Positions 1 to 64,000 of a stretch of DNA of 64,000 bases are shown piece by piece. The position numbers were made by a program, and so were the translations under genes. Location: assembly GCA_963799615.1 (NCBI GenBank), contig CAWCXS010000003.1, forward strand, positions 18,250 through 82,249, read 5' to 3'. Origin of the DNA: an uncultured Gaiellaceae bacterium. GTDB lineage: Bacteria > Actinomycetota > Thermoleophilia > Gaiellales > Gaiellaceae. The number at the start of each line of letters is the position of its first letter. Within the stretch, counting starts at the first letter, position 1. The notes beneath the pieces are model-generated. The model had not been told where the DNA came from, ran no database searches, and was given only the letters and a program-made list of their open reading frames with translations.

Positions 1-1467
1 GGCGGCGTTCCAGACACCCTTCGACTTGAAGGCGGAGTTGATGAGCACGTTCGGCACCGCGCGGTGGCCCCAGTCGGTGATGTTCATGGGGGCGTTCAGC
101 CACGGAGTCGTGCCCCAGCCGAGGGGCGGGCCGTCCTGGGCGCCGGCGAAGTACGCCGTGGAGGTGAGGATGACGAGCTTCATGTCGATCCCGATCGCCT
201 TCACCGACCGCTGGATGATCTGCGCCAGCTGCGGGATCTCGCCCGTCTTCTCGGTCGTCAAGGTGATCTTGAAGCCCTTCGGATAGCCCGCCTTGGCCAT
301 CAGCTGCTTGGCCAGCGGGATGTTCTTTCTCCGCTGCGGCACGCTCCTGTCCGTCGACGGGTACACGGGCGCGAACGGTGAGTCGTTCCCGACGTCGGCG
401 AGGTTGTTGAACAGCGTCTTGACGATCGCGGGACGGTCGAGCGTGAGCGCGATCGCCTGGCGAACGAGCGCACTCTTGAGCGGGTTCTTCGCATCGACCC
501 GCATCGCCACCTGCCGGTGCGTCGCCCCCCGAGCGGCCATGATCTGCGCGTTCGGGTTGTTGAACAGCGCCCGGCCGGTCGCGAACTGGATCTGGTTGAT
601 GAGGTCGATCTGGTTGCCGAGCAGCGCCGAGATGATGGCGGCGTCATCGGAGTAGTACGTGACATCGACGCCGTCGAGCGGAGCGCTGCCGCCCCACCAG
701 CCGGTGTTGCGCTCGTACTTCGCGCTGACCCCGGGGTTGTACGAGACGAGCTTGAACGCGCCCGTCGTCTGCGGGGTCTTCTCGAAGGTGCCGAGCTTGT
801 AGTTCGAGGGCAGCAGGATCCCCTGGTAGGTCGTCGAGCTCGTGAGATAGGGGAAGTTCGCGTTCGGCGCGTCGAGATGGAACTCGATCGTGAGGGCGTC
901 GATCTTCTTCGTGCCGCCGGGCGACAGCACGCCTTTGAGCGCCGAGAGCGCCTGAGATCCGGACGCCGGGTCACAGAGGCGGTCATAGGTCGTGACGACG
1001 TCATCCGCGCTGAAGCTCTGCCCGTCCTGGAACTTGACCCCGGGGCGCAGCTTGTACGTCCACACCGATGCGTTCGTGTTCGGCTTCCAGCTGAGCGCCA
1101 GCTCCTGCTGGAGCGTCAGCGTCTGCGTCGCACGGGTGAGGAACTCGCCGGAGATGCCACCGGTTGTGAGGCCGCCCTGATCCTTGTAGGTGTGGGGATC
1201 GAGCCCCGATGTCGGGGGCGGGATGATGCCAAGCCGGAGGCGCCCGCCCGCCTTGGCGGCCGATCGGCCACCGAACGCGAGCGGGGTGTCGTAGGCGGCG
1301 AGCGCCGACCCGATCACGCCCACCGACAGGCCGAGCACCGTCGCGCGGCGAATGAATTCCTGGCGGTCCATGCCGCCCTCTGCGAGCTCGTCGACGAGGT
1401 CGTTCTCCAGCGGCCCGGCCTGGCTGAAGCGATACTCGTCGAGCCTTCTCATCTCCTCGCGGTCCAT
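1..1467 (-). CDS. ABC transporter substrate-binding protein, family 5 (peptide/nickel-like), Tat-type leader; runs off the window edge
   Basis: Manual translation from ATG 1467: MDREEMRRLDE...MDRQEFIRRATVLG...WTYKLRPGVKFQDGQSFSADDVVTTY...VRQAIALTLDR. No stop in the window, so it is absent from the ORF track. Confidence 0.9.
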   Translation of the reverse strand, partial: MDREEMRRLDEYRFSQAGPLENDLVDELAEGGMDRQEFIRRATVLGLSVGVIGSALAAYDTPLAFGGRSAAKAGGRLRLGIIPPPTSGLDPHTYKDQGGLTTGGISGEFLTRATQTLTLQQELALSWKPNTNASVWTYKLRPGVKFQDGQSFSADDVVTTYDRLCDPASGSQALSALKGVLSPGGTKKIDALTIEFHLDAPNANFPYLTSSTTYQGILLPSNYKLGTFEKTPQTTGAFKLVSYNPGVSAKYERNTGWWGGSAPLDGVDVTYYSDDAAIISALLGNQIDLINQIQFATGRALFNNPNAQIMAARGATHRQVAMRVDAKNPLKSALVRQAIALTLDRPAIVKTLFNNLADVGNDSPFAPVYPSTDRSVPQRRKNIPLAKQLMAKAGYPKGFKITLTTEKTGEIPQLAQIIQRSVKAIGIDMKLVILTSTAYFAGAQDGPPLGWGTTPWLNAPMNITDWGHRAVPNVLINSAFKSKGVWNAA

Positions 1468-1650
1468 GCAACTCCTCCCTTACATGTGGAAATCTCGACT
1501 CGTATCTGCTTGCGACGCATCCCGCGAACGGAAGTTGAGGGGCGCGCGCCGGCAGCACGTCGAATGTGCGGCTCGATCGTGTCCTATAGAGCTGCCGGTG
1601 TTATGTCACGCACCGCCGCCGCGGTCAAATCGTTCCAGTACGCTCGAGCG

Positions 1651-2619
1651 ATGCGCGCGATCGTCTTCACCGGCGCCGGGGGCAACGAGGTCGTCGCGCT
1701 CGAGGAGCGGCCGGATCCGTCGCCGTCGGGAGACGACGTGCTGCTGGCCGTGCGCTACGCCGCGCTCAACGGCGCCGATCTGGCACAGCGGGCGGGCCGC
1801 TATCCCGCCCCGCCCGGCTCGCCGCCCGACATTCCCGGCATCGAGACGGCCGGCACGGTGATCGGGCATGGCCCCACGGCGCGGCGCTTTCAAGCCGGTG
1901 ACCGCGTCTTTGGCATCGTCGGCGGCGGGGGGCTGGCCGACCGTGTCCTCGTCCATGAACGGCACGTCGCCCCCGTTCCCGCCAACCTCGACGAGCTCGC
2001 CGCGGCGGCCGTGCCGGAGGTGTTCATCACCGCGCACGACGCGATCGTGACGCTGGGAGCGTTGCAGCTGGGAGAGCTGCTCGTTGTCACCGGTGCGAAC
2101 GGCGGCGTCGGCACCGCGGCGGTCCAGATCGGCGCCGTAGCCGGCGCGCGGGTGATCGCCACCGCACGCTCGGCAAGCGTCCGGGGCCAGGTGACCGTGC
2201 TGGGCGCCGAGACGATCGACCCCGACGACCTCGTCGAACGGGCGCTGGAACTCGGCGGCGCGGACGTCGTGCTCGAGCTCGTCGGCGCGCCAAACCTCGA
2301 AGCCGATTTCGACGCTCTCGCAGTCAAGGGACGCATCGTCATCGTCGGCACGAGTGCGGGCGACGAGGCACCGCTGTCGCTCCGCAAGCTCATGATGAAG
2401 CGGGCGCGATTGATCGGCACCGTGCTCCGTGCGCGCCCGCTCGAGGAGAAGGCTGCGGTCGTCCAGGCGTTCGCGCGGGAGGTCGTGCCTCATCTCGCGT
2501 CGGGCAGAATGGTGCCGCTCGTCGACTCGGTGTTCCCGGCCGAGCAGGCTCGGGCCGCCTTCGATCGCATGCAGGAGCCGGGCAAGCTCGGCAAGGTGCT
2601 GCTCGACTTCGGAGCATGA
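1651..2619 (+). CDS. NAD(P)H:quinone oxidoreductase (zeta-crystallin/MDR family)
   Basis: MRAIVFTGAGG start, LNGADLAQRAGRY, PGIETAG, TGANGGVGTAAVQ nucleotide-binding motif, C-terminal GKVLL. Confidence 0.9.
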   Translation: MRAIVFTGAGGNEVVALEERPDPSPSGDDVLLAVRYAALNGADLAQRAGRYPAPPGSPPDIPGIETAGTVIGHGPTARRFQAGDRVFGIVGGGGLADRVLVHERHVAPVPANLDELAAAAVPEVFITAHDAIVTLGALQLGELLVVTGANGGVGTAAVQIGAVAGARVIATARSASVRGQVTVLGAETIDPDDLVERALELGGADVVLELVGAPNLEADFDALAVKGRIVIVGTSAGDEAPLSLRKLMMKRARLIGTVLRARPLEEKAAVVQAFAREVVPHLASGRMVPLVDSVFPAEQARAAFDRMQEPGKLGKVLLDFGA

Positions 2620-2620
2620 G

Positions 2621-3175
2621 ATGGCGAAGGTCGCGTTCCTGGCGCACTGCCTGCTGAACCAGAACGCGAAGGTGATCGGCGGAGCCAAGCGACCCGGCAT
2701 GTGGGAGCCGGTGATCGACCTGCTGCTCGAGCGGGGCTGGACGATCCGTCAGATGCCGTGCCCCGAGCTCGCCTTCGGCGGCGTACGACGTTTCTGGTGG
2801 GTGCGCGACCAAGCGGATACCCCCGTGTTCCGGGAGCACTGCCGCCGCCTTGCACGGACGGTCGCGGCGACGATGCAACCACACGTGCAATCGGGCGACG
2901 ATGTCGTGCTGATCGGCGTCGACTCGAGCCCGACGATGGGCATCGACTTCCAGCCCGTGTCCGACGAATGGGGCGGCGAGCCGAACGTCGGCGACACCAC
3001 GACGCCGATGGTGCCGGGCGAGGGCATCTTTCTCGAGGAGCTCGCGGCCGAGCTCGGGGAGCGCGGGCTTCCCATGCCCCGCCGGACAGGCATCCGGCAC
3101 TGGTTCCCGGACTACGACCCCGAGGAGGAGCGCGCCCGGATCCTCGCGCTGCTCGAGGCGGGGGAGCACGCGTGA
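2621..3175 (+). CDS. DUF523/TudS-related (CD3072-like) putative desulfidase homologue
   Basis: HCLLNQNAKV and MPCPE motifs. The third motif reads SSPTMG rather than SPSCG. Confidence 0.65.
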   Translation: MAKVAFLAHCLLNQNAKVIGGAKRPGMWEPVIDLLLERGWTIRQMPCPELAFGGVRRFWWVRDQADTPVFREHCRRLARTVAATMQPHVQSGDDVVLIGVDSSPTMGIDFQPVSDEWGGEPNVGDTTTPMVPGEGIFLEELAAELGERGLPMPRRTGIRHWFPDYDPEEERARILALLEAGEHA

Positions 3176-3453
3176 GCGGCGATCCGCGCTCGGAGAAGGT
3201 CGCAGTCGTCGCGGACGCGCTCTTCGCGACGAGCCTGCCCGCTCTCAGGCAGGAGGGCTACGGCGTCATGCAGCTACCTCCCCCAGGTCTCGACGCCGGC
3301 GTCACGGCCGAATGGCTGCAGCAGACGGCGGAGCAGGTCGCAGAATACGCCCGCAACGGCTATCAGCTCGTCCTCGTGGACGACGGCTCGTGGGGAGACC
3401 GCCTCGACGAGGCGCTCGCCCTGCTCGGGACCCGGCCCCTCCCACGGCGCTAG
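3172..3453 (+). CDS. Hypothetical protein
   Basis: GTG start overlaps the upstream stop (GTGA). Plausible globular sequence VSGDPRSEKVAVVADALF... Confidence 0.65.
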   Translation: MSGDPRSEKVAVVADALFATSLPALRQEGYGVMQLPPPGLDAGVTAEWLQQTAEQVAEYARNGYQLVLVDDGSWGDRLDEALALLGTRPLPRR

Positions 3454-4355
3454 CGCTCCCTCGACGGCGACTCGCGGATGTCCGTCCCGACTGCGTCCTC
3501 GAGCAGCTTCACGACCATCGTCGACCACGCACCACCGCCGTACCGCTCCCGCGCCCGAGCGAAGGCGTCCGCGACGGCGTCCCCCAGTGCCAACGGCACG
3601 TCGAGCTCCTCACCGAGCGCGCGGGCGAACGCGAGATCCTTGCATGCGAGGTCCATCGTGAAGCCGATGTCGTAGGTGCCGTCGAGGATCAGCGGGGTCT
3701 CGGTCTCGTGCACGAAGCTGTTGCCCGAGCTCGCGCGAATCGCCTCGAATGCCCGCGACGGGTCGAGTCCGGCACGCCGGGCGAGCATCATCGCCTCCCC
3801 GGCAGCCACGACATGGACGAACGCGAGGAGGTTCGTGATCACCTTCATCGTCGAGGCGGTCCCGACCGGCCCGAGATGGAGCACCTCGCCGCCCATGGCC
3901 CGGAGCACCGGCTCCCAGGTCTGGAACGCCGCTTCGTCGCCGCCGACGAGCACGGTGATCTCGCCCGCCGCAGCCCGGTGCACCCCACCGGTGACCGGTG
4001 CTTCGAGCGCGACGACCCCACGCTCGGCTGCGAGCGTGGCGAGGCGACGCGCCTCCTGTGGGTCGTTCGTGCTCATGTCGATCCACGTTCCGCCGCCCGG
4101 GAAGCCGGCAAGGACACCGTCGGGGCCGGAGACGACCGCGGTCAGGGCCGCCGGGGACGGCAGGCAGGTGATCACGACATCGGTCGCCTCTGCAACCTCG
4201 CGCGGCGAGCCGGCCCAGCGAGCGCCCCGTCCGACGAGCTGCTCGCACGCACGCCGGTCCAGATCGTGTACGACGAGCGGGAAGCCCTCTCGCAGAACAC
4301 TCGCTGCAAGCAGCGAGCCGATGCGCCCGATGCCGACAAAGCCGACGCGCGTCAC
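3450..4355 (-). CDS. NAD(P)-dependent oxidoreductase, 3-hydroxyisobutyrate/6-phosphogluconate dehydrogenase family
   Basis: VGFVGIGRIG, IDMSTNDP, EAPVTGG, MKVITNLL. Confidence 0.9.
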   Translation of the reverse strand: MTRVGFVGIGRIGSLLAASVLREGFPLVVHDLDRRACEQLVGRGARWAGSPREVAEATDVVITCLPSPAALTAVVSGPDGVLAGFPGGGTWIDMSTNDPQEARRLATLAAERGVVALEAPVTGGVHRAAAGEITVLVGGDEAAFQTWEPVLRAMGGEVLHLGPVGTASTMKVITNLLAFVHVVAAGEAMMLARRAGLDPSRAFEAIRASSGNSFVHETETPLILDGTYDIGFTMDLACKDLAFARALGEELDVPLALGDAVADAFARARERYGGGAWSTMVVKLLEDAVGTDIRESPSRER

Positions 4356-5542
4356 GCCGGCGGCTCTCCCGAGAGCGGCGTCAGGTGTAGGGCGTCATCG
4401 TGGTACGGGTGCCGGGCGGCGACCTCCTCGTCGAGCTCGACGCCGAGGCCCGGCCCTTCTGGGACGAGCACGTAGCCGTCCTCCCAGCGGATCGGCTTCC
4501 GGAGGATGTCGGCGTGGAACCCGTCCCAGGTGCGAATGCCCTCGAGCAGCAGGAAGTTGGGGATGGCGACCCCGAGCTGGACGGCGGCAGCCCCGACGAC
4601 CGGTCCGCAGTAGACGTGGGGCGCAACCGACGCGTAGCGCACCTCTGCGAGCGCAGCGATCTTGCGGGCCTCGAGCAGTCCGCCGACCCGGCCCAGGTTG
4701 GGCTGCAGGATGGACGCCGCTCCCGTCTCGAGCACACGTGCGAACTCGAACGCCGTCGTCAGCCGTTCGCCCGTCGCGACCGGAATCGACGTCGCGCGGG
4801 CGACGTGCGCCATCGCCTCGGGAGACTCGGCCGGCGTGGGCTCCTCGAGCCAGAGCGGATCGAAGGCCTCGAGTCGACGGGCGAGGCGGATCGCGCCCGA
4901 CGGCGTGAACTGCCCGTGTGTGCCGACGAGCAGGTCGCAGCGCGAGCCGACCGCCTCCCGCACGGCACGGACGTACCGCTCAGTTCGGTCGAGCGCGTCG
5001 AGCGAGGGCTGCCGCGGATCGAGCGACGCGTACGGTCCTGTCGGATCGAACTTGACCGCTGTGAACCCCTGCTTCACGTATGCGACCGCGCGCTCCGCCG
5101 CCAACGCCGGGTCGGTGTAGACGTCGGCGGCGTCGCCGTCCTCCGGATAGAGATAGGTGTACGACCGCAGCCGCTCGCGGACCTTGCCGCCGAGCAGCGC
5201 GTGCACGGGCCGGTCGAGCTCTTTGCCGACGATGTCCCAGCACGCGAGCTCGATCCCGCTGAGCACCCCGACGAGCGAGAGATCGGGGCGCTGCGAATAG
5301 CCGCGGGCGTAGACCTCACGCCAGATGCGCGTGATCTCACGAGGGTCGCGACCGACGACGTGCCGCTCGCAGACGTCCTCGATCATGTGGGCGACCGTGT
5401 CGGGCGCAAACGTCGCCGCGTACACCTCCCCCAGTCCCTCGACGCCCGCGTCGGTGACGAGCTTGACGAACACGAAGTACCGCCCACCGAAGTGCGGGGG
5501 TGGATTGCCGACGACGAACACCTTGACCGCGTCGACTCTCAA
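4352..5542 (-). CDS. Mandelate racemase/muconate lactonizing enzyme family protein
   Basis: GLGE, KFD, WLEEP, ATGERL, QPNLGRVGG, APH motifs of the enolase superfamily. Confidence 0.9.
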   Translation of the reverse strand: MRVDAVKVFVVGNPPPHFGGRYFVFVKLVTDAGVEGLGEVYAATFAPDTVAHMIEDVCERHVVGRDPREITRIWREVYARGYSQRPDLSLVGVLSGIELACWDIVGKELDRPVHALLGGKVRERLRSYTYLYPEDGDAADVYTDPALAAERAVAYVKQGFTAVKFDPTGPYASLDPRQPSLDALDRTERYVRAVREAVGSRCDLLVGTHGQFTPSGAIRLARRLEAFDPLWLEEPTPAESPEAMAHVARATSIPVATGERLTTAFEFARVLETGAASILQPNLGRVGGLLEARKIAALAEVRYASVAPHVYCGPVVGAAAVQLGVAIPNFLLLEGIRTWDGFHADILRKPIRWEDGYVLVPEGPGLGVELDEEVAARHPYHDDALHLTPLSGEPPA

Positions 5543-6309
5543 TACGCCATCCAGCCGCCGTCGACGAGCAGATTCGTGCCGCTCACGTAGCCCGCGTCGT
5601 CGGAGGCGAGAAAGAGCGCCGCCGCCGCGACGTCGGTGGGGCGGCCGAGACGATGGAACGGCGTCCGCGAGCGCGAGTACTCGAGCAACTCGGGCCTCAT
5701 CCCCTCGGGGTTGCCGGTCAAAATCTTGCCGGGCGCAACGGCATTCACGAGCACGCCACGGGGGCCGAAGTCGACAGCCACCTGGTGCACGAAGTTGACG
5801 ACGCCGCCCTTGCTGGCGGCGTACGCGACGTGACCGGGCGGGCCGACCATGCCGTGCTGCGAGGAGATGACGACGACCCTGCCGCGCACCTCCCCGATCG
5901 GCTCCTGCGCGACCATCTCCGCGACGGCGCGCTTCGTGCCGAGAAAGACCCCGCGCAGGTTGACGGCCATGATGGTGTCCCAGTCCGTCTCCGTCGTCTC
6001 CAGCAGTCCCTTCGACCAGCGCCCTGCGATCCCGGCATTGCAGACCATGACATCGAGCCTGCCGTAGCGCTCGACTGCAGTCGAGACGAGGCTGTCCACG
6101 TCGTCCCAGCGAGACGCATCCGCGTCGAGGAAGACGCCGCGCTCGCCGAGGAGCGATCCGGTCTCCTCGCCGCCTTCGCTCGGATCGCGTCGCACGTCCC
6201 CGACGACGACGCGCGCGCCCTCGTCGGCGAACCTCAGCGCGATCGCGCGGCCGAGCCCGGAGGCGCCGCCGGTGACGACCGCGACCCGCTCCTCGAGGCG
6301 CCTCGGCAT
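5539..6309 (-). CDS. Short-chain dehydrogenase/reductase
   Basis: TGGASGLG, CNAG, YAASKGG, VNAVAPG, VDGG. ATG at 6309. Confidence 0.92.
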   Translation of the reverse strand: MPRRLEERVAVVTGGASGLGRAIALRFADEGARVVVGDVRRDPSEGGEETGSLLGERGVFLDADASRWDDVDSLVSTAVERYGRLDVMVCNAGIAGRWSKGLLETTETDWDTIMAVNLRGVFLGTKRAVAEMVAQEPIGEVRGRVVVISSQHGMVGPPGHVAYAASKGGVVNFVHQVAVDFGPRGVLVNAVAPGKILTGNPEGMRPELLEYSRSRTPFHRLGRPTDVAAAALFLASDDAGYVSGTNLLVDGGWMAY

Positions 6310-6327
6310 CCCGCGTACCCTACGACG

Positions 6328-7789
6328 ATGGCCGCCACGGCGCATCCGTTCACGCTCGAGCAGATCGACGGCGATCCTGTCTCACTCGACACGCTGATCG
6401 AGGACGGGCCGGTCGTGCTCGTCTTCGCGCACGGCGATTGCCCGACCTCGACGCTCGCCCTGCGGCGTCTCGCCGGGCTCCCGGCCGACGCCGGCATCAC
6501 GCTCGTCTGCGTCGCCGAAGAGACTCCCGAGGCGGCAGCTCGGCTCGCTCGCCGCACGGGCGTCCGCTTCCCGGTGCTCGCCGAGCGGTCGCCGTTCGCC
6601 GTGTCGCAGGCCTACGGGATCGAAACCGTGCCGACGGCGGTGCGGATCGACCCGGGTGCGGGCGTGACGGGGACCGTCGTCGGCTGGGATGCCGACGCGT
6701 ACGCGACCATCCTCGGACACGTCGCTCCCCGACGAGGAGCCGCGCCGCAAGCCCGGCTGCGGCGCGCGCTGGACGTACGACGCGGCGGGCGGCCTCGACG
6801 AGCTCGAGGACATGTTCGAGCGCGGCTGGAGCGACGGTCTGCCGGTCGTGCCGCCGACACCCGAGCGGGTCGAGGCGATGCTCGGCGGCCGCGACCCCGC
6901 GCTCTCGCTCGGCCCCGTCCCGCCCGCGCACGGCGAGGCGACGCTCGAGCGGCTCGCGGCCTGCGCGGTGCTCGCCGGCTGCCGGCCCGCCTACTTCCCC
7001 GTCGTGCGCGCTGCAGCCGAGGCTGCGCTGGAGCCCGGCTTCAACGCGCACGGCATCGCGGTGACGACCCAGCCGGCGGGCCCGATACTCGTCGTCAACG
7101 GGCCCGTACGCGAGACGCTCGGGATCAACAGCGGCATGGGCGCGCTCGGGCCCGGCACGCGGGCGAACATGACCATCGGCCGCGCGCTGCGCTTGCTGCT
7201 CACGCTCACGGGCGGCGCCCGCCCGGGTGGGCTCGACCGCGCCACCCTGGGGCATCCGGGCAAGCTCGGCACGTGCTTCGCCGAGAACGAGGAGACGAGC
7301 CCGTGGGAGCCGCTGCACGTCGAGCGCGGCTTCTCGCGCGATGTCTCGACCGTGACGCTCTTCGCGGGCGACGCGCCGCTCTCGATCTCGGACCACCGGA
7401 GCCGCACTCCGGAGGAGCTCGCGGCGACGCTGGCGTGGGCTGCGGCCGGCCACTGGAGCCCGTTCTGGTGGCCGATGGACGACACGTCGCTGTACGTGCT
7501 GTGCCCCGAGCACGCCATGCTCTTCGCCGCAGCCGGTTGGAGCAAGGATCGGGTGCGCTCCGCGATGTTCGACGCGGTGCAGCGCCCGGCCGGCGAGCTG
7601 CGCCGCGGCGAGACGACGGCGTTCGTACAGGGGAGCGCCGACGACGCCCTCGTGCGAAAGTGGACTGATCCGGAGCGGATCGCGATCGTCGTCGCCGGCG
7701 GCGAGGCCGGCCGGTTCTCGGCCGTCTTCGGCCCGTGCGACGGCATGCAGACCCAGGCCGTGACGAAGGAGATCCAATGGAGTACGTAA
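6328..7789 (+). CDS. AhpC/TlpA-like redoxin domain fused to the conserved protein found beside UGSC selenoproteins; one frameshift near 6715
   Basis: The N-terminus (VLVFAHGDCPTS...YGIETVPT) is in one frame; KPGCG...WSDGLPVVPPT...GPILVVNGP continues in the 6689..7789 frame. Confidence 0.7.
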
Positions 7790-8294
7790 GCCCGATCGAC
7801 GACCGCACCGCAGAGCCGGTGCCGTTCGCGCCGCGGCCCGAGACGCTCGCCGGGCGGCGCGTGCGCTGCTCGACATCACGAAGAACCGCGGCAGCGAGCT
7901 CCTCGACCGGGTCGAGCACCACCTGCGACTGCACGGCGCCGAGACGTTCCGGCTCTCGAAGGAGATCTTCTCCAAGCCTGCGTCGAGCGAGGTGATCGAG
8001 CAGGTCGCGATCCACGGCGACCTCGCCGTCGAGGGCCTCGCGGACTGAGGCTCGTGCGTGTCGTGCAGTGTGCACGACGCCGTACGGCTCGAGCGGCTCG
8101 GCGTTCCCACGGCTGCGATCGGCACCGAGCCGTTCGTCGACGAGGCCCTCGAGCAGGCGCGCCTGCTCGGGATGCCCGCCTACCGGATGACGCTGATCCC
8201 GCATCCGGTGCAGCTCCTCACGACGGCCGAGCTGCACGCACTCGCAGACGCAGCGATGCCGGGGATCCTGGCTCGCCTCGTGTCGTCCGGGTGA
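7777..8294 (+). CDS. UGSC-family selenoprotein (in-frame TGA at 8046-8048); one frameshift near 7863
   Basis: Reads ...LLDITKNRG...EGLAD-TGA-GSCVSCSVHDAVRLERLGVPT..., and coding continues in frame to the stop at 8294. Confidence 0.8.
8049..8080 (+). promoter_or_regulatory. Putative bacterial SECIS hairpin
   Basis: Perfect stem GTCGTGCA-GTG-TGCACGAC at 8060-8078. The G-containing loop starts 19 nt after the TGA. Confidence 0.6.
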
Positions 8295-8370
8295 GACTCG
8301 CGCGACCCCGGCTCAGACTTGCGCGACGCAGGGTGAGACTTGCGCGACCCGGGTAAGTCTTGCGCGACAA
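8291..8370. repeat. Four degenerate ~21-bp tandem units
   Basis: GTGAGACTCGCGCGAC / CTCAGACTTGCGCGAC / GTGAGACTTGCGCGAC / GTAAGTCTTGCGCGAC starting at 8291, 8312, 8333, 8353. Confidence 0.8.
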
Positions 8371-8373
8371 CGT

Positions 8374-8696
8374 GCGGCCGCGCAAGCGGACGCCTTCAGG
8401 GATTTGCGCGGTCGGCATCCGCTCCTGCGGATTCCGAGCTGCGCGGCAAGAGCAGCGCGGCCGCGCAAGCGGACGCCTTTAGGGATTTGCGCGGTCGGCA
8501 TCCGCTCCTGCGGATTCCGAGCTGCGCGGCAAGAGCAGCGCGGCCGCGCAAGCGGACGCCTTCAGGGATTTGCGCGGTCGGCATCCGCTCCTGCGGATTC
8601 CGACCTGCGCGGCAAGAGCAGCGCGGCCGCGAGGCGGCCGCCTTCAGGGATTTTTGCGCGCTCCGGATCCGCGCAGGCGGATTCGGAGCCTGCGCG
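8374..8696. repeat. 83-bp tandem repeat (three near-identical copies plus a diverged fourth), each with a hairpin; REP/BIME-like
   Basis: Units start at 8374, 8457, 8540, 8623. Core TCGG-C-ATCCGC-TCCT-GCGGAT-T-CCGA. Confidence 0.9.
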
Positions 8697-8714
8697 GACC
8701 AATAGAGTGACGTC

Positions 8715-9719
8715 GTGAGCGCCGAGCCTCTTCGCGTCGGAGTCGTGGGCACGGGCTGGATCGCCGCGGACCACATCTTCCTGCTCGGCAAGCTCGGGCA
8801 CGAAGTGGTCGCCGTCTGCGACCTCGACCGCGCCCGCGCAGAGGAGGCCGCGCCGGCCGGGGCAGCGGTCTACGAGGACTGGCACGAGCTCCTCGAACGG
8901 GAGACGATCGATGCTCTCTGGGTGACGACGCCGCCGCTGCATCATCGCGGCCCTGCCGTGGCAGCGATGGAACGTGGTCTGCCCGTCTTCCTCGAGAAGC
9001 CCGTCGCACGCACCATCGAGGACGCCGACGCGATCGTCGACGCATGGCGGCAAACGGGGAAGGTCTGCGCGATCGGCTATCAGTGGCACGCGACCGAAGG
9101 GCTCGAGACGCTGCGGCAGGAGCTCGCCGGACAGCGGATCGCACTGCTCTGGGGCGTGAGCGTCGGGCCGACGGCGGCACGGCCGTGGTTCGTCGACCGC
9201 GCGGGCGGCGGCGGCAACATTCTCGAGCGCGGGAGCCATCAGATCGACCTCCAGCGCGCAGTCGCCGGCGAGGTGACGAGCGTGCAGGTCACTGCGTCCG
9301 ACGTGCTGCTCGCGCAGTCCGCCGGGGGCGAAGGCGACATCGAAGATGCGGCCACGATCGTGCTGCGCTTCGAGAGCGGCGCCGTCGGCACGATCATGCT
9401 CGCGTGGACGCGCGAGGGCCTCCCCGGCAGCTACTCGCTCGACGTCGTCGCGTCGGAAGGGACGCTGAAGCTCAAGCTCGATCCGGCATTCACGGTCACG
9501 GGCCAGGTGCGGGAGCGCCGCGTGAAGTCCTCGATGACGGTACACCCGTTCGAACGCTCGATCTCACGTTTCGCCGAAGCGGTCCGTGCCGGAGACCCCG
9601 GCGCCGTCTTCTGTACGCCGGCCGACGCGATCGGGACGCTCGCGACAGCCCTGGCGGGCGAGCGCTCCGTGCTCGAAGGCGGCCGCGTGGTCGAGCTTTC
9701 CGAGCTCCTCCCCGGGTGA
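8715..9719 (+). CDS. Gfo/Idh/MocA family oxidoreductase
   Basis: VGVVGTGWIA, VFLEKPVA, GGG..LERGSHQID. Confidence 0.92.
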   Translation: MSAEPLRVGVVGTGWIAADHIFLLGKLGHEVVAVCDLDRARAEEAAPAGAAVYEDWHELLERETIDALWVTTPPLHHRGPAVAAMERGLPVFLEKPVARTIEDADAIVDAWRQTGKVCAIGYQWHATEGLETLRQELAGQRIALLWGVSVGPTAARPWFVDRAGGGGNILERGSHQIDLQRAVAGEVTSVQVTASDVLLAQSAGGEGDIEDAATIVLRFESGAVGTIMLAWTREGLPGSYSLDVVASEGTLKLKLDPAFTVTGQVRERRVKSSMTVHPFERSISRFAEAVRAGDPGAVFCTPADAIGTLATALAGERSVLEGGRVVELSELLPG

Positions 9720-10820
9720 TCGTGGCGACCGGGGCGCAGACCGGCGGGCGTGTCGAGAGCTCGCTCGTGCCCGCGGCGCACCGCCTCCCGTCGAACGCCG
9801 AGTACCTTGCCCACCTCGCCGTGTCGACCGGTGAGTCGAAGCTCATCCGCCTGGCCTCGAACGAGAACACGGAGCCGCCGTCGCCGGCCGTACGCGAGGC
9901 CCTCGAGCGTGCGTTCGGCGATGCGAATCTATCGCCGTCGCCGCAGCCGCCTCTGCGCCTGGCGCTCGCCAAACGACACGGCGTCGATCCGTCGCAAGTC
10001 CTCGTGACGGCAGGCTCGACCGAGGTGATCGACGCCGTCATCCGCACCTTTGCACGCGCCGGAAGCGAAGTCGTGATCCCCGATCCGTCCTGGCCCGTGT
10101 TCCGGCGCCGGCTGGAGGCAGTCGAGGCGCGGATCGTCGACGTTCCGCTCGTCCTCGACGGGGACGGGTATCACTACGACGCCGACGGGTACCTCGCCGC
10201 GATCACCGCCGAGACCCGGCTGACCGTGGTCTGCAGCCCGAACAACCCGACCGGGAACACGATGGCGCTCGACGACCTGCGGCGCGTCGCCGGCACGGGC
10301 GTGCCCTTGCTGCTCGACGCCGCGTATGCCGATTTCGACCCCGGCGTGCGACCTGATGCACCTCGTGCACGAGCTGCCGAACATCTTGATCACCCGCACC
10401 TTCTCGAAGGCGTACTGCCTTGCCGGCCTCCGCATCGGCTACCTCGTCGGGGACGCCCGAGTGCTCGATTACGTCGACCGGTTTCTCGTGCCGGGGAGCT
10501 CGGTCAGCACGGCGTCGCTGCATGCCGGCCTCGCCGCGCTGGGCGACGAGGCCTACCACGACCGCCAGGTCCGGCGCATCGCCGCCGAGCGGGAGCGGTT
10601 GCGCTCGGCCCTCGTGGAGCTGGGGCTCGACGCATATCCGTCGCGCGGCAACTTCGTCGCCGTCGACTGCTCGGCGCGCGCGGGGGGAGCGCACGAGCTC
10701 GCGGCAGCGGTGCTCGAACGCGGTGTGGTCGTGCGGCCGCTCGGCCACCTGCTGCGCATCAGCATCGGCCGTGCCGAGGAGAACGACGCGCTGGTCGCCG
10801 CGCTTCGTGCCTGCGTCTAG
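9716..10820 (+). CDS. Class I/II PLP aminotransferase, histidinol-phosphate aminotransferase-like; frameshift near 10345
   Basis: IRLASNEN, CSPNNPTG, LDAAYADF, then TFSKAYCLAGLRIGY in the next frame. Confidence 0.85.
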
Positions 10821-10837
10821 GGACGAGGCCCGCGGTC

Positions 10838-10893
10838 GCCTTGAAGGATCTTGCGCGTCTCGAGTCCGCGCGAGCGGATTCGAGACCTGCGCG
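10838..10893. repeat. Single dispersed copy of the 8.4-8.7 kb hairpin element
   Basis: GCCTTGAAGGATCTTGCGC-GTCTCGA-GTCCGC-GCGA-GCGGAT-TCGAGAC-CTGCGCG, between convergent genes. Confidence 0.75.
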
Positions 10894-10898
10894 ACGAG

Positions 10899-12134
10899 CT
10901 AGAGCGAGCGAGCGAGTTCCACGGTCGCTCCGAGCAAGACGTTTGCGCCGTTGACGCAGTCCTCCCAGGCGGTGTGCTCGGACGGATCGTGGCTGACGCC
11001 GCCTGCGGACGGAACGAACACCATCCCGCTCGGCGTCACCTGGGCGAGCGCCTGAGCGTCGTGGCCCGCACCCGAGGGCAGCTCCATCGTCGTCAGGCCG
11101 AGCTCGGTGGCAGCCCGCGCGAACGCCGCGCGCATGCGGTCGTCGGTCGGTGCGGGCTCCCACCGCCCCACACGCCGCACGTCGACCTCCAGTCCGAACG
11201 TCGCGGCCTCCGCCCGGGCGCGCTCGGCGAGCGCAAGCTCCAGGGCGTCGAGCTCCTGTGGGTCGAGCGAGCGGCATTCCATGCGCAGACGAGCGCGCCC
11301 GGGGACGACGTTGAACGAGCCCGGCTCGGTCTGGATGTCGCCGACGGTGGCTACGCAGCCCGGGAAATCGCGAGTCACGGTCTCCCGTACGCCGAGGACG
11401 AAGCCGGCGGCGCCGAGTGCCGCGTCGCGACGGGCATCCATTGGGGTCGTGCCGGCGTGGCGGGCATCACCCTCGAACACGACCTGAAAGGAGCTCGAGC
11501 CGATGATGCCGCTGACGATGCCGATGTCGATCCCGGCCCGCTCGAGCACCGGGCCCTGCTCGATGTGGAGCTCCAGGTAGCCGGCCAGGGAGGCCGGATC
11601 GCGGCGAGCCGACAGGAGCCCTTCCTCGGTGAGCCCGACCCGCGCCAGCTCGGAGACGAGTAGGTCACGACCACCTCGCGGAGCGGCGAGAATCTCAGTG
11701 GTCAGCTCACCCGTCAGCGCCCAGCTTCCGAGCTCGCCGACGAGGGTGCCCTCCTCATCGGTGAAGTCGATCGCCTCCAAAGTGACCGGAAGCTCGAGCC
11801 CCGCGTCCTGCACCGACCGCAGCACCTCCAGAGCGCAGAGCACGCCCAGCGCGCCGTCGTAGCGTCCGCCCCTCCTGACCGAGTCGAGGTGGGAGCCGAG
11901 CAGCAGCGTTCGCGACCTCCCGCCGTCCCCCGGAAGTCGCAGCGAATGGTTCGCTGCGGTGTCGACGCGCGTCTCGAGCCCGGCGGCGTGCCCGCGTTCG
12001 AAGAACCAGGTGCGCGCCTGGACGTGAGCTTCGGAGAAGGTCGTGCGCGCGACACCGCCGTCTGCCGTCGCCCCGATCTCCGCGAGCTGCTCGAAATCGG
12101 CCCGCAGCCGGTCGGAGTCGATGCGCAGCACCAC
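10899..12134 (-). CDS. Zn-dependent N-carbamoyl-amino-acid/allantoate amidohydrolase (M20 family)
   Basis: GSHLDSV, YDGALGV, DEEG, ELHIEQGP, HAGTTPM, SGAGHDA. Confidence 0.92.
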   Translation of the reverse strand: MVLRIDSDRLRADFEQLAEIGATADGGVARTTFSEAHVQARTWFFERGHAAGLETRVDTAANHSLRLPGDGGRSRTLLLGSHLDSVRRGGRYDGALGVLCALEVLRSVQDAGLELPVTLEAIDFTDEEGTLVGELGSWALTGELTTEILAAPRGGRDLLVSELARVGLTEEGLLSARRDPASLAGYLELHIEQGPVLERAGIDIGIVSGIIGSSSFQVVFEGDARHAGTTPMDARRDAALGAAGFVLGVRETVTRDFPGCVATVGDIQTEPGSFNVVPGRARLRMECRSLDPQELDALELALAERARAEAATFGLEVDVRRVGRWEPAPTDDRMRAAFARAATELGLTTMELPSGAGHDAQALAQVTPSGMVFVPSAGGVSHDPSEHTAWEDCVNGANVLLGATVELARSL

Positions 12135-12181
12135 CGCGCGATCCTATAGTTGCCGTCCATGTCCCGAGCCGGCCGTCCCAC

Positions 12182-13093
12182 GTGATCCCGGACCGCGTTC
12201 GCGCGCGCGATCTCGTCGGCTACGGCCCGAGCCCGCCCTCGTTCACCTGGCCGGGTGGAGCCACCGTGGTGGTCAACGTCGTGCTGGTGTACGAGGAGGG
12301 ATCCGAGTCCTCCGTGCTCTGGGGCGACGAGCGCAACGAGGGCTGGGGAGAGTACGCCGACCCGGGCGTGCAGCCGCCCCAGCGCGACCGCGGCACGGAG
12401 GCGCACTACGAGTACGGCAGCCGCGCCGGCGTCTGGCGGCTCGCACGGATCCTCGACGAGGCCGGTGTGCCGGTGACGGTGTCGGCCGCCGCCGTCGCAC
12501 TCGAGCTCAACCCCGCGGTGCCGGCCTGGATGCGGGAGCGTGATCACGACCTGATGGGTCACGGCTGGCGCTGGATCCAGCTGTGGGGGCTCACGCGCGA
12601 CGAGGAGCGCGAGCATCTCCGGCTCGCGATCGAGAGCTACGAACGGACGCTCGGGCAACGGCCTCTCGGATGGAACTGCCCTTCGTGGCCGAGCGAATCG
12701 ACACGCGAGCTGCTCGTCGAGGAGGGCGGCTTCCTCTACGACTCGGACTCCTGCGCCGACGACATCCCGTATTACGTGCGCACCGGTGGGATGCCGTTTC
12801 TCGTCGTTCCGTACTCCAAGACCTACAACGACAGCCGGTATCTCATGAACCCGGGCTTCTCCAGCCCGCGAGACTTCGTGGACACGCTGACGATGGGCCT
12901 CGACGAGCTCGTGCGCGACGGACGCACGGCGATGATGACCGTTGCCGTCCATGCGCGGTGGAGCGGGCAGGCCGCACGCGCAGCTGCGCTGCGCGCGTTC
13001 CTCGACCACGCCCTGCAGGTTCCCGGCGTGAGCTTCATGCGCCGCGTCGACATCGCGCGCTGGTGGCTCGAGACGTATCCGCCGGAGCCGTGA
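12182..13093 (+). CDS. Polysaccharide deacetylase family, PuuE/allantoinase-like
   Basis: RDLVGYG, YEYGSRAGVWRL, GHGWRW, YDSDSCADDIPY, VAVHARWSG. Confidence 0.85.
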   Translation: MIPDRVRARDLVGYGPSPPSFTWPGGATVVVNVVLVYEEGSESSVLWGDERNEGWGEYADPGVQPPQRDRGTEAHYEYGSRAGVWRLARILDEAGVPVTVSAAAVALELNPAVPAWMRERDHDLMGHGWRWIQLWGLTRDEEREHLRLAIESYERTLGQRPLGWNCPSWPSESTRELLVEEGGFLYDSDSCADDIPYYVRTGGMPFLVVPYSKTYNDSRYLMNPGFSSPRDFVDTLTMGLDELVRDGRTAMMTVAVHARWSGQAARAAALRAFLDHALQVPGVSFMRRVDIARWWLETYPPEP

Positions 13094-13102
13094 ACGCTGG
13101 CG

Positions 13103-13921
13103 CTATCCGAGAAGCCGCTCGGGCGTCTCCGACGCCATCGCATGGGCAGCTCCCGCGTCCAGGCCGGCGCTGACCAACCGCTCGACGAGGATTGTGAGTG
13201 CCTCGGGCGGGGGAGGCGACTCGGGCTGGCCGGCATCGCTCGAGAGGACACAGCGATCGGGCCCGAGCCTCCCGGCCAGCGCGGCGAGCGGCGCCGGGTC
13301 ATCCCCACCCAACATCTGGTACGCGGTGATCTCGGCAATCGCCCCCATCGCGCACAACTCCTCGACCTCGGCGGGGGCAAGTCCCGGCACGGCAAAGGTC
13401 GGGTGGGTGAGCAGCACCCGGCGCACCCCCGCGGCGCGCGCCCGGCGCACGAGCCAGCCGCATTCGGCAGGCCCGAGGTGCCCGGTCGCAAGTACTGCGT
13501 CCGCCTCGGCGACGAGCCGCAGGATGTCGTCCACGGCGCCGACGTGGCGGTTGTCCACCGGCGGTACGGCGAGGCCGCCTCCGGTGCGCCATCCGTCCGG
13601 CAGCGGCAGCCCGTGTACGTGATGAGCGTGCGCGTCGAGCGTCGGCATCCAGACAATGCGTCCGCCGAGCGCAAGCGTCGCCGACACCGCCGCGGCGTTG
13701 ATGCCCCCGACGGCGTGGTTGAGAACGATGCCTCCGAACACGACGACCCCGGAGCCCGCCCCGGCTGCCACCGCGCGCCCCGCTGTCGGCTCGCAGTGGC
13801 CCTTGAGCACACAGCCGGTGAATCCGGCCGCGGCGAACATGCGAACGATCTCGCGGTCGTCGGCGAGCCGGGGTAGAACGCACGGTGCCGAGTGAACGTG
13901 CAGATCGAAGATGGCGGTGGC
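13103..13921 (-). CDS. Amidohydrolase-fold protein (DUF6282-like); start codon unresolved
   Basis: The frame extends upstream of the ORF call to FDLHVHSAP. Also LKGH, WMPT, ATGHL, LTHP, SSDAGQ. Confidence 0.7.
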   Translation of the reverse strand, partial: ATAIFDLHVHSAPCVLPRLADDREIVRMFAAAGFTGCVLKGHCEPTAGRAVAAGAGSGVVVFGGIVLNHAVGGINAAAVSATLALGGRIVWMPTLDAHAHHVHGLPLPDGWRTGGGLAVPPVDNRHVGAVDDILRLVAEADAVLATGHLGPAECGWLVRRARAAGVRRVLLTHPTFAVPGLAPAEVEELCAMGAIAEITAYQMLGGDDPAPLAALAGRLGPDRCVLSSDAGQPESPPPPEALTILVERLVSAGLDAGAAHAMASETPERLLG

Positions 13922-13955
13922 TCCTCTGGACGAGGTCTGTAGCGTAGGCGGTCGT

Positions 13956-14846
13956 ATGGTCCGCCGCCCCGTTTCGTTCTTCAGCGCGCGCCTGCGCCTC
14001 GACGGTGACCTCTATCTACCGGAGGACGTTCCGCCCGGGGCGCGCCTTCCGGCGGTGATCCCGTGCTCCGGGTACAGCGGGTTGAAGGACATTCACCCCG
14101 CTCGGTTCGCGCGCGCGCTCGTGCCCCACGGCTATGCCTGTCTCGCATTCGACTATCGCGGATTCGGCGCGAGCGAGGGTGAGCGGGGGCGTCTCGTGCC
14201 GCAGGAGCAGGTGGAGGACGTTCGCGCCGCCGTGAGCTTTCTCGCGTCGGTGCCCGAAGTCGACGGCGACCGCATCGCCCTGCTCGGCTGGGCGCTCGGT
14301 GGAGGGGTCGTGATCGCCGAGGCGGCGGACGATGCGCGCGTCCGTGCGGTTGTCGCCTGCAACCCGATCGGGGACGGCGAGCGGTCAACGCGTGAGATGC
14401 ACACCGTGGAGACCTGGAGCACCCTCTTGGACCGCATCTCCGCCGACCGTGACCGGCGCGCAGTGAGCGGCGTGTCGGAGCTCGTCTCCCCGTTCGACAT
14501 CGTCGTGTTGGACGAGGTCACGCGACCCTACGTCGAGACGGAGCTCTACAAGACAGCGGGATACGGTGCCGCCGTGTCGCTCGAGTCTGGAGAGCAGCTG
14601 CTGCGGTTCAGGCCCGAAGCGTCGGTAGGGCGTATCTCCCCACGACCGTTGCTGCTCGTGCACGGCGAGGACAATCGGCTGCACCTGCCGGCCGAGTCGC
14701 TCGAGCTACACCGGCGCGCGCAGGAGCCGAAGGAACTCGTACTGGTCGCGGGGGCGGGGCACACCGAGTGGATGCACGACGAGCATCCGACGTTTCTCGA
14801 GATCGCCGGCGTGATCCGGCGCTTTCTCGACGCGAGCCTGCGGTGA
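13956..14846 (+). CDS. Alpha/beta-hydrolase fold protein (nucleophile position is Ala)
   Basis: CSGYSG, FDYRGFGASEG, GWALGGG, LLVHGED, GAGH. Confidence 0.85.
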   Translation: MVRRPVSFFSARLRLDGDLYLPEDVPPGARLPAVIPCSGYSGLKDIHPARFARALVPHGYACLAFDYRGFGASEGERGRLVPQEQVEDVRAAVSFLASVPEVDGDRIALLGWALGGGVVIAEAADDARVRAVVACNPIGDGERSTREMHTVETWSTLLDRISADRDRRAVSGVSELVSPFDIVVLDEVTRPYVETELYKTAGYGAAVSLESGEQLLRFRPEASVGRISPRPLLLVHGEDNRLHLPAESLELHRRAQEPKELVLVAGAGHTEWMHDEHPTFLEIAGVIRRFLDASLR

Positions 14847-15472
14847 AGCGCGTCGCCTTCGTCGTCAGCGAGCACCGTGACGGGCTGACGCCCGCCCGAG
14901 TTGCTCGCTTTGCGCGCGCCCGCAAACGGCTCGCCGAGGTCGCCACGGCAGAGGTTGACGCGATCCACTACGCGGACGTCGAGCGCCTGGACGTCGACGC
15001 GACGGTCCTCAGCGGCTCCTACGACCCGTGGGCGCTGCACGATGCCCGCGCCCTCGACAGGCTGGGCGAGGCATTGCTGGCGTACGAGGGGCCCGTGCTC
15101 GGGATCTGCGCCGGCATGCAGATACAGGTGCGGGCCGCCGGCGGCACAATCGGCCCGGCCCGGCAGCCGGCCGACCCCGGCTTTGCGGCGGTGGAAGTCG
15201 TCGACGCGGACGGTGTGTTGGCCGGCCTGCCCCGTCGGATCGACGTCTACGAGGAGCACACCGACGAGGTGACGGTGCTGCCGGACAGCCTGCGTGTCAT
15301 CGCGAGAAGCGAGGGGTGCGCGGTCGAGGCGATCGCCGCCGTCGACCGTCCGTGGTGGGGGACGCAGTTCCATCCCGAGAAGTGGACGGAAGCGCAGCCG
15401 GCCGGGCGTGCGATCCTGGCCAGCTTTTTCCGGTTGGCCGGGATCCCGCTGCGCGACCGGTCGAGCCTCTGA
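14843..15472 (+). CDS. Class I glutamine amidotransferase-like protein
   Basis: LSG, GICAGMQ nucleophile, QFHPE dyad. GTG start overlaps the upstream stop. Confidence 0.88.
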   Translation: MKRVAFVVSEHRDGLTPARVARFARARKRLAEVATAEVDAIHYADVERLDVDATVLSGSYDPWALHDARALDRLGEALLAYEGPVLGICAGMQIQVRAAGGTIGPARQPADPGFAAVEVVDADGVLAGLPRRIDVYEEHTDEVTVLPDSLRVIARSEGCAVEAIAAVDRPWWGTQFHPEKWTEAQPAGRAILASFFRLAGIPLRDRSSL

Positions 15473-15616
15473 ACGGCAGAGGGATAGTGCCGCCAGCACA
15501 GACCCGAAGAGCCGGGTGCGCGCAGCGGCGCGAGCGACCGCGGAGGCCGGCTCCGCCGGGCCGGCGAGCGCCCCTGGAGGGTGGCTCCGCCACCCGCAAG
15601 GGCGCGGTCGGTGGCG

Positions 15617-16147
15617 TCAGGCAGCGCCGAGAAGCTCGTCGGCGTATGTCATGGAGATCCGCCGCATGATGCCGCTGTCGTCCGGCTCGTAGTGGCCCAT
15701 CCGCCACAGCGCCGGTGAGTAGCAGTGCACGGAGACGGCCGGCACCCCGTCCGCATGGCGGACGCCATGAATGTACGTGGCATCGAAGTCGAAGGCGCCG
15801 CCCCCGTCGTGCCGGTTCGTCTTCTCTCTGATCCAGCCGTCCTCGTCCCGGTGGAAGAAGTCCTCGAACAGCGCGCCTTCGCATACGTGGACGGCGCCCT
15901 GCGACCGGTCGTGGTCGTGGTAGCCGGTGTCCTGGCCCGTCGTCCAACAGATCAGCCAGACGTCGACGTTGGGGTCGCGGTAGAGCTGTGTGTACTGGCG
16001 CTCGGTCGTGTCGAGTCGTACGTAGTCGCGCCAGAGAGCCTGCTCTTGTGCGACAGCTGCTGCGAGTCGAGCGAGTGCGGGGCGATCGAGATCAGTGTCA
16101 GCGACGAGGCGGCCGGTGAGCCAGGTGGTGATGTCGATGTGGGTCAT
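15617..16147 (-). CDS. Cysteine dioxygenase-family thiol dioxygenase
   Basis: VWLICW..GQDTGYHDH, third His in YIHGV, outer-sphere SVHCYSP. Confidence 0.88.
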   Translation of the reverse strand: MTHIDITTWLTGRLVADTDLDRPALARLAAAVAQEQALWRDYVRLDTTERQYTQLYRDPNVDVWLICWTTGQDTGYHDHDRSQGAVHVCEGALFEDFFHRDEDGWIREKTNRHDGGGAFDFDATYIHGVRHADGVPAVSVHCYSPALWRMGHYEPDDSGIMRRISMTYADELLGAA

Positions 16148-17016
16148 GACGTCAGTCGATGTGGTGTGTCCTGTGTAACAAGACGTTCGACAGATTCGCC
16201 GAAACCCTTTAGCGCAAGCCGGGTCGGAGCCGGATCGACAACAGGCACATCACTGCCGTAGACGAGCTGCTCGACGCCGAACGTCTCGATACAGAGCTCG
16301 AGCGCGCGACGTCCGTACGAGGCCGTGTCGAAGAACACGTTGCCGTGCAGGGAAGAGCGCACCTGGACGCCGCGCGAGGCGAGCCGCTCGAGCTGAAACG
16401 GGCCGCCGCCGGCCAGGATCGCGAAGACCACGCGAACGTCGGGCCACCGCTCCTGCCCGGCGACCAGCCAGCGGAGGTATGCCTCCTGCATCTGCGCCGT
16501 GTAGACGGCGAGCGCTCCCCACCACGGCGGCGCCCCCCGCGGCACGACGCCGCCCGAGGGGTGCACGAACAGGAAGCCGGGTCCGCCCTTGAGCGTGTCG
16601 AGCACCGGCGCGAGCGCATCGAGGTCGGCGAGCGCATCCGAGCCCACGCAGGAGCCGACGAAACCGGCGCGCGCCTGCCCTGTGGACAGAGCCGCGAGCC
16701 GCCCTCCTGCTGCAGAGACCAGCTCGGCAATGCCGTCCTCCCAGGCAGCGAGGAGCTCTGCGCGCTCCGTCGCTTCCAGCGCGTCGTGCCCGAACGTCTG
16801 TTGCAGCGAGAGCACAGCGACGTCGGTGCCCAGCGTGTCGAGCACGCCGATGCGCGTCTCGAGGTCGTTCTCGGCGGGGTCGAACGGGAAGTGCCCTTCG
16901 CTCGTGTGGAGCTCGCCACCGCTGATCTGTGGTGGCGTCGAGCGGCGTCGCAGAGCGTCGATGAACGACGCGGGCAAGAGGTGCTGATGGATGTCGACGA
17001 CCGGCATCTCAGCCAC
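16144..17016 (-). CDS. Amidohydrolase_2 family metalloenzyme
   Basis: VVDIHQHLLP, FLFVHP, FFDTASY, LVYGSDVP. Confidence 0.88.
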   Translation of the reverse strand: MAEMPVVDIHQHLLPASFIDALRRRSTPPQISGGELHTSEGHFPFDPAENDLETRIGVLDTLGTDVAVLSLQQTFGHDALEATERAELLAAWEDGIAELVSAAGGRLAALSTGQARAGFVGSCVGSDALADLDALAPVLDTLKGGPGFLFVHPSGGVVPRGAPPWWGALAVYTAQMQEAYLRWLVAGQERWPDVRVVFAILAGGGPFQLERLASRGVQVRSSLHGNVFFDTASYGRRALELCIETFGVEQLVYGSDVPVVDPAPTRLALKGFGESVERLVTQDTPHRLTS

Positions 17017-18412
17017 CGAGCCCGCCGGAGCGGATGAGCATCACGAGCGGCTCGAGATCCGGCAAGAGCTCGCCCTCGCCGACGAACGGCACGACGTCCC
17101 GCACCGCACGATGGACGCGCGCGGTGCCGACTCCGAGTCTGGTGCCGCGGAGATCACATGCCTGCGCCGCGTGCAGGAGCTCGACCGAGACGACGCGGGC
17201 TCCGAGCTCGACCATTTCACCGAGCCGGCGAGCAGCAAGCGGCGCCATCGTCATCCGGTCCTCGATTCCCTCCGCCTGGGTCGTCGAAACCAGATCGAGC
17301 GAGACCGGCTGCGCGAGCAATCGTGCTTCGGAGGCGAACGCCTGCACGGCGATGCCGTACTCGCTGAGGGCGCTCTCAGCGAGGCCGCTGCGCGCCCCGA
17401 GCCCTTCGTTGAGACCGGTGAGCGATGCCTGGAGGAGCTTCACCGACCGCTCCGCGGCCGCGGAGAGCACCGGCGCGAGAGCGAGCCGCGCGAGGTCGAG
17501 GGCAGTTGCGAGCGGCTGGATCTCGAAGTTTCCGACCGAGATCATCCGATCCTCAGCGGTCAGGACGAGCGGGTTCGACTGGGCGGCGTTGAGCTCGAGC
17601 TCGACCTGCGCGCGGACGAAGCCGAACGCGTCGCGCGCGGCTCCGTGGAGCTGGGGGAGCGCACGGAAGCTGAGTGGGTCCTGCAGCGCGCGCGCCTCTG
17701 CCCCACTCCCTTCGAGCAGGTCGCTGATGCGCGCCAGCGTGAATTGCAGCCCGGCGGAGGGACGTGCGACCCCGATGGCCGGGTGCAGGGCGTCACGGTT
17801 TGCTCCGAACGCCTCGTAGTCGAGCGCCCCTGCGTGATCGAGCATGTCGAGCAGCGTGAGCGCGTCATGGAGCGCAAGCGCCGCGATCCCGGTCGAGAAC
17901 GCGCTCTGGTTGAGCAATGCGATCCCCTCACCCTGCTCGAGCTGGAAGTCGCCCAGGATGCCCTCGGCGAGATCGGCGAGGGGAGCGAGATCGCTGATCC
18001 CGATCGAGCCGAGCAACCGCACTTCCGGCAGGCGGTCCTGGTTCAGCGCTCGCACGACGTGCGCGGCAAGCTCGGGACGAGCCGTGGTCCTGCCCGCAGC
18101 GAGACCGTTTGCGAGGCGTAGGGTCGTGGCGCGCACCGCGTCCCGCGGGGCGGCCGGGCCCTGTCCGATCAGATGCTGGCGCACGAGCAACCGATCGTGG
18201 TCGGTGGCCTCGATGCGGAACAGCTTGCGCACGCCGACCCCCGTGGTGACGCCGTACACGGTTGTCTGCCCCGCGATCGCGCGCTCCGCAACGGCACGGG
18301 CTTCGGACATGCGCTCGATCGCGGCCACGGCGAGCTCGACGTCCTCGCCTTCTCGTGCGACGCGAACGAGATCCTCGAGAGAGAGATCGAGCCCGGTGAG
18401 CACCACGGTCAC
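17009..18412 (-). CDS. Aromatic amino acid ammonia-lyase superfamily member lacking the MIO-forming ASG
   Basis: VYGVTTGVG, LQDPLSFR, SNPL, GNF, IEDR. The MIO loop reads GSIG-ISDL against GSVGASGDL in HAL. Confidence 0.88.
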   Translation of the reverse strand: MTVVLTGLDLSLEDLVRVAREGEDVELAVAAIERMSEARAVAERAIAGQTTVYGVTTGVGVRKLFRIEATDHDRLLVRQHLIGQGPAAPRDAVRATTLRLANGLAAGRTTARPELAAHVVRALNQDRLPEVRLLGSIGISDLAPLADLAEGILGDFQLEQGEGIALLNQSAFSTGIAALALHDALTLLDMLDHAGALDYEAFGANRDALHPAIGVARPSAGLQFTLARISDLLEGSGAEARALQDPLSFRALPQLHGAARDAFGFVRAQVELELNAAQSNPLVLTAEDRMISVGNFEIQPLATALDLARLALAPVLSAAAERSVKLLQASLTGLNEGLGARSGLAESALSEYGIAVQAFASEARLLAQPVSLDLVSTTQAEGIEDRMTMAPLAARRLGEMVELGARVVSVELLHAAQACDLRGTRLGVGTARVHRAVRDVVPFVGEGELLPDLEPLVMLIRSGGLGG

Positions 18413-18438
18413 GGTGGGACGATCATCTCAGAGCCCCT

Positions 18439-19239
18439 CTAGGCTCGCCGGATGATCGCGCCGCCGCCGGCGCAGACGAGGAATGTCGCTGCCGCGACGA
18501 GCACGATCGTGCCGCCGGGCGGGAGATCTGCGTAGTACGCGATCGTGAGACCTGCCAGCACGGAGCCGACACCGATCGCCATGGCAAGGCCGAGTGTCGA
18601 GCGCAGGCTCCAGGCGACGCGGTTTGCTGCGATCACCGGCAGCACCATCAGCGCAGCGATCAGCAGGATCCCGACGATGCGCATCGAGACCGACACGGTC
18701 AGCGCGGCGAGGACGGCGACGACGACGTTGAGCCGCGCCACCGGGACGCCCGCGACGCGACTGCCTTCCGCGTCGAGCACGGTGGCAACGAGACCTCGGT
18801 AGAGGATGCCGATGGTCGCGAGCGCGCCCGACCCGAGCACGAGCACGATCCAGAGGTCGGTGCGCGTCACGGTCAGGATCGAGCCGAACAGGAATTGGAA
18901 GAGGTTCACGTTGAGCGCTCCGGCGCTGGAGATGAGTACGACCCCGGCGGCGATGCCGGTATAGAAGACGAGCGCGAGGGCCTGGTCGCCCGCAGCGCCG
19001 CCGCGCGTGCGCAGCCATTCGATCGCCAGCGCCCCCAGCACAGCCGCCACGAGGGCCGTCAGCACCGGGGAGATACCGAGCAGGTAGCCCGCGGCGACCC
19101 CGGCGAATGCCACGTGCCCGAGCCCGTCGCCGACCAGGGAGGCACCGCGCTCGACGAGGAAGAAGCCGACGACGGGTGCGAGCAACCCGACGACTGCGCC
19201 GATGGCGAACGCGAGCCGCATGAACTCGAGGTCAAACAT
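18439..19239 (-). CDS. znuB: Zn/Mn ABC transporter permease
   Basis: GDGLGHVAFAGVA, LFGSIL, IVGILLIAALMVLP. Confidence 0.88.
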   Translation of the reverse strand: MFDLEFMRLAFAIGAVVGLLAPVVGFFLVERGASLVGDGLGHVAFAGVAAGYLLGISPVLTALVAAVLGALAIEWLRTRGGAAGDQALALVFYTGIAAGVVLISSAGALNVNLFQFLFGSILTVTRTDLWIVLVLGSGALATIGILYRGLVATVLDAEGSRVAGVPVARLNVVVAVLAALTVSVSMRIVGILLIAALMVLPVIAANRVAWSLRSTLGLAMAIGVGSVLAGLTIAYYADLPPGGTIVLVAAATFLVCAGGGAIIRRA

Positions 19240-19951
19240 GCGTATGAGACGGGTCGTGCCACACGCCTGGGAGATCGCCGGGCGGCCCGTCGAAGACGAT
19301 CGCGCCGCGCACGAGCACGAGGCGGCCAACGATGTGCTCGACGGCGCCGAACTCGTGCGAGACGTACAGGATCGTGACACCGAGATCGCTCCTCAGCTCG
19401 TCGAGGAGGACGCCGAGCGATCCTTGCGACTCGGCGTCGACACCCGTCGTGGGCTCGTCGAGGGCAAGGAGTGCGGGCTCTGACGCGAGCGCCTTGGCGA
19501 TCAGCGCACGCTGCTGCATGCCGCCCGAGAGCGTGCGCAGCGGCGCATCGGCGCGGTCCTGCAAGCCGACGGTGCGGATGGCGCGCGTGACGGCATCGCG
19601 GTCTGCTCTGCGCAGCGGGCCCCAGATGCCGGCGGGTGCGAGCCGCCCGGCCGTCACCACCTCGCGGACGGTCACGGGCGCCTCGCCGATGACGCGTGCA
19701 CGCTGGGGCAGATAGCCGATGCGGTGCTCTCGGGTTCTGCGGCCCGGTTGGTCGCCGAAGACCTCGACTCTGCCTGAGGTGGGGCGCTCCAGCCCGAGCA
19801 CGAGCCGCAGCAGCGTCGTCTTGCCGCCCCCGTTGGGTCCGGCGATCGCTATGAACTCGCCCGCACGGACGGCCAGGCTGACATCGCCGAGCACGGGCAT
19901 CCCCGCCCGATAGGCGAACGAGACCCGGTCGAGCTCGACCGCTAGCGACAT
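19232..19951 (-). CDS. znuC: Zn/Mn ABC transporter ATP-binding protein
   Basis: [30 protein letters not shown]. Confidence 0.9.
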
Positions 19952-20793
19952 CCGAGAGCCCCGCGCAGCGCCGCCAGGTTCGCCCGCATGACGGAGAAGT
20001 AATCGTCCCCTGCCGCGATCTGCTCGTCGGTGAGACCCTCGAGCGGGTTGAGCACGGCGGTCTGGACGCCGGCTTCGCGCGCGACCGTCTGCGCGAGCTT
20101 CGGGGAGAGGAGCGTCTCGAAGAACACCGTCGTCACGCCTGTCCGCTGGACGAGCCGCACGAGATCCGTAATGCCGCGCGCCGAGGGCTCGGCCTCCGGC
20201 GACAGCCCTTCGAGCGGAACCTGCTCGAGGCCGTACCGCCGTGCGAGATAGCCGAACGCCGCATGGCTGGTGACGATCTGGTGGCGCTGGCACGTCTTCA
20301 GACCGTTCCGATAGTCGGCATCAAGGCGGTCGAGCCGGGCGCTCAGCGATTGCGCTGCCGCGCCCGCATGCAACGCCTTCGCGAGCGACCGCACCATGCG
20401 CGCATACCGAACCGGGTCGAGCCAGACGTGAGGATCCATGACCGGCTTGCCGTTCTCGCCCTTGCCGGCGGAGAGCTGCTGCCCGGCAAGCAGGTCGAGC
20501 GACGTCCCTGAGCGGTTCGCCACCGCCTTCTCCAGTCCCGGCATGAATCCCTGACCGAGGTAGACGACGAGATCGGCTTCGTCGACCTCCTTCACGTCGC
20601 CTGCGGAGAGCTCGAGATCGTGGGGCTCGGCGCCGGCAGGCGTCAGGTTGCGCACGTGCACGCCCGAGCCGCCGAGCTGCTGCGCCGCATAGGCGAGCGG
20701 ATAGAAGGCCGCCACGACCCGCTCCGTCGCGCCGTCTCCGCCCGGGCGGCTGCCGCAACCCGTCATGGCAAGAAGAGCTGCCGCCAACACCAT
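19942..20793 (-). CDS. znuA: Zn ABC transporter substrate-binding lipoprotein
   Basis: Lipobox MTGC; EPHD, DPHVWLDP, SHAAFGY, EAEPS, NPLEG. Confidence 0.88.
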   Translation of the reverse strand: MVLAAALLAMTGCGSRPGGDGATERVVAAFYPLAYAAQQLGGSGVHVRNLTPAGAEPHDLELSAGDVKEVDEADLVVYLGQGFMPGLEKAVANRSGTSLDLLAGQQLSAGKGENGKPVMDPHVWLDPVRYARMVRSLAKALHAGAAAQSLSARLDRLDADYRNGLKTCQRHQIVTSHAAFGYLARRYGLEQVPLEGLSPEAEPSARGITDLVRLVQRTGVTTVFFETLLSPKLAQTVAREAGVQTAVLNPLEGLTDEQIAAGDDYFSVMRANLAALRGALGCR

Positions 20794-20795
20794 CG

Positions 20796-20854
20796 TGAGA
20801 ACGATTCTTGAAATCAAGATGGCCACGATAGCACGTCTTTGAGAACCGCTATCA
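20796..20854. promoter_or_regulatory. Two imperfect Fur/Zur-box-like 15-mers between divergent znuA and zur
   Basis: TGAGAACGATTCTTG (20796-20810) and TGAGAACCGCTATCA (20840-20854) share TGAGAAC and resemble the TGA-N9-TCA Fur-family palindrome. Confidence 0.45.
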
Positions 20855-20861
20855 TCAGGGG

Positions 20862-21311
20862 GTGACGACCACCACTGCCCCATGGACGGAGCACGCGCTC
20901 GACGGGCTCCGCGATGCAGGCTTACGCCGAGGGGGGGCGCGCCACGCCGTGGTTGCGCACCTCGGCCGGCAGCCGTGTTGCCTGTCCGCGCAAGAGATCT
21001 TCGACGGCATTCGCGCCGGCGGCGGACGAATCGGCATCGCGAGCGTCTACCGCGTGCTCGAGCAGCTCGCAGAGCTGCGGCTCGTGCAGCGCGTGGATAT
21101 CGGCGACGGAGTCGCCCGTTTCGAGCCCGCACATGCCGACGGGGATCATCACCATCACCTCGTCTGCGACGACTGCGGCAAGGTCGAGTCCTTCTCGGAC
21201 GTCCCGCTCGAGCGGGCACTCGAGCGCGTGGCGGGCACGCGCGGCTACGAGATGGACGCTCACGAGGTCGTATTGCACGGCGCCTGCGGCGACTGCCGTC
21301 CAGGCGCTTGA
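20862..21311 (+). CDS. zur: Fur-family regulator, probably Zur
   Basis: ASVYRVL helix, HHHHLVCDDCG, terminal CGDC; divergent from znuACB. Confidence 0.8.
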   Translation: MTTTTAPWTEHALDGLRDAGLRRGGARHAVVAHLGRQPCCLSAQEIFDGIRAGGGRIGIASVYRVLEQLAELRLVQRVDIGDGVARFEPAHADGDHHHHLVCDDCGKVESFSDVPLERALERVAGTRGYEMDAHEVVLHGACGDCRPGA

Positions 21312-21351
21312 CGCTCGGTCGCAGTCGTAGGCTGCGCACCAAAGGAGGTAC

Positions 21352-21987
21352 GTGTTGGGCCGTCACAAGTTGAAGCCGGGTGCATCTGCGGTTCTCGGCG
21401 ACCGCATCCGCCAGTTGCGAAAGGCGCGCGGGTTGACCTTGAAGGAGCTGGGGAGCCGAACCGGCTTGTCCCATGCCTTCCTGAGCCAGGTCGAGCGCGG
21501 GCTTGCACGGCCCAGCATGACGACGCTGGGCGAAATCGCCGAAGCGCTCGGGATCGGCACCTCGGCGCTCCTGTCGCAGCCCTCGACCGGCTTTGCACGA
21601 ATCGTGCGCCGCGATTCCGCACCGATGGTGTTCACGAGGACCGAGGAGTCCCCGGTCGACGCGTGGGCCCTCACCGGTGAGAACGCGCTGATCAACGTGA
21701 TCGAGATCGCCGGCAGTTTCGCGCGCTCGGAGCTCATGGCCCACCCGGGAGAAGAGGCGGTCTACGTCGTCGAGGGAGAGATCGAGGTGATCCTGGGCGA
21801 GGAGAGCTACGTGCTCGGCCCGGGCGACGTACTCAACTTCGACTGCACGGTCGTCCATACGTACCGTACGGTCGGGACAGTGGCGCCACGGTTCCTCGTC
21901 ATCGTCGTCGATCCCGGCCGCTACGCGAGCCAGGTCGAAGAAGGTGTGTACGAGTCCCGCCAGGCAGCAAGGTCCACTTCGCCGTAA
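21352..21987 (+). CDS. XRE-family HTH regulator with cupin domain
   Basis: TLKELG..TGLSHAFLSQVERG and HPGEEAVYVVEG. Confidence 0.9.
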   Translation: MLGRHKLKPGASAVLGDRIRQLRKARGLTLKELGSRTGLSHAFLSQVERGLARPSMTTLGEIAEALGIGTSALLSQPSTGFARIVRRDSAPMVFTRTEESPVDAWALTGENALINVIEIAGSFARSELMAHPGEEAVYVVEGEIEVILGEESYVLGPGDVLNFDCTVVHTYRTVGTVAPRFLVIVVDPGRYASQVEEGVYESRQAARSTSP

Positions 21988-22031
21988 CCGACACGGAAGC
22001 GTCGCGGATGAGAACTATTTAGGATCGCGTC

Positions 22032-22631
22032 ATGGCCGCTTCAGCCCAGGCCGTCGCTGCACCACACACACCGGCTGCACGCCCCAAGGTGGTGATCGTG
22101 CCGGTCATGGGGCTGCCGATCGTGGCCCTGGTTCTGCTCGGGGTTGTCGTGGCGATCGCCCGCGACGCACGGTGGGGTCTCGTGTTCATTCACGTCGTCG
22201 GCGGCGGCCTCTGGACGGCGATCGACCTGTTCGTCGGCTTCGTGATCGGCCCCATCATCGGACGTATGTCGATTCCCGCGCGGATGGAGTTCTCGACGCG
22301 GTTCATGCCCAAGATGCTGTTGATCATGCCGACGGTCGTCACGATGACCCTCGCGGCAGGTTTCCAGCTTGCTCGGCAGGACGGATTCCTCGACACGTCG
22401 AACCCACGGCATGCCTGGGTCGTCGCGTCGTTCGCCGTGGTCGGCGTGATGGCGGTGATCGCGCTCGCCTACCTCGAGCCTGCGAATGTCGCGGTGTTGT
22501 TCGAGCTGCGCAAGGCGGAGCCGGACGGAAGGGTGATCGAGAAGCTGATGCGCCGCTTCGTCTACACCGCCGGAATCACGGGTGTCATGCAGGTCGCGAC
22601 CCTGATCATCATGACGAGACTCGTCAGTTGA
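22032..22631 (+). CDS. Multi-pass membrane protein of unknown function
   Basis: About five hydrophobic segments; IHVVGGGLW. Confidence 0.75.
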   Translation: MAASAQAVAAPHTPAARPKVVIVPVMGLPIVALVLLGVVVAIARDARWGLVFIHVVGGGLWTAIDLFVGFVIGPIIGRMSIPARMEFSTRFMPKMLLIMPTVVTMTLAAGFQLARQDGFLDTSNPRHAWVVASFAVVGVMAVIALAYLEPANVAVLFELRKAEPDGRVIEKLMRRFVYTAGITGVMQVATLIIMTRLVS

Positions 22632-23056
22632 GCACGCCGGAGCACGCACAGGCATGGGGCGCGAGCCTGGTCGACCGCCGGCTGCCACCGGTCACCGAGA
22701 TCGGCGCCGCGTCGATGATTGCGATCGCCGGAGGCGTGATCTACCTTGCCTCGTACCTGCCGAAGCACGCTCCGCTCGGCTTCGCGATCGTTCTGCTCCT
22801 GCTCGCGGCAGCGCTCCAGGTGACCAACGCGCTCCTCCTCTCCCGGGTGCGCCCCTTCGCCTGGAAGCGCTTCTTTCAGGTCGGGCGGTGGGCGCTGCTC
22901 GCGTATGCGGTCATCGCAGGGGTGATCGAGTTTGCGTTCGTCTACGACCACACACGAGGGGCGCCGCTCGTCGTCATGACGCTGATGCTCGTGCTGTTCA
23001 TGCTGAACGTGCCGGTGTTGATCGCATTCACGGTCGCCCGGTATGAAGCGCCGTGA
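22628..23056 (+). CDS. Membrane protein of unknown function
   Basis: TTG start overlaps the upstream stop; about four hydrophobic segments (C-terminal part of the 21944..23056 ORF). Confidence 0.7.
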   Translation: MSTPEHAQAWGASLVDRRLPPVTEIGAASMIAIAGGVIYLASYLPKHAPLGFAIVLLLLAAALQVTNALLLSRVRPFAWKRFFQVGRWALLAYAVIAGVIEFAFVYDHTRGAPLVVMTLMLVLFMLNVPVLIAFTVARYEAP

Positions 23057-23097
23057 AGTCGATGTAGCTCGAGCTCGCGCGTCCCTACAGGCAGGGG

Positions 23098-24315
23098 CTA
23101 CTTGACGAGGCTGAGCAGCTTGAACATCGGCAGGTACATGCTGATGATGATCACGCCGACCATCATGCCGACGCCGACCATCATCAACGGCTCGATGATC
23201 GAGGTCAGGGCCTGGATCGACGCGTCGACCTCGTCCTCGTAGAAGTCGGCCACCTTCGAGAGCATCTTCTCGAGCTCGCCGGTCTCCTCACCGATCTTCA
23301 CCATCTGCGCCACCATTGGAGGGAAGATGGCGCTGTCGATCAGCGGCTGGGCGATCGAGGCACCTTCCTGCACGCGCAGCCGCAGGCTCGCGGTCTCTTC
23401 CTCGACGACCCAGTTGCCCGTCGTCTGCGCGGTGATCTCGAGCGCGCGCATGATGTCCACGCCCGACGCGATCAGCGTCGAGAGCGTGCGCGACCAGCGT
23501 GCCATCGCGACCTTCAGCACGACCGAGCCGATTCCCATCGGGACGCGCAGCTTGAAGCGATCCCATGCCTGCCGGCCTGGCTCTGTCTTCTTCCACTTCT
23601 TGAACCCGAAGATGATGGCAAACACGGCGGGGAAGATGATGTACCAGTAGCCGCGCAGTCCGTTGGACGCGTGCATCACGTACTGGGTCAGGGTCGGCAG
23701 CTTGCCGCCGAGCTGGTCGAAGATCTTGACGAAGATCGGGACGAGGAACAGCAGCATTCCGGTCATCACGAGCGATGCGAACGTGAGCACGACCATCGGG
23801 TAGATCATCGCCCCCTTGACGCGGCGCTTGATCTTCTGCTCCTTCTCGATCTGAATCGCGACGCGGTCGAGCACGGTGTCGAGCACACCGGCGGCCTCGC
23901 CGGCCTCCACCATGGCGATGTAGAGGCGGCTGAAGATCTCCGGGTGCTGCGACATCGCCTCCGACAGCAGCGAGCCCGTCTCGACGTTCTCCCGGATGTC
24001 GTCGATGACGCCCTGCAGTGCCGGATCGTCCGTCTGCTGCTCCAGGATGACGAGTGCCGTCACGACGGAGAGGCCGGCCTCGATCATCGTCGCGAACTGA
24101 CGCGAGAACACCTGCAGCGACTTCGGCTTCATCTTCTTGTCGAAGAAGCCACGCTTGGACTTGACGACCGTTGGGCCTGTCAGCTCCTCGACCCACTGGG
24201 CGAGGAGCCCGTTGCCGCGGAGCTGATCGCGGGCGGCCGAGAGGTCCGGTGCCTGCAGCTCGCCGGCGAGCTCGACGCCCTGGGCGTTGATCGCGCTATA
24301 GGAAAACGACGGCAT
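23098..24315 (-). CDS. pilC: Type IV pilus platform protein (T2SS F family)
   Basis: FSRQFATMIEAG, AGEAAGVL, YP.VV, MVKIGEETGEL, IEPLM. Confidence 0.95.
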   Translation of the reverse strand: MPSFSYSAINAQGVELAGELQAPDLSAARDQLRGNGLLAQWVEELTGPTVVKSKRGFFDKKMKPKSLQVFSRQFATMIEAGLSVVTALVILEQQTDDPALQGVIDDIRENVETGSLLSEAMSQHPEIFSRLYIAMVEAGEAAGVLDTVLDRVAIQIEKEQKIKRRVKGAMIYPMVVLTFASLVMTGMLLFLVPIFVKIFDQLGGKLPTLTQYVMHASNGLRGYWYIIFPAVFAIIFGFKKWKKTEPGRQAWDRFKLRVPMGIGSVVLKVAMARWSRTLSTLIASGVDIMRALEITAQTTGNWVVEEETASLRLRVQEGASIAQPLIDSAIFPPMVAQMVKIGEETGELEKMLSKVADFYEDEVDASIQALTSIIEPLMMVGVGMMVGVIIISMYLPMFKLLSLVK

Positions 24316-24326
24316 CTAGCGTCTCC

Positions 24327-24353
24327 TATCGGTCGAAACGACGGACAACGTGA
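24327..24353 (-). promoter_or_regulatory. Sigma-28-like promoter of pilC
   Basis: TCAC-N16-ACCGATA. Confidence 0.65.
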
Positions 24354-24365
24354 ATGGCTCCGGCT

Positions 24366-25229
24366 CTACTTCGACGCGGTCGAGACATCGACAGTCGAGG
24401 AACCCGTCGTCGTCGGCGCGGTCTGACCGGACGTGTCGGCGGCCGAGGATCCGGCCGTGAAGCCTTCGACCGTCTCAGGCGTCGTACCGGTGTACACGAG
24501 CTTGATCTGGTAGCGGGCACCCGTCGCCGTGTTGACGAGCGTGATGCTCTTGTCCATCTTCAGCACGAGCAGCTTCCCGTTGGCGAACGCACCTCCGGCA
24601 ACGCCGATCTTCGCGGTCTTGGGCTTGATCTTGACCAGCTCGAACACGGGGTCGCTCGCCGGGAACGTGCCTTTCGCCTGCAGGTACTCGGCCGTGCCGT
24701 TGATCACGAGCGTGGCGTCGGTCAGCACTGGCTCCTCGGGCTTGGCGGGGGCTGCTCCTGCCGATCCGCCCGCTCCAGCCGACCCGGTGTCACCCGTTGC
24801 CGGCGTGGTCGAGGTGCCCGCGGGGGGCGTACCCGACCCGGTGTCGGGCGTGGTCGTCGTGTCCGAGGTGACCGGCGACGTGTCGGAGGCCGGCTTGTCG
24901 CCCACCTGCTGGACGAAGGGGTCCTTCGTCGCGAAGAGCGAGAACGAGATCAGCTTGCCCTGCGTCGGGTCGCGGCAGGGGTCGTCGACGAGGCTCCGGA
25001 GAGCACCGGCGCCGTTGGAGTCGCAGTGCGGCGTCCGCGTAGCAGGCGTGGCGTGGCGCCTGCCGTCGTGTCGACCGGCACCGCGGCAGGCGTGGAGCGA
25101 GCTGCCGACAGTCAGCTTGGGTACCTGGATCACGGCGATCACGACCAGCACGGCTCCGATGACGCCGAGCATGATCTTCTGCTTGCGCGCCTTGGCTGCC
25201 GCCGGGTCTATTTTCTGGGTCTTCGCCAT
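24366..25229 (-). CDS. Pilus alignment protein, PilP/GspC-like position (TM anchor, KDPF motif, beta-rich C-terminus)
   Basis: Last gene of the pilT-M/N-O run; TGATG coupling with pilO; one segment may be locally frameshifted. Confidence 0.6.
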   Translation of the reverse strand: MAKTQKIDPAAAKARKQKIMLGVIGAVLVVIAVIQVPKLTVGSSLHACRGAGRHDGRRHATPATRTPHCDSNGAGALRSLVDDPCRDPTQGKLISFSLFATKDPFVQQVGDKPASDTSPVTSDTTTTPDTGSGTPPAGTSTTPATGDTGSAGAGGSAGAAPAKPEEPVLTDATLVINGTAEYLQAKGTFPASDPVFELVKIKPKTAKIGVAGGAFANGKLLVLKMDKSITLVNTATGARYQIKLVYTGTTPETVEGFTAGSSAADTSGQTAPTTTGSSTVDVSTASK

Positions 25230-25891
25230 CAGGGAGTCGCTCCTGCTGCGACCGTCCCGCTGGAGGACGGAGTAGTGGACGGGGTCGTACCTGTGTCGGC
25301 AGCCGGGGGCGCGCCGCTGAAGGTGAAGGACTGAAGGGTGACGTCGCCTTGACGACCGGGAACTCCGCGTCGTCGGCCTTGGCGAGATCGACGCCCGTGA
25401 CCGAGTACAGCCGTCCACGGGCATCGAGCGTGCTCTTGCGAACGCGAACCAGCCCTCGGATGTCCCCGAGGAATCCCGAGACGCTGCTGAAGCGGCCTTG
25501 CAGCACGAGGGTCAGGGGCTGGGCGCTGTAGCCGGAACCCGCGACGGCCGAGGCAGGAGCGATCGAGGTGAACGTGAGCGAGTGCGTTCTTCGCGACGCG
25601 GTTGACGTCGAGAATCACCCCGGCCATGCCGACGCCGTCGGGCAACGCCTTCGTGAGCCGGTACGTGTCGCTCGCCCGAACCTTGACATCGGCCGAAGGA
25701 CGCGCGAGCGCCTGCTGCCGCGTGACGAGCTCGGTCTGCGCGGCCTCGACACTCTGCTTGAGGTCACCGACCTTGCTCCGCTGCGGAGACACGACCAGGA
25801 GCCAGGCAGCGGCGAGCACGAGGACGAGCCCGAACCCACCGACCGCGAGGCGAGCGCGGGTCGACGAAAGACGTTCGTTGAGCGCCTTCAT
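25229..25891 (-). CDS. pilO: Type IV pilus protein PilO-like; compensating frameshifts near 25570 and 25350
   Basis: TM segment, coiled coil, KALPDGVGMAGVILDV, then LQGRFSSVSGFLGDIR...LYSVTGVDL in an alternate frame. Confidence 0.7.
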   Translation of the reverse strand: MKALNERLSSTRARLAVGGFGLVLVLAAAWLLVVSPQRSKVGDLKQSVEAAQTELVTRQQALARPSADVKVRASDTYRLTKALPDGVGMAGVILDVNRVAKNALAHVHLDRSCLGRRGFRLQRPAPDPRAARPLQQRLGIPRGHPRAGSRSQEHARCPWTAVLGHGRRSRQGRRRGVPGRQGDVTLQSFTFSGAPPAADTGTTPSTTPSSSGTVAAGATP

Positions 25892-28625
25892 CGTGAACCT
25901 CCGTTGACCAGGTCGGCGAGGATGGTGAAGTGGACGGCGTTGCGGTCTCCGACCTTCTCGACGGAGCTCGACGACAGCGTCACGTTGGTGAGCGTCGGCA
26001 GCGTCGCGAGACGTGCGAGCAAGCGGGCGACATCCGGCTGCGTGTACGTGAAGCCGTCGATCGTCACTCCCTGCGAGCCGGTAGCGGCGGGAGCGGCTGC
26101 CGCGGCGGCAGGATCAGCCGAGGCGGGAACCGTGGCGCCGACATGCTGCAGCCAGACGTTCTTGGGGAGCGCGCGTGAGAGGTCGCGGAACACGTTCTCC
26201 CAGGCGAAGCGTCCTCCGAGCACGCTCGCAACTGCTGTTGCCCGCGCCTGCTGGTCGCTGCGCGAGATTCTCGTCGATCTGCGGCTTGGTCGGCAGCGGC
26301 AGCGCATTGATCGCCGTGCGCACAGCATCCAGCTGGGACTGCTGCTTGCCGGCGTCGCCGTGGGCCTGGACGAACAGAAGCCCGAGTGCTGCGACCGGGA
26401 CTGCGACGGCCACGGGGATGGCCACCTGAAGGAGGCTCGGTCGTCCGCGTGCCGGCTTCTTCGACTCGCCGGCGAGCAGGTCGACGCTGCGAACTGCGCC
26501 GTCGTCGATCGCGAGCCCGATCGGAACAGCCATCGAACCGATCGTCCCTTCGAGCGAGAGGTCGATGTCGGTGCGATTGACGACTCGCTGCAGGGGATCG
26601 CCGACGCGGACCGAGACGCCGATCATCTGGTGGAGCACGTCGGCGAGGCCCTCGAGATGTGAGGTGCCACCGGTGATGACGATCTCGCCGATGCCGAGCG
26701 ATTCGGGCTGAGTCTGGTAGAACTGGAGCGAGCTCACGAGTTCGCGCGCGAACGGCGTCAGTCGGAGCCGCATCGCGTCGAGAACCTTGGCGCGGGCGTT
26801 GTCGTCGAGGCCTTCGAACTGGCGACCCGGGCCCGACAGCGAGAGATGGCGGAGGATGGTCGCAGCCTCGGCAGGATGGACCTCGAGCTCCTGCACGATT
26901 GCGTCTTGCAGCGCCCCTCCGCCCCAGTCGAAGACGCGGGTGAACTCGCACACGCCGCCGCCGGCGACGAGAAGCGTCGAAGATTCGTGTCCCATCGCGA
27001 CGACAACGGTGGCGGTGTCGTCGACTGTGCGAACGGCGAACGGCCGAGGCTCGACGAAGGCACGCAGCAGGCCGAGCGCCTCGAGATCGATGCCTGCGAG
27101 CCTGAGTCCGGCCCGGTTCGCTACCTCCTGATACGGCTCGACCTGATCGCGCGGGGCCACGACGAGCAGCACGCGGCGGGACGGCACGCCAGACTCACCC
27201 GGGCGCTCCTCGAGCACGCGGTAGTCCAGCAGCGACTCGTGTACGGCAACGGGAAGGACTTCGTGTGCCTTGAAGCGAACGGCGTTGTCGAACTGGGACT
27301 GGTCGTCGATGCCGACGATGTCGAGCGTGCGGACACCGATGCGGTTGCTGGCGAGGCCGATCCGGACATCCTTCTTGGGCAGCTTCTCCTCGTCGAAGAA
27401 CGTCTTCAGGGCGTGGGCGAGCGCGTCGGCATCGCGTACCTCACCGTCGACGACGATGCCGTCGGCCAGTGGCCGCCGTGCGAGCTCGACGAGCTCGTTG
27501 CCGGCGTCGGTCTCCACGACGACCGCGGCGGCGAGCTGTGACGCACCGATCTTGAGACCGACGATCTTGCGGCCCTTCGCCGTACGTCCTGCGGACCGCT
27601 TCGGCGAGGCGCTCGCGCCCGCACTCTTGCGTCCCAGGGTACGCCTTGATTTCAGATCGACTACCGGCGGGATCTGTTCGAACGGCAGCGGAGGCTCCTC
27701 CGCCAGCGGGGCAGGACTCCCCGGTTCGTCGGCGGTTGGCCACTCGGCAACCGGATGCTCAGAAGCCGAAGCCGCAGTCTCGAGCTCGGGCAGCTCGGCG
27801 CTGAGCCCTTCGGCGACGCTCTCGTTGGCCACGATCGCATCGGCGGCAACGGCATCGTCGGCGACGTGCAACTGCTCCTCTACCGAGGGCCACGCGGCGG
27901 CCTGCTCATGTAGCACGGGAGCGAACATGTCGACGTCGAGCTGCGCGACGGTCGGGATCGCCGGCTCTTCAGGCACCTCCGGCTCTTCAGGCACCTCCGG
28001 CGCAACGATCTCTGCCGCAAGTACCGGAACATCTGCGTCCTCCGGCTCGGTGACGAGCTCGGAGGCGGCCGGTGCAGGCGCTGCCGCGCTTGCGGCGGAA
28101 GGTGATCTCGCGCTTGTAAAACGGCTGCTTCTCGTCCGACTCGGGCTCGAGGTCATGCTCCGCGCCGAGCTGCGGCTCCGCCTCGGCAGCGACCGGCTCT
28201 GACACGAGCTCGTCAACCTCGTGCTCGTAGTTGGGGACGGTGGGCTCCTCCCCTTCGACGCTCGACATGACGCTGTGGAGGTCCGGGTCAGCGGGCGTCT
28301 GCCAGGGCGACGGCTCGTCATGGCCGTCGCCGGCCGGCGGGGTGGCGCTCGCAACAGGGGCCGTGTGGCGCTTGAAGGAAAGCTCGGTGCGGTAGTGCGG
28401 CTCTCCACGCTCGTCCTCGGGCGGAGCGAAGCCGATGGGGCGACGGCGCGGCTCGGAGGAGAAGCCGCCGAGGCGGGTGCCGCCGAAGCCGATGGCAGGG
28501 CCACCGTGGCCGGGAACGATCGGGTCGCCGGTGCGCGACGGGTCGAAGCTGGACGATGCGTCGCCGGCGGCGAAGTCGCCGTCGTGCGAGCGGCCGGACA
28601 GGGCAGTGCGAGGGTTCCAGGTCAT
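25888..28625 (-). CDS. pilM: Apparent single protein: long acidic N-terminal extension, PilM actin-like domain and PilN domain; frameshifts near 28088 and 26280
   Basis: IVGLKIGASQL, VITGGTSHL, VPIGLA run in frame into VRSVDLL, a TM segment and a coiled coil, then FAWENVFRDLSRALPKNVWL. No stop or start codon at the M/N junction (~26500). Confidence 0.75.
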
Positions 28626-28632
28626 ATGGCGG

Positions 28633-29811
28633 CTAGCTCCCGGCCACTCGCAGCGCCGCGCCGAGTCCCGGCGTGGCGGCAGGTGCGCCGTCGTTGGTCA
28701 TGGCAGGAATCGGAATACCGGCTCGTTCGAGCGCGGACACGAGCGCCTCGGGCCGGCTGGAGCGCGCGATCGCCTCCGGCACCGTGACGAGTTGCTTCTG
28801 GACGAGCTCCGTCAGCGACTGCTCCATCGTCTGCATGCCGCGTCGGGTGCCGGTCTGCATGTACGAGTAGACCTGTTCGACCTTTCCCTGACGGATCAGG
28901 TTTCGGATCGCGTCATCGAGGAACAGGATCTCCAGCCCGACTGCCCGACCCTTTCCGTCGATTGTCGGTAGCAAGGTCTGCGTGACGATGCCCTGCAGCG
29001 AGTTCGCGAGCTGCATGCGCACCTGATCCTGCTGCGACGCCGGAAAGACGTCGATGATGCGGTCGATCGTGCTCGGCGCGCTCTGGGTGTGGAGCGTGGC
29101 AAAGACGAGGTGGCCGGTCTCGGCCGCGGTCAGCGCAGTCGCAATCGTCTCGAGGTCGCGCATCTCGCCGAGGAGGATCACGTCCGGGTCCTGCCGGAGC
29201 GCCCCTCGCAGAGCCTCGGCGAACCCGGTCGCGTCATGCCCGACCTCGCGCTGGTTGATGATGCAGCGCTTGTGGTTGTGGAGGAACTCGATCGGATCCT
29301 CGATCGTGATGATGTGGTCGGTGCGCGTCCGGTTGATCTCGTCGATGATCGACGCGAGCGTCGTCGACTTGCCCGAGCCGGTCGGGCCGGTGACGAGCAC
29401 GAGGCCGCGCGGCTTCGACGTCAGCTCATGGAGGCTCGCGGGCAGGCCGAGCTCCTCGAGCGAGCGGATGTCGGTGGGGATCGTGCGAAACGCGGCGGCC
29501 AGGCTCTCGCGCTGATAGAAGGCGTTGACGCGGAAGCGTGCAAGCCCGCGGATGCCGTAGGCGAAGTCCAGCTGGCGGTTCAGCTCGAGCAGCTTCTGCT
29601 GCTCGGTCGTGGTGATGCGATAGACCAGCTCGCGCACGAGATCGGGCGTCAGCACCGGAAACTCTGACAGCAGCTCGATGTGCCCGTGCAGGCGCACGGC
29701 GGGCAGCGAGCCGGCCGTCAGGTGCAGGTCGGAGGCACCCAGTGTGACGGTGCGCTCGAGTACCGCATCGACGCCAAGCGGGGCGGCGTTGGGCTGGTCG
29801 GAGAGCTCCAC
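28633..29811 (-). CDS. pilT: Type IV pilus retraction ATPase
   Basis: GPTGSGKSTT, TIEDPIE, LRQDPDVILLGEMRD, TLHT, AIRNLIRQ. GTG start at 29811. Confidence 0.95.
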   Translation of the reverse strand: MELSDQPNAAPLGVDAVLERTVTLGASDLHLTAGSLPAVRLHGHIELLSEFPVLTPDLVRELVYRITTTEQQKLLELNRQLDFAYGIRGLARFRVNAFYQRESLAAAFRTIPTDIRSLEELGLPASLHELTSKPRGLVLVTGPTGSGKSTTLASIIDEINRTRTDHIITIEDPIEFLHNHKRCIINQREVGHDATGFAEALRGALRQDPDVILLGEMRDLETIATALTAAETGHLVFATLHTQSAPSTIDRIIDVFPASQQDQVRMQLANSLQGIVTQTLLPTIDGKGRAVGLEILFLDDAIRNLIRQGKVEQVYSYMQTGTRRGMQTMEQSLTELVQKQLVTVPEAIARSSRPEALVSALERAGIPIPAMTNDGAPAATPGLGAALRVAGS

Positions 29812-29820
29812 GGGGGCATC

Positions 29821-29847
29821 TATCGGCAGCCACCCCGCGCACCTTGA
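29821..29847 (-). promoter_or_regulatory. Sigma-28-like promoter of pilT
   Basis: TCAA-N16-GCCGATA. Confidence 0.7.
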
Positions 29848-30050
29848 GCCTTGGCTCGGAGCAGGCCCCATGCGAGCTCCACACGCGCCGTGACGGAGCT
29901 CGTACACGTCGTGGATCGTGCGGTGTATCCCCAACAACGAGGGATGCAGCTCTCCCTCAATATCACTCTTCCGGGGAGTGCGAGCAATGCGTAGAGCGCC
30001 GATAACGCGGGAGTCGGTTTCATCCTCTATCGCTCCAGAAGGAGTCGCAC

Positions 30051-30473
30051 ATGTTTCTGAACAAGCTGCGGCAGCGGCTCGCACGGGAGGAGTCGGGCTT
30101 CACGCTCATCGAGCTCCTGATCGTGCTCGTGATCATCGGCATCCTGCTCGCGATCGCTGTCCCGTCCTACATCGGCTTCAAGGCTCGTGCTGCACAGACG
30201 GCCGCGCAGGCCAACGTCCGCTCCGCGATTCCCGCCGTCGAGGCGTTCTACGCCGACAACGAGGGTTCCGCCACGGACATCGATGCCAACGCTGCCACCT
30301 CTGGCTACCAGGGCATGACGCTCGCCCTGCTGCAGACCATCGACGCCGGCGTCAAGCTGTCGGTGATCAAGAGCCTCACGACCACCTCCTACTGCGTCGA
30401 CTACACAGGAGGCGGCAAGTCCGCCAGCAAGACCGCGGCCGCAGGCACGATCGTCAACACCGCCTGTCCGTAA
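30051..30473 (+). CDS. pilA: Type IVa major pilin, copy 1
   Basis: ESG|FTLIELL class III signal, C-terminal Cys pair, AGGAG RBS, upstream GCCGATAA at 29998-30005. Confidence 0.9.
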   Translation: MFLNKLRQRLAREESGFTLIELLIVLVIIGILLAIAVPSYIGFKARAAQTAAQANVRSAIPAVEAFYADNEGSATDIDANAATSGYQGMTLALLQTIDAGVKLSVIKSLTTTSYCVDYTGGGKSASKTAAAGTIVNTACP

Positions 30474-30500
30474 ACCAGCACCACCATCCACATGCAACCG

Positions 30501-30528
30501 AGAGGGGCGCGAGAGATCGCGCCCCTCT
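30501..30528 (+). terminator. Hairpin terminator after pilin 1
   Basis: AGAGGGGCGCGA-GAGA-TCGCGCCCCTCT, a perfect 12-bp stem. Confidence 0.7.
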
Positions 30529-30672
30529 TCGTTGCCGGCTCGCTCCGATCCCCAGATCCCCCGCAGTGAGTGATCGGGTCACCCACAAATCACTCATCCA
30601 GGGATTGCCGAACTCGGCGCGTCACCCGATGTCTCGAACATGTCTTTCTCTCACCGTCAAAGGATGTGTCCC

Positions 30673-31095
30673 ATGCGGCTCAACACACTGCGGCGCCGGC
30701 TCTCGGAGCAGGAGTCGGGCTTCACGCTGATCGAGCTCCTGATCGTGCTCGTCATCATCGGTGTTCTCGTCGGGGTCGCCGTCCCGTCCTACATCGGCTT
30801 CAAGGATCGTGCCGCGCAGACCGCCGCGCAGGCCAATGTCCGCTCCGCGATCCCGGCCGTCGAGGCGTTCTTCGGAGACAACAACGGCATTGCGACGGAC
30901 ATCGATGCCAACGCTGCCACCTCCGGCTACCAGGGCATGACGCTCGCCCTGCTGCAGGGCATCGACGCCGGCGTCAAGCTGTCGGTGATCAAGAGCCTCA
31001 CGACCACCTCCTATTGCGTCGACTACACGGGCGACGGCAAGTCCGCCAGCAAGACCGCGGCCGCAGGCGCGATCGTCAACACCACGTGTCCGTGA
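30673..31095 (+). CDS. pilA: Type IVa major pilin, copy 2
   Basis: ESG|FTLIELL; the mature protein differs from copy 1 at 13 of 124 positions (manual count). Confidence 0.9.
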   Translation: MRLNTLRRRLSEQESGFTLIELLIVLVIIGVLVGVAVPSYIGFKDRAAQTAAQANVRSAIPAVEAFFGDNNGIATDIDANAATSGYQGMTLALLQGIDAGVKLSVIKSLTTTSYCVDYTGDGKSASKTAAAGAIVNTTCP

Positions 31096-31113
31096 TTCGG
31101 CGCCGGATGGGCG

Positions 31114-31140
31114 TAAAGGTCTCGAGCCTTCCTGCCGATA
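31114..31140 (+). promoter_or_regulatory. Sigma-28-like promoter
   Basis: TAAA-N16-GCCGATA; GTG start 8 nt downstream. Confidence 0.75.
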
Positions 31141-31148
31141 GAGCCCCT

Positions 31149-31697
31149 GTGAATACCTTCGCCGCCTCCACGCGCCGGGTTCCACGCCCCGCCCTGATCG
31201 GGATCGTCGCACTCGTCGCCGCTTTCGCAGTTCTGATGCTCGTCCGCTCCGGCGTGTTCGGCGGCTCCTCCCCCGAATCCGTCCCCGTCGCAACTCCCGC
31301 GCATGCCGCGACCCCGGCGGCGCCTCAGCCCGCTCAGAGCAAGCCGGTAGTCAAGCCCAAGGTGGTGCTCCTCGCCGGCCTTCCCACGCCTGTCGCGCAC
31401 GCGCTGCGCTACTCCAAGGTCGTTGTCGTCTCTCTCTACGCAGGACCGGCGAAGAGCGATCGACCGGCCGTCGGGCAAGCACGCATAGGCGCCCGTAGCG
31501 CCGGTGCAGGCTTCGTCGCCATGAACGTGATCGACGACCGCAAGGCTGCGGCGCTGGTTCCGTTCGTCGGACCCGTCTCCGCTCCCGCGATGATCGTCGT
31601 GCGCCGGCCCGGAAAGATCGTCGCCCGCTTCGAGGGCTCGGTCGACAGCGCGGTCGTCGCACAGGCGGCGCACAACGCCGGCGCCCGCCGTCGTTGA
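31149..31697 (+). CDS. Membrane-anchored protein with thioredoxin-like topology, no CxxC
   Basis: TM segment, Pro/Ala linker, then VVVVSLY...FVAMNV...PAMIVVRRPGKIVARFEG. Confidence 0.65.
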   Translation: MNTFAASTRRVPRPALIGIVALVAAFAVLMLVRSGVFGGSSPESVPVATPAHAATPAAPQPAQSKPVVKPKVVLLAGLPTPVAHALRYSKVVVVSLYAGPAKSDRPAVGQARIGARSAGAGFVAMNVIDDRKAAALVPFVGPVSAPAMIVVRRPGKIVARFEGSVDSAVVAQAAHNAGARRR

Positions 31698-32065
31698 AGC
31701 TCCTCGGGAGACACGACGAGAAGGACAATGGGTCGTCGGACGCCGGCGGCCCTCGTTCGCTGTTCCGTCACGAGGTGCGGTATGACGGGCGAGCGGTCGT
31801 CGTGCTGGAAGCCGTGGCGACCGGCGACGGCGTCGTCGTCGAAACAGAAGTGTTCTCCGTCAACGGTGCGCCCGGCGCGCCGGCCATAACGCGCCCCTTT
31901 GCGTTCTCCACCTCCGAGCAGGCGCGGCGCTTCGTCGAAGACGCGCTCGTGAGCCTCGAGTACCTCGACTGCACGGTCTCGAACGAGTCTCCCACCGTGC
32001 GCTCGGTCCGGGAGGCGTCCCAGCCGGGGATGCCGTTCTTCGCAGACGGCCACGAGCGCGACTGA
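31694..32065 (+). CDS. Hypothetical protein
   Basis: TTG/TGA overlap with the upstream gene; plausible globular alpha/beta sequence. Confidence 0.65.
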   Translation: MKLLGRHDEKDNGSSDAGGPRSLFRHEVRYDGRAVVVLEAVATGDGVVVETEVFSVNGAPGAPAITRPFAFSTSEQARRFVEDALVSLEYLDCTVSNESPTVRSVREASQPGMPFFADGHERD

Positions 32066-32096
32066 CGCTCGGACATTGCCTGCGCGCCGTCGGGCG

Positions 32097-33881
32097 CTAG
32101 AAGGTGGCGACCACGCGCGCGAGCTCTTCGAGGCTGGTGAGCCCTGCCGCCGCCTTGGCGATGCCGTCGTCCCAGAGCGACCGCATCCCGGATCCCGCGG
32201 CCGCGCGGTCGATCTCGTCGCGCGGAGCGTTCTGTGCGGTGAGCGACTCCAGCTCGTCGTTCATCACGAGGAGCTGGAAGATGCCGATCCGCCCCTTGTA
32301 GCCGGTCCGGTTGCAACGCGGGCACCCCACCTTGCGGTAGAGCACCATGCCCTCGCGGGACGCTGCCATGTCGGGTGAGATCCGTGCAGCCACCAGCTCC
32401 TCCGACGTCGGGCCGTACATCTCGCAGCAGTTCGTGCAAAGCTTGCGCGCGAGCCGCTGAGCGAGCACCGCAGAGACGGCGGAGCCGGTGAGGAACGGCT
32501 CCACGCCCATCTCGTTGAGCCTCGTGATGGCGCCGGCGGCGTCGTTCGTGTGCAGCGTCGAAAAGACCATGTGACCGGTCAGCGCCGACTCGATCGCCAT
32601 CTTCGCCGTCTCGGTGTCGCGGATCTCGCCGACCATGATCACGTCGGGATCCGAGCGGAGGATCGACCGCAGGGCAAGCGCGAAGGTCATGTCCGCCTTG
32701 ACGTTGATCTGCACCTGGTTGATGCCCGTGAGGCGATACTCGACGGGATCCTCGACGGTGATGATGTTGATCTCCGGGCGATTGATCTCCGCCAGCGCAG
32801 CGTAGAGAGTCGTCGACTTTCCCGAGCCGGTCGGCCCGGTCACGAGCAGCGCGCCGGTCGGACGGCGAATGATCTCCGCCAGCCGGTCACGCATCGACTC
32901 GGAGAGCCCGAGCGACTCGAGCGTCGGGGTCTTGCGCGACTTGTCGATCAGGCGCATCACGACCTGCTCGCCTTCGACCGTCGGCAGCACGGCGACCCGG
33001 ATGTCGAGCATGCGCCCGACTGCGCGTGCGTTGAGCGCAATCCGGCCGTCCTGCGGCTTGCGCCGCTCCGCGATGTCCAGCTTCGCGAGCACCTTCAGGC
33101 GGGTCGTGACGCCGTTGGCCATCCGTTTGGGGATGCGCTGCACCTCGGTCAACACGCCGTCGACGCGAGTCCGCACAACGAGCGCATCCTCCTGCTGCTC
33201 GAAGTGGATGTCGCTCGCCCCGTCGGTCGCGGCCTGCATGATGACGGCGTTGACGAGGCGGACGAGTGGGGCATCGGAAACGCCGTCTTCGACCTCGAGA
33301 TCGTCCTCTTCTTCGACGACCTCGAAGTCGTCGAGCGCGGATTGCGACTCGAGCACCTCGGACTGGCGGGTGAGGCGGCTGAGCTCGGCGAGGATCTCGT
33401 CCCGGCTCGAGACGACGAGCTCGATCGGATACCGGCAGGCCAGCCGAAGCTCGTCGATCCCGTGGATGTTGCCCGGATCGGCGATGGCGACCCGGAGGCC
33501 ACCCTCGTCGCCGCGCGCAATCGGGATCGCGACGACACGCTGCAGGCTCTTCAGCGGTAGGAGGTCGGCGGCGTTCGGCGAGGGCCGATCCTCCGCCAGG
33601 TCGTGGTAGGGAAGCCCGAACTTCCGAGCCAGCGCGCGTGCGATGCCGTCGACCTGCGCCAGTCCCTCGTCGTGCAGAGCCTGCGCGAGCGTGCCTGCGC
33701 CGGCCCGGCCACGCGCGGCTGCGAGCCGGTCGCGGGGGACGAGTTGCGTCGCCTCGACGAGGTCGGCCACCATGTCGGCGATCGTCGCGAAGCCGCCGGC
33801 ACCATCTTCGCCGGGCGGAGCCGAGCCTCGGTCACCGAGGCTCGTGGAAGTGCGCAGCGGGCCTGTGGGCTCGAAATTCAC
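32097..33881 (-). CDS. pilB: Type IV pilus assembly ATPase
   Basis: ASDIHFE, DIAERRKPQDG, GPTGSGKSTT, LRSDPD, CTNC...CPRC, YKGR. Confidence 0.95.
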   Translation of the reverse strand: MNFEPTGPLRTSTSLGDRGSAPPGEDGAGGFATIADMVADLVEATQLVPRDRLAAARGRAGAGTLAQALHDEGLAQVDGIARALARKFGLPYHDLAEDRPSPNAADLLPLKSLQRVVAIPIARGDEGGLRVAIADPGNIHGIDELRLACRYPIELVVSSRDEILAELSRLTRQSEVLESQSALDDFEVVEEEDDLEVEDGVSDAPLVRLVNAVIMQAATDGASDIHFEQQEDALVVRTRVDGVLTEVQRIPKRMANGVTTRLKVLAKLDIAERRKPQDGRIALNARAVGRMLDIRVAVLPTVEGEQVVMRLIDKSRKTPTLESLGLSESMRDRLAEIIRRPTGALLVTGPTGSGKSTTLYAALAEINRPEINIITVEDPVEYRLTGINQVQINVKADMTFALALRSILRSDPDVIMVGEIRDTETAKMAIESALTGHMVFSTLHTNDAAGAITRLNEMGVEPFLTGSAVSAVLAQRLARKLCTNCCEMYGPTSEELVAARISPDMAASREGMVLYRKVGCPRCNRTGYKGRIGIFQLLVMNDELESLTAQNAPRDEIDRAAAGSGMRSLWDDGIAKAAAGLTSLEELARVVATF

Positions 33882-33905
33882 GAGTGTCGTCCTCTACTGC
33901 TCAGG

Positions 33906-33932
33906 TATCGGCACGTCGACGCCAGAGGTTGA
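33906..33932 (-). promoter_or_regulatory. Sigma-28-like promoter of pilB
   Basis: TCAA-N16-GCCGATA. Confidence 0.7.
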
Positions 33933-33971
33933 ACCCCGAAGCGCTCCCGCGTTGCGCCAACCGTCAGCGGA

Positions 33972-34721
33972 TCACGAGCCCAGGCCCGAGTACCAGTCGA
34001 TGATCTGGTCACCGAAGAAGAGCGCCACGAGAGCCCCGAGCGCGAGGAACGGCACGAGCGGAATCGCCATCTTGCGGGCCTTTGAGCCGTGGCGGGCGAG
34101 CAGCACGAGCGACGGGACCAGCGCGGCCACGAACCCGATCAGGAGCGCGGCACCGACGGTGCGCCCCAGCATCGCACCGAGCAGGAGGGTGAGCTTGACG
34201 TCTCCCATCCCGAGCCCTGCCGGATGGATGAGCGCGAACACGAGCATGAGGGTGGACGCGGCCAGCGCGGCCGCGACCCATTCCACAGACGGATCGATCG
34301 CCGTGTGTGCGAGCAGGCAGATGACGAAAGCGGGCATGACGATCCGGTTCGGCACCAGGCGATAGCGCAGGTCGGCAGCCGAGAGCGTGACGAGCGTGAC
34401 GCAGAAGAACGCCGCCAGGGCGGCGTACGCGGTCGCGCCGAAATCGAGCACGCAGACTACGACGAGGATTGCCGTGAGCACCTCGACCGCGGGATAGAGC
34501 GGCGAGATCGCTTCCTGACAGTGGCGGCAGCGCCCGTGCAGCAGGATGTACGAGAGCACCGGGACGTTGTCACGGGCAGCGATGGGCGCATCGCACGCGA
34601 GGCATGCAGAGCGCGGGTGGGAGATCGAGCGCCGTAGGGGCACGCGGGCCGCGACGACGTTGACGAAGCTGCCGAACGCCAGAGCGGGCGGGAGCGCAAG
34701 TGCTGCGAGTGCAAGGTTCAC
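33972..34721 (-). CDS. pilD: Prepilin peptidase/N-methyltransferase
   Basis: GSFVNVV, CLAC...CRHC, ADLRY..PN, GMGDVKL, PLVPFLALG. Confidence 0.95.
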   Translation of the reverse strand: MNLALAALALPPALAFGSFVNVVAARVPLRRSISHPRSACLACDAPIAARDNVPVLSYILLHGRCRHCQEAISPLYPAVEVLTAILVVVCVLDFGATAYAALAAFFCVTLVTLSAADLRYRLVPNRIVMPAFVICLLAHTAIDPSVEWVAAALAASTLMLVFALIHPAGLGMGDVKLTLLLGAMLGRTVGAALLIGFVAALVPSLVLLARHGSKARKMAIPLVPFLALGALVALFFGDQIIDWYSGLGS

Positions 34722-34729
34722 GGTCTGCA

Positions 34730-34756
34730 TATCGGCAGGAACGGGCTTGCGGATGA
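34730..34756 (-). promoter_or_regulatory. Sigma-28-like promoter of pilD
   Basis: TCAT-N16-GCCGATA; GTG start 8 nt downstream. Confidence 0.7.
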
Positions 34757-34777
34757 GTCCCGCAGGGCAGGCGTGCG

Positions 34778-36250
34778 CTAGGGGTTGACCTCGCGGAACA
34801 GGGCGACCGTGTACGCCTCGTCGAGCACGGGGAACCAAGGCGGCGGCAGATACTGGAGCGTCGTGTCGTAGTCGTAGTTGCGGACCTGGAACATGTCCAT
34901 GTAGGGGTGCTGGTTCGACGCGCTCGAGCCCGTGTGCGTGGCCGTGCCCTTGCAGCCGCAGCTGTTCCACGAGTGCCGGGCGCCGTTCTGCGCGATCACG
35001 GCGGCATGCCAGTCGAGATCGTACGGCCCCCACGAGGCGACGATGACGTCGTTCTTGCCGATCAGGCCGAGCACGTCGTCGCCGTCCAGGACATATGAGA
35101 TGTTGCCCGCGACGATCATGTCGTCGTTCGCGGCGATCGTGACTCTCCCGTTGACGACCGAGGCCTGCGTCGGCCACGACACGACCGCCGTGGTCTCGAC
35201 GTAGACGGCGCCGTTCGTGGGCACTGGATAGGTCGAGATCGACCCGGAACAGGTCGGCTGCGTGCCGCCCGGGTCGTTACCCCCGGTTCGCGTGCAGCCC
35301 TGAGCGGTGAAGGTGCCGTTCGCGAGCAGCACGAACTTCCAGATGGGGAAGCTGGCGTCGAAGTACTCGCCCCCAGTGATCGCCGCCGTCTTGAGGTCGT
35401 CGAGGGATGAGGTGAAGTTGCTGAAGTTGATCGGCGCCGGGAGCTGCGTGCGAATCGTCGTGCCGGGGTATTTCTGGGCTCCGTTCTGCAGGCTGGCAGG
35501 TCCGGTGATCGTCCCTTCGGCGTAGAGATTGGCCGTGGCGGTGCCCGCGTGATCGATGTCGTGGTTGTTGCCGCTCGAGTCTCGCCCGGCGTAGATCTTG
35601 CCGTTCGTCGTCGCAGTCGACCCGGCGCTGTAGTCGGAGTTCGTGATCATCTGGAAGTCGGACAGCAGCGACCAGTGCACCCATTCCTGCACGGCGCGCC
35701 ACTGGGTGGTGCTGGTGCCAGGGGCGCACGAGCTCGAGGTCGAGTACGCGGGGCTGCAGATCTTCCGGCCGGTGGAGAGAATCTGGATGCTCTCGTTCGT
35801 GGCGCTGGGCGGCGTGATCTGCAGGTTGTACTCGTAGCCGTTGGCGAGCTGGCACCAGTTGTCCTTGCCGCCGGCGATGCTCGGATCCCAGATCGCGGTA
35901 CCGGTCCAGTCGATGCCGAGGGCTCCCGTTTTCGTGGCGTTACAGGTGGTGCCGTTCGGCAGTGGGTCGACGTCCGCTCCCGCCGTCGGCCGGCGCGTCG
36001 ACTCTGCTGGATGCACGTGGTGGAGGTAGTACGTCTTGTCGTCGACGAGCTTGGACAGGTAATCGTCCAGGCCGGCCTCTGCCGCCTGGAAGGCCGCGTT
36101 GCTGGTTCGCGCGCTGTTGCTGCGCGTGGACTCGCTCGTGACCAGGTCGATCAGCGCGACCGAGACCATGCTGAGGAAGGCGACCAGGATGACGACGGTG
36201 AGCATCGCGACGCCGTCTTCCCGGCGGCCGATGCGGCGCAGAATCGACAT
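34778..36250 (-). CDS. PilX/GspK-like minor pilin with large C-terminal domain (~490 aa)
   Basis: EDG|VAMLT (no E5), AFQAAEAGL (PilX N-terminal signature), Cys-containing beta-rich C-terminus. Confidence 0.8.
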   Translation of the reverse strand: MSILRRIGRREDGVAMLTVVILVAFLSMVSVALIDLVTSESTRSNSARTSNAAFQAAEAGLDDYLSKLVDDKTYYLHHVHPAESTRRPTAGADVDPLPNGTTCNATKTGALGIDWTGTAIWDPSIAGGKDNWCQLANGYEYNLQITPPSATNESIQILSTGRKICSPAYSTSSSCAPGTSTTQWRAVQEWVHWSLLSDFQMITNSDYSAGSTATTNGKIYAGRDSSGNNHDIDHAGTATANLYAEGTITGPASLQNGAQKYPGTTIRTQLPAPINFSNFTSSLDDLKTAAITGGEYFDASFPIWKFVLLANGTFTAQGCTRTGGNDPGGTQPTCSGSISTYPVPTNGAVYVETTAVVSWPTQASVVNGRVTIAANDDMIVAGNISYVLDGDDVLGLIGKNDVIVASWGPYDLDWHAAVIAQNGARHSWNSCGCKGTATHTGSSASNQHPYMDMFQVRNYDYDTTLQYLPPPWFPVLDEAYTVALFREVNP

Positions 36251-36855
36251 CACGTCGCCCTCAGAGCGGCACTCGTCGTGTACGTGAACTGACGGCCGGG
36301 CGTTGTCCCGGTGGCGACCGAGAGCGTGGTCGTGACCGACCGCACGTTGGCAGGGGTCGTGGTCGCGTTGGGCGTCGGGCTCGCGCCGTCGAAATAGGTG
36401 AAGATCGTCGCGTTCTTGATCGAGTCGACGAGCGGGGCCCACGCGCTGAGCGCGGGGAACGTCCCCCAGGGCGGTCCTCCGGTCAGCGGGCTCGTCGCCG
36501 TCGCCCGCTCGAGCGTGCCTGCGTTGAGGCGATAGGCGATCAGCCGCAGGTGGTAGGGCTGCTGGTTGTCGAGCGAGTAGAACTGCAGCTGCGTCCCCGT
36601 CGACATCTTGATCACGGTCTGCGTCGTGTCGCCGTAGTACGACTGCCGGACCTCGCGTGCGATCCGGTCGGTGGCGGCTCGCACCTCGGTTTGCAGCAGG
36701 TTCTGTTCCTGGATCTCGCCGCTGTGGTGGATCGCGGAGCTGAAGATGAGCGAGAACGCACCGAGGATGAGGCCGAGGATCGAGATCACGACCAGCATCT
36801 CGCTGAGGGTGAAGCCGTCCTCCCGCTTCAGCCGGCTGAATGTGCGGCGCATCAT
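36250..36855 (-). CDS. PilW/GspJ-like minor pilin
   Basis: EDG|FTLSEML, IAREVRQ. Confidence 0.85.
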   Translation of the reverse strand: MMRRTFSRLKREDGFTLSEMLVVISILGLILGAFSLIFSSAIHHSGEIQEQNLLQTEVRAATDRIAREVRQSYYGDTTQTVIKMSTGTQLQFYSLDNQQPYHLRLIAYRLNAGTLERATATSPLTGGPPWGTFPALSAWAPLVDSIKNATIFTYFDGASPTPNATTTPANVRSVTTTLSVATGTTPGRQFTYTTSAALRAT

Positions 36856-39608
36856 GGCGTGTAGGGGCAGGTCAGGGAGGCGTTCATGTTGACGGTGACC
36901 GTGACTGTCGCGGCCGCGGCCGAGAGCGCGACGGTGCCCGTCCTATTGACGCCGGCAGTACAGGTTGCTCCCACCGACGCCTTGACCGTGTACGTGTAGC
37001 CGGTTGCTGCCGGCATCAGAACAGTGACCGTCGCCGGGCTGGTGTTGGTCGTGCTCTTCGGAGAGGGCGAGGTGGTGTACGCGGGTGCTGCGCCTGCGGT
37101 TCCGTTCGGGCCGCCTGTGACGCTGATCACGACGGACTTGTTCTGGTAAGCGGCGCCGGCCTGCTGCACGGTGATCGTGACCGTCTTCGTCGGGAGGATC
37201 GCGACGGTCGTCGCCGCACCACCGGCCGGAACAGCGATCGTGGAACTTCCGGAGCCCGTGTTCTTCGTCACGGTGACGGTGTAGTTCGTCGCCGACACCG
37301 GCACGGTCATCGCGACGATGCCCGTGATCGGGTCAGTCGTGGCTGTGTACGTCTGCGGGCTGTTCGGGCCGCCCGTGACGGTGACGGTGGCGCCGCCGGC
37401 AGCGAGTGTTGCCCACGTGGCAGTGACGGTCAAAGTCGCCACCGGGGTGAGCGCCACGGTCGTCGCCGCGCCTGCCAGCGGCACCGAGGCGACCGTCGAC
37501 GAGCCGGAGCCGGTGCCCTTCGTGACGGTGACGGTGTAGTTGTTGGACGTGGTCGTGGGGACGGTGATCAGGGCGATGCCGGTGACGGCGTCCGTCGTGC
37601 CCGTATACGTCGTGGGGCTGTCTGGACCGCCCGAGACGGTGACGGATGCGCTGAGCGCGGGCTTGCCCGCCCACGTGGCCGTCACGCTCAGGGTCGCCGT
37701 CGGCAGGTTGATGGTGCCGGTCGTCGACGCGACTACCGTCTGGCTCGTGAGCTGCGTCGTCTGGCCGTTCTTCGTCGCCTGGAAGGTGTAGTTCGCGCCC
37801 AGCGGCACCGAGGGGAACGTGACGACGCCGGAGGCGGTCGTCGTCAGCGACTGGTTGATCCCGTACGGCCCACCGGTGACCTGGACGGTGGCGCCGTTCA
37901 CGAGTGCGCCGAGCCACTTGACGGTCAGCTGGACGGTTCCGGCCGGCGGATTCGGGAGCGTCAGGTTGACCGTGTTCGAACCGGCGTTCACGGTCGTCCC
38001 AGTGTTGGTGGTAGTGCCCTTGGTCGCGGTGACGGTGTAGCCCGAGCCGGTGGGAACGTTGGTGAAGACGATCTGGCCGCTGCCGTTCGTCGAGCCGCTC
38101 GCATTGATCGTGAAGGGTCCGCCGGTGAGCGTGACCGTCGCGCCCGAGGCAGGGGACGCGAGCTGCGTGACGTTCACGGTGAGCGTCGCGGTCGGCGGGT
38201 CCGGAAGCGTGACCGTGACGTTGTTTGGACCGGCCACCGTCACTGCCGTTGTCGTGTTCGCAGTCGTGCTCCGTGTCGCCGCGACCGTGTAGCCCGTCCC
38301 GGCCGGGACGTTGCTGAACGTGACGTTGCCGCTCGCGTCGGTCGTCGGGTCCGGCGAGACGGTGATGTTGTTCGGGCCACCTGTGAGATGGACCGTCGCG
38401 TTGGGGGCGTTCGCACCGAGCTGCTGCACGTTGACCGTCAGCGAGCCGGACGGGCACGCGCCGAGCACGAGCGTCGCCGACGTCGTCGGATCCGCGGGAT
38501 AGTTGCTCCAGGTCGGGGCCGACAGCGTCGCGCAGAGCGGCGTCGTGGTGAGCGCCTTGATCGTGTAGGAGACGCCCGGGACGACCTTCTGGCCGGCCAC
38601 GGTCGTCACGGTGACGAGGCCGGTGTTCGTCGTGAACGTGCTCGTGTTGCCGTTGAGCGGCGTCGAGGAGGTCACCTGCACCGTCGCCGTACCCGTGTAG
38701 AGCACGCCGGGCGAGCTCTCGACACGAACGTTGATCGTGCCGGGCTTGAAGATCCGAATCTGCGACGTTGGAGCGGTCTGGCTCGGCGCGACCTGCAGAT
38801 GCGCAACAGGCGCCGGCGGCAGATCGACGGGAAGCGTCTCGTAGCCGCTCAGGCTGGCGGAAAGATCGTAGTACTCCGTTGGGCCGGTCGGCGTCATCGC
38901 CGCGAAGGAGGCCAGTCCGTTCGCGTCCGAGACGTCCGTGCGCATCGGATCGGGACCATTGTCGATCGTCACGACGGCGCCCTGCAGCGGCGAGTTGGGC
39001 TTGTAGTCCATCACCTGGACGTTCACGATCGACTTGTTGATGCCGCCGAACGGCGCACGTGAGACAGGCGCCACGTAAGTGACGCCCTGCGCAAGCCGCT
39101 TCCCGTCTCGGTCTCGCGTGACGGTGACGGTGACCTTCTTGTAGTTCGCCGCCGTTGCGTAACTCGTCGGAGTCGGGTCACCGACATACGTGATCTGGGT
39201 CGAGATGGTCGCCGCGAGCCCGTCATGCGCAAGCGCGACCGATCCATCGACATCCCCCGGCGGGTTACACGGCGTCGCCGTCGCGCAATCGATGCCGACG
39301 TCGGCGTACTGGAGATTTCGGATCGACTCGATCTCGTCGTTCACCGCCTGTTCCGACAGCGTCCGCTCGCGCGCCACGCTGTGCGCCGCGATCGACGAGG
39401 TGAGCACGCCGGCGAGCGCGGTCGCGACGATGATCATCAGCACCGCCGCCATGATTGTCTCGATCAGCGTGAAGGCCGACTCGGAGCGCGCACGGGCGAG
39501 CAGCCGAAGGCGGAAACGTGCAATCGGAGAGCTCCGGGCCGCTGATTCCACAGGCTCACCATCGGGAGGCATGCGGTGGCTGGAAACCCCCTTCTGGGGG
39601 AGGGCCAT
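36852..39608 (-). CDS. Giant PilV/GspI-like minor pilin with ~8 carboxypeptidase-regulatory-like beta-sandwich repeats
   Basis: ESA|FTLIETI, EQAVNDEIESIR, then ~80-aa repeats (ATV.LTGGP...TD.SG...VP....YTV.AT). Confidence 0.85.
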   Translation of the reverse strand: MALPQKGVSSHRMPPDGEPVESAARSSPIARFRLRLLARARSESAFTLIETIMAAVLMIIVATALAGVLTSSIAAHSVARERTLSEQAVNDEIESIRNLQYADVGIDCATATPCNPPGDVDGSVALAHDGLAATISTQITYVGDPTPTSYATAANYKKVTVTVTRDRDGKRLAQGVTYVAPVSRAPFGGINKSIVNVQVMDYKPNSPLQGAVVTIDNGPDPMRTDVSDANGLASFAAMTPTGPTEYYDLSASLSGYETLPVDLPPAPVAHLQVAPSQTAPTSQIRIFKPGTINVRVESSPGVLYTGTATVQVTSSTPLNGNTSTFTTNTGLVTVTTVAGQKVVPGVSYTIKALTTTPLCATLSAPTWSNYPADPTTSATLVLGACPSGSLTVNVQQLGANAPNATVHLTGGPNNITVSPDPTTDASGNVTFSNVPAGTGYTVAATRSTTANTTTAVTVAGPNNVTVTLPDPPTATLTVNVTQLASPASGATVTLTGGPFTINASGSTNGSGQIVFTNVPTGSGYTVTATKGTTTNTGTTVNAGSNTVNLTLPNPPAGTVQLTVKWLGALVNGATVQVTGGPYGINQSLTTTASGVVTFPSVPLGANYTFQATKNGQTTQLTSQTVVASTTGTINLPTATLSVTATWAGKPALSASVTVSGGPDSPTTYTGTTDAVTGIALITVPTTTSNNYTVTVTKGTGSGSSTVASVPLAGAATTVALTPVATLTVTATWATLAAGGATVTVTGGPNSPQTYTATTDPITGIVAMTVPVSATNYTVTVTKNTGSGSSTIAVPAGGAATTVAILPTKTVTITVQQAGAAYQNKSVVISVTGGPNGTAGAAPAYTTSPSPKSTTNTSPATVTVLMPAATGYTYTVKASVGATCTAGVNRTGTVALSAAAATVTVTVNMNASLTCPYTP

Positions 39609-39610
39609 CC

Positions 39611-40786
39611 CTAGCGCAACGCCGACGCAGCCGCCGGCGCGGTCAGATCGTCCGTCGTCGAAGGGCTGCCGGCCGGTGCGGCGGCGGCCGCCGCCTCACG
39701 TTCGTACGCCGCCTTGTCCTTCTCGGCCCGTTCGAGCGCGACCAGAAAGTCGTGCCGGTTCGTGGCGGCATTCGAGGCGACATCACGGTCCACCTCGCCG
39801 GCGATGACGAGCTCGATCAGGGACTGGGCGAACGTCCGCATGTCGTAGAACTCTCCGGCGGCGATCGCGTCGGTGATCTCGTCAGGCCGGTTTTCGCGAA
39901 TCAGGTCCTGGATGCGCGCGTTGCTCACCATCACCTCGACGGAGGGGACTCTGCCGCCGTCGACGCGCGGCAACAGGCGCTGGCTGATCACGCCGCGCAG
40001 CGTGCCCGCGAGGATCGAGCGGATCTGCTGCTGCTTCGCGGGCGGGAAGAACTCGATCATGCGTCCCACCGTCTCCGCCGCGTCGATCGTGTGCAGCGTC
40101 GAGAAGACGAGGTGGCCGGACTCGGCGGCCTGCAGTGCGGTGTGCGCGGTTTCGGTGTCGCGAAGCTCGCCGATCAGGATCACATCCGGGTCTTGACGCA
40201 GCACCCGCCGCAACGCCTGCTCGAAGCTCAGCGTGTCGAGACCCACCTCACGCTGGTTGACGATGCAGCCGCGATCCGGATGGAGGATCTCGATCGGGTC
40301 CTCGATCGTGACGATGTGCTGGCGCCGCGTCCGGTTGACGTGGTCGAGCATCGACGCGAGCGTGGTCGTCTTACCCGAGCCGGTGGCGCCGGTGACGAGG
40401 ACGAGCCCGCGGCGCTCCTCGGCAAGGCGGGTGACGCCCGTCGGGAGGCCGAGCATCGAGAAGTTGGGGATCTCGCTCGGGATGACGCGAAACGCGAACG
40501 AGATCGCTCCGCGCTGGCGAAAGCCGTTGACCCGGAAGCGGGGCAGCGTCGGGTGCGAGAACGCGATGTCGAGGTCTCCGGTCTCCTCGAAGACGTCGCG
40601 CCGCTTGGGCGAGATCTGCGTGACGGCGTCGAGGACTGCCTCGAGGTCAGGCTCGGTGAGAGCGGGTGCGTCCTGCAGCTGCTCGAGGTCGCCGTCGAGC
40701 CGGACGACCGGCGGCTGACCGAGCTTGAGGTGAACGTCGCTGGCACCGCTGTCGACGGCGCGCTTGAGCATGGTGACGAGATCCAT
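39611..40786 (-). CDS. Second PilT/PilU-family ATPase
   Basis: GATGSGKTTT, TIEDPIE, LRQDPDVILIGELRD, STLHT, RIQDLIRE. Confidence 0.92.
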   Translation of the reverse strand: MDLVTMLKRAVDSGASDVHLKLGQPPVVRLDGDLEQLQDAPALTEPDLEAVLDAVTQISPKRRDVFEETGDLDIAFSHPTLPRFRVNGFRQRGAISFAFRVIPSEIPNFSMLGLPTGVTRLAEERRGLVLVTGATGSGKTTTLASMLDHVNRTRRQHIVTIEDPIEILHPDRGCIVNQREVGLDTLSFEQALRRVLRQDPDVILIGELRDTETAHTALQAAESGHLVFSTLHTIDAAETVGRMIEFFPPAKQQQIRSILAGTLRGVISQRLLPRVDGGRVPSVEVMVSNARIQDLIRENRPDEITDAIAAGEFYDMRTFAQSLIELVIAGEVDRDVASNAATNRHDFLVALERAEKDKAAYEREAAAAAAPAGSPSTTDDLTAPAAASALR

Positions 40787-40796
40787 ATGCCGGGTT

Positions 40797-40823
40797 CATC
40801 GGCACCGCGATGTGCGACCTTTA
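40797..40823 (-). promoter_or_regulatory. Sigma-28-like promoter of the PilT2-minor pilin operon
   Basis: TAAA-N16-GCCGATG. Confidence 0.75.
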
Positions 40824-40834
40824 CCCCTGGGGTA

Positions 40835-41968
40835 TCAGGCGGCCGAGCGCGCGAGCCGCGAGATCAGGCGGAGCGGCGGCCGAGCCAGCCCTCGCGCCTC
40901 GCCCGGATGACGAACATCGCCGTCGAGCAGCCCCGAGACGACACCGAACACGCCCGGCGACCGCGCAGCCCAGAAGCAGAACGAGGCGTGTCGATCGAGC
41001 GCCCGCTTTGCAGCCCAGGAGGCACCGGCATGGTGATCGAGGGCTGCGGCGAGGGCGGCCGGGTAGCCCGCGACGTCGTCCGTGAGAATCGCAGTGGCCG
41101 CAAGGCGTGCCGACGTGAAGGCCTCGTAGATGCCGTCGCCCGAGAGCGGATCGACGAGTCCCGCCGCGTCGCCGACGAGCAGCACCCGGTCTTTCGCGGG
41201 CACGGCAACGCCGAGGCGGCGCATCGGCAGCCGGTGGCCCCGGACGTCCGTGAGCCCGTCCACCGAGACGCCGTGGGCCTGGGCGAGCCGAGCGAGGTGA
41301 TTGCGCAAGCGCGGCCCCTCCCCCTCCCAGCCGCCCACCCCGAGGTTGGCGTGATCGCCTTTCGGGAACACCCAGCCGTAGCCACCGTCGGGCTGGCCGA
41401 GCTCGACGACGGCGGTCCCGGCGTAGCGCTTCCTGTCGAGCGCGTCCCACGAGATGTTCCCCTCGAGCGCCACGCCACGGACGATGCCGGGATCGAGGCC
41501 TGCGGCCCGGGCGACGACGCCGTTGGCGCCGTCGGCTCCGACGAGCACGTCGGCGTGGACTCGATCCCCGCCCACCGACGCCTGGATCCCCGTTCCTTCG
41601 AGCGCGATCGCGTCGACGCGGACACCGTCGCGGAACTCGGCTCCAGCGGCTGCTGCCTGCTCGGCCAGGAACGCATCGAGGTGACGCCGCTGCGTCATCA
41701 GGATCAGTGGCGTCTCGCTGCTGCGGCGGAACGAGCGGCCGAAGCGGAGTCGGAGCTCGAACGTGTCCACGGCGTGCTCGACGACGGGGGAAACGTCACA
41801 GGGCGCCTGCTTGAGCGCCCGGCCCGTGAGACCACCGCCGCACGGCTTGTCGCGGGGGAACCGGGCGCGGTCCGCGAGCAGCACGCGCGCTCCCTCGCGC
41901 GCGAGGCGGAGTGCGGTGGCGGAACCGGACGGGCCGGCGCCGGCCACGAGGACGTCGTAGTGGCTCAC
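40835..41968 (-). CDS. Geranylgeranyl reductase family FAD protein
   Basis: VAGAGPSG, DKPCGGG, GADGANG, YGWVFP, VGDAAGLVDPLSGDGI. Confidence 0.9.
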   Translation of the reverse strand: MSHYDVLVAGAGPSGSATALRLAREGARVLLADRARFPRDKPCGGGLTGRALKQAPCDVSPVVEHAVDTFELRLRFGRSFRRSSETPLILMTQRRHLDAFLAEQAAAAGAEFRDGVRVDAIALEGTGIQASVGGDRVHADVLVGADGANGVVARAAGLDPGIVRGVALEGNISWDALDRKRYAGTAVVELGQPDGGYGWVFPKGDHANLGVGGWEGEGPRLRNHLARLAQAHGVSVDGLTDVRGHRLPMRRLGVAVPAKDRVLLVGDAAGLVDPLSGDGIYEAFTSARLAATAILTDDVAGYPAALAAALDHHAGASWAAKRALDRHASFCFWAARSPGVFGVVSGLLDGDVRHPGEARGLARPPLRLISRLARSAA

Positions 41969-41972
41969 GACG

Positions 41973-43610
41973 TCATCGTAGGGACAACCGGGTCCTGCGA
42001 GGGCACCGCTCCGAGCTCTCGCAGCGGCGCAGGATCTCGACGCCGGGGACGGCTGTCCCGCTCTCCCGGCGCAGACGGATGAGCACGGACGCTGCATTGT
42101 TGGAGTAGCGCAGCTCGCGAATCCGTCCCTCCGGGTTCACCCGGTGCACCAGCACGTAGAGGCCGGCGGCGAGGCCCGTGATGTCGATCTCCTGCCCGTG
42201 GAAGAACGCGGGGTAGCGATCTGTGTATCCGATCGAGGACCCCTCCTCGACCCGGCGTGCCTGCGGGTCGCCGGCGGCGCAGTCCCCCGTGAATCGCTGG
42301 GGTCCGGGCACGATCCCGGGATGCGGCCGAGCATGACCCCAGCGGTCGAGAAGGCAGAAGCCGCTCTTGGTGTCCCGGGCGACGAATGCGTCGTCGCCCG
42401 CCCGGCGCAGCTCATATCGCTCGTAGGGCTGCAGGTGCCAATGGTGGTGTGGCGGATGCGGCTCGTACGCCAAGCGTCCGACCTCGCGCACGACGCGCAC
42501 CCCGCCGCCGCGCCGGTGGACGAGCTGATCCGCCCGCATCGTGCGAGAGGCCCCGACACGAGTGCCTCGGATGTGGATCGCGCCGGCACCGATGTTGTCG
42601 ACGGCCGAGGTGAAGCCGAGGGCCGTGCCCCGTTCTCTTGCCATGACGACGAGACCGCTCGGCGCGCGCTGGTCGAGATCCGGCAACAGCTCGGACGCGC
42701 TCGGAGCGATCGCGGCGTCGAGGGTGGACCAGCTCGGGGTGTCGTCGGCCTGCTGCAAGCCCGGCAGCTGCCGCTGGTGCGTGCCGTCGGCCCGCATCAG
42801 CCAGATGCGCCGCGCGCCGCCCCGCTCGCTGACGAATGTGAGCCGGCGACCGTCCTGCGACCAATTCGGACGGCCGTCGAAGGAGGGAGCGGTCGTCAGG
42901 CGCCGATGCGTGAAGCCGTCGAGCGAAACCATCCACACGTCGCTCGCAGAGCGGACGATCCCCGTGTACGCAAGACGGTTGTCGGTCGGGCTCCAGTCAG
43001 GCGCCCGCGCCCGGCCCGGCGTCGTGAGCAGCTCCGGCGTCCCGCCGGAGGAGCCTACGAGCCACAGCTGGTAGCGACCGCTCCGGTTCGAGGCGAACGC
43101 GATGCGCGAGCCGTCTGGCGACCAGGCGGGGTCGATGTCGTTGCCGGGACCGCCGGCAAGGCGGTGCTTGTGCGCACCATCCCGGTCCATGACGAACAGG
43201 TCGTGCGCGCCCGGCGATCCGCTCGCCCACACGATGCGCCGACCGTCAGGCGACCAGGACGGTTCGACATCCTCCGCCTGCGCGTTGTCGGTGAGGCGGC
43301 TGACGCGGCCCGTTGCCACGTCGGCGACGTAGATCTCGCTGCTGCCGTCGCGCGTGCTCGCGAAGGCGATGCGACGCCCGTCCTGCGAGGCAGTGGCACC
43401 CGTGTCTCCTGGAAGCACCCACGGCAGCTCGACCTGCGCAAGGCCGTCGGCAAGGGCAGCAATGGCACCGTGTGAGCCGACAGCGATCACGGCAGTCACT
43501 TCCCGTCGCGATGTGGTGGCAGCCCCGCCTGCAGGCACCGTCGGTACGGCGGCGCCCACGGCCAGGGCGACCACGAGCGCGAGACCAGTCGACCCGATCG
43601 CCGCCCGCAC
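41973..43610 (-). CDS. Secreted protein: TolB-like PD40 beta-propeller fused to a lysyl oxidase-like domain
   Basis: Signal peptide, multiple WSPDG repeats, then LPDLDQ...HPPHHHWH...TKSGFCLLD...GYTDRY...VNPE...ELRYSNN. Confidence 0.8.
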   Translation of the reverse strand: MRAAIGSTGLALVVALAVGAAVPTVPAGGAATTSRREVTAVIAVGSHGAIAALADGLAQVELPWVLPGDTGATASQDGRRIAFASTRDGSSEIYVADVATGRVSRLTDNAQAEDVEPSWSPDGRRIVWASGSPGAHDLFVMDRDGAHKHRLAGGPGNDIDPAWSPDGSRIAFASNRSGRYQLWLVGSSGGTPELLTTPGRARAPDWSPTDNRLAYTGIVRSASDVWMVSLDGFTHRRLTTAPSFDGRPNWSQDGRRLTFVSERGGARRIWLMRADGTHQRQLPGLQQADDTPSWSTLDAAIAPSASELLPDLDQRAPSGLVVMARERGTALGFTSAVDNIGAGAIHIRGTRVGASRTMRADQLVHRRGGGVRVVREVGRLAYEPHPPHHHWHLQPYERYELRRAGDDAFVARDTKSGFCLLDRWGHARPHPGIVPGPQRFTGDCAAGDPQARRVEEGSSIGYTDRYPAFFHGQEIDITGLAAGLYVLVHRVNPEGRIRELRYSNNAASVLIRLRRESGTAVPGVEILRRCESSERCPRRTRLSLR

Positions 43611-43666
43611 GCGGCTACTTCTATCACGGGCGCCCTTCCGAGGGACGCCGTTACAATGGCGCCCCT

Positions 43667-43748
43667 GCAGGGGTTCCCGAGTGGCCAAAGGGGGCGGGCT
43701 GTAAACCCGCTGGCTCAGCCTTCAGAGGTTCGAATCCTCTCCCCTGCA
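43667..43748 (+). tRNA. tRNA-Tyr(GTA)
   Basis: GCAGGGG/CCCCTGC acceptor stem, GCGGG-CTGTAAA-CCCGC anticodon arm, long variable arm, GGTTCGAATCC. TACAAT -10 at 43652; CCA not encoded. Confidence 0.95.
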
Positions 43749-44458
43749 TCGGCACGCGTCACGGCGGTGCTAGCAGAGCGGCGGGCGACGAACACGTACT
43801 CGCGGCTGTCATCGCCGAACGGCTCTTTGTGAAAACCGCCGAAGAGATCCTCGAGCTCGAGCCCGACAGCGTCGAGGAGCCCGAGCCATTCATTCCGTGT
43901 CGCCCACCACAAGGAGCTTGTGGCGCCGTCGTCGAGCGTGATGTCGATGCGGTTGTCGCCGACGGCATACCGGATCATGTGCGGAACGGGCTTCTCCTGG
44001 TGCTGTCCGTCGAGCCGGGCAGCGATCTCGTGATCGAACGCGAAGGCGTTCCAGGCGAACCGTCCGCCCGGTCGCAGGGCAGCGGCCACGCGTTCGAAGG
44101 TGCGGCGACGATCCGCCCAGGTCGGCAGGTGCAGCAGCGCACGGAAGGGGCAATAGATCAACGCAGCCTGCTCTTCCAGCGCGAGATCACGCATGTCGCC
44201 CTCGCGCAAGTCGAGCACCACGCCCGCCTCGACGGCCCGTTCGCGGGCCTGCTCGAGCATCATCGGCGAAGAGTCGATTCCGACAACCGTCCGGCCGGTC
44301 GCCTTCGCAACGGGAATGGCCACCCTGCCGTTGCCGACCGCGAGCTCGACGAGCGGTCCGTCGGCCTCGCGCGCAAGCTCGACGTAGAACGGCACGTCAC
44401 CTGTCATGTGCGACGACCATTCGTCGTAGCGGCGCGAAAACGCCTCGTCCCAGCTCAT
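43715..44458 (-). CDS. Class I SAM-dependent methyltransferase
   Basis: VELAVGNGR, GIDSS, GDMRDL, LRPGG. The C-terminus overlapping the tRNA may be a read-through artefact. Confidence 0.88.
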   Translation of the reverse strand: MSWDEAFSRRYDEWSSHMTGDVPFYVELAREADGPLVELAVGNGRVAIPVAKATGRTVVGIDSSPMMLEQARERAVEAGVVLDLREGDMRDLALEEQAALIYCPFRALLHLPTWADRRRTFERVAAALRPGGRFAWNAFAFDHEIAARLDGQHQEKPVPHMIRYAVGDNRIDITLDDGATSSLWWATRNEWLGLLDAVGLELEDLFGGFHKEPFGDDSREYVFVARRSASTAVTRADAGERIRTSEG

Positions 44459-44585
44459 CAGCCCATGCTAGGGCAGCTTTCGAGACGGATCACGCTCGGC
44501 AGGCGGTCGTGATGCTGACTCAGAAACTCGATGCGCCTGCTCGGAGGCGGAGCCGCATCTCGCAAGCGGCTAAGGTACGCAACTC

Positions 44586-44658
44586 GCCCTCTTAGCTCAG
44601 TTGGTAGAGCACCTCCATGGTAAGGAGGGGGTCGACGGTTCGAGTCCGTCAGAGGGCT
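44586..44658 (+). tRNA. tRNA-Thr(GGT)
   Basis: GCCCTCT/AGAGGGC acceptor stem, CCTCC-ATGGTAA-GGAGG anticodon arm, GGTTCGAGTCC. Confidence 0.95.
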
Positions 44659-44667
44659 TCCGCGAAC

Positions 44668-44691
44668 ACCCTGCTAATCGCGGGGTTTTTT
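44668..44691 (+). terminator. Intrinsic terminator after tRNA-Thr
   Basis: ACCCTGC-TAATC-GCGGGGT followed by a T-tract. Confidence 0.75.
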
Positions 44692-45041
44692 ATCTCTCAG
44701 GAGCCGCCGGAAGACGAAGCTCGGGCCGGATGCCCTTATTCCGCCCTTGCGGCGGTCGAAACGGTTACCGCAGGTGTTCGGCGGGATGTCGAAGGATGTG
44801 TTCGTCGGCTTCGCGTCGCTCACATCCACGATGATGTTGGCCGTGTGGTCGGGGAGGACGGCGAGCGGGATCCGATCACACGCCCCGCCATCAGCTAGTG
44901 GCCGGCCGGCGGCGTCGGGGTCGGTGTCGGAGTGCCGCCGGCAGAGCTCGGTCGGCGCGTCCGCTCAGGTCGTGGGCGCTTTCGAGGCCCGGTTTCCCCC
45001 AGGTTGCGGAATGACCCCCGAGCGGTGCGTGGTTCGCGACC

Positions 45042-46022
45042 TCATGTGGCGTCGCCGTCGAGGACCTGCGAAAGCCATTTCAGTGCCATCTGGTATCGCT
45101 CGTTCGCGCGCCCTCCGTGGTTGCCGGGATTCTCCCGGTGTTCGTGCGAGATGCCTGCCTCGGTCAGGTGGTGGCTGAGTAGGCGGTGGCCCCAATGCAG
45201 GTTGTAATCGTCGTTGGAGCCTGCGTCGAGCAAGATTCCGGACAGCTTCCGCAGGTTGTCGAGGCGTTCGTGAACGTTGACGACGGGATCGAAGCTCAGC
45301 CAACGGTTCCAGACCTCCTGGATGATTTCGCCGCTCGGGAAGGCGACCGGAAGGTCGACGTAGAAAGGTGGGTTGTCGGGATTCGGCGAGTAGGTCGCGG
45401 AGTAGTCGTAAACGATCTCCGACCAGTCGTTCCCCTCGACGGGGCCGTTCGGCGCCTCGGGCCAGATGCTGTCGAGGTACTTGTAGAGCAGGAACTTGTG
45501 TGTCATGTCGAGGAAGGAGTCGGCTGAGAGCACGGCCGTGGCGCCGAACACGTCGGGGTTGCGCGAGGCGAGGTTCCAGGCGCCGAATCCTCCGGACGAG
45601 AAGCCGAACACGCCGCGGCTTCGCCCAGCGGGAAGGGTGCGGTAGGCGGCATCGACGTACGGGATCACGTCGTGGAGCACGTACTGCTCGAAGTTGCCGG
45701 TCACCGGCGAGTCCACCCATTGGCCGCATCCGTAGCCTGAGGTGCCGTCTGGCATTACGACGATCATTGGCGGCACACCCATCCGGCCGAACACCGGGTC
45801 AAGGACGTCCTCAATCGGTGGCCGCCACCGCTGCCCGTCTGTGGCGGGCGTGACCATTTGTTCGGCGGTCTCGCCGTACGCGTGCAAGAGGTACGCCGTC
45901 GGATAGCGGCGCTCTGACTCCTCGTAGCCGGGAGGCAGATACACGAACAGGTCCCGTTCGCTTGGGTCCCCCAACAGGTTCCTGGCGAGTTGTGAACCCT
46001 CGATCCGCGAGTGCGTGATCAT
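45042..46022 (-). CDS. Putative esterase (alpha/beta hydrolase)
   Basis: VYLPPGY, GFSSGGFG nucleophile elbow, LDAGSND, GNHG. Confidence 0.88.
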   Translation of the reverse strand: MITHSRIEGSQLARNLLGDPSERDLFVYLPPGYEESERRYPTAYLLHAYGETAEQMVTPATDGQRWRPPIEDVLDPVFGRMGVPPMIVVMPDGTSGYGCGQWVDSPVTGNFEQYVLHDVIPYVDAAYRTLPAGRSRGVFGFSSGGFGAWNLASRNPDVFGATAVLSADSFLDMTHKFLLYKYLDSIWPEAPNGPVEGNDWSEIVYDYSATYSPNPDNPPFYVDLPVAFPSGEIIQEVWNRWLSFDPVVNVHERLDNLRKLSGILLDAGSNDDYNLHWGHRLLSHHLTEAGISHEHRENPGNHGGRANERYQMALKWLSQVLDGDAT

Positions 46023-46228
46023 CTTCGAGTCTCCCTTGTCGACTCACGCATGACCCTAATGCGCGACCACGGTCGGCGCGAACCGGAGCGTGAGCACTCG
46101 CCTGCGCCAGTGTTCGGGGATGTTGCTTGACCGCGGAGTCTGCGGCCCGAAGATCGGCACCGCGTCGAGGAAGCTCCCGCGCAGATCCGCCCGTAGGCGC
46201 TGCTGGCGCACTCAGCAGCTCTCGCCGT

Positions 46229-46944
46229 TCAGTTCTCGATCGTGACGAGCGTGCCGATCGGGGTGTAGGGCCAGAGCTTGGCTGCGGTTGCGAGTGGCAG
46301 CTCGACGCAGCCGAGGCTTTGCGGCGTGCCGAAGCTGGAGCGGTTGAAGGCGTGGAGCGCCTCGCCGTGGTTGAAGTAGCTGATCCAGCGGATTCCGGGG
46401 TCGTGGTAGTGGCTGCCGTCAGGGTTTGTGCCGCTCATCGTCCCCACCGGGATGTGCTCGAAGACCGGGAAGGTGCCGAGCTGGGTCGGCGCCGCCGGCA
46501 CCCCGGTGTTGCCGGGCGAGGTGAGGACTACCTTGCCGTCGTGCCAGAGGGTGAGCAGCTGTGGGACGCTGCGATGGACATAGACGTAGCTGTAGCCGGC
46601 GGTGCGCCGCCTGCCCGCGACCGCGTCGGCGAGGAGGGCGCGCCAGACCTGCGGGCCGACGAACGCGTCGACGTCGAGACGATGGTCGTGCTGGAACATC
46701 ATCACGGCGCCGCGAACGATCTCGTTCCACTTGCCGGTGCGCCAGATCCCCCGGAGTTCCTTCGGGGCGTTGGCGTAGGGCCAGCGGAAGCGCCCGGCGG
46801 GAGGGTCGATTGCCGCGGCGAGCTGGGCCTGTGGGGTCTGCTCGACTGTCGCGGCGGTTCTGGCACCGGGCTCGTCCTTGTCTGAACATCGTCTTCCACA
46901 CGTCGTAGTTGCCGACGTTGATGCGGGTCACGATAAAACGCCAT
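46229..46944 (-). pseudogene. L,D-transpeptidase C-terminal fragment joined to the first ~30 codons of an unrelated small protein
   Basis: PG-binding remnant plus YkuD (ALHAF...SLGCVEL). Upstream AGGAGG RBS and MAF/IVTRINVGNYDVWKTMF; no signal peptide. Confidence 0.6.
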
Positions 46945-47261
46945 TTACTACCTCCTGTTGGTGCCTCTCTAGGCGACGTACGACCCATCGTACGGCTTGC
47001 CTCTCTGCGAGGACGCGCCCATCCTCATGTGGCATTTGCGAACACTGGCGCAGACGCCGATCGTCTCGCATCAGTCTGGCCGCGACGGCGTATTCAGAGG
47101 AGCGCTAGCACGATGACTGTTGCCGCCGCTAGAAGGGGGTCGTCATCCAGACCGCAGCCATGAGCCGGTGGTTGCTCATATGCGACGCTCCAGGGAGAGG
47201 TCGCTCCGCCCAGAGCGGGGCAGGATCTGTGTTTGTCTTGAATTCTTATAAGATTGCGCAT

Positions 47262-47598
47262 GTGCCGTTTGCAGCGTCCCCGCTCTACGTCGCCAAGGCG
47301 ACGCTCTTTCGCACGCTCGGGCATCCCGCCCGGGTGCGGATTCTCGAGCTTCTCCGTGACGGGGAGCATTCCGTCGGGGCGCTGCAGGAGGCGCTTGGAT
47401 CTCGATTCCGGCGGTACGTCGCAGCATCTCGCGGCGCTGCGCCGGATCGGCCTCGTCGAGTCGCGCAGGGAGGGAACGAGCGTCTACTACCGCGCTTCCG
47501 ACCCGCAGGTGTTCGCCTTACTCGACGTCGGTCGAGCGCAGATCGCCCGGACGCTTCGCGAGCAGCAGGGGCTGCTCGAGGAGCTCGCGTCGGAGTGA
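47262..47598 (+). CDS. ArsR/SmtB regulator (Rv0081-like position); frameshift near 47397
   Basis: KATLFRTLGHPARVRILELL...SQHLAALRRIGLVESRREGTSVYY. Confidence 0.85.
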
Positions 47599-49552
47599 CC
47601 GTTCTCGTCGTCGGCGGCCTCTGGCCGCGCTCGCGGGCGGCGGCTCTGCTCTGCGCCTCGAGTGCGCGGCTCGCTAGCGGACTCTGGCTCCAGGCCGCTG
47701 GCAGCGCTCGCCTTCGGTGTGGCCGGGCTGTGGGCTCTCTGACTGGACGACACCTGGGGCTCGTCCTTCACGAGCGAGTCTGACGCCGCAGGCTGGGATC
47801 GACGGGCTGACGCGGCGTGTTCCTCGTCACGCTCGCGCTCGTCGCTTGCCCGGCGCTCGTCTACGCCTCGTCGTATGTGCCGCGCACCGACTGCCGGCCG
47901 GGTCACCGGCGTGCTCAGCGCGGCGTTCCTCCTCGCTCTGGTCGGGGTCCTGTGCGCGCGCGACGCGTTGTCGTTCCTCTTCTTCTGGGAGCTGATGACG
48001 CTCGTTCCGGCCGCGATCATCCTCGTCGGCAGCTCGACCGAGGCCGCGCGACACACGGTCTTCACCTACGTCGCGATCACGCATCTCGGCGGCGCTGGGA
48101 CCTGGATCGCCCTGCTCCTGCTCGCCCACGAGGGAGCGATCGGTAACCCGACGGCGCTGAGCCGAGGGCTCCGGCGTCCAGGCGGTGATCGCGGTCGCCG
48201 CGATCGTCGGGTTCGGGACGAAGGCCGGCCTGATGCCGATGCACGCCTGGCTTCCGCGAGCTCACCCGATCGCGCCGGCGTTTATCTCGGCGCTGATGAG
48301 CGGCGTCATGGTCGCGGTCGCCGCCTACGGGCTGATCCGTGTGCTCGTCGACTGGCTCGGCCCCGCCCCCTCCTGGGTCGGGGCGACGATGCTCGTCCTC
48401 GGCGGGCTGTCGGCGCTCGGCGGCATCACCTATGCGCTCTTCCAGCGCGATCTCAAGCGGCTGCTTGCCTACTCGACCGTCGAGCACCTCGGCGTCGTCG
48501 CGCTCGGGCTCGGCGCCTGTCTGCTGCTGCGCCGCCACGGCGCCGACGAGTGGGCCGCGTTCGCGCTCGGCGCCGCGCTCCTGCACATGGTCAACCACGC
48601 GGCGTTCAAGGCGCTTCTGTTTCTCGGCGCCGGCACGTTCGAGCGCGCGACGGGAGCGCTCGAGCTCGATCGCCTCGGCGGCCTGCTGCGGCGGCTGCCG
48701 TGGAGCGGCGGCGCGTTCCTCGTCGGCGCTCTCGCGATCGCCGGGATGCCGCTGCTGAACGGCTTCGCGTCGGAGTGGCTGACGCTGCAGGCGCTCCTCC
48801 ACGTCCCCGCCTACGCCGGGGTCTGGGACGGCACGCTCGGCGCGCTCGCGCTGGCGGCGCTCGCCGCGACGATGGCGATCGCCGTGCTCTGCTTCGTGAA
48901 GGTGATCGGCCTCGTCCTTCTCGGGCCGCCGCGCCGGTCGGCCTGCGCCGAGGCGGTCGAGCCGCCGGCGTCGATGCGCTGGGCGCTCGTCGCCCTCGCA
49001 GGCGCCTGCGTCGTTCTCGGCGCTGTTCCGGGGCTGCTCTTCTCGCGGCTCAGCGGTCTCGCACCCTGGGCCGACGGCGACGATGTCCCGGTCCGTCCCG
49101 GGCTCGAGCTTCCCGGGACGGGGAACCTGCCGACGCTCGGCTTCCTCGTCGTCGTCTGCGGCCTGACCGGGATTCTCTGGCTCGCGCGCGGCAGCCGCCG
49201 CGCCGCGTCAGCCCGACCTGGGCGAGCGGCCAGCCGGTCGAGCCGGCGCTGCTCTGGACGAGCGCCGGGTTCAGCAAGCCGCTCCGGCTCGTGCTCGAAG
49301 CGGTCCTGCGCCGCGAGCGGGAGATCGAGACGACGACGCAGCGGCGGGGTCGTGCAGGAGGTGTCGTACGCGGGGCGGGTGCCGCACCTGATCGACGCCC
49401 ACCTCTACCGGCCCGGTCACCGACGGCGCGCTGCTCGCGGCCGTCGTGGGCACGGCGCCTCCAGAGCGGCCGGCTCGGAACGTACGTCGCTGTATCTGAT
49501 CGGCCTCGTCGTCGTGCTGCTCCTCGCCGTCCGGATCGGTGCGATCGGATGA
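47595..49552 (+). CDS. HyfB/NuoL-like antiporter-type membrane subunit; several frameshifts
   Basis: FLFFWELM, GTKAGLMPMHAWLPRAHP.AP, LLAYSTVEH, NHAAFKALLF, GMPLLNGFASEW, CFVKVIG. Confidence 0.8.
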
Positions 49553-50480
49553 ACGCCGCAGACGGCCATCAGCGGGTGCCGTCCAGGTCGTCGGCGGCGT
49601 CGCGCTCTCGCCGCTCCTCGTCGGCCTGACCCAGCAGGTCAAGGCGCGCCTGCAGGGACGGCGGGGCTCAGGCCCGCTGCAGCCGTACCGCGAGCTGCGC
49701 CGGCTGTGGGGGAAGAGCGGCGTCGACGTCGAGGGCACGACGGTCGTCTACCGGCTCGCTCCGCTGCTCGTCGCGGCCGCGCTGGGCGCCGCGATCCTGC
49801 TCGTCCCGGCGACCGACGCGGCGCCCGGGCTTGGCGTCGGCCACGACGCGCTCGCGCTGGCCGGGCTGCTCGCCCTCGCCCGGCTCGCGATCTGCGCCGC
49901 CGCCTGGGACACCTCGAACGGCTTTGCGCTCCAGGGAGCGAGCCGCGACCTGACGCTGTCGGTGTTCGTCGAGGCGGCGCTCGTCCTCTCGCTCTCGGTC
50001 GCGGCGCTCGTCGCCGGCACGACCGACCTGCGCGGCATCGTCGCCGGCACCGCCGGCGGCCAACCCTGGACGACGCCGGCGCTCGGGCTGGCGGCGGTCG
50101 CTTTCGCGCTCGTCGTGGTCGCCGAGACGGGACGGCAGCCGGTCGACAACCCCGACACGCATCTCGAGCTGACGATGATCCACGAGGGGCCCGTGCTCGA
50201 GTTCGCGGGCCGCGACCAGGCGTTGCTCCAGTGGGCGCTCGCTGCCCGCCACTGGCTCGTGCTCGTGCTCGCCGCCGCGATCTTCCTGCCGCATCCCGAC
50301 GGCGCCTGGTGGCAGCTGGCGCTCCTTCCGGTCGTCGCTCGCCGCTGCTCTGTGTCCTGCTCGCCGTCGTCCGAGACGCTCGTCGCGAAGATGCGGATCC
50401 TGCTCGTTCCGCGGCTGATCGGGGTCGGGGCAGCGGTCGCGTTGCTCGGCATCGTCACCTGGCTGGTGGACGCCCTGTGA
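49549..50480 (+). CDS. HyfC/HycD (NuoH-like) membrane subunit; frameshifted
   Basis: KARLQGRRG..PLQPYRE, AETGRQPVD, ELTMIHE...LEFAG. Confidence 0.8.
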
Positions 50481-51083
50481 ACGGCGTCGCCTGGGCCATC
50501 GTCGCGCTCGGGATCGGCGTCGTCGTCGTCCGCCGCCGCTCGATCGCGGTCGGGTTCGTCACGGCGCAGGCGCTCCTGCTCGCCGGCGCTGCGTTCAGCG
50601 AGGGCGGCTCGCTCGACGCCGCGGTCGCGGCGGCGGCGCTCGCGCTCCGCGGCGCGGTGCTCGCCGGCGCTGTTCCTCTTCCTCGTCCGTCGAACGCGGG
50701 AGACGAGGCCGGTGCGGGCCGGAGTGGCGCCGCTCGCCCGCGCCGCAGCCGCGGTCGCTCTGGCGCTGGCGCTGATCTGGCTGATCCCGCCGATCGGGCT
50801 CGACTCGCAGGCGGCCGAGCGGGCGACGCTGACGCTCGTCGCGTTCGGCCTCGTCACGGCGGCGACGCGCCGCGCGACGCTCTTCCAGGTGCTCGGGATC
50901 GTGCTCGTCGAGAACGGGCTCGCGCTCGCAGCGCTCGTCGCTGCCCGGCTCGTCATCGCTCGCGATCGAGGTCGGCGTCGCGGTCGACCTGCTGCTGATC
51001 GCGCTCGTCGCGGGCGTCTTCCACGAGCGGATCTTCGCCGAGTTCGGCGCCGGCGACTCCGCCGCGCTGAGGAGCCTCCGTGA
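50477..51083 (+). CDS. HyfE-like membrane subunit; frameshifted
   Basis: Small hydrophobic ORF with QVLGIVLVENG. Confidence 0.7.
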
Positions 51084-52546
51084 CAGCTAGAGAATGGCTC
51101 GCGACCGCCGTGCTCGTGGCGCCCCTCGTCGGCGTCGCCGCCGCAGTCGTCGCGCCGTCGCGCCTCCTCGTTCGGGCGGAGTCGGCGATCGCCGCTTCTC
51201 ACGGCGGCCGCAGCCGCCGCGCTCGCGGTCGTCGCCCTCGCCGAGCCCGGCGAGCGCGAGCTCGGGCGCTGGATCGTCGTCGATCCGGCCGGCGGGCTGC
51301 TCGTCGGCGTGATCGGCGCCATCGGCCTCGCGAGCGCGCTCGTCTCGCCGCAGCTACCTGGCCGGTCGGCGCGGATCGCTGTTCCGAGCCGACCGGGCCG
51401 ACCGGATCTACTGGGCGACGCTGTTCGCGTTCTGGGCCGTCCTGCTCGCCGTTCCGCTCGCCGGGAACCTCGGCGCCGCCTGGCTCGCGATCGAGGCGAC
51501 GACCGCGGCCTCGGCGCTGCTCGTCGGCTTCAGCGGCCGCGCCCGGGCGCTCGAGGCCGGCTGGAAGTACCTCATCCTGACCTCGCTCGGGCTCGGTGTC
51601 GCGCTGCTCGGGATCCTCGTCCTCGAGGCGGCGGCGGGCGGCGGCGGGCTCGAGACCCTGACCTGGCGTTCGCTGCCGCACGCCTCGCTCGATCCGGAGA
51701 CGACGGTCGTCGCCTACGTGCTGCTGCTCGCCGGACTCGCGGCCAAGATCGGCTGGGCGCCCGTGCACAACTGGCTGCCCGACGCCCACTCCGAGGCGCC
51801 GGCGCCGGTCTCGGCGCTCCTCTCGGCCGCGCTCCTGCCCGGCGGTGCTGCTCGTCGCCTGGCGCTCGCAGCAGGCGCTCGCGCCGACGATCGGCGAGCG
51901 CACCGCGGGCGGCGTGCTCGTCGGCTTCGGCCTCGTCTCGCTCGCCGTCGCGGTCCCGTTCCTCTGGCGCTCGCAGGCCTGGAAGCGGCTCCTCGCCTAC
52001 TCGAGCCTCGAGCACATGGGCGTGATCGCGCTCGGGATCGGCTTCGGCGGCCCGCTCGCGCTCGCCGGCGTCGCGATCCACATCGTCGGGCACGCGCTCG
52101 CCAAGGCGCTCGGCTTCTACGCGGCGACGCCGCTCCTCGCCCACGACCCGCGCGCCGCTGGCCACGCGGTCGGCGGGATCGGCAGGACGCAGCCCGCGCT
52201 CGGCGCCTCGCTCGGCATCTCGCTCGGAGCACTCGCCGGGCTGCCGCCGTCGCCGCTCTTCGTCAGCGAGGTGCTGATCGTCGCGGGCGGCTTCCAGGTC
52301 GGTCGCCCCTGGGCTGCGGCGGCGGCGGCGATCCTGCTCGCGCTCGGGTTCCTCGGGCTCGCCCACGCGCTCATCGACACGGTGGTCGGAAGGCCCCGCG
52401 GACGCGATCGCCACGCAGCTCTCGGCCTCCGCGCCGTGACGACGCTGACGGCCGTCGCGGTGCCGCTCCTGCTCGCGCTCACCGCCGCCGCGCTCTGGCT
52501 GCCCGACTCGGCGATCGTCGACGGCCTCGAGCGGGGGCTCGGATGA
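51080..52546 (+). CDS. HyfF-like antiporter-type subunit; frameshifted
   Basis: IEATT, LEAGWKY, KIGWAPVHNWLPDAHSEAPAP, KRLLAYSSLEHMG, GLPPSPLFVSE. Confidence 0.8.
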
Positions 52547-53965
52547 GCAGCCTCGCTCTCAGCGCGGAGCCGAGTACCGCGAGGCGATCGCGGCTGCGCT
52601 CGCCGACGGCTGGCGCTTCGCGAGCCTGCACGCCACGACGCGACGGCGGGCGCCCGGCGGTGCGGACGCTGCTCGCCTCGCCGGCGGGCGAGCTCCGGCT
52701 CGAGAGGGTCGACGCGGCGCGGCGGTGTCGGTGCCGACGATCGTCGACCTCGCTCCTGCCGCCGGCTGGGACGAGCGCGAGGCACACGACCTCTACGGCG
52801 TCGGCTTCGACGGCCACGAGCCGCTCCGGCCGCTCGTCGACCACGACGTGCCCCTCGGCCGATTCGCGACGCCCGTGCGCGGGCCCGATCCGTACCAGGT
52901 CGCGGTCGGGCCGATCCACGCCGGCGTGATCGAGTCCGGCCACTTCCGCTTCCACGTCGTCGGCGACCTGATCCTGCACGTCGACGCGCGCCTGTTCTAC
53001 AAGCACCGCGGCCTCGAGCGGGCGGCCGAAGGGCTCGCCGCTCGCCGACGGCCTGCCGGTCGTCGCACGCGCCTGCGCCGGCTGCTGGGTCACGAACGCC
53101 GTCGCCTACGCGCACGCATGCGAGGAGGCTGCTCGGCCTCGTGCCCGACGCCCGAGCTCGCGCGGGCACGAACGATCCTGCTCGAGCTCGAACGCGTCTG
53201 GAACACCCTCAACGACATCGCGCGCGATCTGCGCCGGCGTCGGCCTCGCCGCCGGCACGAGCCGCTTCGCCGCGCTCGTCGACGACGCCCGGCGACTGAA
53301 CGCCCGGCTGACCGGACACCGATTCCTGTTCGGATCGGTCGACGGTCGGAGGCAGCGGCCTCGATCTCGACGAGGCGAGCGGTGGCCGACGCGCGCGACG
53401 ACGCTCGCGCGGATCCGGCGCGACTCGTCACGCGCCTGGCACGCACTCCTCTTCAACGGCTCGTTCATGGACCGGATGCCCGACATCGGCGTCGTCGACG
53501 CCGCAGCCGTCGCGACGCTCGGAGTCGTCGGCGTCGCGGCCCGCGCGGCCGGCGTCGCCGAGGACGTCCGCGCGACCAGCCCGCGGCTCGCCTACGAGGG
53601 CTTCGAGCCGGCGACGCTCCGGCGCCCCGCCGGCGACGTCCAGGCCCGACTCGAGCAGCGAGCCCTCGAGCTCCTGCCCTGCCTCGACATCCTCGACCGC
53701 CTGCTTGCCGACCCCGTCCGACCCTCCGCAGCCGTCGCAGCCGCCGCCGAGACGGCGATCGGCATCGGCCGCGTCGAGAGCCCGCGCGGCGCGACCATCG
53801 TGCATCGTCGAGCGCGACGGCGACCGCGTCGGCCGGGTCCGGCTCCGAACCGGCTCGTACGCGAACTGGCCCGCCGTCGCCTTCGCCGCAGCCGGCAACC
53901 TCCTGCCCGACTTCCCGCTCATCAACAAGAGCTTCGAGCTCTGCTACGCCTGCGTGGACCGCTGA
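52543..53965 (+). CDS. HycE/HyfG-like large subunit (NuoC+NuoD fusion) retaining N- and C-terminal CxxC; frameshifted
   Basis: WDEREAHDLYG, VGPIHAGVIESGHFRF, YKHRGLE, RACAGC, LELER, VESPRG, DFPLINKSFELCYACVDR-stop. Confidence 0.82.
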
Positions 53966-54429
53966 TGCTGACGCTCCTCCGCGATCTCAGAAAGCTCCGC
54001 CGCGCGATCGGCCTGCCAGCAGCCGAACGCACAGGCTCGCTCGCGATCCGCCACGTCGACTGCGGCTCCTGCAACGGCTGCGAGCACGAGCTCACGCTCG
54101 TCTCCGGGCCCGACCGTCGACATCGCCCGCTTCGGACTCGGCATCGTCGCCTCGCCCCGCCACGCCGACGTCCTGCTCGTCACCGGACCCGTGACGACCC
54201 GGATGCGCGTCGGCGCTCCTCACCGCCTACGAGGCGATGCCCGAGCCACGCCGCGTCGCCGCGCTCGGAGACTGCGCCCTCGGCAGCGGCATCCTCGGGA
54301 ACCCGAGCGAGATCGTCGGACGGGTCGAGGACGTGCTCCCCGTCGACCTCCGCATCCCCGGCTGCCCACCCGACCCCCGAAGAGATCGCAGCAGCCCTCA
54401 TCGCCCTCATCGACTCGAGTTCAGGCTAG
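53965..54429 (+). CDS. HycG/HyfI (NuoB-like) small Fe-S subunit; frameshifted
   Basis: DCGSCNGCE, ASPRHADVLLVTGP, GDCA, PGCPP. TGATG coupling with the large subunit. Confidence 0.85.
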   Translation: MLTLLRDLRKLRRAIGLPAAERTGSLAIRHVDCGSCNGCEHELTLVSGPDRRHRPLRTRHRRLAPPRRRPARHRTRDDPDARRRSSPPTRRCPSHAASPRSETAPSAAASSGTRARSSDGSRTCSPSTSASPAAHPTPEEIAAALIALIDSSSG

Positions 54430-54549
54430 CCCTTCCAACGTCCGGGAGGCGGCGGCCAGCATGCGGAGTGGATTATCCGAGTGTTGCCGCACGCATTTGG
54501 AAGTTCAGGGCGAGTTCTGAGAGAGGGGAAGTGGCGATTGGGTGAAGGA

Positions 54550-54780
54550 ATGCGACTCACGCCTCCCACCCCGAAGCCGCTTTCGGAGCAATACCCAAGC
54601 GGGGTGGGGCGGTGGGCCTTGCTCCTCGGCCTACCGATGCTGGGTGCGGCAGTGTGCGTCGCGGTCGCGGTCGGGACATCTCACACGTGAATGCTCGGCG
54701 GCGCCGTGCTGCTCGGGCCGGGCGGCGTGCTCGCAGCCATCGTCTACCTCGCCCTCAGTACCGATACGAGCGGCGGCTAG
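54550..54780 (+). CDS. Small two-TM membrane protein interrupted by an in-frame TGA (54688-54690)
   Basis: GAAGGA RBS; hydrophobic coding continues in frame after the TGA to TAG at 54780. Confidence 0.45.
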
Positions 54781-54956
54781 CGAGATCCGCGTCCCCGGAA
54801 GGGCCTGCCTGATCACGAACGTCGAGTGACAGAGGACGACCCGAACTCGCCGGCATCGACCCCGACATCGACTCCGGAGCGGGCTCGAGGCTGTGCTCCG
54901 CTTCCGCACAACTAGGGGCTCCGTGCCATGCTGGCCCAGTCGCTCCGGAAATGATG

Positions 54957-55083
54957 AAGGGGCGGCTTTCGCCGCCCCTTTCGTGCTCCGGGAGGTGGAG
55001 CGCCGATGGGACCTCCCTCGCAGCCTGCCTCCCGTGTGCGGCTGGAGGGAGCGGGCTCGCGTGACCTAGGTCACGCGAGCCCG
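54957..55083. terminator. Cluster of three hairpins between convergent genes
   Basis: AAGGGGCGGC-TTTC-GCCGCCCCTT; CTCCCTC...GAGGGAG; perfect 32-bp palindrome at 55052-55083. Confidence 0.65.
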
Positions 55084-55103
55084 GTGTCCCGAGCCTTGTC
55101 GCC

Positions 55104-55747
55104 TCAGCTGGCCGCCGGTGCGTGGTGCGATCGAACGCCGGAGCCTTCTCGTCCTTCTTGGCCCCCGCTCCGAGGACGATCAGCGCGAGGATGATGAAGC
55201 CGATGCCGCTGAGCAGCAGTGCGATCCCGACGATGAGCCCGAACAGTGCGATCTGCTGGGCCATGTAGCTGACGTTCAGCGCGGTCGTGAGCGCGGTCTC
55301 TGTCACCCAGGTGTTGCGGGCGGCGTTCGCGACCGGTGCGCCGGAGGCGTCCTTGGCCGCGGCTGTCTCGTCGCTCGTGCCGGCCGGGTTCGACGGATCC
55401 TTGGCCGCCACGAACCGGCCCATCTGCGAGTAGGTCAGCCCACCGGATGCCTCGAGCGCGTGGATGCGCATGTACTGGGCGAAGCAGCGTGCGTCGCTGC
55501 CGTTCTCGACCGGCTGGTCGGCGATCGTGCAGGTCGGGGCGGCGACGTTCTTCAGGCCGGCCTCCGTCATTGCGACCTTGATCGCCGCCGGGTTCATGTC
55601 GGCCGAGCCGACGATCTGCTCCGCGGTGACCTCGTCCCTGACGGTGTTCCGCGCGTTGATGCTCATCACGAGCGCGCCAACACCGAACGCGATCATGAGC
55701 GTGCCGGCGATGATTCCGCCGATCTCGAGAATTCTGCGACCAGTCAT
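55104..55747 (-). CDS. Conserved actinobacterial two-TM membrane protein; probable frameshift near 55120
   Basis: GGAG RBS; ARCFAQYMRIHALEASGGLTYSQMGRF...WVTETALTTALNVSYMA. Confidence 0.75.
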
Positions 55748-56212
55748 TTGCTCCTACCTCCCGCTTGATACTTCCCACTCGATACGGTGGGACTGGTCGC
55801 AGTCTCTCCCGCATGCCGTCCGGAGGCATCGGGGCAACCACTCCACCGCCGGTGGGGAAGTTGGCGACGCCATGCGGACAACTACCGAGTCGCGCTACGC
55901 GAACGCGATGACGGTGATGGGGACGTGATCATCGGGACGCACGCGTTGCGCCTTGGTGGCGCGTACTGGGCCTCCGCCTCAGGCCAATCGCTTTCCACAA
56001 GACACTTCCCGACATCGCGAGGACTTACTTGCTCCCAGCGCGCTTCCGCGCACAAGGCGTCCGTCGCTACGGCTTTCACGGGCTATCGGTGCAATGGGCG
56101 GCCGAACGAGTTCCCGTTCCGCGCCTGGTCGTCTGTCATCTCGGTGGCGGGTCGGGCTTCATGGCCGGACGCCCCCTCGAGCGAGTCGGGGCGTCCGGTC
56201 GGTCAAGCGCTG

Positions 56213-56488
56213 TCAATCGTTCCGGTTGCGGCCGAATCCGTACCGCGCGACGACCCAGGTGCCGAGGAAAGCGAATAGAGCAACTACCAATGCCGATGGG
56301 ACGGTAGAGCTTGTTCCTCCCACTGTCGTGGACACGATGTCGGGACCGAATAGTGCGTCGACGCTCACTGCGACCCACATCGCAGTGATCGCCATAGATG
56401 CCCAAGCTTCGGCGGCGACAGGCCGCAACGACCAGTTCCGCTTCTCCTGCGTAACTTCGGACGGCGGCTTGTGGGGAATGCTCGTCAT
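56213..56488 (-). CDS. Small membrane protein
   Basis: AGGAGG RBS; two hydrophobic segments. Confidence 0.65.
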   Translation of the reverse strand: MTSIPHKPPSEVTQEKRNWSLRPVAAEAWASMAITAMWVAVSVDALFGPDIVSTTVGGTSSTVPSALVVALFAFLGTWVVARYGFGRNRND

Positions 56489-56711
56489 TTCACACCTCCT
56501 TCCGCGATTCCAGGCTCGCATGACCGCTGCGCATCCGCATCGGGGAGAGCTCGGATTGCGCTTCTCGTAGTCCGCACGTGCGGACGATCCGTCGGATTCC
56601 GCCGCGCGTCGACCGCACTAGGCTCTCCTGCGATCTCGGCGGGAAAGTACGGAGCAGAGAACCGGGGCATTCCGCGATGCCGGTTCTGCGCTGCGGACGA
56701 AGGATCGGTGC

Positions 56712-57290
56712 ATGTTCCAGATCCGCATCCACGGGCGTGGTGGCCAGGGCGTCGTCACGGCGGCCGAGCTTCTGTCGGTCGCCGCCTTCGAGGAGGGAAG
56801 CTTCGCCCAGGCGTTCCCCACCTTCGGATCGGAGCGCACCGGCGCTCCCGTCGTCTCCTACTGCCGGATCGACGACCGTGAGATCCGCGTCCGCGAGCCG
56901 ATCGGCGAGCCGGACGCGCTCATCATCCAGGACCCGACGCTCCTCCACCAGGTCGATGTCTTCAGCGGTGTCGCGCCCGGCGCCTACGTCCTGATCAACA
57001 CGTCGGGAACCGTCGCGACCCTGGGCATCGAGGACTATGCACAGCGCTTCTCCGCCGGCCACATCCTGACCGTTCCCGCCAGCGAGATCGCGCGGGAGCA
57101 CCTGGGGCGGCCGCTCGCCAATGCCGCCTTGCTCGGCGGCTTCGCTGCGATGACGGGGGTCGTGTCGCTGGCGGGAGTCGCCGCGGCGATTCGCGAGCGC
57201 TTTCCAGCGGCGATCGCCGACGGGAACATCGCCGCCGCCACAGCGGCGCACGCGTTCGTCGTCGAGCTCGTCGGAGCTGTCAATGCGTAG
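56712..57290 (+). CDS. 2-oxoacid (pyruvate-type):ferredoxin oxidoreductase gamma subunit
   Basis: [32 protein letters not shown]. Confidence 0.93.
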
Positions 57291-58544
57291 CCAGATCGAA
57301 GGATCGCAGGCGGTTGCTCGGGCCGTGGCGCTCTGCCGGCCGGAGGTGATCTCCGCCTACCCGATCTCGCCGCAGACCCATATCGTCGAGGCGCTCTCCG
57401 ACGCGGTCCGCTCCGGCGAGCTCGCCCCGTGCGAGTACCTGATGGTCGAGTCGGAGTTCTCGGCGATGTCGGCTGCGATCGGTGCCTCGGCGACGGGCGC
57501 GCGGGCCTACACGGCCACCGCGAGCCAGGGGCTCCTCTTCATGGCGGAGGCGCTGTACAACGCGTCCGGCCTCGGGCTTCCGATCGTGATGACGGTCGCC
57601 AACCGCGCAATCGGCGCGCCGATCAACATCTGGAACGACCACACGGACGCGATGTCGCAGCGGGACTGCGGCTGGATCCAGCTCTACGCGGAGTCGAACC
57701 AGGAGGCGCTCGACCTCCACATCCAGGCGTTCAGGCTGGCGGAGGAGCTCTCCGTGCCCGTGATGGTCTGCATGGACGGCTTCATCCTCACGCACGCGTT
57801 CGAGCCCGTCGACGTGCCGACGCAGGAGCAGGTCGACGCATTTCTCCCGCCGTACGAGCCGCGCCAGGTCCTCGACGCAGACGCACCGCTGACGATCGGC
57901 GCGATGGTCGGGCCCGAGGCGTACACCGAGGTGCGCTACCTGGCGCACGCGATGCAGGTGCAGGCGCTCGATCTGATCCCGGAGATCGCCGCCGAGTTCG
58001 AGGCGCTCGTTCGGCCGCCCCTCCGGCGGGCTCGTCCACCCCTACCGATCAGATGACGCCGACACGGTTGTCGTCGCGCTCGGATCGGTGATCGGGACGA
58101 TCCAGGATGTCGTCGACGAGCTCCGCGACGCCGGATGTGAGCGTCGGCGCTCTGGGAATCGGCTGCTTCCGCCCCTGGCCGGCAGACGAGATCCGGAGCG
58201 CGCTCGCGAGCGCGAAGCAGGTGATCGTGATCGAGAAGGCGTTCGCGGTCGGGGCGGGCGGCATCGTGGGCCAGAACGTTCGCCTCGCGCTCTCCGGCCT
58301 GCCCGTGCCCGTCTACGACGTCGTCGCCGGGCTGGGCGGCCGGGCGATCACGAAGCGCTCGCTCCACTCCCTCGTCGGCGATGTGCTCGCGGGCCGGATC
58401 GAGCCGAATCGGCTCACATTCCTCGATCTGGATCACGGTCTCGTCGAGCGCGAGCTGCACCGCCAGAAGTACCAGCGACGGTCTGGCCCGCACGCCGAGA
58501 ACCTCCTGCGAGACCTCGGCGTCGTGCGGGCCGGAGCCCACTGA
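57283..58544 (+). CDS. 2-oxoacid:ferredoxin oxidoreductase alpha subunit; frameshifts near 58010 and 58130
   Basis: [47 protein letters not shown]. Confidence 0.9.
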
Positions 58545-58555
58545 GGAGCGACGAG

Positions 58556-59560
58556 ATGGCCTATCAACCAGTCAAGTTCTTCCAGGTCGGGAGCTTCGCC
58601 GCCGGCAACCGCCTGCTCGACGCCGGACGCTCGCACCGTGCAGGCACGGGACGGGCGCTCCAACACGCTGACCTTCGGCCACCGCGCCTGCCAGGGATGC
58701 GGCGAGGCGCTGGGCGCGAGATACGCGCTCGACGCTGCGATGCGGGCGACGAACGGACGCCTGATCGCAGCGAACGCCACCGGCTGCCTCGAGGTCTTCT
58801 CGACGCCCGTATCCGGAGTCGTCCTGGCAGCTGCCCTGGATCCATTCGCTGTTCGCGAATGCTCCCGCCGTCGCCACGGGCATCGCGGCGGCGCTCAAGG
58901 TCAAGGGACGCGACGAGCGCGTCGTCGCGCAGGGCGGTGACGGCGCCACGGTCGACATCGGCTTCGGCGCCCTCTCCGGGATGTTCGAGCGCGGCGACGA
59001 CGTGCTCTACATCTGTTACGACAACGAGGCCTACATGAACACGGGCGTGCAGCGCTCGGGCGCGACACCTCCCGGCGGCGCGGACCGCCAACACGAAGCC
59101 GACCGAGAGCGATCCGGGCAACGAGTTCGGCCAGGGAAAGAGCGTGCCGTTGATCGCGATGGCGCACGAGATCCCGTACGTCGCGACCGCGACCGTTGCC
59201 GACCTGCACGACCTCGAGGCAAAGGTCGAGCGCGCCATGGGCATGCACGGCCCGCGCTACCTCCACATCCTCGTCCCGTGCCCGCTCGGCTGGGGAGCAG
59301 ACCCGGCAGACACGATCCTGCTTGCCCGGCTCGCAAAGGAGTCCGGCCTCTTCCCGGTCTTCGAGGCGGAGCACGGTGAGATCACGGCTGTCTCGAAGAT
59401 CCGCCGGCAGGTGCCCGTCGAGGAGTATCTCCGGCCCCAACGCCGATTCGCCCACCTGTTCGGCAAGCAGCCCCGCCCCGACATCGTGGAGCGCCTGCAG
59501 GCGATCGCCGACCGCAACATCCGGCGGTTCGGGCTCCTGCCCACGGAGGAGACGCCATGA
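58556..59560 (+). CDS. 2-oxoacid:ferredoxin oxidoreductase beta (TPP) subunit; frameshifted
   Basis: [43 protein letters not shown]. Confidence 0.9.
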
Positions 59561-61195
59561 CGAACAAGCCGTTCGCGATCACGCTCGAGGTCGGCTCGAG
59601 CCGCGCCAACAAGACCGGCACGTGGCGCACCGAGCGCCCGGTCTACGTCGACCGGATGCCGCCCTGCAACACCGCCTGCCCCGCCGGCGAGAACATCCAG
59701 TCATGGCTGTACGAGGCGGAGGAGGGCGGCGACGGCTACGAGCGGGCGTGGCGGAAGATCATGGAGGAGAACCCGTTCCCCGCGATCATGGGCCGGGTCT
59801 GTTACCACACCTGCGAGACCGCCTGCAATCGGGCGACGCTCGACGAGGCCGTCGGAATCAACGAGGTCGAGCGCTTCCTCGGTGACCTCGCGATCGAGAA
59901 GGGCTGGAGCGTCTCGGTCGAGGCAGCGCCAAGTGGGAAGCGCGTGCTGGTCGTCGGCGCCGGCCCGTGCGGGCTCTCGGCCGCCTATCACCTGGCACGC
60001 CTCGGCCACGAGGTGACAGTCCGCGACGCCGGCGCCAGGGCCGGCGGGATGATGAGATTCGGGATCCCGCGCTACCGCCTTCCTCGCGAGATCCTCGACG
60101 CCGAGATCGCCCGCATCGAGGCACTCGGTGTTCGGATCGAGCTCGAGACCCACGTGACCGACGCCCTCGGCGCGATGCGCGACGGCGGCTTCGACGCCGT
60201 CTTCGTCGCCGTCGGCGCCCAGATCGGCAAGCGCGCCTATGTCCCGGCAGGTGAGGCAGCGCACATCGTCGACGCCGTCACCCTGCTGCGCAGCATGGAA
60301 GGCGAGGAGCGCCCCACGCTCGGCCGCCGCGTTGCGGTGTACGGCGGCGGCAACACCGCGATGGACGCCGCCCGCACCGCGCGGCGTCTCGGCGCCGAGG
60401 AAGCGATCGTGATCTACCGTCGTACCCGCGACCGGATGCCTGCTCACGACTTCGAGGTCGAAGAGGCAGAGGACGAGGGAATCAAGATGAAGTGGCTCTC
60501 GACCGTCAAGCACGCCGACGGCGGCAAGCTCGTGCTCGAGCGGATGGAGCTCGACGAGGCCGGCTTCCCGCAACCGACCGGCGAGCTCGAGGAGCTCGAG
60601 GCCGACTCGCTCGTGCTTGCCCTTGGCCAGGAAGCGGACGTTTCCCTGCTCGACGTCGTCCCTGACGTCGTGATCGACGACCGCGTCGTCGAGGTCGATG
60701 CCGGCTTCATGACCGGGCCATCCCGGCGTCTTCGCCGGCGGCGACATCGTCCGCGCCGAGCGCACCGTGACGGTCGGCGTCGGACACGGCAAACTGGCTG
60801 CACGCTCGATCGACGCCTGGCTCCGCGAGCAGACGCCCGCCCCTGCACTCGCGGCTAGCCCGGCGACCTTCGAGCAGCTCAATACGTGGTACTACGCGGA
60901 CGCACCAAGGGCCGCGCAGCCGCTCCTCGAGCTGGCACGGCGGCGATCGACGTTCGAAGAGGTCGTCGGCGGTCTCGACGAGGCCACGGCTCTGCTCGAG
61001 GCGCGCCGCTGCATGTCGTGCGGCAACTGCTTCCACTGCGACAACTGCCTCGCGGTCTGCCCCGACAACGCAGTGCTCAAGGTCGACAACGCGAAGCGTG
61101 CGTACGCGATCGACTACGACTACTGCAAGGGCTGCGGAATCTGCGCAGCGGAATGTCCTTGCGGCGCGATCGAGATGGTCCCCGAGAACGTCTAG
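59557..61195 (+). CDS. GltD/NfnB-like FAD/NAD(P) oxidoreductase fused to a C-terminal 2x[4Fe-4S] ferredoxin (delta-like); frameshift near 60716
   Basis: PPCNTACP, GRVCYHTCETACNR, VGAGPCG, GGGNTAMD, YRR; CFHCDNCLAVCP and CKGCGICAAECP. Confidence 0.88.
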
Positions 61196-61366
61196 GCACG
61201 CACGACGTGCTGCGACACTTCCCTCGCCGCGAACCCCGCAGACGTAGTAGGCAGTCCGCTTCCCGTTGCGCTGGGTTCGTTCAGGTTCAGCCGGGTCGTC
61301 GACGGGGCGCCGCTCGGGCACCTTCAACGGCAGATCGCTACCAGGCGCCGTCGCGGTCCGGTTGCG

Positions 61367-62615
61367 TCACCCGAAGATGGCTAGGCGCTCGCTCGGTCTC
61401 AGACCGGCGTCCAGCCGCCAGACTGCCATTCGAGCACCCTGTCCTCGCTCTTCGGCACCCGCCGGAGGACCGGTTCGCGCAAGCCCCAGTTGTCTCGCGA
61501 GGAACGGCGTCAGGTACCGGCCGACGATCTTCGCGGGAGGCCACCAGGGAGCGACGGTGCTCAATGTCTGGCCCGGATCATCGGCGTCGAGGCGGAGATA
61601 GCGCGGGAACATCCCGGTCAGGAGCTGCCCGCGCAGGACGGGGTGGAAGGGTGCGGGATCGATCGGGAAACCGAGGGTGAAGGCGATCGTGTCAATCGCC
61701 GCATCGGCTTGTTGCGTCGCGATTCCGCCGTGTCGGACCGGGAAGCTCGTCATGTCGCCCGCCGCGTAGACGTCGTCGGTTTCGACAACGCGACAATGGC
61801 TCGTCGACGGGAACGAACCCGTCGGCGTCGCAGGGTATCCCGGGAAGATGTCGGCCCTCGAGCCCGGCCATCGCCACGACGTGGTCTGCCGGGATCGAGC
61901 GGTTGTCGCCGAGGAGCAGTTCGCCGGCGGCTGTAGCCCGTGACCTCAGCGGAGGTGACGAGCTGGATGCTCCGGTCGGCCAGCAGTTGGCTGAGCTCGT
62001 CGCCCGCTCCAGGCCCGAACGGTGCGAAGAGCGAGCTCTCCGGAGTGACGATCGTGATGACGACCTGGTGAGCGCCGCGGTCGGCGAGGTAGTTCTGGGT
62101 CTCGAGCGCGAGCTCGTAGAGGGGCAGACTGCCGGGTCGGGGCCGGAGGGAGAACGAATGCCAGTCGGCGTGCGGATCCGGTCACGAGTGCATCGAGAAG
62201 CTCGGCAAGCGCGTGCTGGTCATCGGGGCCACCAAAGGTGACTGCACCCTCGAGAGCAGGCTTCGAGACGGCTCCGAGGGCCAGCAACAGTGCGTCGTAC
62301 GACACCTCGCCCTCATCGGTGGCGACGGCATGGCGAGCGGAGTCGACCGACAATACCCGCGCCCGACGGAACATCCCGCCGGCCGCTGCCATGAGCTCGC
62401 CGAGCGGGTATCGGCGCACCTCGTCGGCCAGGAATGGGAGCTGCGACGGACAGCGCTTTGACCACGAAGTCCTGCTCTGTCGCCACGACCTCGACGGTTA
62501 CCGCCTCACCGGCGACGGCTCGGAGAGCAAGTACTCCTTCCAACGCTGCGACTCCGCCGCCCGCGATGACGACGTGGGGAACGCCGTTGCCGTGTTGGTT
62601 CGCTCGGTTGCTCAT
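61367..62615 (-). CDS. FAD-dependent pyridine nucleotide-disulfide oxidoreductase (SQR-like fold); several frameshifts
   Basis: IAGGGVAALE, YDALLLALGA, LPLYELAL, AAGDMTSFPVRHGGIATQQAD, WWPPAKIVGRYL. Confidence 0.75.
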
Positions 62616-62818
62616 GGTGACCGATCGTCCCGTCTCGATGAAGCGGCGGCATCGGTGGTCTCGCCGATCGACGATCGGGAAACTACGTCGCGTTCCGCCC
62701 AATCGGCCGGCCCCGAACCTCGGAGGCCGGACAAGCGCCAGCCGGCCGACGTTCGTTGCGAGTCGCGTCGGCCGGCTATCGGGGTCGGTGTTGTGATTAC
62801 GCGTGAGCGCCGACTGGC

Positions 62819-63892
62819 TCAGCCTCGTGCACCGCCAGTTCCACCGGGACGGCCTGGAGCACGACCTTGAGCGCGTGCGTCTCGGCCGCGGCGGCGAAGA
62901 CGTCGTACGCGGCCTCGGTCTCGGCGAGCGGGAAGTGGTGCGTCGCGAACACCGTCGGGTCGAGCCGGCCGCCCTCGATCAGCTTGAGCAGCGTCGGCGT
63001 CGTGCTGCGTGTCGACGAGACCCGTGGTGATCGTCACGTCGCGGATCCACAGCCTCTCGAGGTGGAGCGTCGCGCACTTGCCGTGCACGCCGACGTTCGC
63101 GACGCGTCCGCCCGGTCGGATCAGCTCGGTGCAGAGCTCGAATGTCTCGCGGCACGCCGACCGCCTCGATCGCGACGTCCGCGCCGAGGCCGCCGGTCAG
63201 CTCCATCACCCGCGCGACCGCGTCCTCGTCGCCGTTGTTGATGATCGACGTCGGCGCCGAACTCGAGCGCCTTCTCGAGCCGGCAGTCGGCGAGGTCGAT
63301 CGCGATGATCCGGCTCGGCGTGTGCAGCTTCGCCGTCATGATCGCGGCGAGGCCGATCGGGCCGGCGCCGACGACCGCGACGGTGTCGCCCGGCTCGACC
63401 CGTCCGTTGAGGACGCCGACCTCGTAGGCCGTCGGGAGGATGTCGGCGAGGAAGAGCACCTGCTCGTCGCTGAGGCCGTCCGGCACCTTGTAGACCGAGG
63501 TGTCGGCGAACGGCACGCGCGCGTACTCGGCCTGGAGGCCGTCGATCAGGTGGCCGAAGATCCAGCCGCCGCCGCCGATGCAGAGGCCGTAGTGGCCTTC
63601 CTTGCAGAAGCGGCAGCGGCCGCAGGCGCTGATGCACGAGACGAGCACCCGGTCGCCCGCGGCGATCGTCGTGACGCGCGGCGCCGATCTCGACGACGGT
63701 GCCGACCGCCTCGTGGCCGAGGATCGTCCCCGGCGTCACCTCGGGGACGTCGCCCTTGAGGATGTGCAGGTCGGTGCCGCAGATCGTCGACGAGTCGATG
63801 CGGACGATCGCGTCGGTCGGATCGATGATCGACGGGTCGGGGACGGACTCCCAGGCTCGCTGGCCGGGGCCGTGGTAGACGAGCGCTTTCAT
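62819..63892 (-). CDS. Zn-dependent alcohol dehydrogenase family; frameshifted
   Basis: MKALVYHGPG, ICGTDLH, GHEAVG, CGRCRFC...C, ADILPT, GAGPIG. Confidence 0.9.
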
Positions 63893-64000
63893 CGGAGTGC
63901 CTTTCTCGAGTGGGATGGCCGTGCCGGACGCGGCGCGAGGACGAAGTGGACGCCGTGGGTCTCCTCGAGAGACATGCTGGAGCCCGTGCCGGCAGCGACG

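Follow-up and report, generated by a model that had tools for sequence, protein, structure and literature searches.

A modular minor pilin with eight beta-sandwich repeats, a candidate tip adhesin in a type IV pilus locus of an uncultured Gaiellaceae bacterium

How does a type IV pilus bind its target when it is built without PilY1? Detailed knowledge of this is available only for Streptococcus sanguinis, and the type IV pili of the early-branching, mostly uncultured soil Actinomycetota are unstudied. The question is raised by a locus in a 64,000-nt window (the whole stretch of Gaiellaceae DNA analyzed here, from a soil bacterium of the genus Gaiella) that encodes a compact, complete pilus machine (PilB, PilC, PilD, PilM-N, a PilO-like protein, two PilT, and two pilins) together with a defined three-gene tip cassette. 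The cassette includes a minor pilin that carries a long repetitive extension, which we refer to as the stalked pilin. A sequence-only reading of this DNA had proposed that the extension is a built-in stalk or adhesin that replaces PilY1. Below, we examine the gene, its product, and its relatives, and then weigh the roles that the stalk might play.

Gene structure and start codon

The homologue search recovered 164 homologues of the stalked pilin (E-values down to 0). The true start of the gene is probably the GTG at codon 20 of the ORF, 19 codons 3′ of the ATG (Table 1), as judged from comparison with related sequences. Translation from this codon would yield an 899-aa precursor with a 26-aa leader and, after the predicted class III cleavage, a mature protein of 873 aa. 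Gaiella occulta has the same promoter and start layout, and the source annotation there begins at the equivalent GTG. Three other homologues (P0005, P0014, and P0052) are also annotated from the equivalent codon. The GTG sits 9 nt 3′ of a CCGAT −10-like box, a geometry that matches the starts of pilD, pilT, and the 31149 gene. Taken alone, CCGAT-N9-GTG is not enriched in the window (5 observed versus 3.9 expected), so the support for this start codon comes from conservation in G. occulta and from the homologue gene calls, not from motif statistics.

The box belongs to a promoter-like element in which GGGGGTTTCC and CCGAT are separated by a 16-nt spacer. Both blocks are kept in G. occulta, where the spacer is likewise 16 nt long and differs in sequence. 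The element weakly resembles the WhiG/FliA consensus (TAAA / GCCGATAA), which serves type IV pilus genes in Rubrobacter (PMC8325347), and it is likely that an internal WhiG-like promoter precedes the GTG. A 740-aa ORF on the opposite strand (36840-39062), the translation of which is Arg/Gly/Asp-rich, was treated as a high-GC shadow frame.

Table 1. Features of the stalked-pilin gene and its neighbors (positions in the window)
Feature	Position	Strand	Description
Prepilin peptidase PilD	33972..34727	−	A24_N_bact + Peptidase_A24; directly downstream of the cassette; start set by promoter motif
490-aa PilX/K-type minor pilin	34778..36250	−	G↓VAMLT, no Glu5; AFQAAEAG motif; large C-terminal part
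201-aa minor pilin, J-type candidate	36250..36855	−	G↓FTLSE; ATG overlaps the stalked-pilin stop (ATGA)
Stalked modular minor pilin, ORF	36852..39608	−	918 codons from ATG, intact
Repeat 8	36855..37190	−	Distal 112-aa domain, inserted loop, C-terminus ...SLTCPYTP
Repeats 3-7	37191..38456	−	GGP-core beta-sandwiches, variable middle of the stalk
Repeat 7	37191-37448	−	Lineage-specific extra copy
Repeat 2	38457..38774	−	Divergent 106-aa beta-sandwich, Cys359-Cys385 pair
Repeat 1	38775..39041	−	Proximal beta-sandwich; first domain in nearly all homologues
Pilin module, GspI/PilV-like	39042..39473	−	Mature residues 1-144; alpha1 helix 3-52, Glu5, four-stranded antiparallel sheet
Basic leader peptide	39474..39551	−	(M)ESAARSSPIARFRLRLLARARSESA, Ala at −1
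Probable start codon (GTG)	39549..39551	−	Codon 20 of the ORF
Promoter-like element	39561..39591	−	Within the long ORF, at its 5′ end
PilT-like ATPase, second copy	39611..40786	−	Directly upstream of the stalked-pilin gene

Class III leader and pilin module

Class III signals are defined by a hydrophilic leader whose last residue is Gly or Ala and by the ∼20 hydrophobic residues after it, in many cases with Glu5 (PMC10191384). The N-terminus of the stalked pilin, ...ARARSESA↓FTLIETIMAAVLMIIVATALAG (arrow, predicted cleavage site), has this form, its −1 residue being Ala and its +5 residue Glu, and thus carries the type IV pilin class III signal (IPR012902); Ala at −1 is acceptable because the definition allows either residue. 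Among the 96 homologues with a recognizable motif, 94 have Gly at −1 and read G↓F(T/S)L(I/V)E; the two with Ala are the stalked pilin itself and P0003, its 83%-identical relative. In a profile scan, the stalked pilin gave no match to PF07963 (N_methyl) at E ≤ 0.01 and only 18.2 bits with NF007660; a PF07963 match is precomputed for many of its homologues.

Assignment of the pilin module at the sequence level failed. A lenient Pfam scan found no match to T2SSI/PilV-type models on the module at E ≤ 10, a PDB profile search returned nothing relevant, and only the fold search was informative. The AlphaFold2 model of the module (pLDDT 83) has the canonical pilin fold, in which a long N-terminal helix (residues 3-52) packs on an antiparallel sheet of four strands, as in the lollipop fold. 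Its best PDB matches in Foldseek are both GspI proteins: XcpV (5bw0_B, rank 1, probability 1.00) and EpsI (2ret_A, rank 2, probability 0.99), with TM of 0.67-0.68 on the target and weak E-values (0.05-0.2). The length of the module is steady across the 96 homologues (137-152 aa). The predicted structure thus supports a carrier with a genuine pilin fold, to which GspI-family proteins are nearest.

The sequence-only reading had described both parts of this region, namely a class III leader with Ala rather than Gly at −1 and a pilin domain in a PilV/GspI-type gene. The former is confirmed by the N-terminal sequence and the homologue comparison, and the latter agrees with the modeled fold, with the GspI-family matches, and with the position of the gene in an I-J-K-type cassette.

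Cassette partners

The stalked-pilin gene and the genes for the 201-aa and 490-aa pilins are translationally coupled via ATGA and TGATG-type overlaps. This V-W-X order is kept in three Thermoleophilia families, with the 201-aa and 490-aa genes syntenic. The two major-pilin genes are on the opposite strand, and pilD lies ∼2 kb downstream of the stalked-pilin gene. The 201-aa pilin matches PF07963 (28.6 bits) and, weakly, T2SSJ (E = 0.04), and has GspH/ComGF-like N-terminus matches. The first 100 aa of the 490-aa pilin match PilX_N (E = 0.0015), and its syntenic homologues reach 26.6 and 31.3 bits, the cut-off being 25.5. These matches and the synteny are what is expected of an I-type subunit with J and K partners, the K-type one lacking Glu5. 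No H-type (GspH/FimU) gene is evident in the cassette.

Beyond PilX_N, the 490-aa pilin had no Pfam match and no PDB match (phmmer), leaving ∼400 residues uncharacterized. This K-type partner, likewise large, may be the part that actually binds.

The repeat stalk

An iterated repeat HMM delimits eight repeats of ∼85 aa (R1-R8, at residues 190-278, 279-384, 385-470, 471-553, 554-634, 635-720, 721-806, and 807-918), with domain E-values from 7.8e-26 (R3) to 5.6e-05 (R2). The region they span is 21.7% Thr and 9.5% Gly. The earlier count of about eight Thr/Gly-rich repeats was thus accurate, and the GGP core ascribed to them occurs in six of them, R3-R8, with NGP in R1 and neither motif in R2. CarboxypepD_reg (PF13620) scores 38.7 bits against a gathering cut-off of 32.3, over three matched stretches, and the SpaA/prealbumin-like model PF17802 scores 24.5 bits against 23.1. 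A phmmer search of the stalk against the PDB gave no useful match.

In the full-length AlphaFold2 model (pLDDT 84.4), the pilin module is followed by a linker of ∼13 residues with lower pLDDT and then by eight all-beta domains. The structural matches of the stalk domains are the Bacillus anthracis TIE protein (5e-12), PitA, BcpA, SdrD B domains, and MG domains. As modeled, the repeats resemble a chain of beta-sandwich domains like the CnaB/prealbumin-type stalk domains of Gram-positive adhesins.

The repeats are not equivalent. The Cys pair of R2 is kept in about 61% of aligned homologues, R3-R7 are nearly uncharged and Thr/Ser-rich, and the alignment columns of R7 are filled in just 25% of 49 aligned homologues. 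R8 has an invariant Cys914 and a Cys883 that is 63% conserved in A2. Isopeptide or ester cross-links of the kind found in CnaB and TIE domains were rejected for lack of acidic residues in several repeats: R4, R5, and R8 are devoid of both Asp and Glu and so lack the catalytic acid, and there is no Glu anywhere in R3-R8. Sortase anchoring was rejected as well, given that the C-terminal end has neither LPXTG nor a membrane segment. The Pfam scan of the stalked pilin detected no recognizable ligand-binding module; in the absence of a terminal domain of that type, the label "adhesin" is applied by analogy only.

Repeat number among relatives

Homologues carry between 0 and 15 repeats (seven in the 798-aa orthologue of G. 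occulta F2-233), and plain 177-aa carrier versions occupy the same cassette position in relatives. Both observations fit a stalk grafted onto an ordinary pilin carrier. The suggestion that repeat number is variable therefore stands, on the scale of evolutionary time and not as recent slippage. TRF found no tandem array, and R6 and R7, which had been described as close duplicates, share 68% protein identity (versus 54% for R3 and R4). At the DNA level, "close" overstates their relationship: their nucleotide identity is 73%, and the longest exact run is 17 nt. On these grounds, recent tandem duplication and phase-variable copy number were rejected, and rapid copy-number switching appears unlikely because the repeats are old at the DNA level.

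PilY1 and secretin

A search at E ≤ 1 for the C-terminal beta-propeller domain of PilY1 (PF05567) was negative for the locus, as the sequence-only reading had noted, and for the whole 3.57-Mb genome. PilY1 also had no match in 151 Thermoleophilia genomes at E ≤ 0.001, which supports its absence from the class, with the caveat that the control genomes were equally silent. No secretin was found in the profile search. The lack of both is expected because these are monoderm-type pili, and monoderms in general are stated to lack PilY1 (PMC9934059). The proposed replacement of PilY1 is thus compatible with the searches of the genome and the class, but such a replacement is not specific to this gene. 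Modular pilins have previously been proposed as the PilY1 analogue (PMC8179133).

Comparison with known systems

By combining a pilin module with a PF13620 domain above the gathering score, the stalked pilin is a clear, uncharacterized instance of a design already catalogued as the "modular pilin," and it adds no category of its own. Published work already covers its design principle, the lack of PilY1 in monoderms, and, for the sister class, WhiG-type control of pilus genes. The architecture IPR012902-PF13620 comprises 66 proteins and is the third most frequent among modular pilins (Raynaud et al. 2021, PMC8179133, Dataset S1), which are held to be presented at the tip (PMC8179133; PMC9934059). 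Its members share with the stalked pilin a class III signal and pilin module at the N-terminus, CarboxypepD_reg-type domain(s) after it, and predicted display on the filament. However, the catalogue lists a database architecture of which no member has been characterized, whereas the Gaiella stalk has eight copies (up to 15 in relatives), an I-type carrier, and a defined I-J-K cassette in Thermoleophilia. The cultured relative G. occulta, with its orthologue, makes pilin + PF13620, the commonest multi-domain pilin architecture still uncharacterized, open to testing.

Another parallel comes from S. sanguinis PilA, PilB (vWA module), and PilC (lectin module), which also belong to monoderm-type pili without PilY1 and are thought to form an assembly-priming tip complex of three minor pilins that presents grafted modules (PMC8179133, PMC9934059). 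There, the I-like PilA is small, with no Glu5 and no module, and the modules are on PilB and PilC. In contrast, the Gaiella I-like subunit has Glu5 and bears the extension itself, a long repetitive stalk and not a single globular binding domain. The I subunits of type II secretion systems and type IVa pili (GspI/XcpV/EpsI and PilV of the HIJK set; PDB 5bw0, 2ret, 3ci0) resemble the Gaiella module in size, fold, Glu5, and adjoining J/K genes, but they are shorter than about 200 aa, have no C-terminal extension, and show no detectable relation to it in sequence.

CofB of ETEC and TcpB of Vibrio cholerae are likewise large minor pilins in which beta-rich domains follow the pilin module; they are located at the tip and initiate assembly (PMC8179133; PMC5207764). 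They differ in belonging to type IVb pili, in being trimeric, in having two specialized domains instead of a tandem array, and in being unrelated in sequence. Finally, CnaB/SpaA/SdrD-B stalk domains and B. anthracis TIE (PDB 6fwv) share the beta-sandwich fold and its use in tandem arrays as stalks; unlike these, the Gaiella protein has no LPXTG or sortase signal and lacks the acidic residues for intramolecular cross-links in R4, R5, and R8.

Proposed role and alternatives

We think it fairly probable that the stalked pilin is a modular type IV minor pilin of an I-J-K tip complex, with an adhesive stalk that does the job of PilY1. The gene structure, the predicted folds, the synteny of the cassette, and the variation of the stalk within the family are results of the analysis; its processing, its place in an I-J-K complex at the tip, its adhesive role, and its binding of a ligand we infer as follows. 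PilD would cleave the basic leader after Ala45, leaving a 144-aa GspI/PilV-type module with Glu5 followed by eight CnaB/prealbumin-like beta-sandwiches. In the membrane, the pilin module would pair with the co-translated J-type and Glu5-less PilX/K-type pilins, and this trio would prime pilus assembly and finally occupy the filament tip. The stalk, which is uncharged and rich in Thr and Ser and would measure some 30 nm if extended, would jut from the tip and hold the conserved, Cys-stapled distal domain clear of the filament as an adhesive arm. Such an arrangement would do what the non-pilin PilY1 does in diderm bacteria.

The stalk might instead be structural, a spacer or stopper that spans or lies outside the thick monoderm wall and prevents the tip complex from retracting through the envelope, leaving binding to the PilX-type partner. 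Domains of this spacer type are known from Gram-positive surface proteins, no ligand-binding module is recognizable by Pfam, the K-type partner has ∼400 residues without assigned function, and two PilT-like retraction ATPases are encoded in the locus. However, a conserved distal domain with an invariant Cys points to a specific role for the outer end, and a range of 0-15 domains within one class is hard to square with a fixed envelope thickness, so we regard a purely structural stalk as unlikely.

Less likely again is a low-abundance pilin inserted along the shaft and not only at the tip, which would give the filament lateral Ig-like arms. Since Glu5 is kept, another subunit could dock beneath or above the module, and Raynaud et al. 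allow a shaft location if the linker is flexible (PMC8179133), for which the short linker of lower pLDDT could qualify. Against this, the module is like the I-type initiator subunit and unlike major pilins, and the gene is coupled to the J/K-type genes and not to the two major-pilin genes on the other strand.

In archaea, class III signals are also known from surface proteins that are not pilins (ref. 43 of PMC10191384). A non-pilus surface protein that uses the class III-type helix as a membrane anchor, either uncleaved owing to Ala at −1 or cleaved but retained, would account for a −1 residue atypical of the family and for the failure to reach the Pfam N_methyl model, but it is the least probable of these readings given the conserved cassette position, the translational coupling with minor pilins, the canonical G↓FTLIE in 94 of 96 homologues, the pilin fold of the AlphaFold2 model, and the accepted choice of Gly or Ala at −1.

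A broader idea can be entertained, which we offer tentatively and rather doubt. The trio could be an ancient tip organelle common to the monoderm-type pili of Thermoleophilia and possibly of other Actinomycetota. Its arm of 0-15 domains, free to evolve in length, would act as a molecular ruler that sets the reach of the conserved, Cys-stapled distal binding domain, its length being tuned to habitat or envelope.

Architecture of the stalked pilin

Modular pilins were defined by Raynaud et al. (2021), who catalogued more than 1,200 in 264 architectures (PMC8179133). The stalked pilin is a real, well-defined feature and an additional member of this published kind. The architecture "IPR012902-PF13620" (66 proteins) ranks third by frequency in that catalogue, which glosses PF13620 as a carbohydrate-binding-like fold (PMC8179133); we found no experimental study of this class in the literature searched. 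New here are the predicted I-type carrier, the conserved I-J-K cassette in Thermoleophilia, the graded stalk of 0–15 domains, the conserved Cys-containing distal domain, and the corrected (probable) start codon. For the specialist there is no surprise, and a cultured relative provides a usable entry point.

A sequence-only reading had placed about eight repeats after the pilin domain; an iterated repeat HMM recovered eight (R1–R8; domain E-values 5.6e-05 to 7.8e-26), but the GGP core ascribed to them is confined to R3–R8. The repeats match Pfam CarboxypepD_reg (PF13620; 38.7 bits vs. a cut-off of 32.3) and SpaA/prealbumin-like PF17802. R6 and R7, first taken for close duplicates, are indeed similar as proteins (68% identity; R3/R4, 54%) but share only 73% nucleotide identity and match exactly over at most 17 consecutive nt, and Tandem Repeats Finder detected no tandem array.

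In a full-length AlphaFold2 model (input of 49 sequences; pLDDT 84.4), the pilin module is followed by eight all-beta domains; the pTM is 0.44, a value to be expected of a beads-on-a-string arrangement. The top PDB matches to this model are the Bacillus anthracis TIE protein (5e-12), the sortase-pilus subunits PitA and BcpA, an ancillary pilin of a streptococcus, SdrD A2-A3-B1-B2, and alpha-2-macroglobulin MG domains. The repeats are predicted to be CnaB/prealbumin-type stalk domains, as in Gram-positive surface proteins. The repeats are nearly without charge (Thr+Ser 27–38%), and because R3–R8 lack Glu, and R4, R5, and R8 lack both Asp and Glu, no isopeptide or ester bonds of the autocatalytic CnaB/TIE kind are expected. 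Cysteines are paired in the pilin head (108/114), around R2 (359/385), and in R8 (883/914), and Cys914, which lies in a C-terminal …TCP… motif, is invariant across 49 homologues. This pattern fits an extracellular location and a specialised role for the distal domain.

Features of the pilus locus and of the stalked pilin (nucleotide positions within the window; residues of the 918-codon ORF)
Feature	Position	Strand	Remark
PilC	23098-24315		
352-aa gene	24366-25424	-	no Pfam match
PilO/GspM-like protein	pilus locus		
PilM-N fusion	pilus locus		
Two pilins	pilus locus	+	~140-150 aa
PilB	pilus locus		
PilD	pilus locus		
PilT-like ATPase	28633-30084	-	483 aa (long ORF)
182-aa gene	31149-31697	+	no Pfam match
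X	34778-36250	-	490 aa
Stalked pilin ORF	36852..39608	-	918 codons
GTG start, probable	39549-39551	-	9 nt past CCGAT
Promoter-like element	39561-39591	-	in 5' end of long ORF; GGGGGTTTCC, 16 nt, CCGAT, 9 nt, GTG
Second PilT-like ATPase	39611-40786	-	391 aa
R1	residues 190-278		NGP
R2	residues 279-384		neither GGP nor NGP
R3	residues 385-470		GGP
R4	residues 471-553		GGP
R5	residues 554-634		GGP
R6	residues 635-720		GGP
R7	residues 721-806		GGP
R8	residues 807-918		GGP

The carrier module and its prepilin signal

The 144-aa pilin module, modeled with AlphaFold2 from 23 homologues (pLDDT 83), is predicted to pack an N-terminal helix (3–52) against a four-stranded antiparallel sheet. Its first two PDB matches in Foldseek are the GspI-family pseudopilins XcpV (5bw0_B; probability 1.00, TM 0.68 on target) and EpsI (2ret_A; probability 0.99), both with weak E-values (0.05–0.2); matches ranked below them are unrelated noise. 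Profile searches connected no T2SSI or PilV family to the module. The "I-type" identity is therefore a structural and positional assignment. In Streptococcus sanguinis, the I-like subunit PilA has neither a module nor Glu5, and its other two pilins carry the modules, whereas the I-like subunit here has Glu5 and bears the stalk.

The N-terminus (...RLLARARSESA|FTLIETIMAAVLMIIVATALAG) reads as a class III (prepilin) signal; position +5 is Glu and, as originally noted, position −1 is Ala instead of Gly. Among 120 of the 164 matches to the full-length query, 96 have the motif inside the first 90 residues; Gly is at −1 in 94 of these, and Ala only in the stalked pilin and in P0003, the relative nearest to it at 83% identity. 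Ala is thus genuine and lineage-specific, not a sequencing slip. By definition, class III leaders end in Gly or Ala (PMC10191384), so Ala is no argument against processing.

Variation in repeat number

The full-length query matches 164 proteins at E<=0.001. Those listed (120 of 164) are 535 to 1460 aa long and carry 3 to 15 repeats (modes 5, 6, 7, and 10); their sources are Gaiella, Gaiellales, and Thermoleophilia, and their annotated names "PulG", "PilV", or "carboxypeptidase regulatory-like". A search of 1.84 billion proteins with a profile of only the pilin module yielded 4,197 cluster representatives at E<=0.001 (126 at <=1e-30); the best 150 of these 4,197 are 135 to 1460 aa long and include 132 further proteins with 0–9 detectable repeats, mostly 1–3. 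Nearly every homologue begins its array with R1, the middle of the array expands and contracts, and R7 is an extra copy found in only a quarter of aligned relatives. The mature protein of the closest relative has 870 aa vs. 873 aa here. Homologues occur in 37 of 151 sampled genomes of the class, among them seven of 24 in the same family. Given the spread of copy numbers among homologues (0–15), repeat number varies widely over evolutionary time, in line with the suggestion that it is variable, but without sign of rapid slippage-type change.

The locus and its minor-pilin cassette

The locus encodes a complete type IV pilus machine (see table). Within it, the start of W, a 201-aa pilin, overlaps the stop of the stalked pilin (V), and the start of X overlaps the stop of W. 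W has the signal G|FTLSE, a PF07963 match, a weak T2SSJ match (E=0.04), and GspH/ComGF-like N-terminal matches. X has G|VAMLT, no Glu5, and an AFQAAEAG motif; PilX_N matches it at E=0.0015 and its syntenic homologues at 26.6–31.3 bits. For about 400 residues of X, no sequence match was found in Pfam, NCBIfam, or the PDB, and this large protein could be a second tip module.

Members of three families of the class, Gaiella occulta among them, keep the V-W-X order. The two PilT-like ATPases adjoin the cassette in G. occulta too (83% and 87% identity). A genome from another Thermoleophilia family (G024) has two cassettes side by side (contig C7, 3437-10531), with a 191-aa GspH-like pilin between them; one V is an ordinary 177-aa protein and the other a 602-aa protein with a different, highly acidic extension that is not Ig-repeat-like. 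Different extensions have thus been grafted onto the carrier module, which serves as their platform.

Envelope type and proposed role

The sequence-only reading saw no PilY1 gene in the locus, and the genome-wide search bears this out, with no PF05567 match at E<=1 in the 3.57-Mb genome (93% complete). PF05567 was also unmatched in 151 genomes of the class, as it was in the control genomes, so that the sensitivity of this search is undemonstrated; the secretin family PF00263 had no match, while the same search gave matches in controls. Both results are expected of a monoderm-type pilus. Shahin et al. describe PilC/PilY1 as "absent in monoderms", where the tip effectors are modular pilins (PMC9934059).

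We consider it probable that the stalked pilin would be cleaved by PilD, nucleate pilus assembly with its J- and K-type partners, sit at the pilus tip after assembly, and there present its distal domain for adhesion on a stalk of ~30 nm. Ig-like domains span about 3.5–4 nm each, and the stalk length is calculated from this value, not measured. That the nearly uncharged stalk is purely structural, a spacer or stopper, seems unlikely; decoration of the pilus shaft is more doubtful again, and a membrane-anchored, non-pilus surface protein is the least credible of the three.

Start codon of the stalked pilin

Translation of the tip candidate probably begins at the GTG, so that the precursor would have 899 aa, of which 26 form the leader; the mature protein has 873 aa under either start. 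The ~20 codons that open the long ORF encode a peptide (…GVS…PPDGEPV) that looks kept in distant homologues; as DNA, the same codons overlap a promoter-like element that also precedes other locus genes. The element upstream of pilT2 is TAAAGG…GCCGATGA, then ATG, and pilD, pilT, and the 182-aa gene have CCGAT, 9–10 nt, and GTG. G. occulta has the same blocks with a 16-nt spacer of equal length and different sequence, and its orthologue is annotated from the equivalent GTG (MGTTST…), with the upstream in-frame ATG open there too. In Rubrobacter, of the sister class, WhiG/FliA-type promoters (TAAA / GCCGATAA) were mapped upstream of type IV pilus genes (PMC8325347). We favor the GTG because of the shared element, the G. 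occulta layout and annotation, and the Rubrobacter promoters; the motif by itself has no statistical enrichment. The element suggests a near-leaderless transcript for the cassette, besides that from the pilT2 promoter.

The 182-aa gene, which has its own CCGAT-N9-GTG start, encodes one membrane segment. Shadow frames are typical of 68% G+C DNA, and a 740-aa open frame opposite the pilin gene (36840-39062, plus strand), with an Arg/Gly/Asp-rich translation, was rejected as one. The call for the stalked pilin in a public protein collection (P0002, 866 aa) begins at Met53, which removes the leader and the first seven mature residues and hides the prepilin motif; the same truncation affects about one-fifth of the listed homologues.

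Follow-up and report, generated by a model that had tools for sequence, protein, structure and literature searches.

Does a membrane complex that keeps all four potential nickel-ligating cysteines of a [NiFe]-hydrogenase also keep its NiFe site? This question is raised by a seven-gene operon found in the window, a 64,000-nt stretch of DNA from a soil actinobacterium of the order Gaiellales, which encodes a complex-I-like membrane complex of the Ehr/group 4f family. Complexes of this family occur widely, in nitrifiers and soil bacteria as well as in mycobacteria and gut anaerobes; to our knowledge, no substrate has been assigned to them. Group 4f is biochemically uncharacterized (10.1101/2025.08.29.672306, PMC9431212), and Ehr is placed near group 4f but without CxxC (PMC10284858). 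In the MTBC, Ehr was judged to be no hydrogenase as the hyp genes are missing (PMC6728331).

Reading the operon in the window requires hopping between frames, and the Pfam assignments below were made on the intact proteins of the congener G004. The gene set listed in the initial annotation was recovered in full, with an ArsR gene ahead of HyfB-, HyfC-, HyfE-, and HyfF-like genes and, at the end, genes for a large subunit of the fused NuoC/D type and a small subunit resembling NuoB:

47262..47598, forward strand: ArsR/SmtB-family regulator, Rv0081-like (HTH_5/HTH_20 on the G004 orthologue)
47595..49552, forward strand: HyfB/NuoL-like antiporter subunit, ~648 aa without spurious insertions (Proton_antipo_M, E 4e-42 on the G004 orthologue)
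49549..50480, forward strand: HyfC/HycD/NuoH-like membrane subunit (NADHdh, E 7e-35 on the 308-aa G004 protein)
50477..51090, forward strand: HyfE-like small membrane subunit, ~203 aa (assigned by position and hydrophobic sequence; conserved in relatives)
51080..52546, forward strand: HyfF/NuoN-like antiporter subunit, ~487 aa (Proton_antipo_M, E 7e-41)
52543..53965, forward strand: large subunit, fused NuoC-NuoD/HycE-like, ~467 aa (Complex1_30kDa and Complex1_49kDa; weak NiFeSe_Hases)
53965..54429, forward strand: NuoB/HycG-like small subunit, ~154 aa (Oxidored_q6, E 4e-26)

The operon is intact in the three congeners G004, G008, and G017, to which the whole 7.2 kb shows 80-84% nucleotide identity, and all gene junctions overlap there. 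In G004, for example, translational coupling links the regulator to the operon, and the HyfC/HycD/NuoH-like gene shares an ATGA overlap with the gene upstream. In the window, the ArsR gene was assigned a GTG start by homology, and its stop overlaps the start of the next gene (GTGA, 47595-47598). The 203-aa HyfE-like protein of G004 had no Pfam match. The small subunit carries four cysteines for one predicted [4Fe-4S] cluster (54052-54090, 54264-54287, and 54351-54371), located in the motifs HVDCGSCNGCEHE, LGDCALGS, and RIPGCPP, and it contains no ferredoxin domain or Fd motif. The claim that a ferredoxin subunit is absent also held for the surroundings, as no CxxCxxCxxxC motif was found in any frame within 1 kb around the G004 operon. 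A downstream 2-oxoacid:ferredoxin oxidoreductase is not kept near the locus in other genomes.

The frameshifts had already been flagged, with a call to correct them from reads. Compared to its relatives, the operon of the window genome contains 36 private insertions of 1-2 nt and a single deletion (sign test, p 5.5e-10); these include one spurious +1 insertion near 47399 in the ArsR gene, those of the HyfB/NuoL-like gene itemized in the operon alignment, and ~13 that break the large-subunit gene. If they were real, the operon would be a decaying pseudogene cluster in this genome, which is very unlikely. This explanation is consistent with the ~36 frame-disrupting indels in 7.2 kb, with a frame-switch density in the top ~3% of the genome's 7-kb windows, and with flanks that are non-syntenic with those of relatives and 6 points lower in GC than the operon. 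However, a 36:1 ratio of insertions to deletions, with nine of the 36 insertions adjoining an identical base and most of them not in homopolymers, does not resemble the spectrum of natural indels, and nonsynonymous change is not in excess: once the insertions were removed, dN/dS was 0.13-0.16, the value found between intact relatives. Only two apparent in-frame stops were left, each in a gene that also has an alignment-gap codon. The disruption also extends beyond the operon, as adjacent unrelated genes of the window are likewise truncated and the frame-switch density is raised throughout the contig's 3' third. In another MAG of the genus, HypD is in five pieces. Based on the indel spectrum, the signature of selection, and the intact operons of the congeners, the ~36 frameshifts are almost certainly assembly insertion errors rather than decay, and the genes intact in the organism. 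The case is a caution that this MAG has patches of insertion errors mimicking pseudogenes.

With the genes read as intact, the question turns to the pocket of the large subunit, where four features were mapped:

52905..52946, forward strand: VGPIHAGVIESGHF loop with the hydrogenase-type Glu (P0001 E127), aligning with PIGPLHVTSDEPGHF of HycE
53068..53097, forward strand: L1 motif RACAGCWVTN, with two Cys at NiFe-ligand positions and the terminal His replaced by Asn
53801..53803, forward strand: fifth conserved Cys, in place of the His of PRGxxxH (L4), within SPRGAT(T/S)C
53921..53965, forward strand: C-terminal motif INKSFELCYACVDR-stop, with two Cys at NiFe-ligand positions and no maturation tail

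The initial annotation had read the L1 motif and the tail-less end from the same positions, and translation of both stretches agreed exactly. Its four potential Ni-ligating cysteines align column for column with C241, C244, C531, and C534 of HycE (phmmer search against the PDB); as it had stated, Asn stands in for the L1 His and EL for DP. The C-terminus coincides, in the phmmer alignment, with the Arg at the HycE cleavage site. None of the four cysteines varied across an alignment of 58 close homologues, NKSFELCYAC was found at the C-terminus of all 120 closest homologues, and all but one of 163 family members (162) have the hydrogenase-type Glu. Within the Thermoleophilia clade, N181 occurred in 17 and C414 in 19 of 20 members, while the L4 position is a His in HycE and in 23 of the 36 other four-Cys members. 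In alignment, the clade is one in which both active-site His have been swapped (L1 to Asn, L4 to Cys), which gives a predicted five-cysteine pocket new to this study. Judged by the same comparison, it is likewise a new observation that this clade is without the ferredoxin domain found in many other four-Cys lineages.

Among characterized systems, the large subunit most resembles HycE of the E. coli FHL Hyd-3, its best match in the PDB by sequence (7Z0S_E, E 4.9e-50) and by fold (TM 0.81 for an AF2 model with pLDDT 80 and pTM 0.86). Hyd-3 (HycE/HycG, 7Z0S) shares the fused NuoC/D-like large subunit, the four Cys, the Glu, and the PRG arginine. In contrast, the RVCGICGFAH, DPC, PRGxxxH His, and cleaved tail of HycE are all absent here, as are the HycB/HycF ferredoxin subunits, formate dehydrogenase, HycI protease, and adjacent hypA-D of FHL; neither a formate dehydrogenase nor a CO dehydrogenase partner was found in the cluster, which encodes a six-gene membrane complex. 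The fold and the membrane-arm homologues also resemble the Q-module of respiratory complex I (Nqo4/NuoD and Nqo6/NuoB). Unlike in complex I, the position of Nqo4 Tyr87 is Ala and that of His38 is Ile (phmmer alignment), and the operon includes no N-module (NuoEFG) or NuoI.

A match to the M. tuberculosis Rv0081-Rv0087 Ehr locus had been proposed, and by proxy it stood for the most part. The best PDB match of the regulator is Rv0081 itself (6JMI, E 1.5e-22), with the next ArsR ten orders of magnitude behind, and the locus shares with Ehr the ArsR gene at its head, the same six subunit types, the lack of NuoI/HycF, an NKSF-type C-terminus, and a genome without hyp genes (for the MTBC, PMC6728331). 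The M. lacus regulator shares 93% identity with Rv0081, and the Rv0087 orthologue of this species is Cys-less (RISGDTSAAH ... ANKSFNQSYAGNDL, NQSYAGNDL). The gene order did not match: M. lacus has ArsR, small, B, C, E, F, and large, whereas the small subunit comes last in the operon described here. Furthermore, Ehr is defined by the loss of the Ni/Fe ligands (no CxxC), while all four Cys are present here.

In its cysteines, the complex is closer to group 4f (Ehf), which is exemplified by Desor_1265-1270 of Desulfosporosinus orientis, ACL22288-93 of Desulfitobacterium hafniense, and ehfA-F of Methylocystis. Both have six subunits and a large subunit with CxxC ... NKSF(E/N)LCYxCxDR-stop that lacks a C-terminal tail. 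Unlike in group 4f, the L1 His is Asn and the L4 His is Cys, and the operon is ArsR-led and retained in genomes without Hyp genes; many Chloroflexi and Firmicutes 4f members also differ in that no ferredoxin-type domain or motif is present here.

The phylogeny placed the window protein in a Thermoleophilia clade with a support of 100, within the Cys-bearing, group 4f-like half of the Ehr/4f family. This half, which also holds a Desulfosporosinus orthologue, was separated with a support of 98 from the Cys-less Ehr half, whose members have the same architecture without the cysteines. Hence, the "intermediate form" suggested for this locus was borne out in that a member of the Cys-bearing half has the minimal, ferredoxin-less Ehr architecture, but the form is neither special nor rare. 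From the sequences compared, the four-Cys, ferredoxin-less form is what members of a large Thermoleophilia clade normally have, and the locus is not unique.

The distribution of maturation genes offered a further line of evidence. The initial annotation had proposed a search for hyp genes and named their absence, together with a lack of Ni and H2 activity, as grounds against its reading; in this genome, which is 93% complete, no match above the cut-off was found for HypC, HypD, HypE, HypF, or PF00374, the HypE search returned sub-threshold paralogue matches only, and no standard [NiFe]-hydrogenase was found. Among 201 Gaiellales genomes, each at least 90% complete, the large-subunit gene was present in 41, and HypD was missing from 20 of these carriers, at least 12 of which retain all four Cys in open frames, as do G006, G007, G012, and G015 of the first set. 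Since this genome has none of HypC, HypD, HypE, and HypF and nearly half of the carriers (20 of 41) have no HypD, a Hyp-matured NiFe site in this complex is unlikely. This argues against the earlier suggestion of a cryptic H2-evolving pump, as far as a Hyp-matured enzyme is meant.

These observations bear on whether the complex could be a true [NiFe]-hydrogenase of group 4f, pumping ions and either producing or taking up H2, and being Hyp-matured where Hyp is present and, in Hyp-less genomes, either inactive or matured by other factors. The conserved four ligand Cys, proton-relay Glu, and PRG arginine form a pattern equally expected of a working NiFe site, and the large subunit ends at the mature C-terminus, as in the tail-less P. 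furiosus MbhL. Its half of the tree is shared with Desulfosporosinus, for which a group 4f enzyme has been published (D. orientis; PMC7248197). Additionally, HypD was enriched among carriers (21 of 41, versus 46 of 160 non-carriers; odds ratio 2.6, p 0.009), a possible sign that some lineages have a connection with hydrogen metabolism; where found, the hyp genes adjoin a different PF00374 hydrogenase on another contig. Against a hydrogenase stand the missing maturation genes, the lack of a ferredoxin wire, and the aerobic lifestyle of the cultured relative Gaiella occulta. Moreover, both conserved active-site His are replaced, the operon is under purifying selection here as strong as between intact relatives, and the Cys are kept in Hyp-less genomes, so the complex is probably not a canonical Hyp-matured or otherwise ordinary hydrogenase, and this rival appears rather improbable. 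Of the two options in the initial annotation, a cryptic H2-evolving enzyme and an Ehr whose metal site differs, the latter is now to be preferred.

The cysteines could instead be structural or regulatory, either binding Zn or forming a disulfide that responds to redox state. The complex would then transport or exchange ions, and its former NiFe pocket would not be catalytic. The same architecture in the Cys-less Ehr half is compatible with this, as are losses in single members of the clade, where P0125 keeps one Cys and G216 keeps three. Nevertheless, four or five Cys are near-invariant over a deep clade, and the small subunit retains its [4Fe-4S] ligands, pointing to electron transfer into the pocket. 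A structural role is unlikely, although it deserves some weight.

Taken as a whole, the likely explanation is an Ehr/group 4f-family complex that is encoded by intact genes, is not a canonical hydrogenase, and has a Hyp-independent cysteine site. Under the control of an Rv0081-type regulator, the translationally coupled, ArsR-led operon would give rise to a six-subunit complex composed of two antiporter-like subunits, one NuoH-like, one HyfE-like, the fused NuoC/D-like large subunit, and the NuoB-like small subunit. The gene set, its homology, the conserved motifs, the selection, and the distribution of hyp genes are observed directly. For the donor, the cofactor of the cysteine site, and ion pumping, we infer the following course: a soluble reductant, possibly ferredoxin, would reduce the one [4Fe-4S] cluster that the small subunit holds, and from there electrons would move on to a Hyp-independent site with cysteine ligands in the former NiFe pocket. 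Ion translocation by the antiporter-like subunits would be coupled to this redox step. The more specific proposal that the five-Cys pocket binds a Hyp-independent metal center (mononuclear Ni/Fe or a small Fe-S cluster), which would act as the catalytic site, or as the last redox site, of a complex that pumps ions in aerobic soil Actinobacteria, is speculative and improbable as it stands. If true, it would mean a new type of cofactor in the complex I/hydrogenase superfamily and possibly a Hyp-independent proton reductase.

The clade thus offers a natural experiment, in which hydrogenase ligands are under selection while about half of the carriers are without NiFe maturation and the His have become Asn and Cys. 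It also bears on metagenomic surveys, namely on whether 4f matches in Hyp-less genomes should count as hydrogenases. Whether the cysteines bind NiFe, something else, or nothing is directly testable on one purifiable complex. In the cultured Gaiella occulta, the large subunit is 80% identical to that of G004.

A three-frame translation of the window from 47.1 to 54.6 kb (+ strand) revealed an ArsR gene followed by six hydrogenase-4-like genes, all of them readable only with repeated frame changes. Pfam domains were assigned on the intact proteins of G004, one of three congeners (with G008 and G017) whose copies of the operon are 80-84% identical to the window's in nucleotide sequence and have each gene in a single open frame.

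Subunits encoded by the operon (Pfam matches and lengths in G004)
Regulator: ArsR (HTH_5)
HyfB-like subunit: Proton_antipo_M, 648 aa
HyfC-like subunit: NADHdh, 308 aa
HyfE-like membrane protein: without Pfam match, 203 aa
HyfF-like subunit: Proton_antipo_M, 487 aa
Large subunit: fused Complex1_30kDa and Complex1_49kDa with a weak NiFeSe_Hases match, 467 aa
Small subunit: Oxidored_q6, 154 aa

All seven genes of G004 overlap at their junctions (ATGA, GTGA, or TGATG), so that ArsR is translationally coupled to the structural genes. Motif location indicated that the small subunit keeps the four cysteines for one [4Fe-4S] cluster, and a ferredoxin-type CxxCxxCxxxC motif was absent from every frame in or around the operon. 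The genes and large-subunit motifs described in the initial annotation were recovered, with the coordinates of both motifs exact in translation.

Sites in the window's large subunit (P0001)
53068-53097, + strand: L1 motif, RACAGCWVTN (from translation)
53095-53097, + strand: position 181, Asn
53801-53803, + strand: position 414, Cys
53921-53965, + strand: C-terminal motif, INKSFELCYACVDR-stop (from translation)

The window's genome (3.57 Mb, 15 contigs, 68.5% GC, 93% complete) is placed in the Gaiellales (Thermoleophilia) by its named homologues, among them Gaiella occulta, Gaiella sp., and "Gaiellales bacterium". No riboswitch or other RNA was found upstream of the operon; two tRNA genes upstream of the locus, at 43667-43748 and 44586-44658 (+ strand), accounted for all Rfam matches in the window. 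When the window was aligned with the loci of the three congeners (L011, L012, and L013), only the operon matched (47236-54414), and the flanks of 4-10 kb displayed no synteny. The GC content of the operon is 0.74, about six points higher than that of its flanks (0.67-0.68). The non-syntenic flanks and the GC difference suggest that the operon may have been relocated or transferred within the genus.

The frameshifts in the window's operon are very probably errors of the assembly, as judged from comparison with the intact copies. When the four copies of the 7.2-kb operon were aligned, the window's copy had 36 private insertions of 1-2 nt and one private deletion (sign test, p = 5.5e-10), while the three relatives had essentially no private frame-breaking indels within genes. 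The private insertions comprised all four bases, and an identical base adjoined nine of the 36. Real decay appears improbable: once the insertions were dropped, the dN/dS of the window's copy against the relatives was 0.13-0.16, compared with 0.14-0.16 among the intact relatives, and its nonsynonymous divergence was no greater than theirs. Unrelated neighboring genes were likewise truncated.

Mid-gene frame losses in neighboring genes of the window
58000-58100: 2-oxoacid:ferredoxin oxidoreductase alpha subunit
60800-60860: GltD/NfnB-like gene
63600-63700: alcohol dehydrogenase

A GC3-phase counter, which is noisy (clean loci still yield about 1.9 switches per kb) and gives no genome-wide error rate, identified 32 frame switches in the window's operon and 10-14 in the intact orthologues. 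The density of switches was elevated across the 3' third of the contig (63-93 kb of contig C3), and the 3' part of the contig was patchy. In places, the MAG contains insertion errors that give genes the look of pseudogenes. Frameshift errors were also present in the congeneric assembly G017, where HypD was found in five pieces in different frames (G017:C8:276172-277229).

Relatives of the large subunit were widespread. A profile-free scan at E <= 1e-30 identified 459 cluster representatives (50% identity), and at least 597 species genomes of Actinomycetota, Chloroflexota, Firmicutes, Nitrospirota, Acidobacteriota, Thaumarchaeota, and Methanosarcina contain a relative. Among 201 Gaiellales genomes, all at least 90% complete, the gene was present in 41. 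A family tree of 163 sequences rooted on HycE, the large subunit of E. coli Hyd-3, was divided into two halves. The first is largely Cys-bearing (R.CG.C...H ... ELCY.C.DR) and included Desulfosporosinus, Chloroflexi, Negativicutes, and a Thermoleophilia clade of 20 rows (support 100) that contains the window's large subunit. The second (support 98) is Cys-less (R[IV]SGD ... NLSY[SA]G), included Nitrospira, ammonia-oxidizing archaea, Acidobacteria, and Methanosarcina, and represents the classical Ehr. This division agrees with the description of Ehr complexes as phylogenetic neighbors of group 4f that lack CxxC motifs (PMC10284858, PMC10432482, PMC6349859), and the position of Desulfosporosinus in the Cys-bearing half agrees with the group 4f enzyme reported in D. 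orientis (PMC7248197). The window's locus is an unexceptional representative of a large clade, already catalogued but biochemically uncharacterized.

The ferredoxin-type motif was observed in many other four-Cys lineages of Chloroflexi and several Firmicutes, located in the operon or in a small-subunit ORF of 240-290 aa. The CxxCxxCxxxC(P) carriers outside Thermoleophilia were the Chloroflexi and Firmicutes loci L030-L037, L041, L042, and L048, where the motif often lies inside the small-subunit ORF. All 12 of the Thermoleophilia loci that are intact lacked it, and their small subunits are about 150-190 aa. Similarly long small-subunit ORFs without the motif occurred in several Cys-less Acidobacteria and possibly hold a degenerate ferredoxin domain.

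The initial annotation had matched the gene set to the M. tuberculosis Ehr locus, for which the M. lacus locus was used as a proxy, its regulator being 93% identical to Rv0081. The match held except in gene order. Rv0081 was the best PDB relative of the window's ArsR (E = 1.5e-22, the next ArsR being at 3e-12), and the M. lacus large subunit (491 aa) is Cys-less as claimed, with RISGDTSAAH ... ANKSFNQSYAGNDL. The gene order differs, however, as M. lacus encodes ArsR, small, B, C, E, F, and large subunits in succession. At L117 3772-9889, upstream of the M. lacus locus, were a three-subunit molybdenum hydroxylase/CO-dehydrogenase-like cluster (Fer2, FAD_binding_5, and MoCoBD) and a Na/H-exchanger with TrkA domains.

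The best solved relative of the large subunit was HycE (7Z0S_E, E = 4.9e-50). In the sequence alignment, its four cysteines pair with HycE C241, C244, C531, and C534, and the protein terminates at the Arg that precedes the cleavage point of HycE. An AlphaFold model (pLDDT 80, pTM 0.86) matched the fold of HycE best (TM 0.81), with the fused complex I subunit NuoCD in second place. The quinone ligands of complex I are missing, with Nqo4 His38 aligned to Ile and Tyr87 to Ala. Each of the 120 database homologues nearest in sequence (66-100% identity) ends in NKSFELCYAC(V/A/T)DR, and C174, C177, N181, C461, and C464 were invariant in an alignment of 58 sequences. Two histidines were replaced in the Thermoleophilia clade: the L1 His by Asn in 17 of the 20 members, and the PRGxxxH His by Cys in 19 of the 20. 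In contrast, HycE and most other four-Cys family members (23 rows) have His at both positions. The predicted Thermoleophilia pocket is thereby one of five conserved cysteines with both histidines lost. The Asn/Cys pair at positions 181 and 414 was also observed in a Selenomonas sequence and one other lineage (L040, P0191), giving three lineages in total. This hints that the two changes may be coupled at the metal pocket; an independent-pairs test, underpowered with too few independent events, returned p of about 0.5.

Searches of the window's genome for HypC, HypD, HypE, and HypF returned no match above the cut-off, with only sub-threshold paralogue matches for HypE. A PF00374 hydrogenase was likewise absent from this genome, where the frameshifts also break the weak PF00374 match of the operon's large subunit. 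In a first sample of 31 genomes, HypD, HypF, and PF00374 co-occurred as neighbors, on a different contig from the operon (for example, C7 versus C5 in G004). Across the 201 Gaiellales genomes, HypD was enriched in carriers of the large-subunit gene (21 of 41, versus 46 of 160 non-carriers; odds ratio 2.6, p = 0.009), while it was missing in the other 20 carriers. Since every genome is at least 90% complete, it is implausible that HypD was missed in all 20 through incompleteness. Among the retrieved sequences of HypD-less carriers, at least 12 had all four cysteines, one lacked a Cys, and three were locally frameshifted; four cysteines in open frames were likewise kept in G006, G007, G012, and G015. 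The absence of Hyp with retention of the cysteines argues that, in about half of the carriers, a Hyp-matured Ni-Fe(CN)2CO centre is not the reason why selection maintains them. An equal inference has been drawn for the Ehr of the MTBC (PMC6728331).

The interpretation in the initial annotation was supported in part. It had proposed either a cryptic NiFe hydrogenase, against which an absence of hyp genes was to count, or an Ehr with a different metal site. The former is disfavored by the lack of HypC, HypD, HypE, and HypF in this genome and of HypD in 20 of the 41 carriers. The latter is now the likelier reading and is sharpened by the five-Cys signature. The Thermoleophilia clade unites hydrogenase-type ligands, a minimal Ehr architecture, and independence from Hyp.

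The operon is followed, 2.3 kb downstream, by a 2-oxoacid:ferredoxin oxidoreductase cluster (56712-60858, + strand). Its genes encode a gamma subunit (POR), a GltD/NfnB-like protein with Fer4_20 and Pyr_redox_2 domains, and an alpha subunit (POR_N) that is cut short by a frameshift near 58.0 kb. While this cluster hints at ferredoxin as the electron donor, the argument from gene context was dropped, as 83 other loci showed no counterpart within 10 kb. As the most likely working model, the module would perform redox-driven ion translocation, with donor, cofactor, and ion all putative, and the old NiFe pocket may now be occupied by something other than a Hyp-built centre.

Cysteines were occasionally lost within the Thermoleophilia clade. 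P0125 keeps one (RTCASSSVAI ... ELSYAAVDR) and the G216 sequence (L110) keeps three (RACAADHVAH), losses that show an apparent ongoing drift to the Ehr state. Together with the His-to-Cys change in PRGxxxH and the contrast in ferredoxin motif with many other four-Cys lineages, these losses are features beyond those of the initial annotation.
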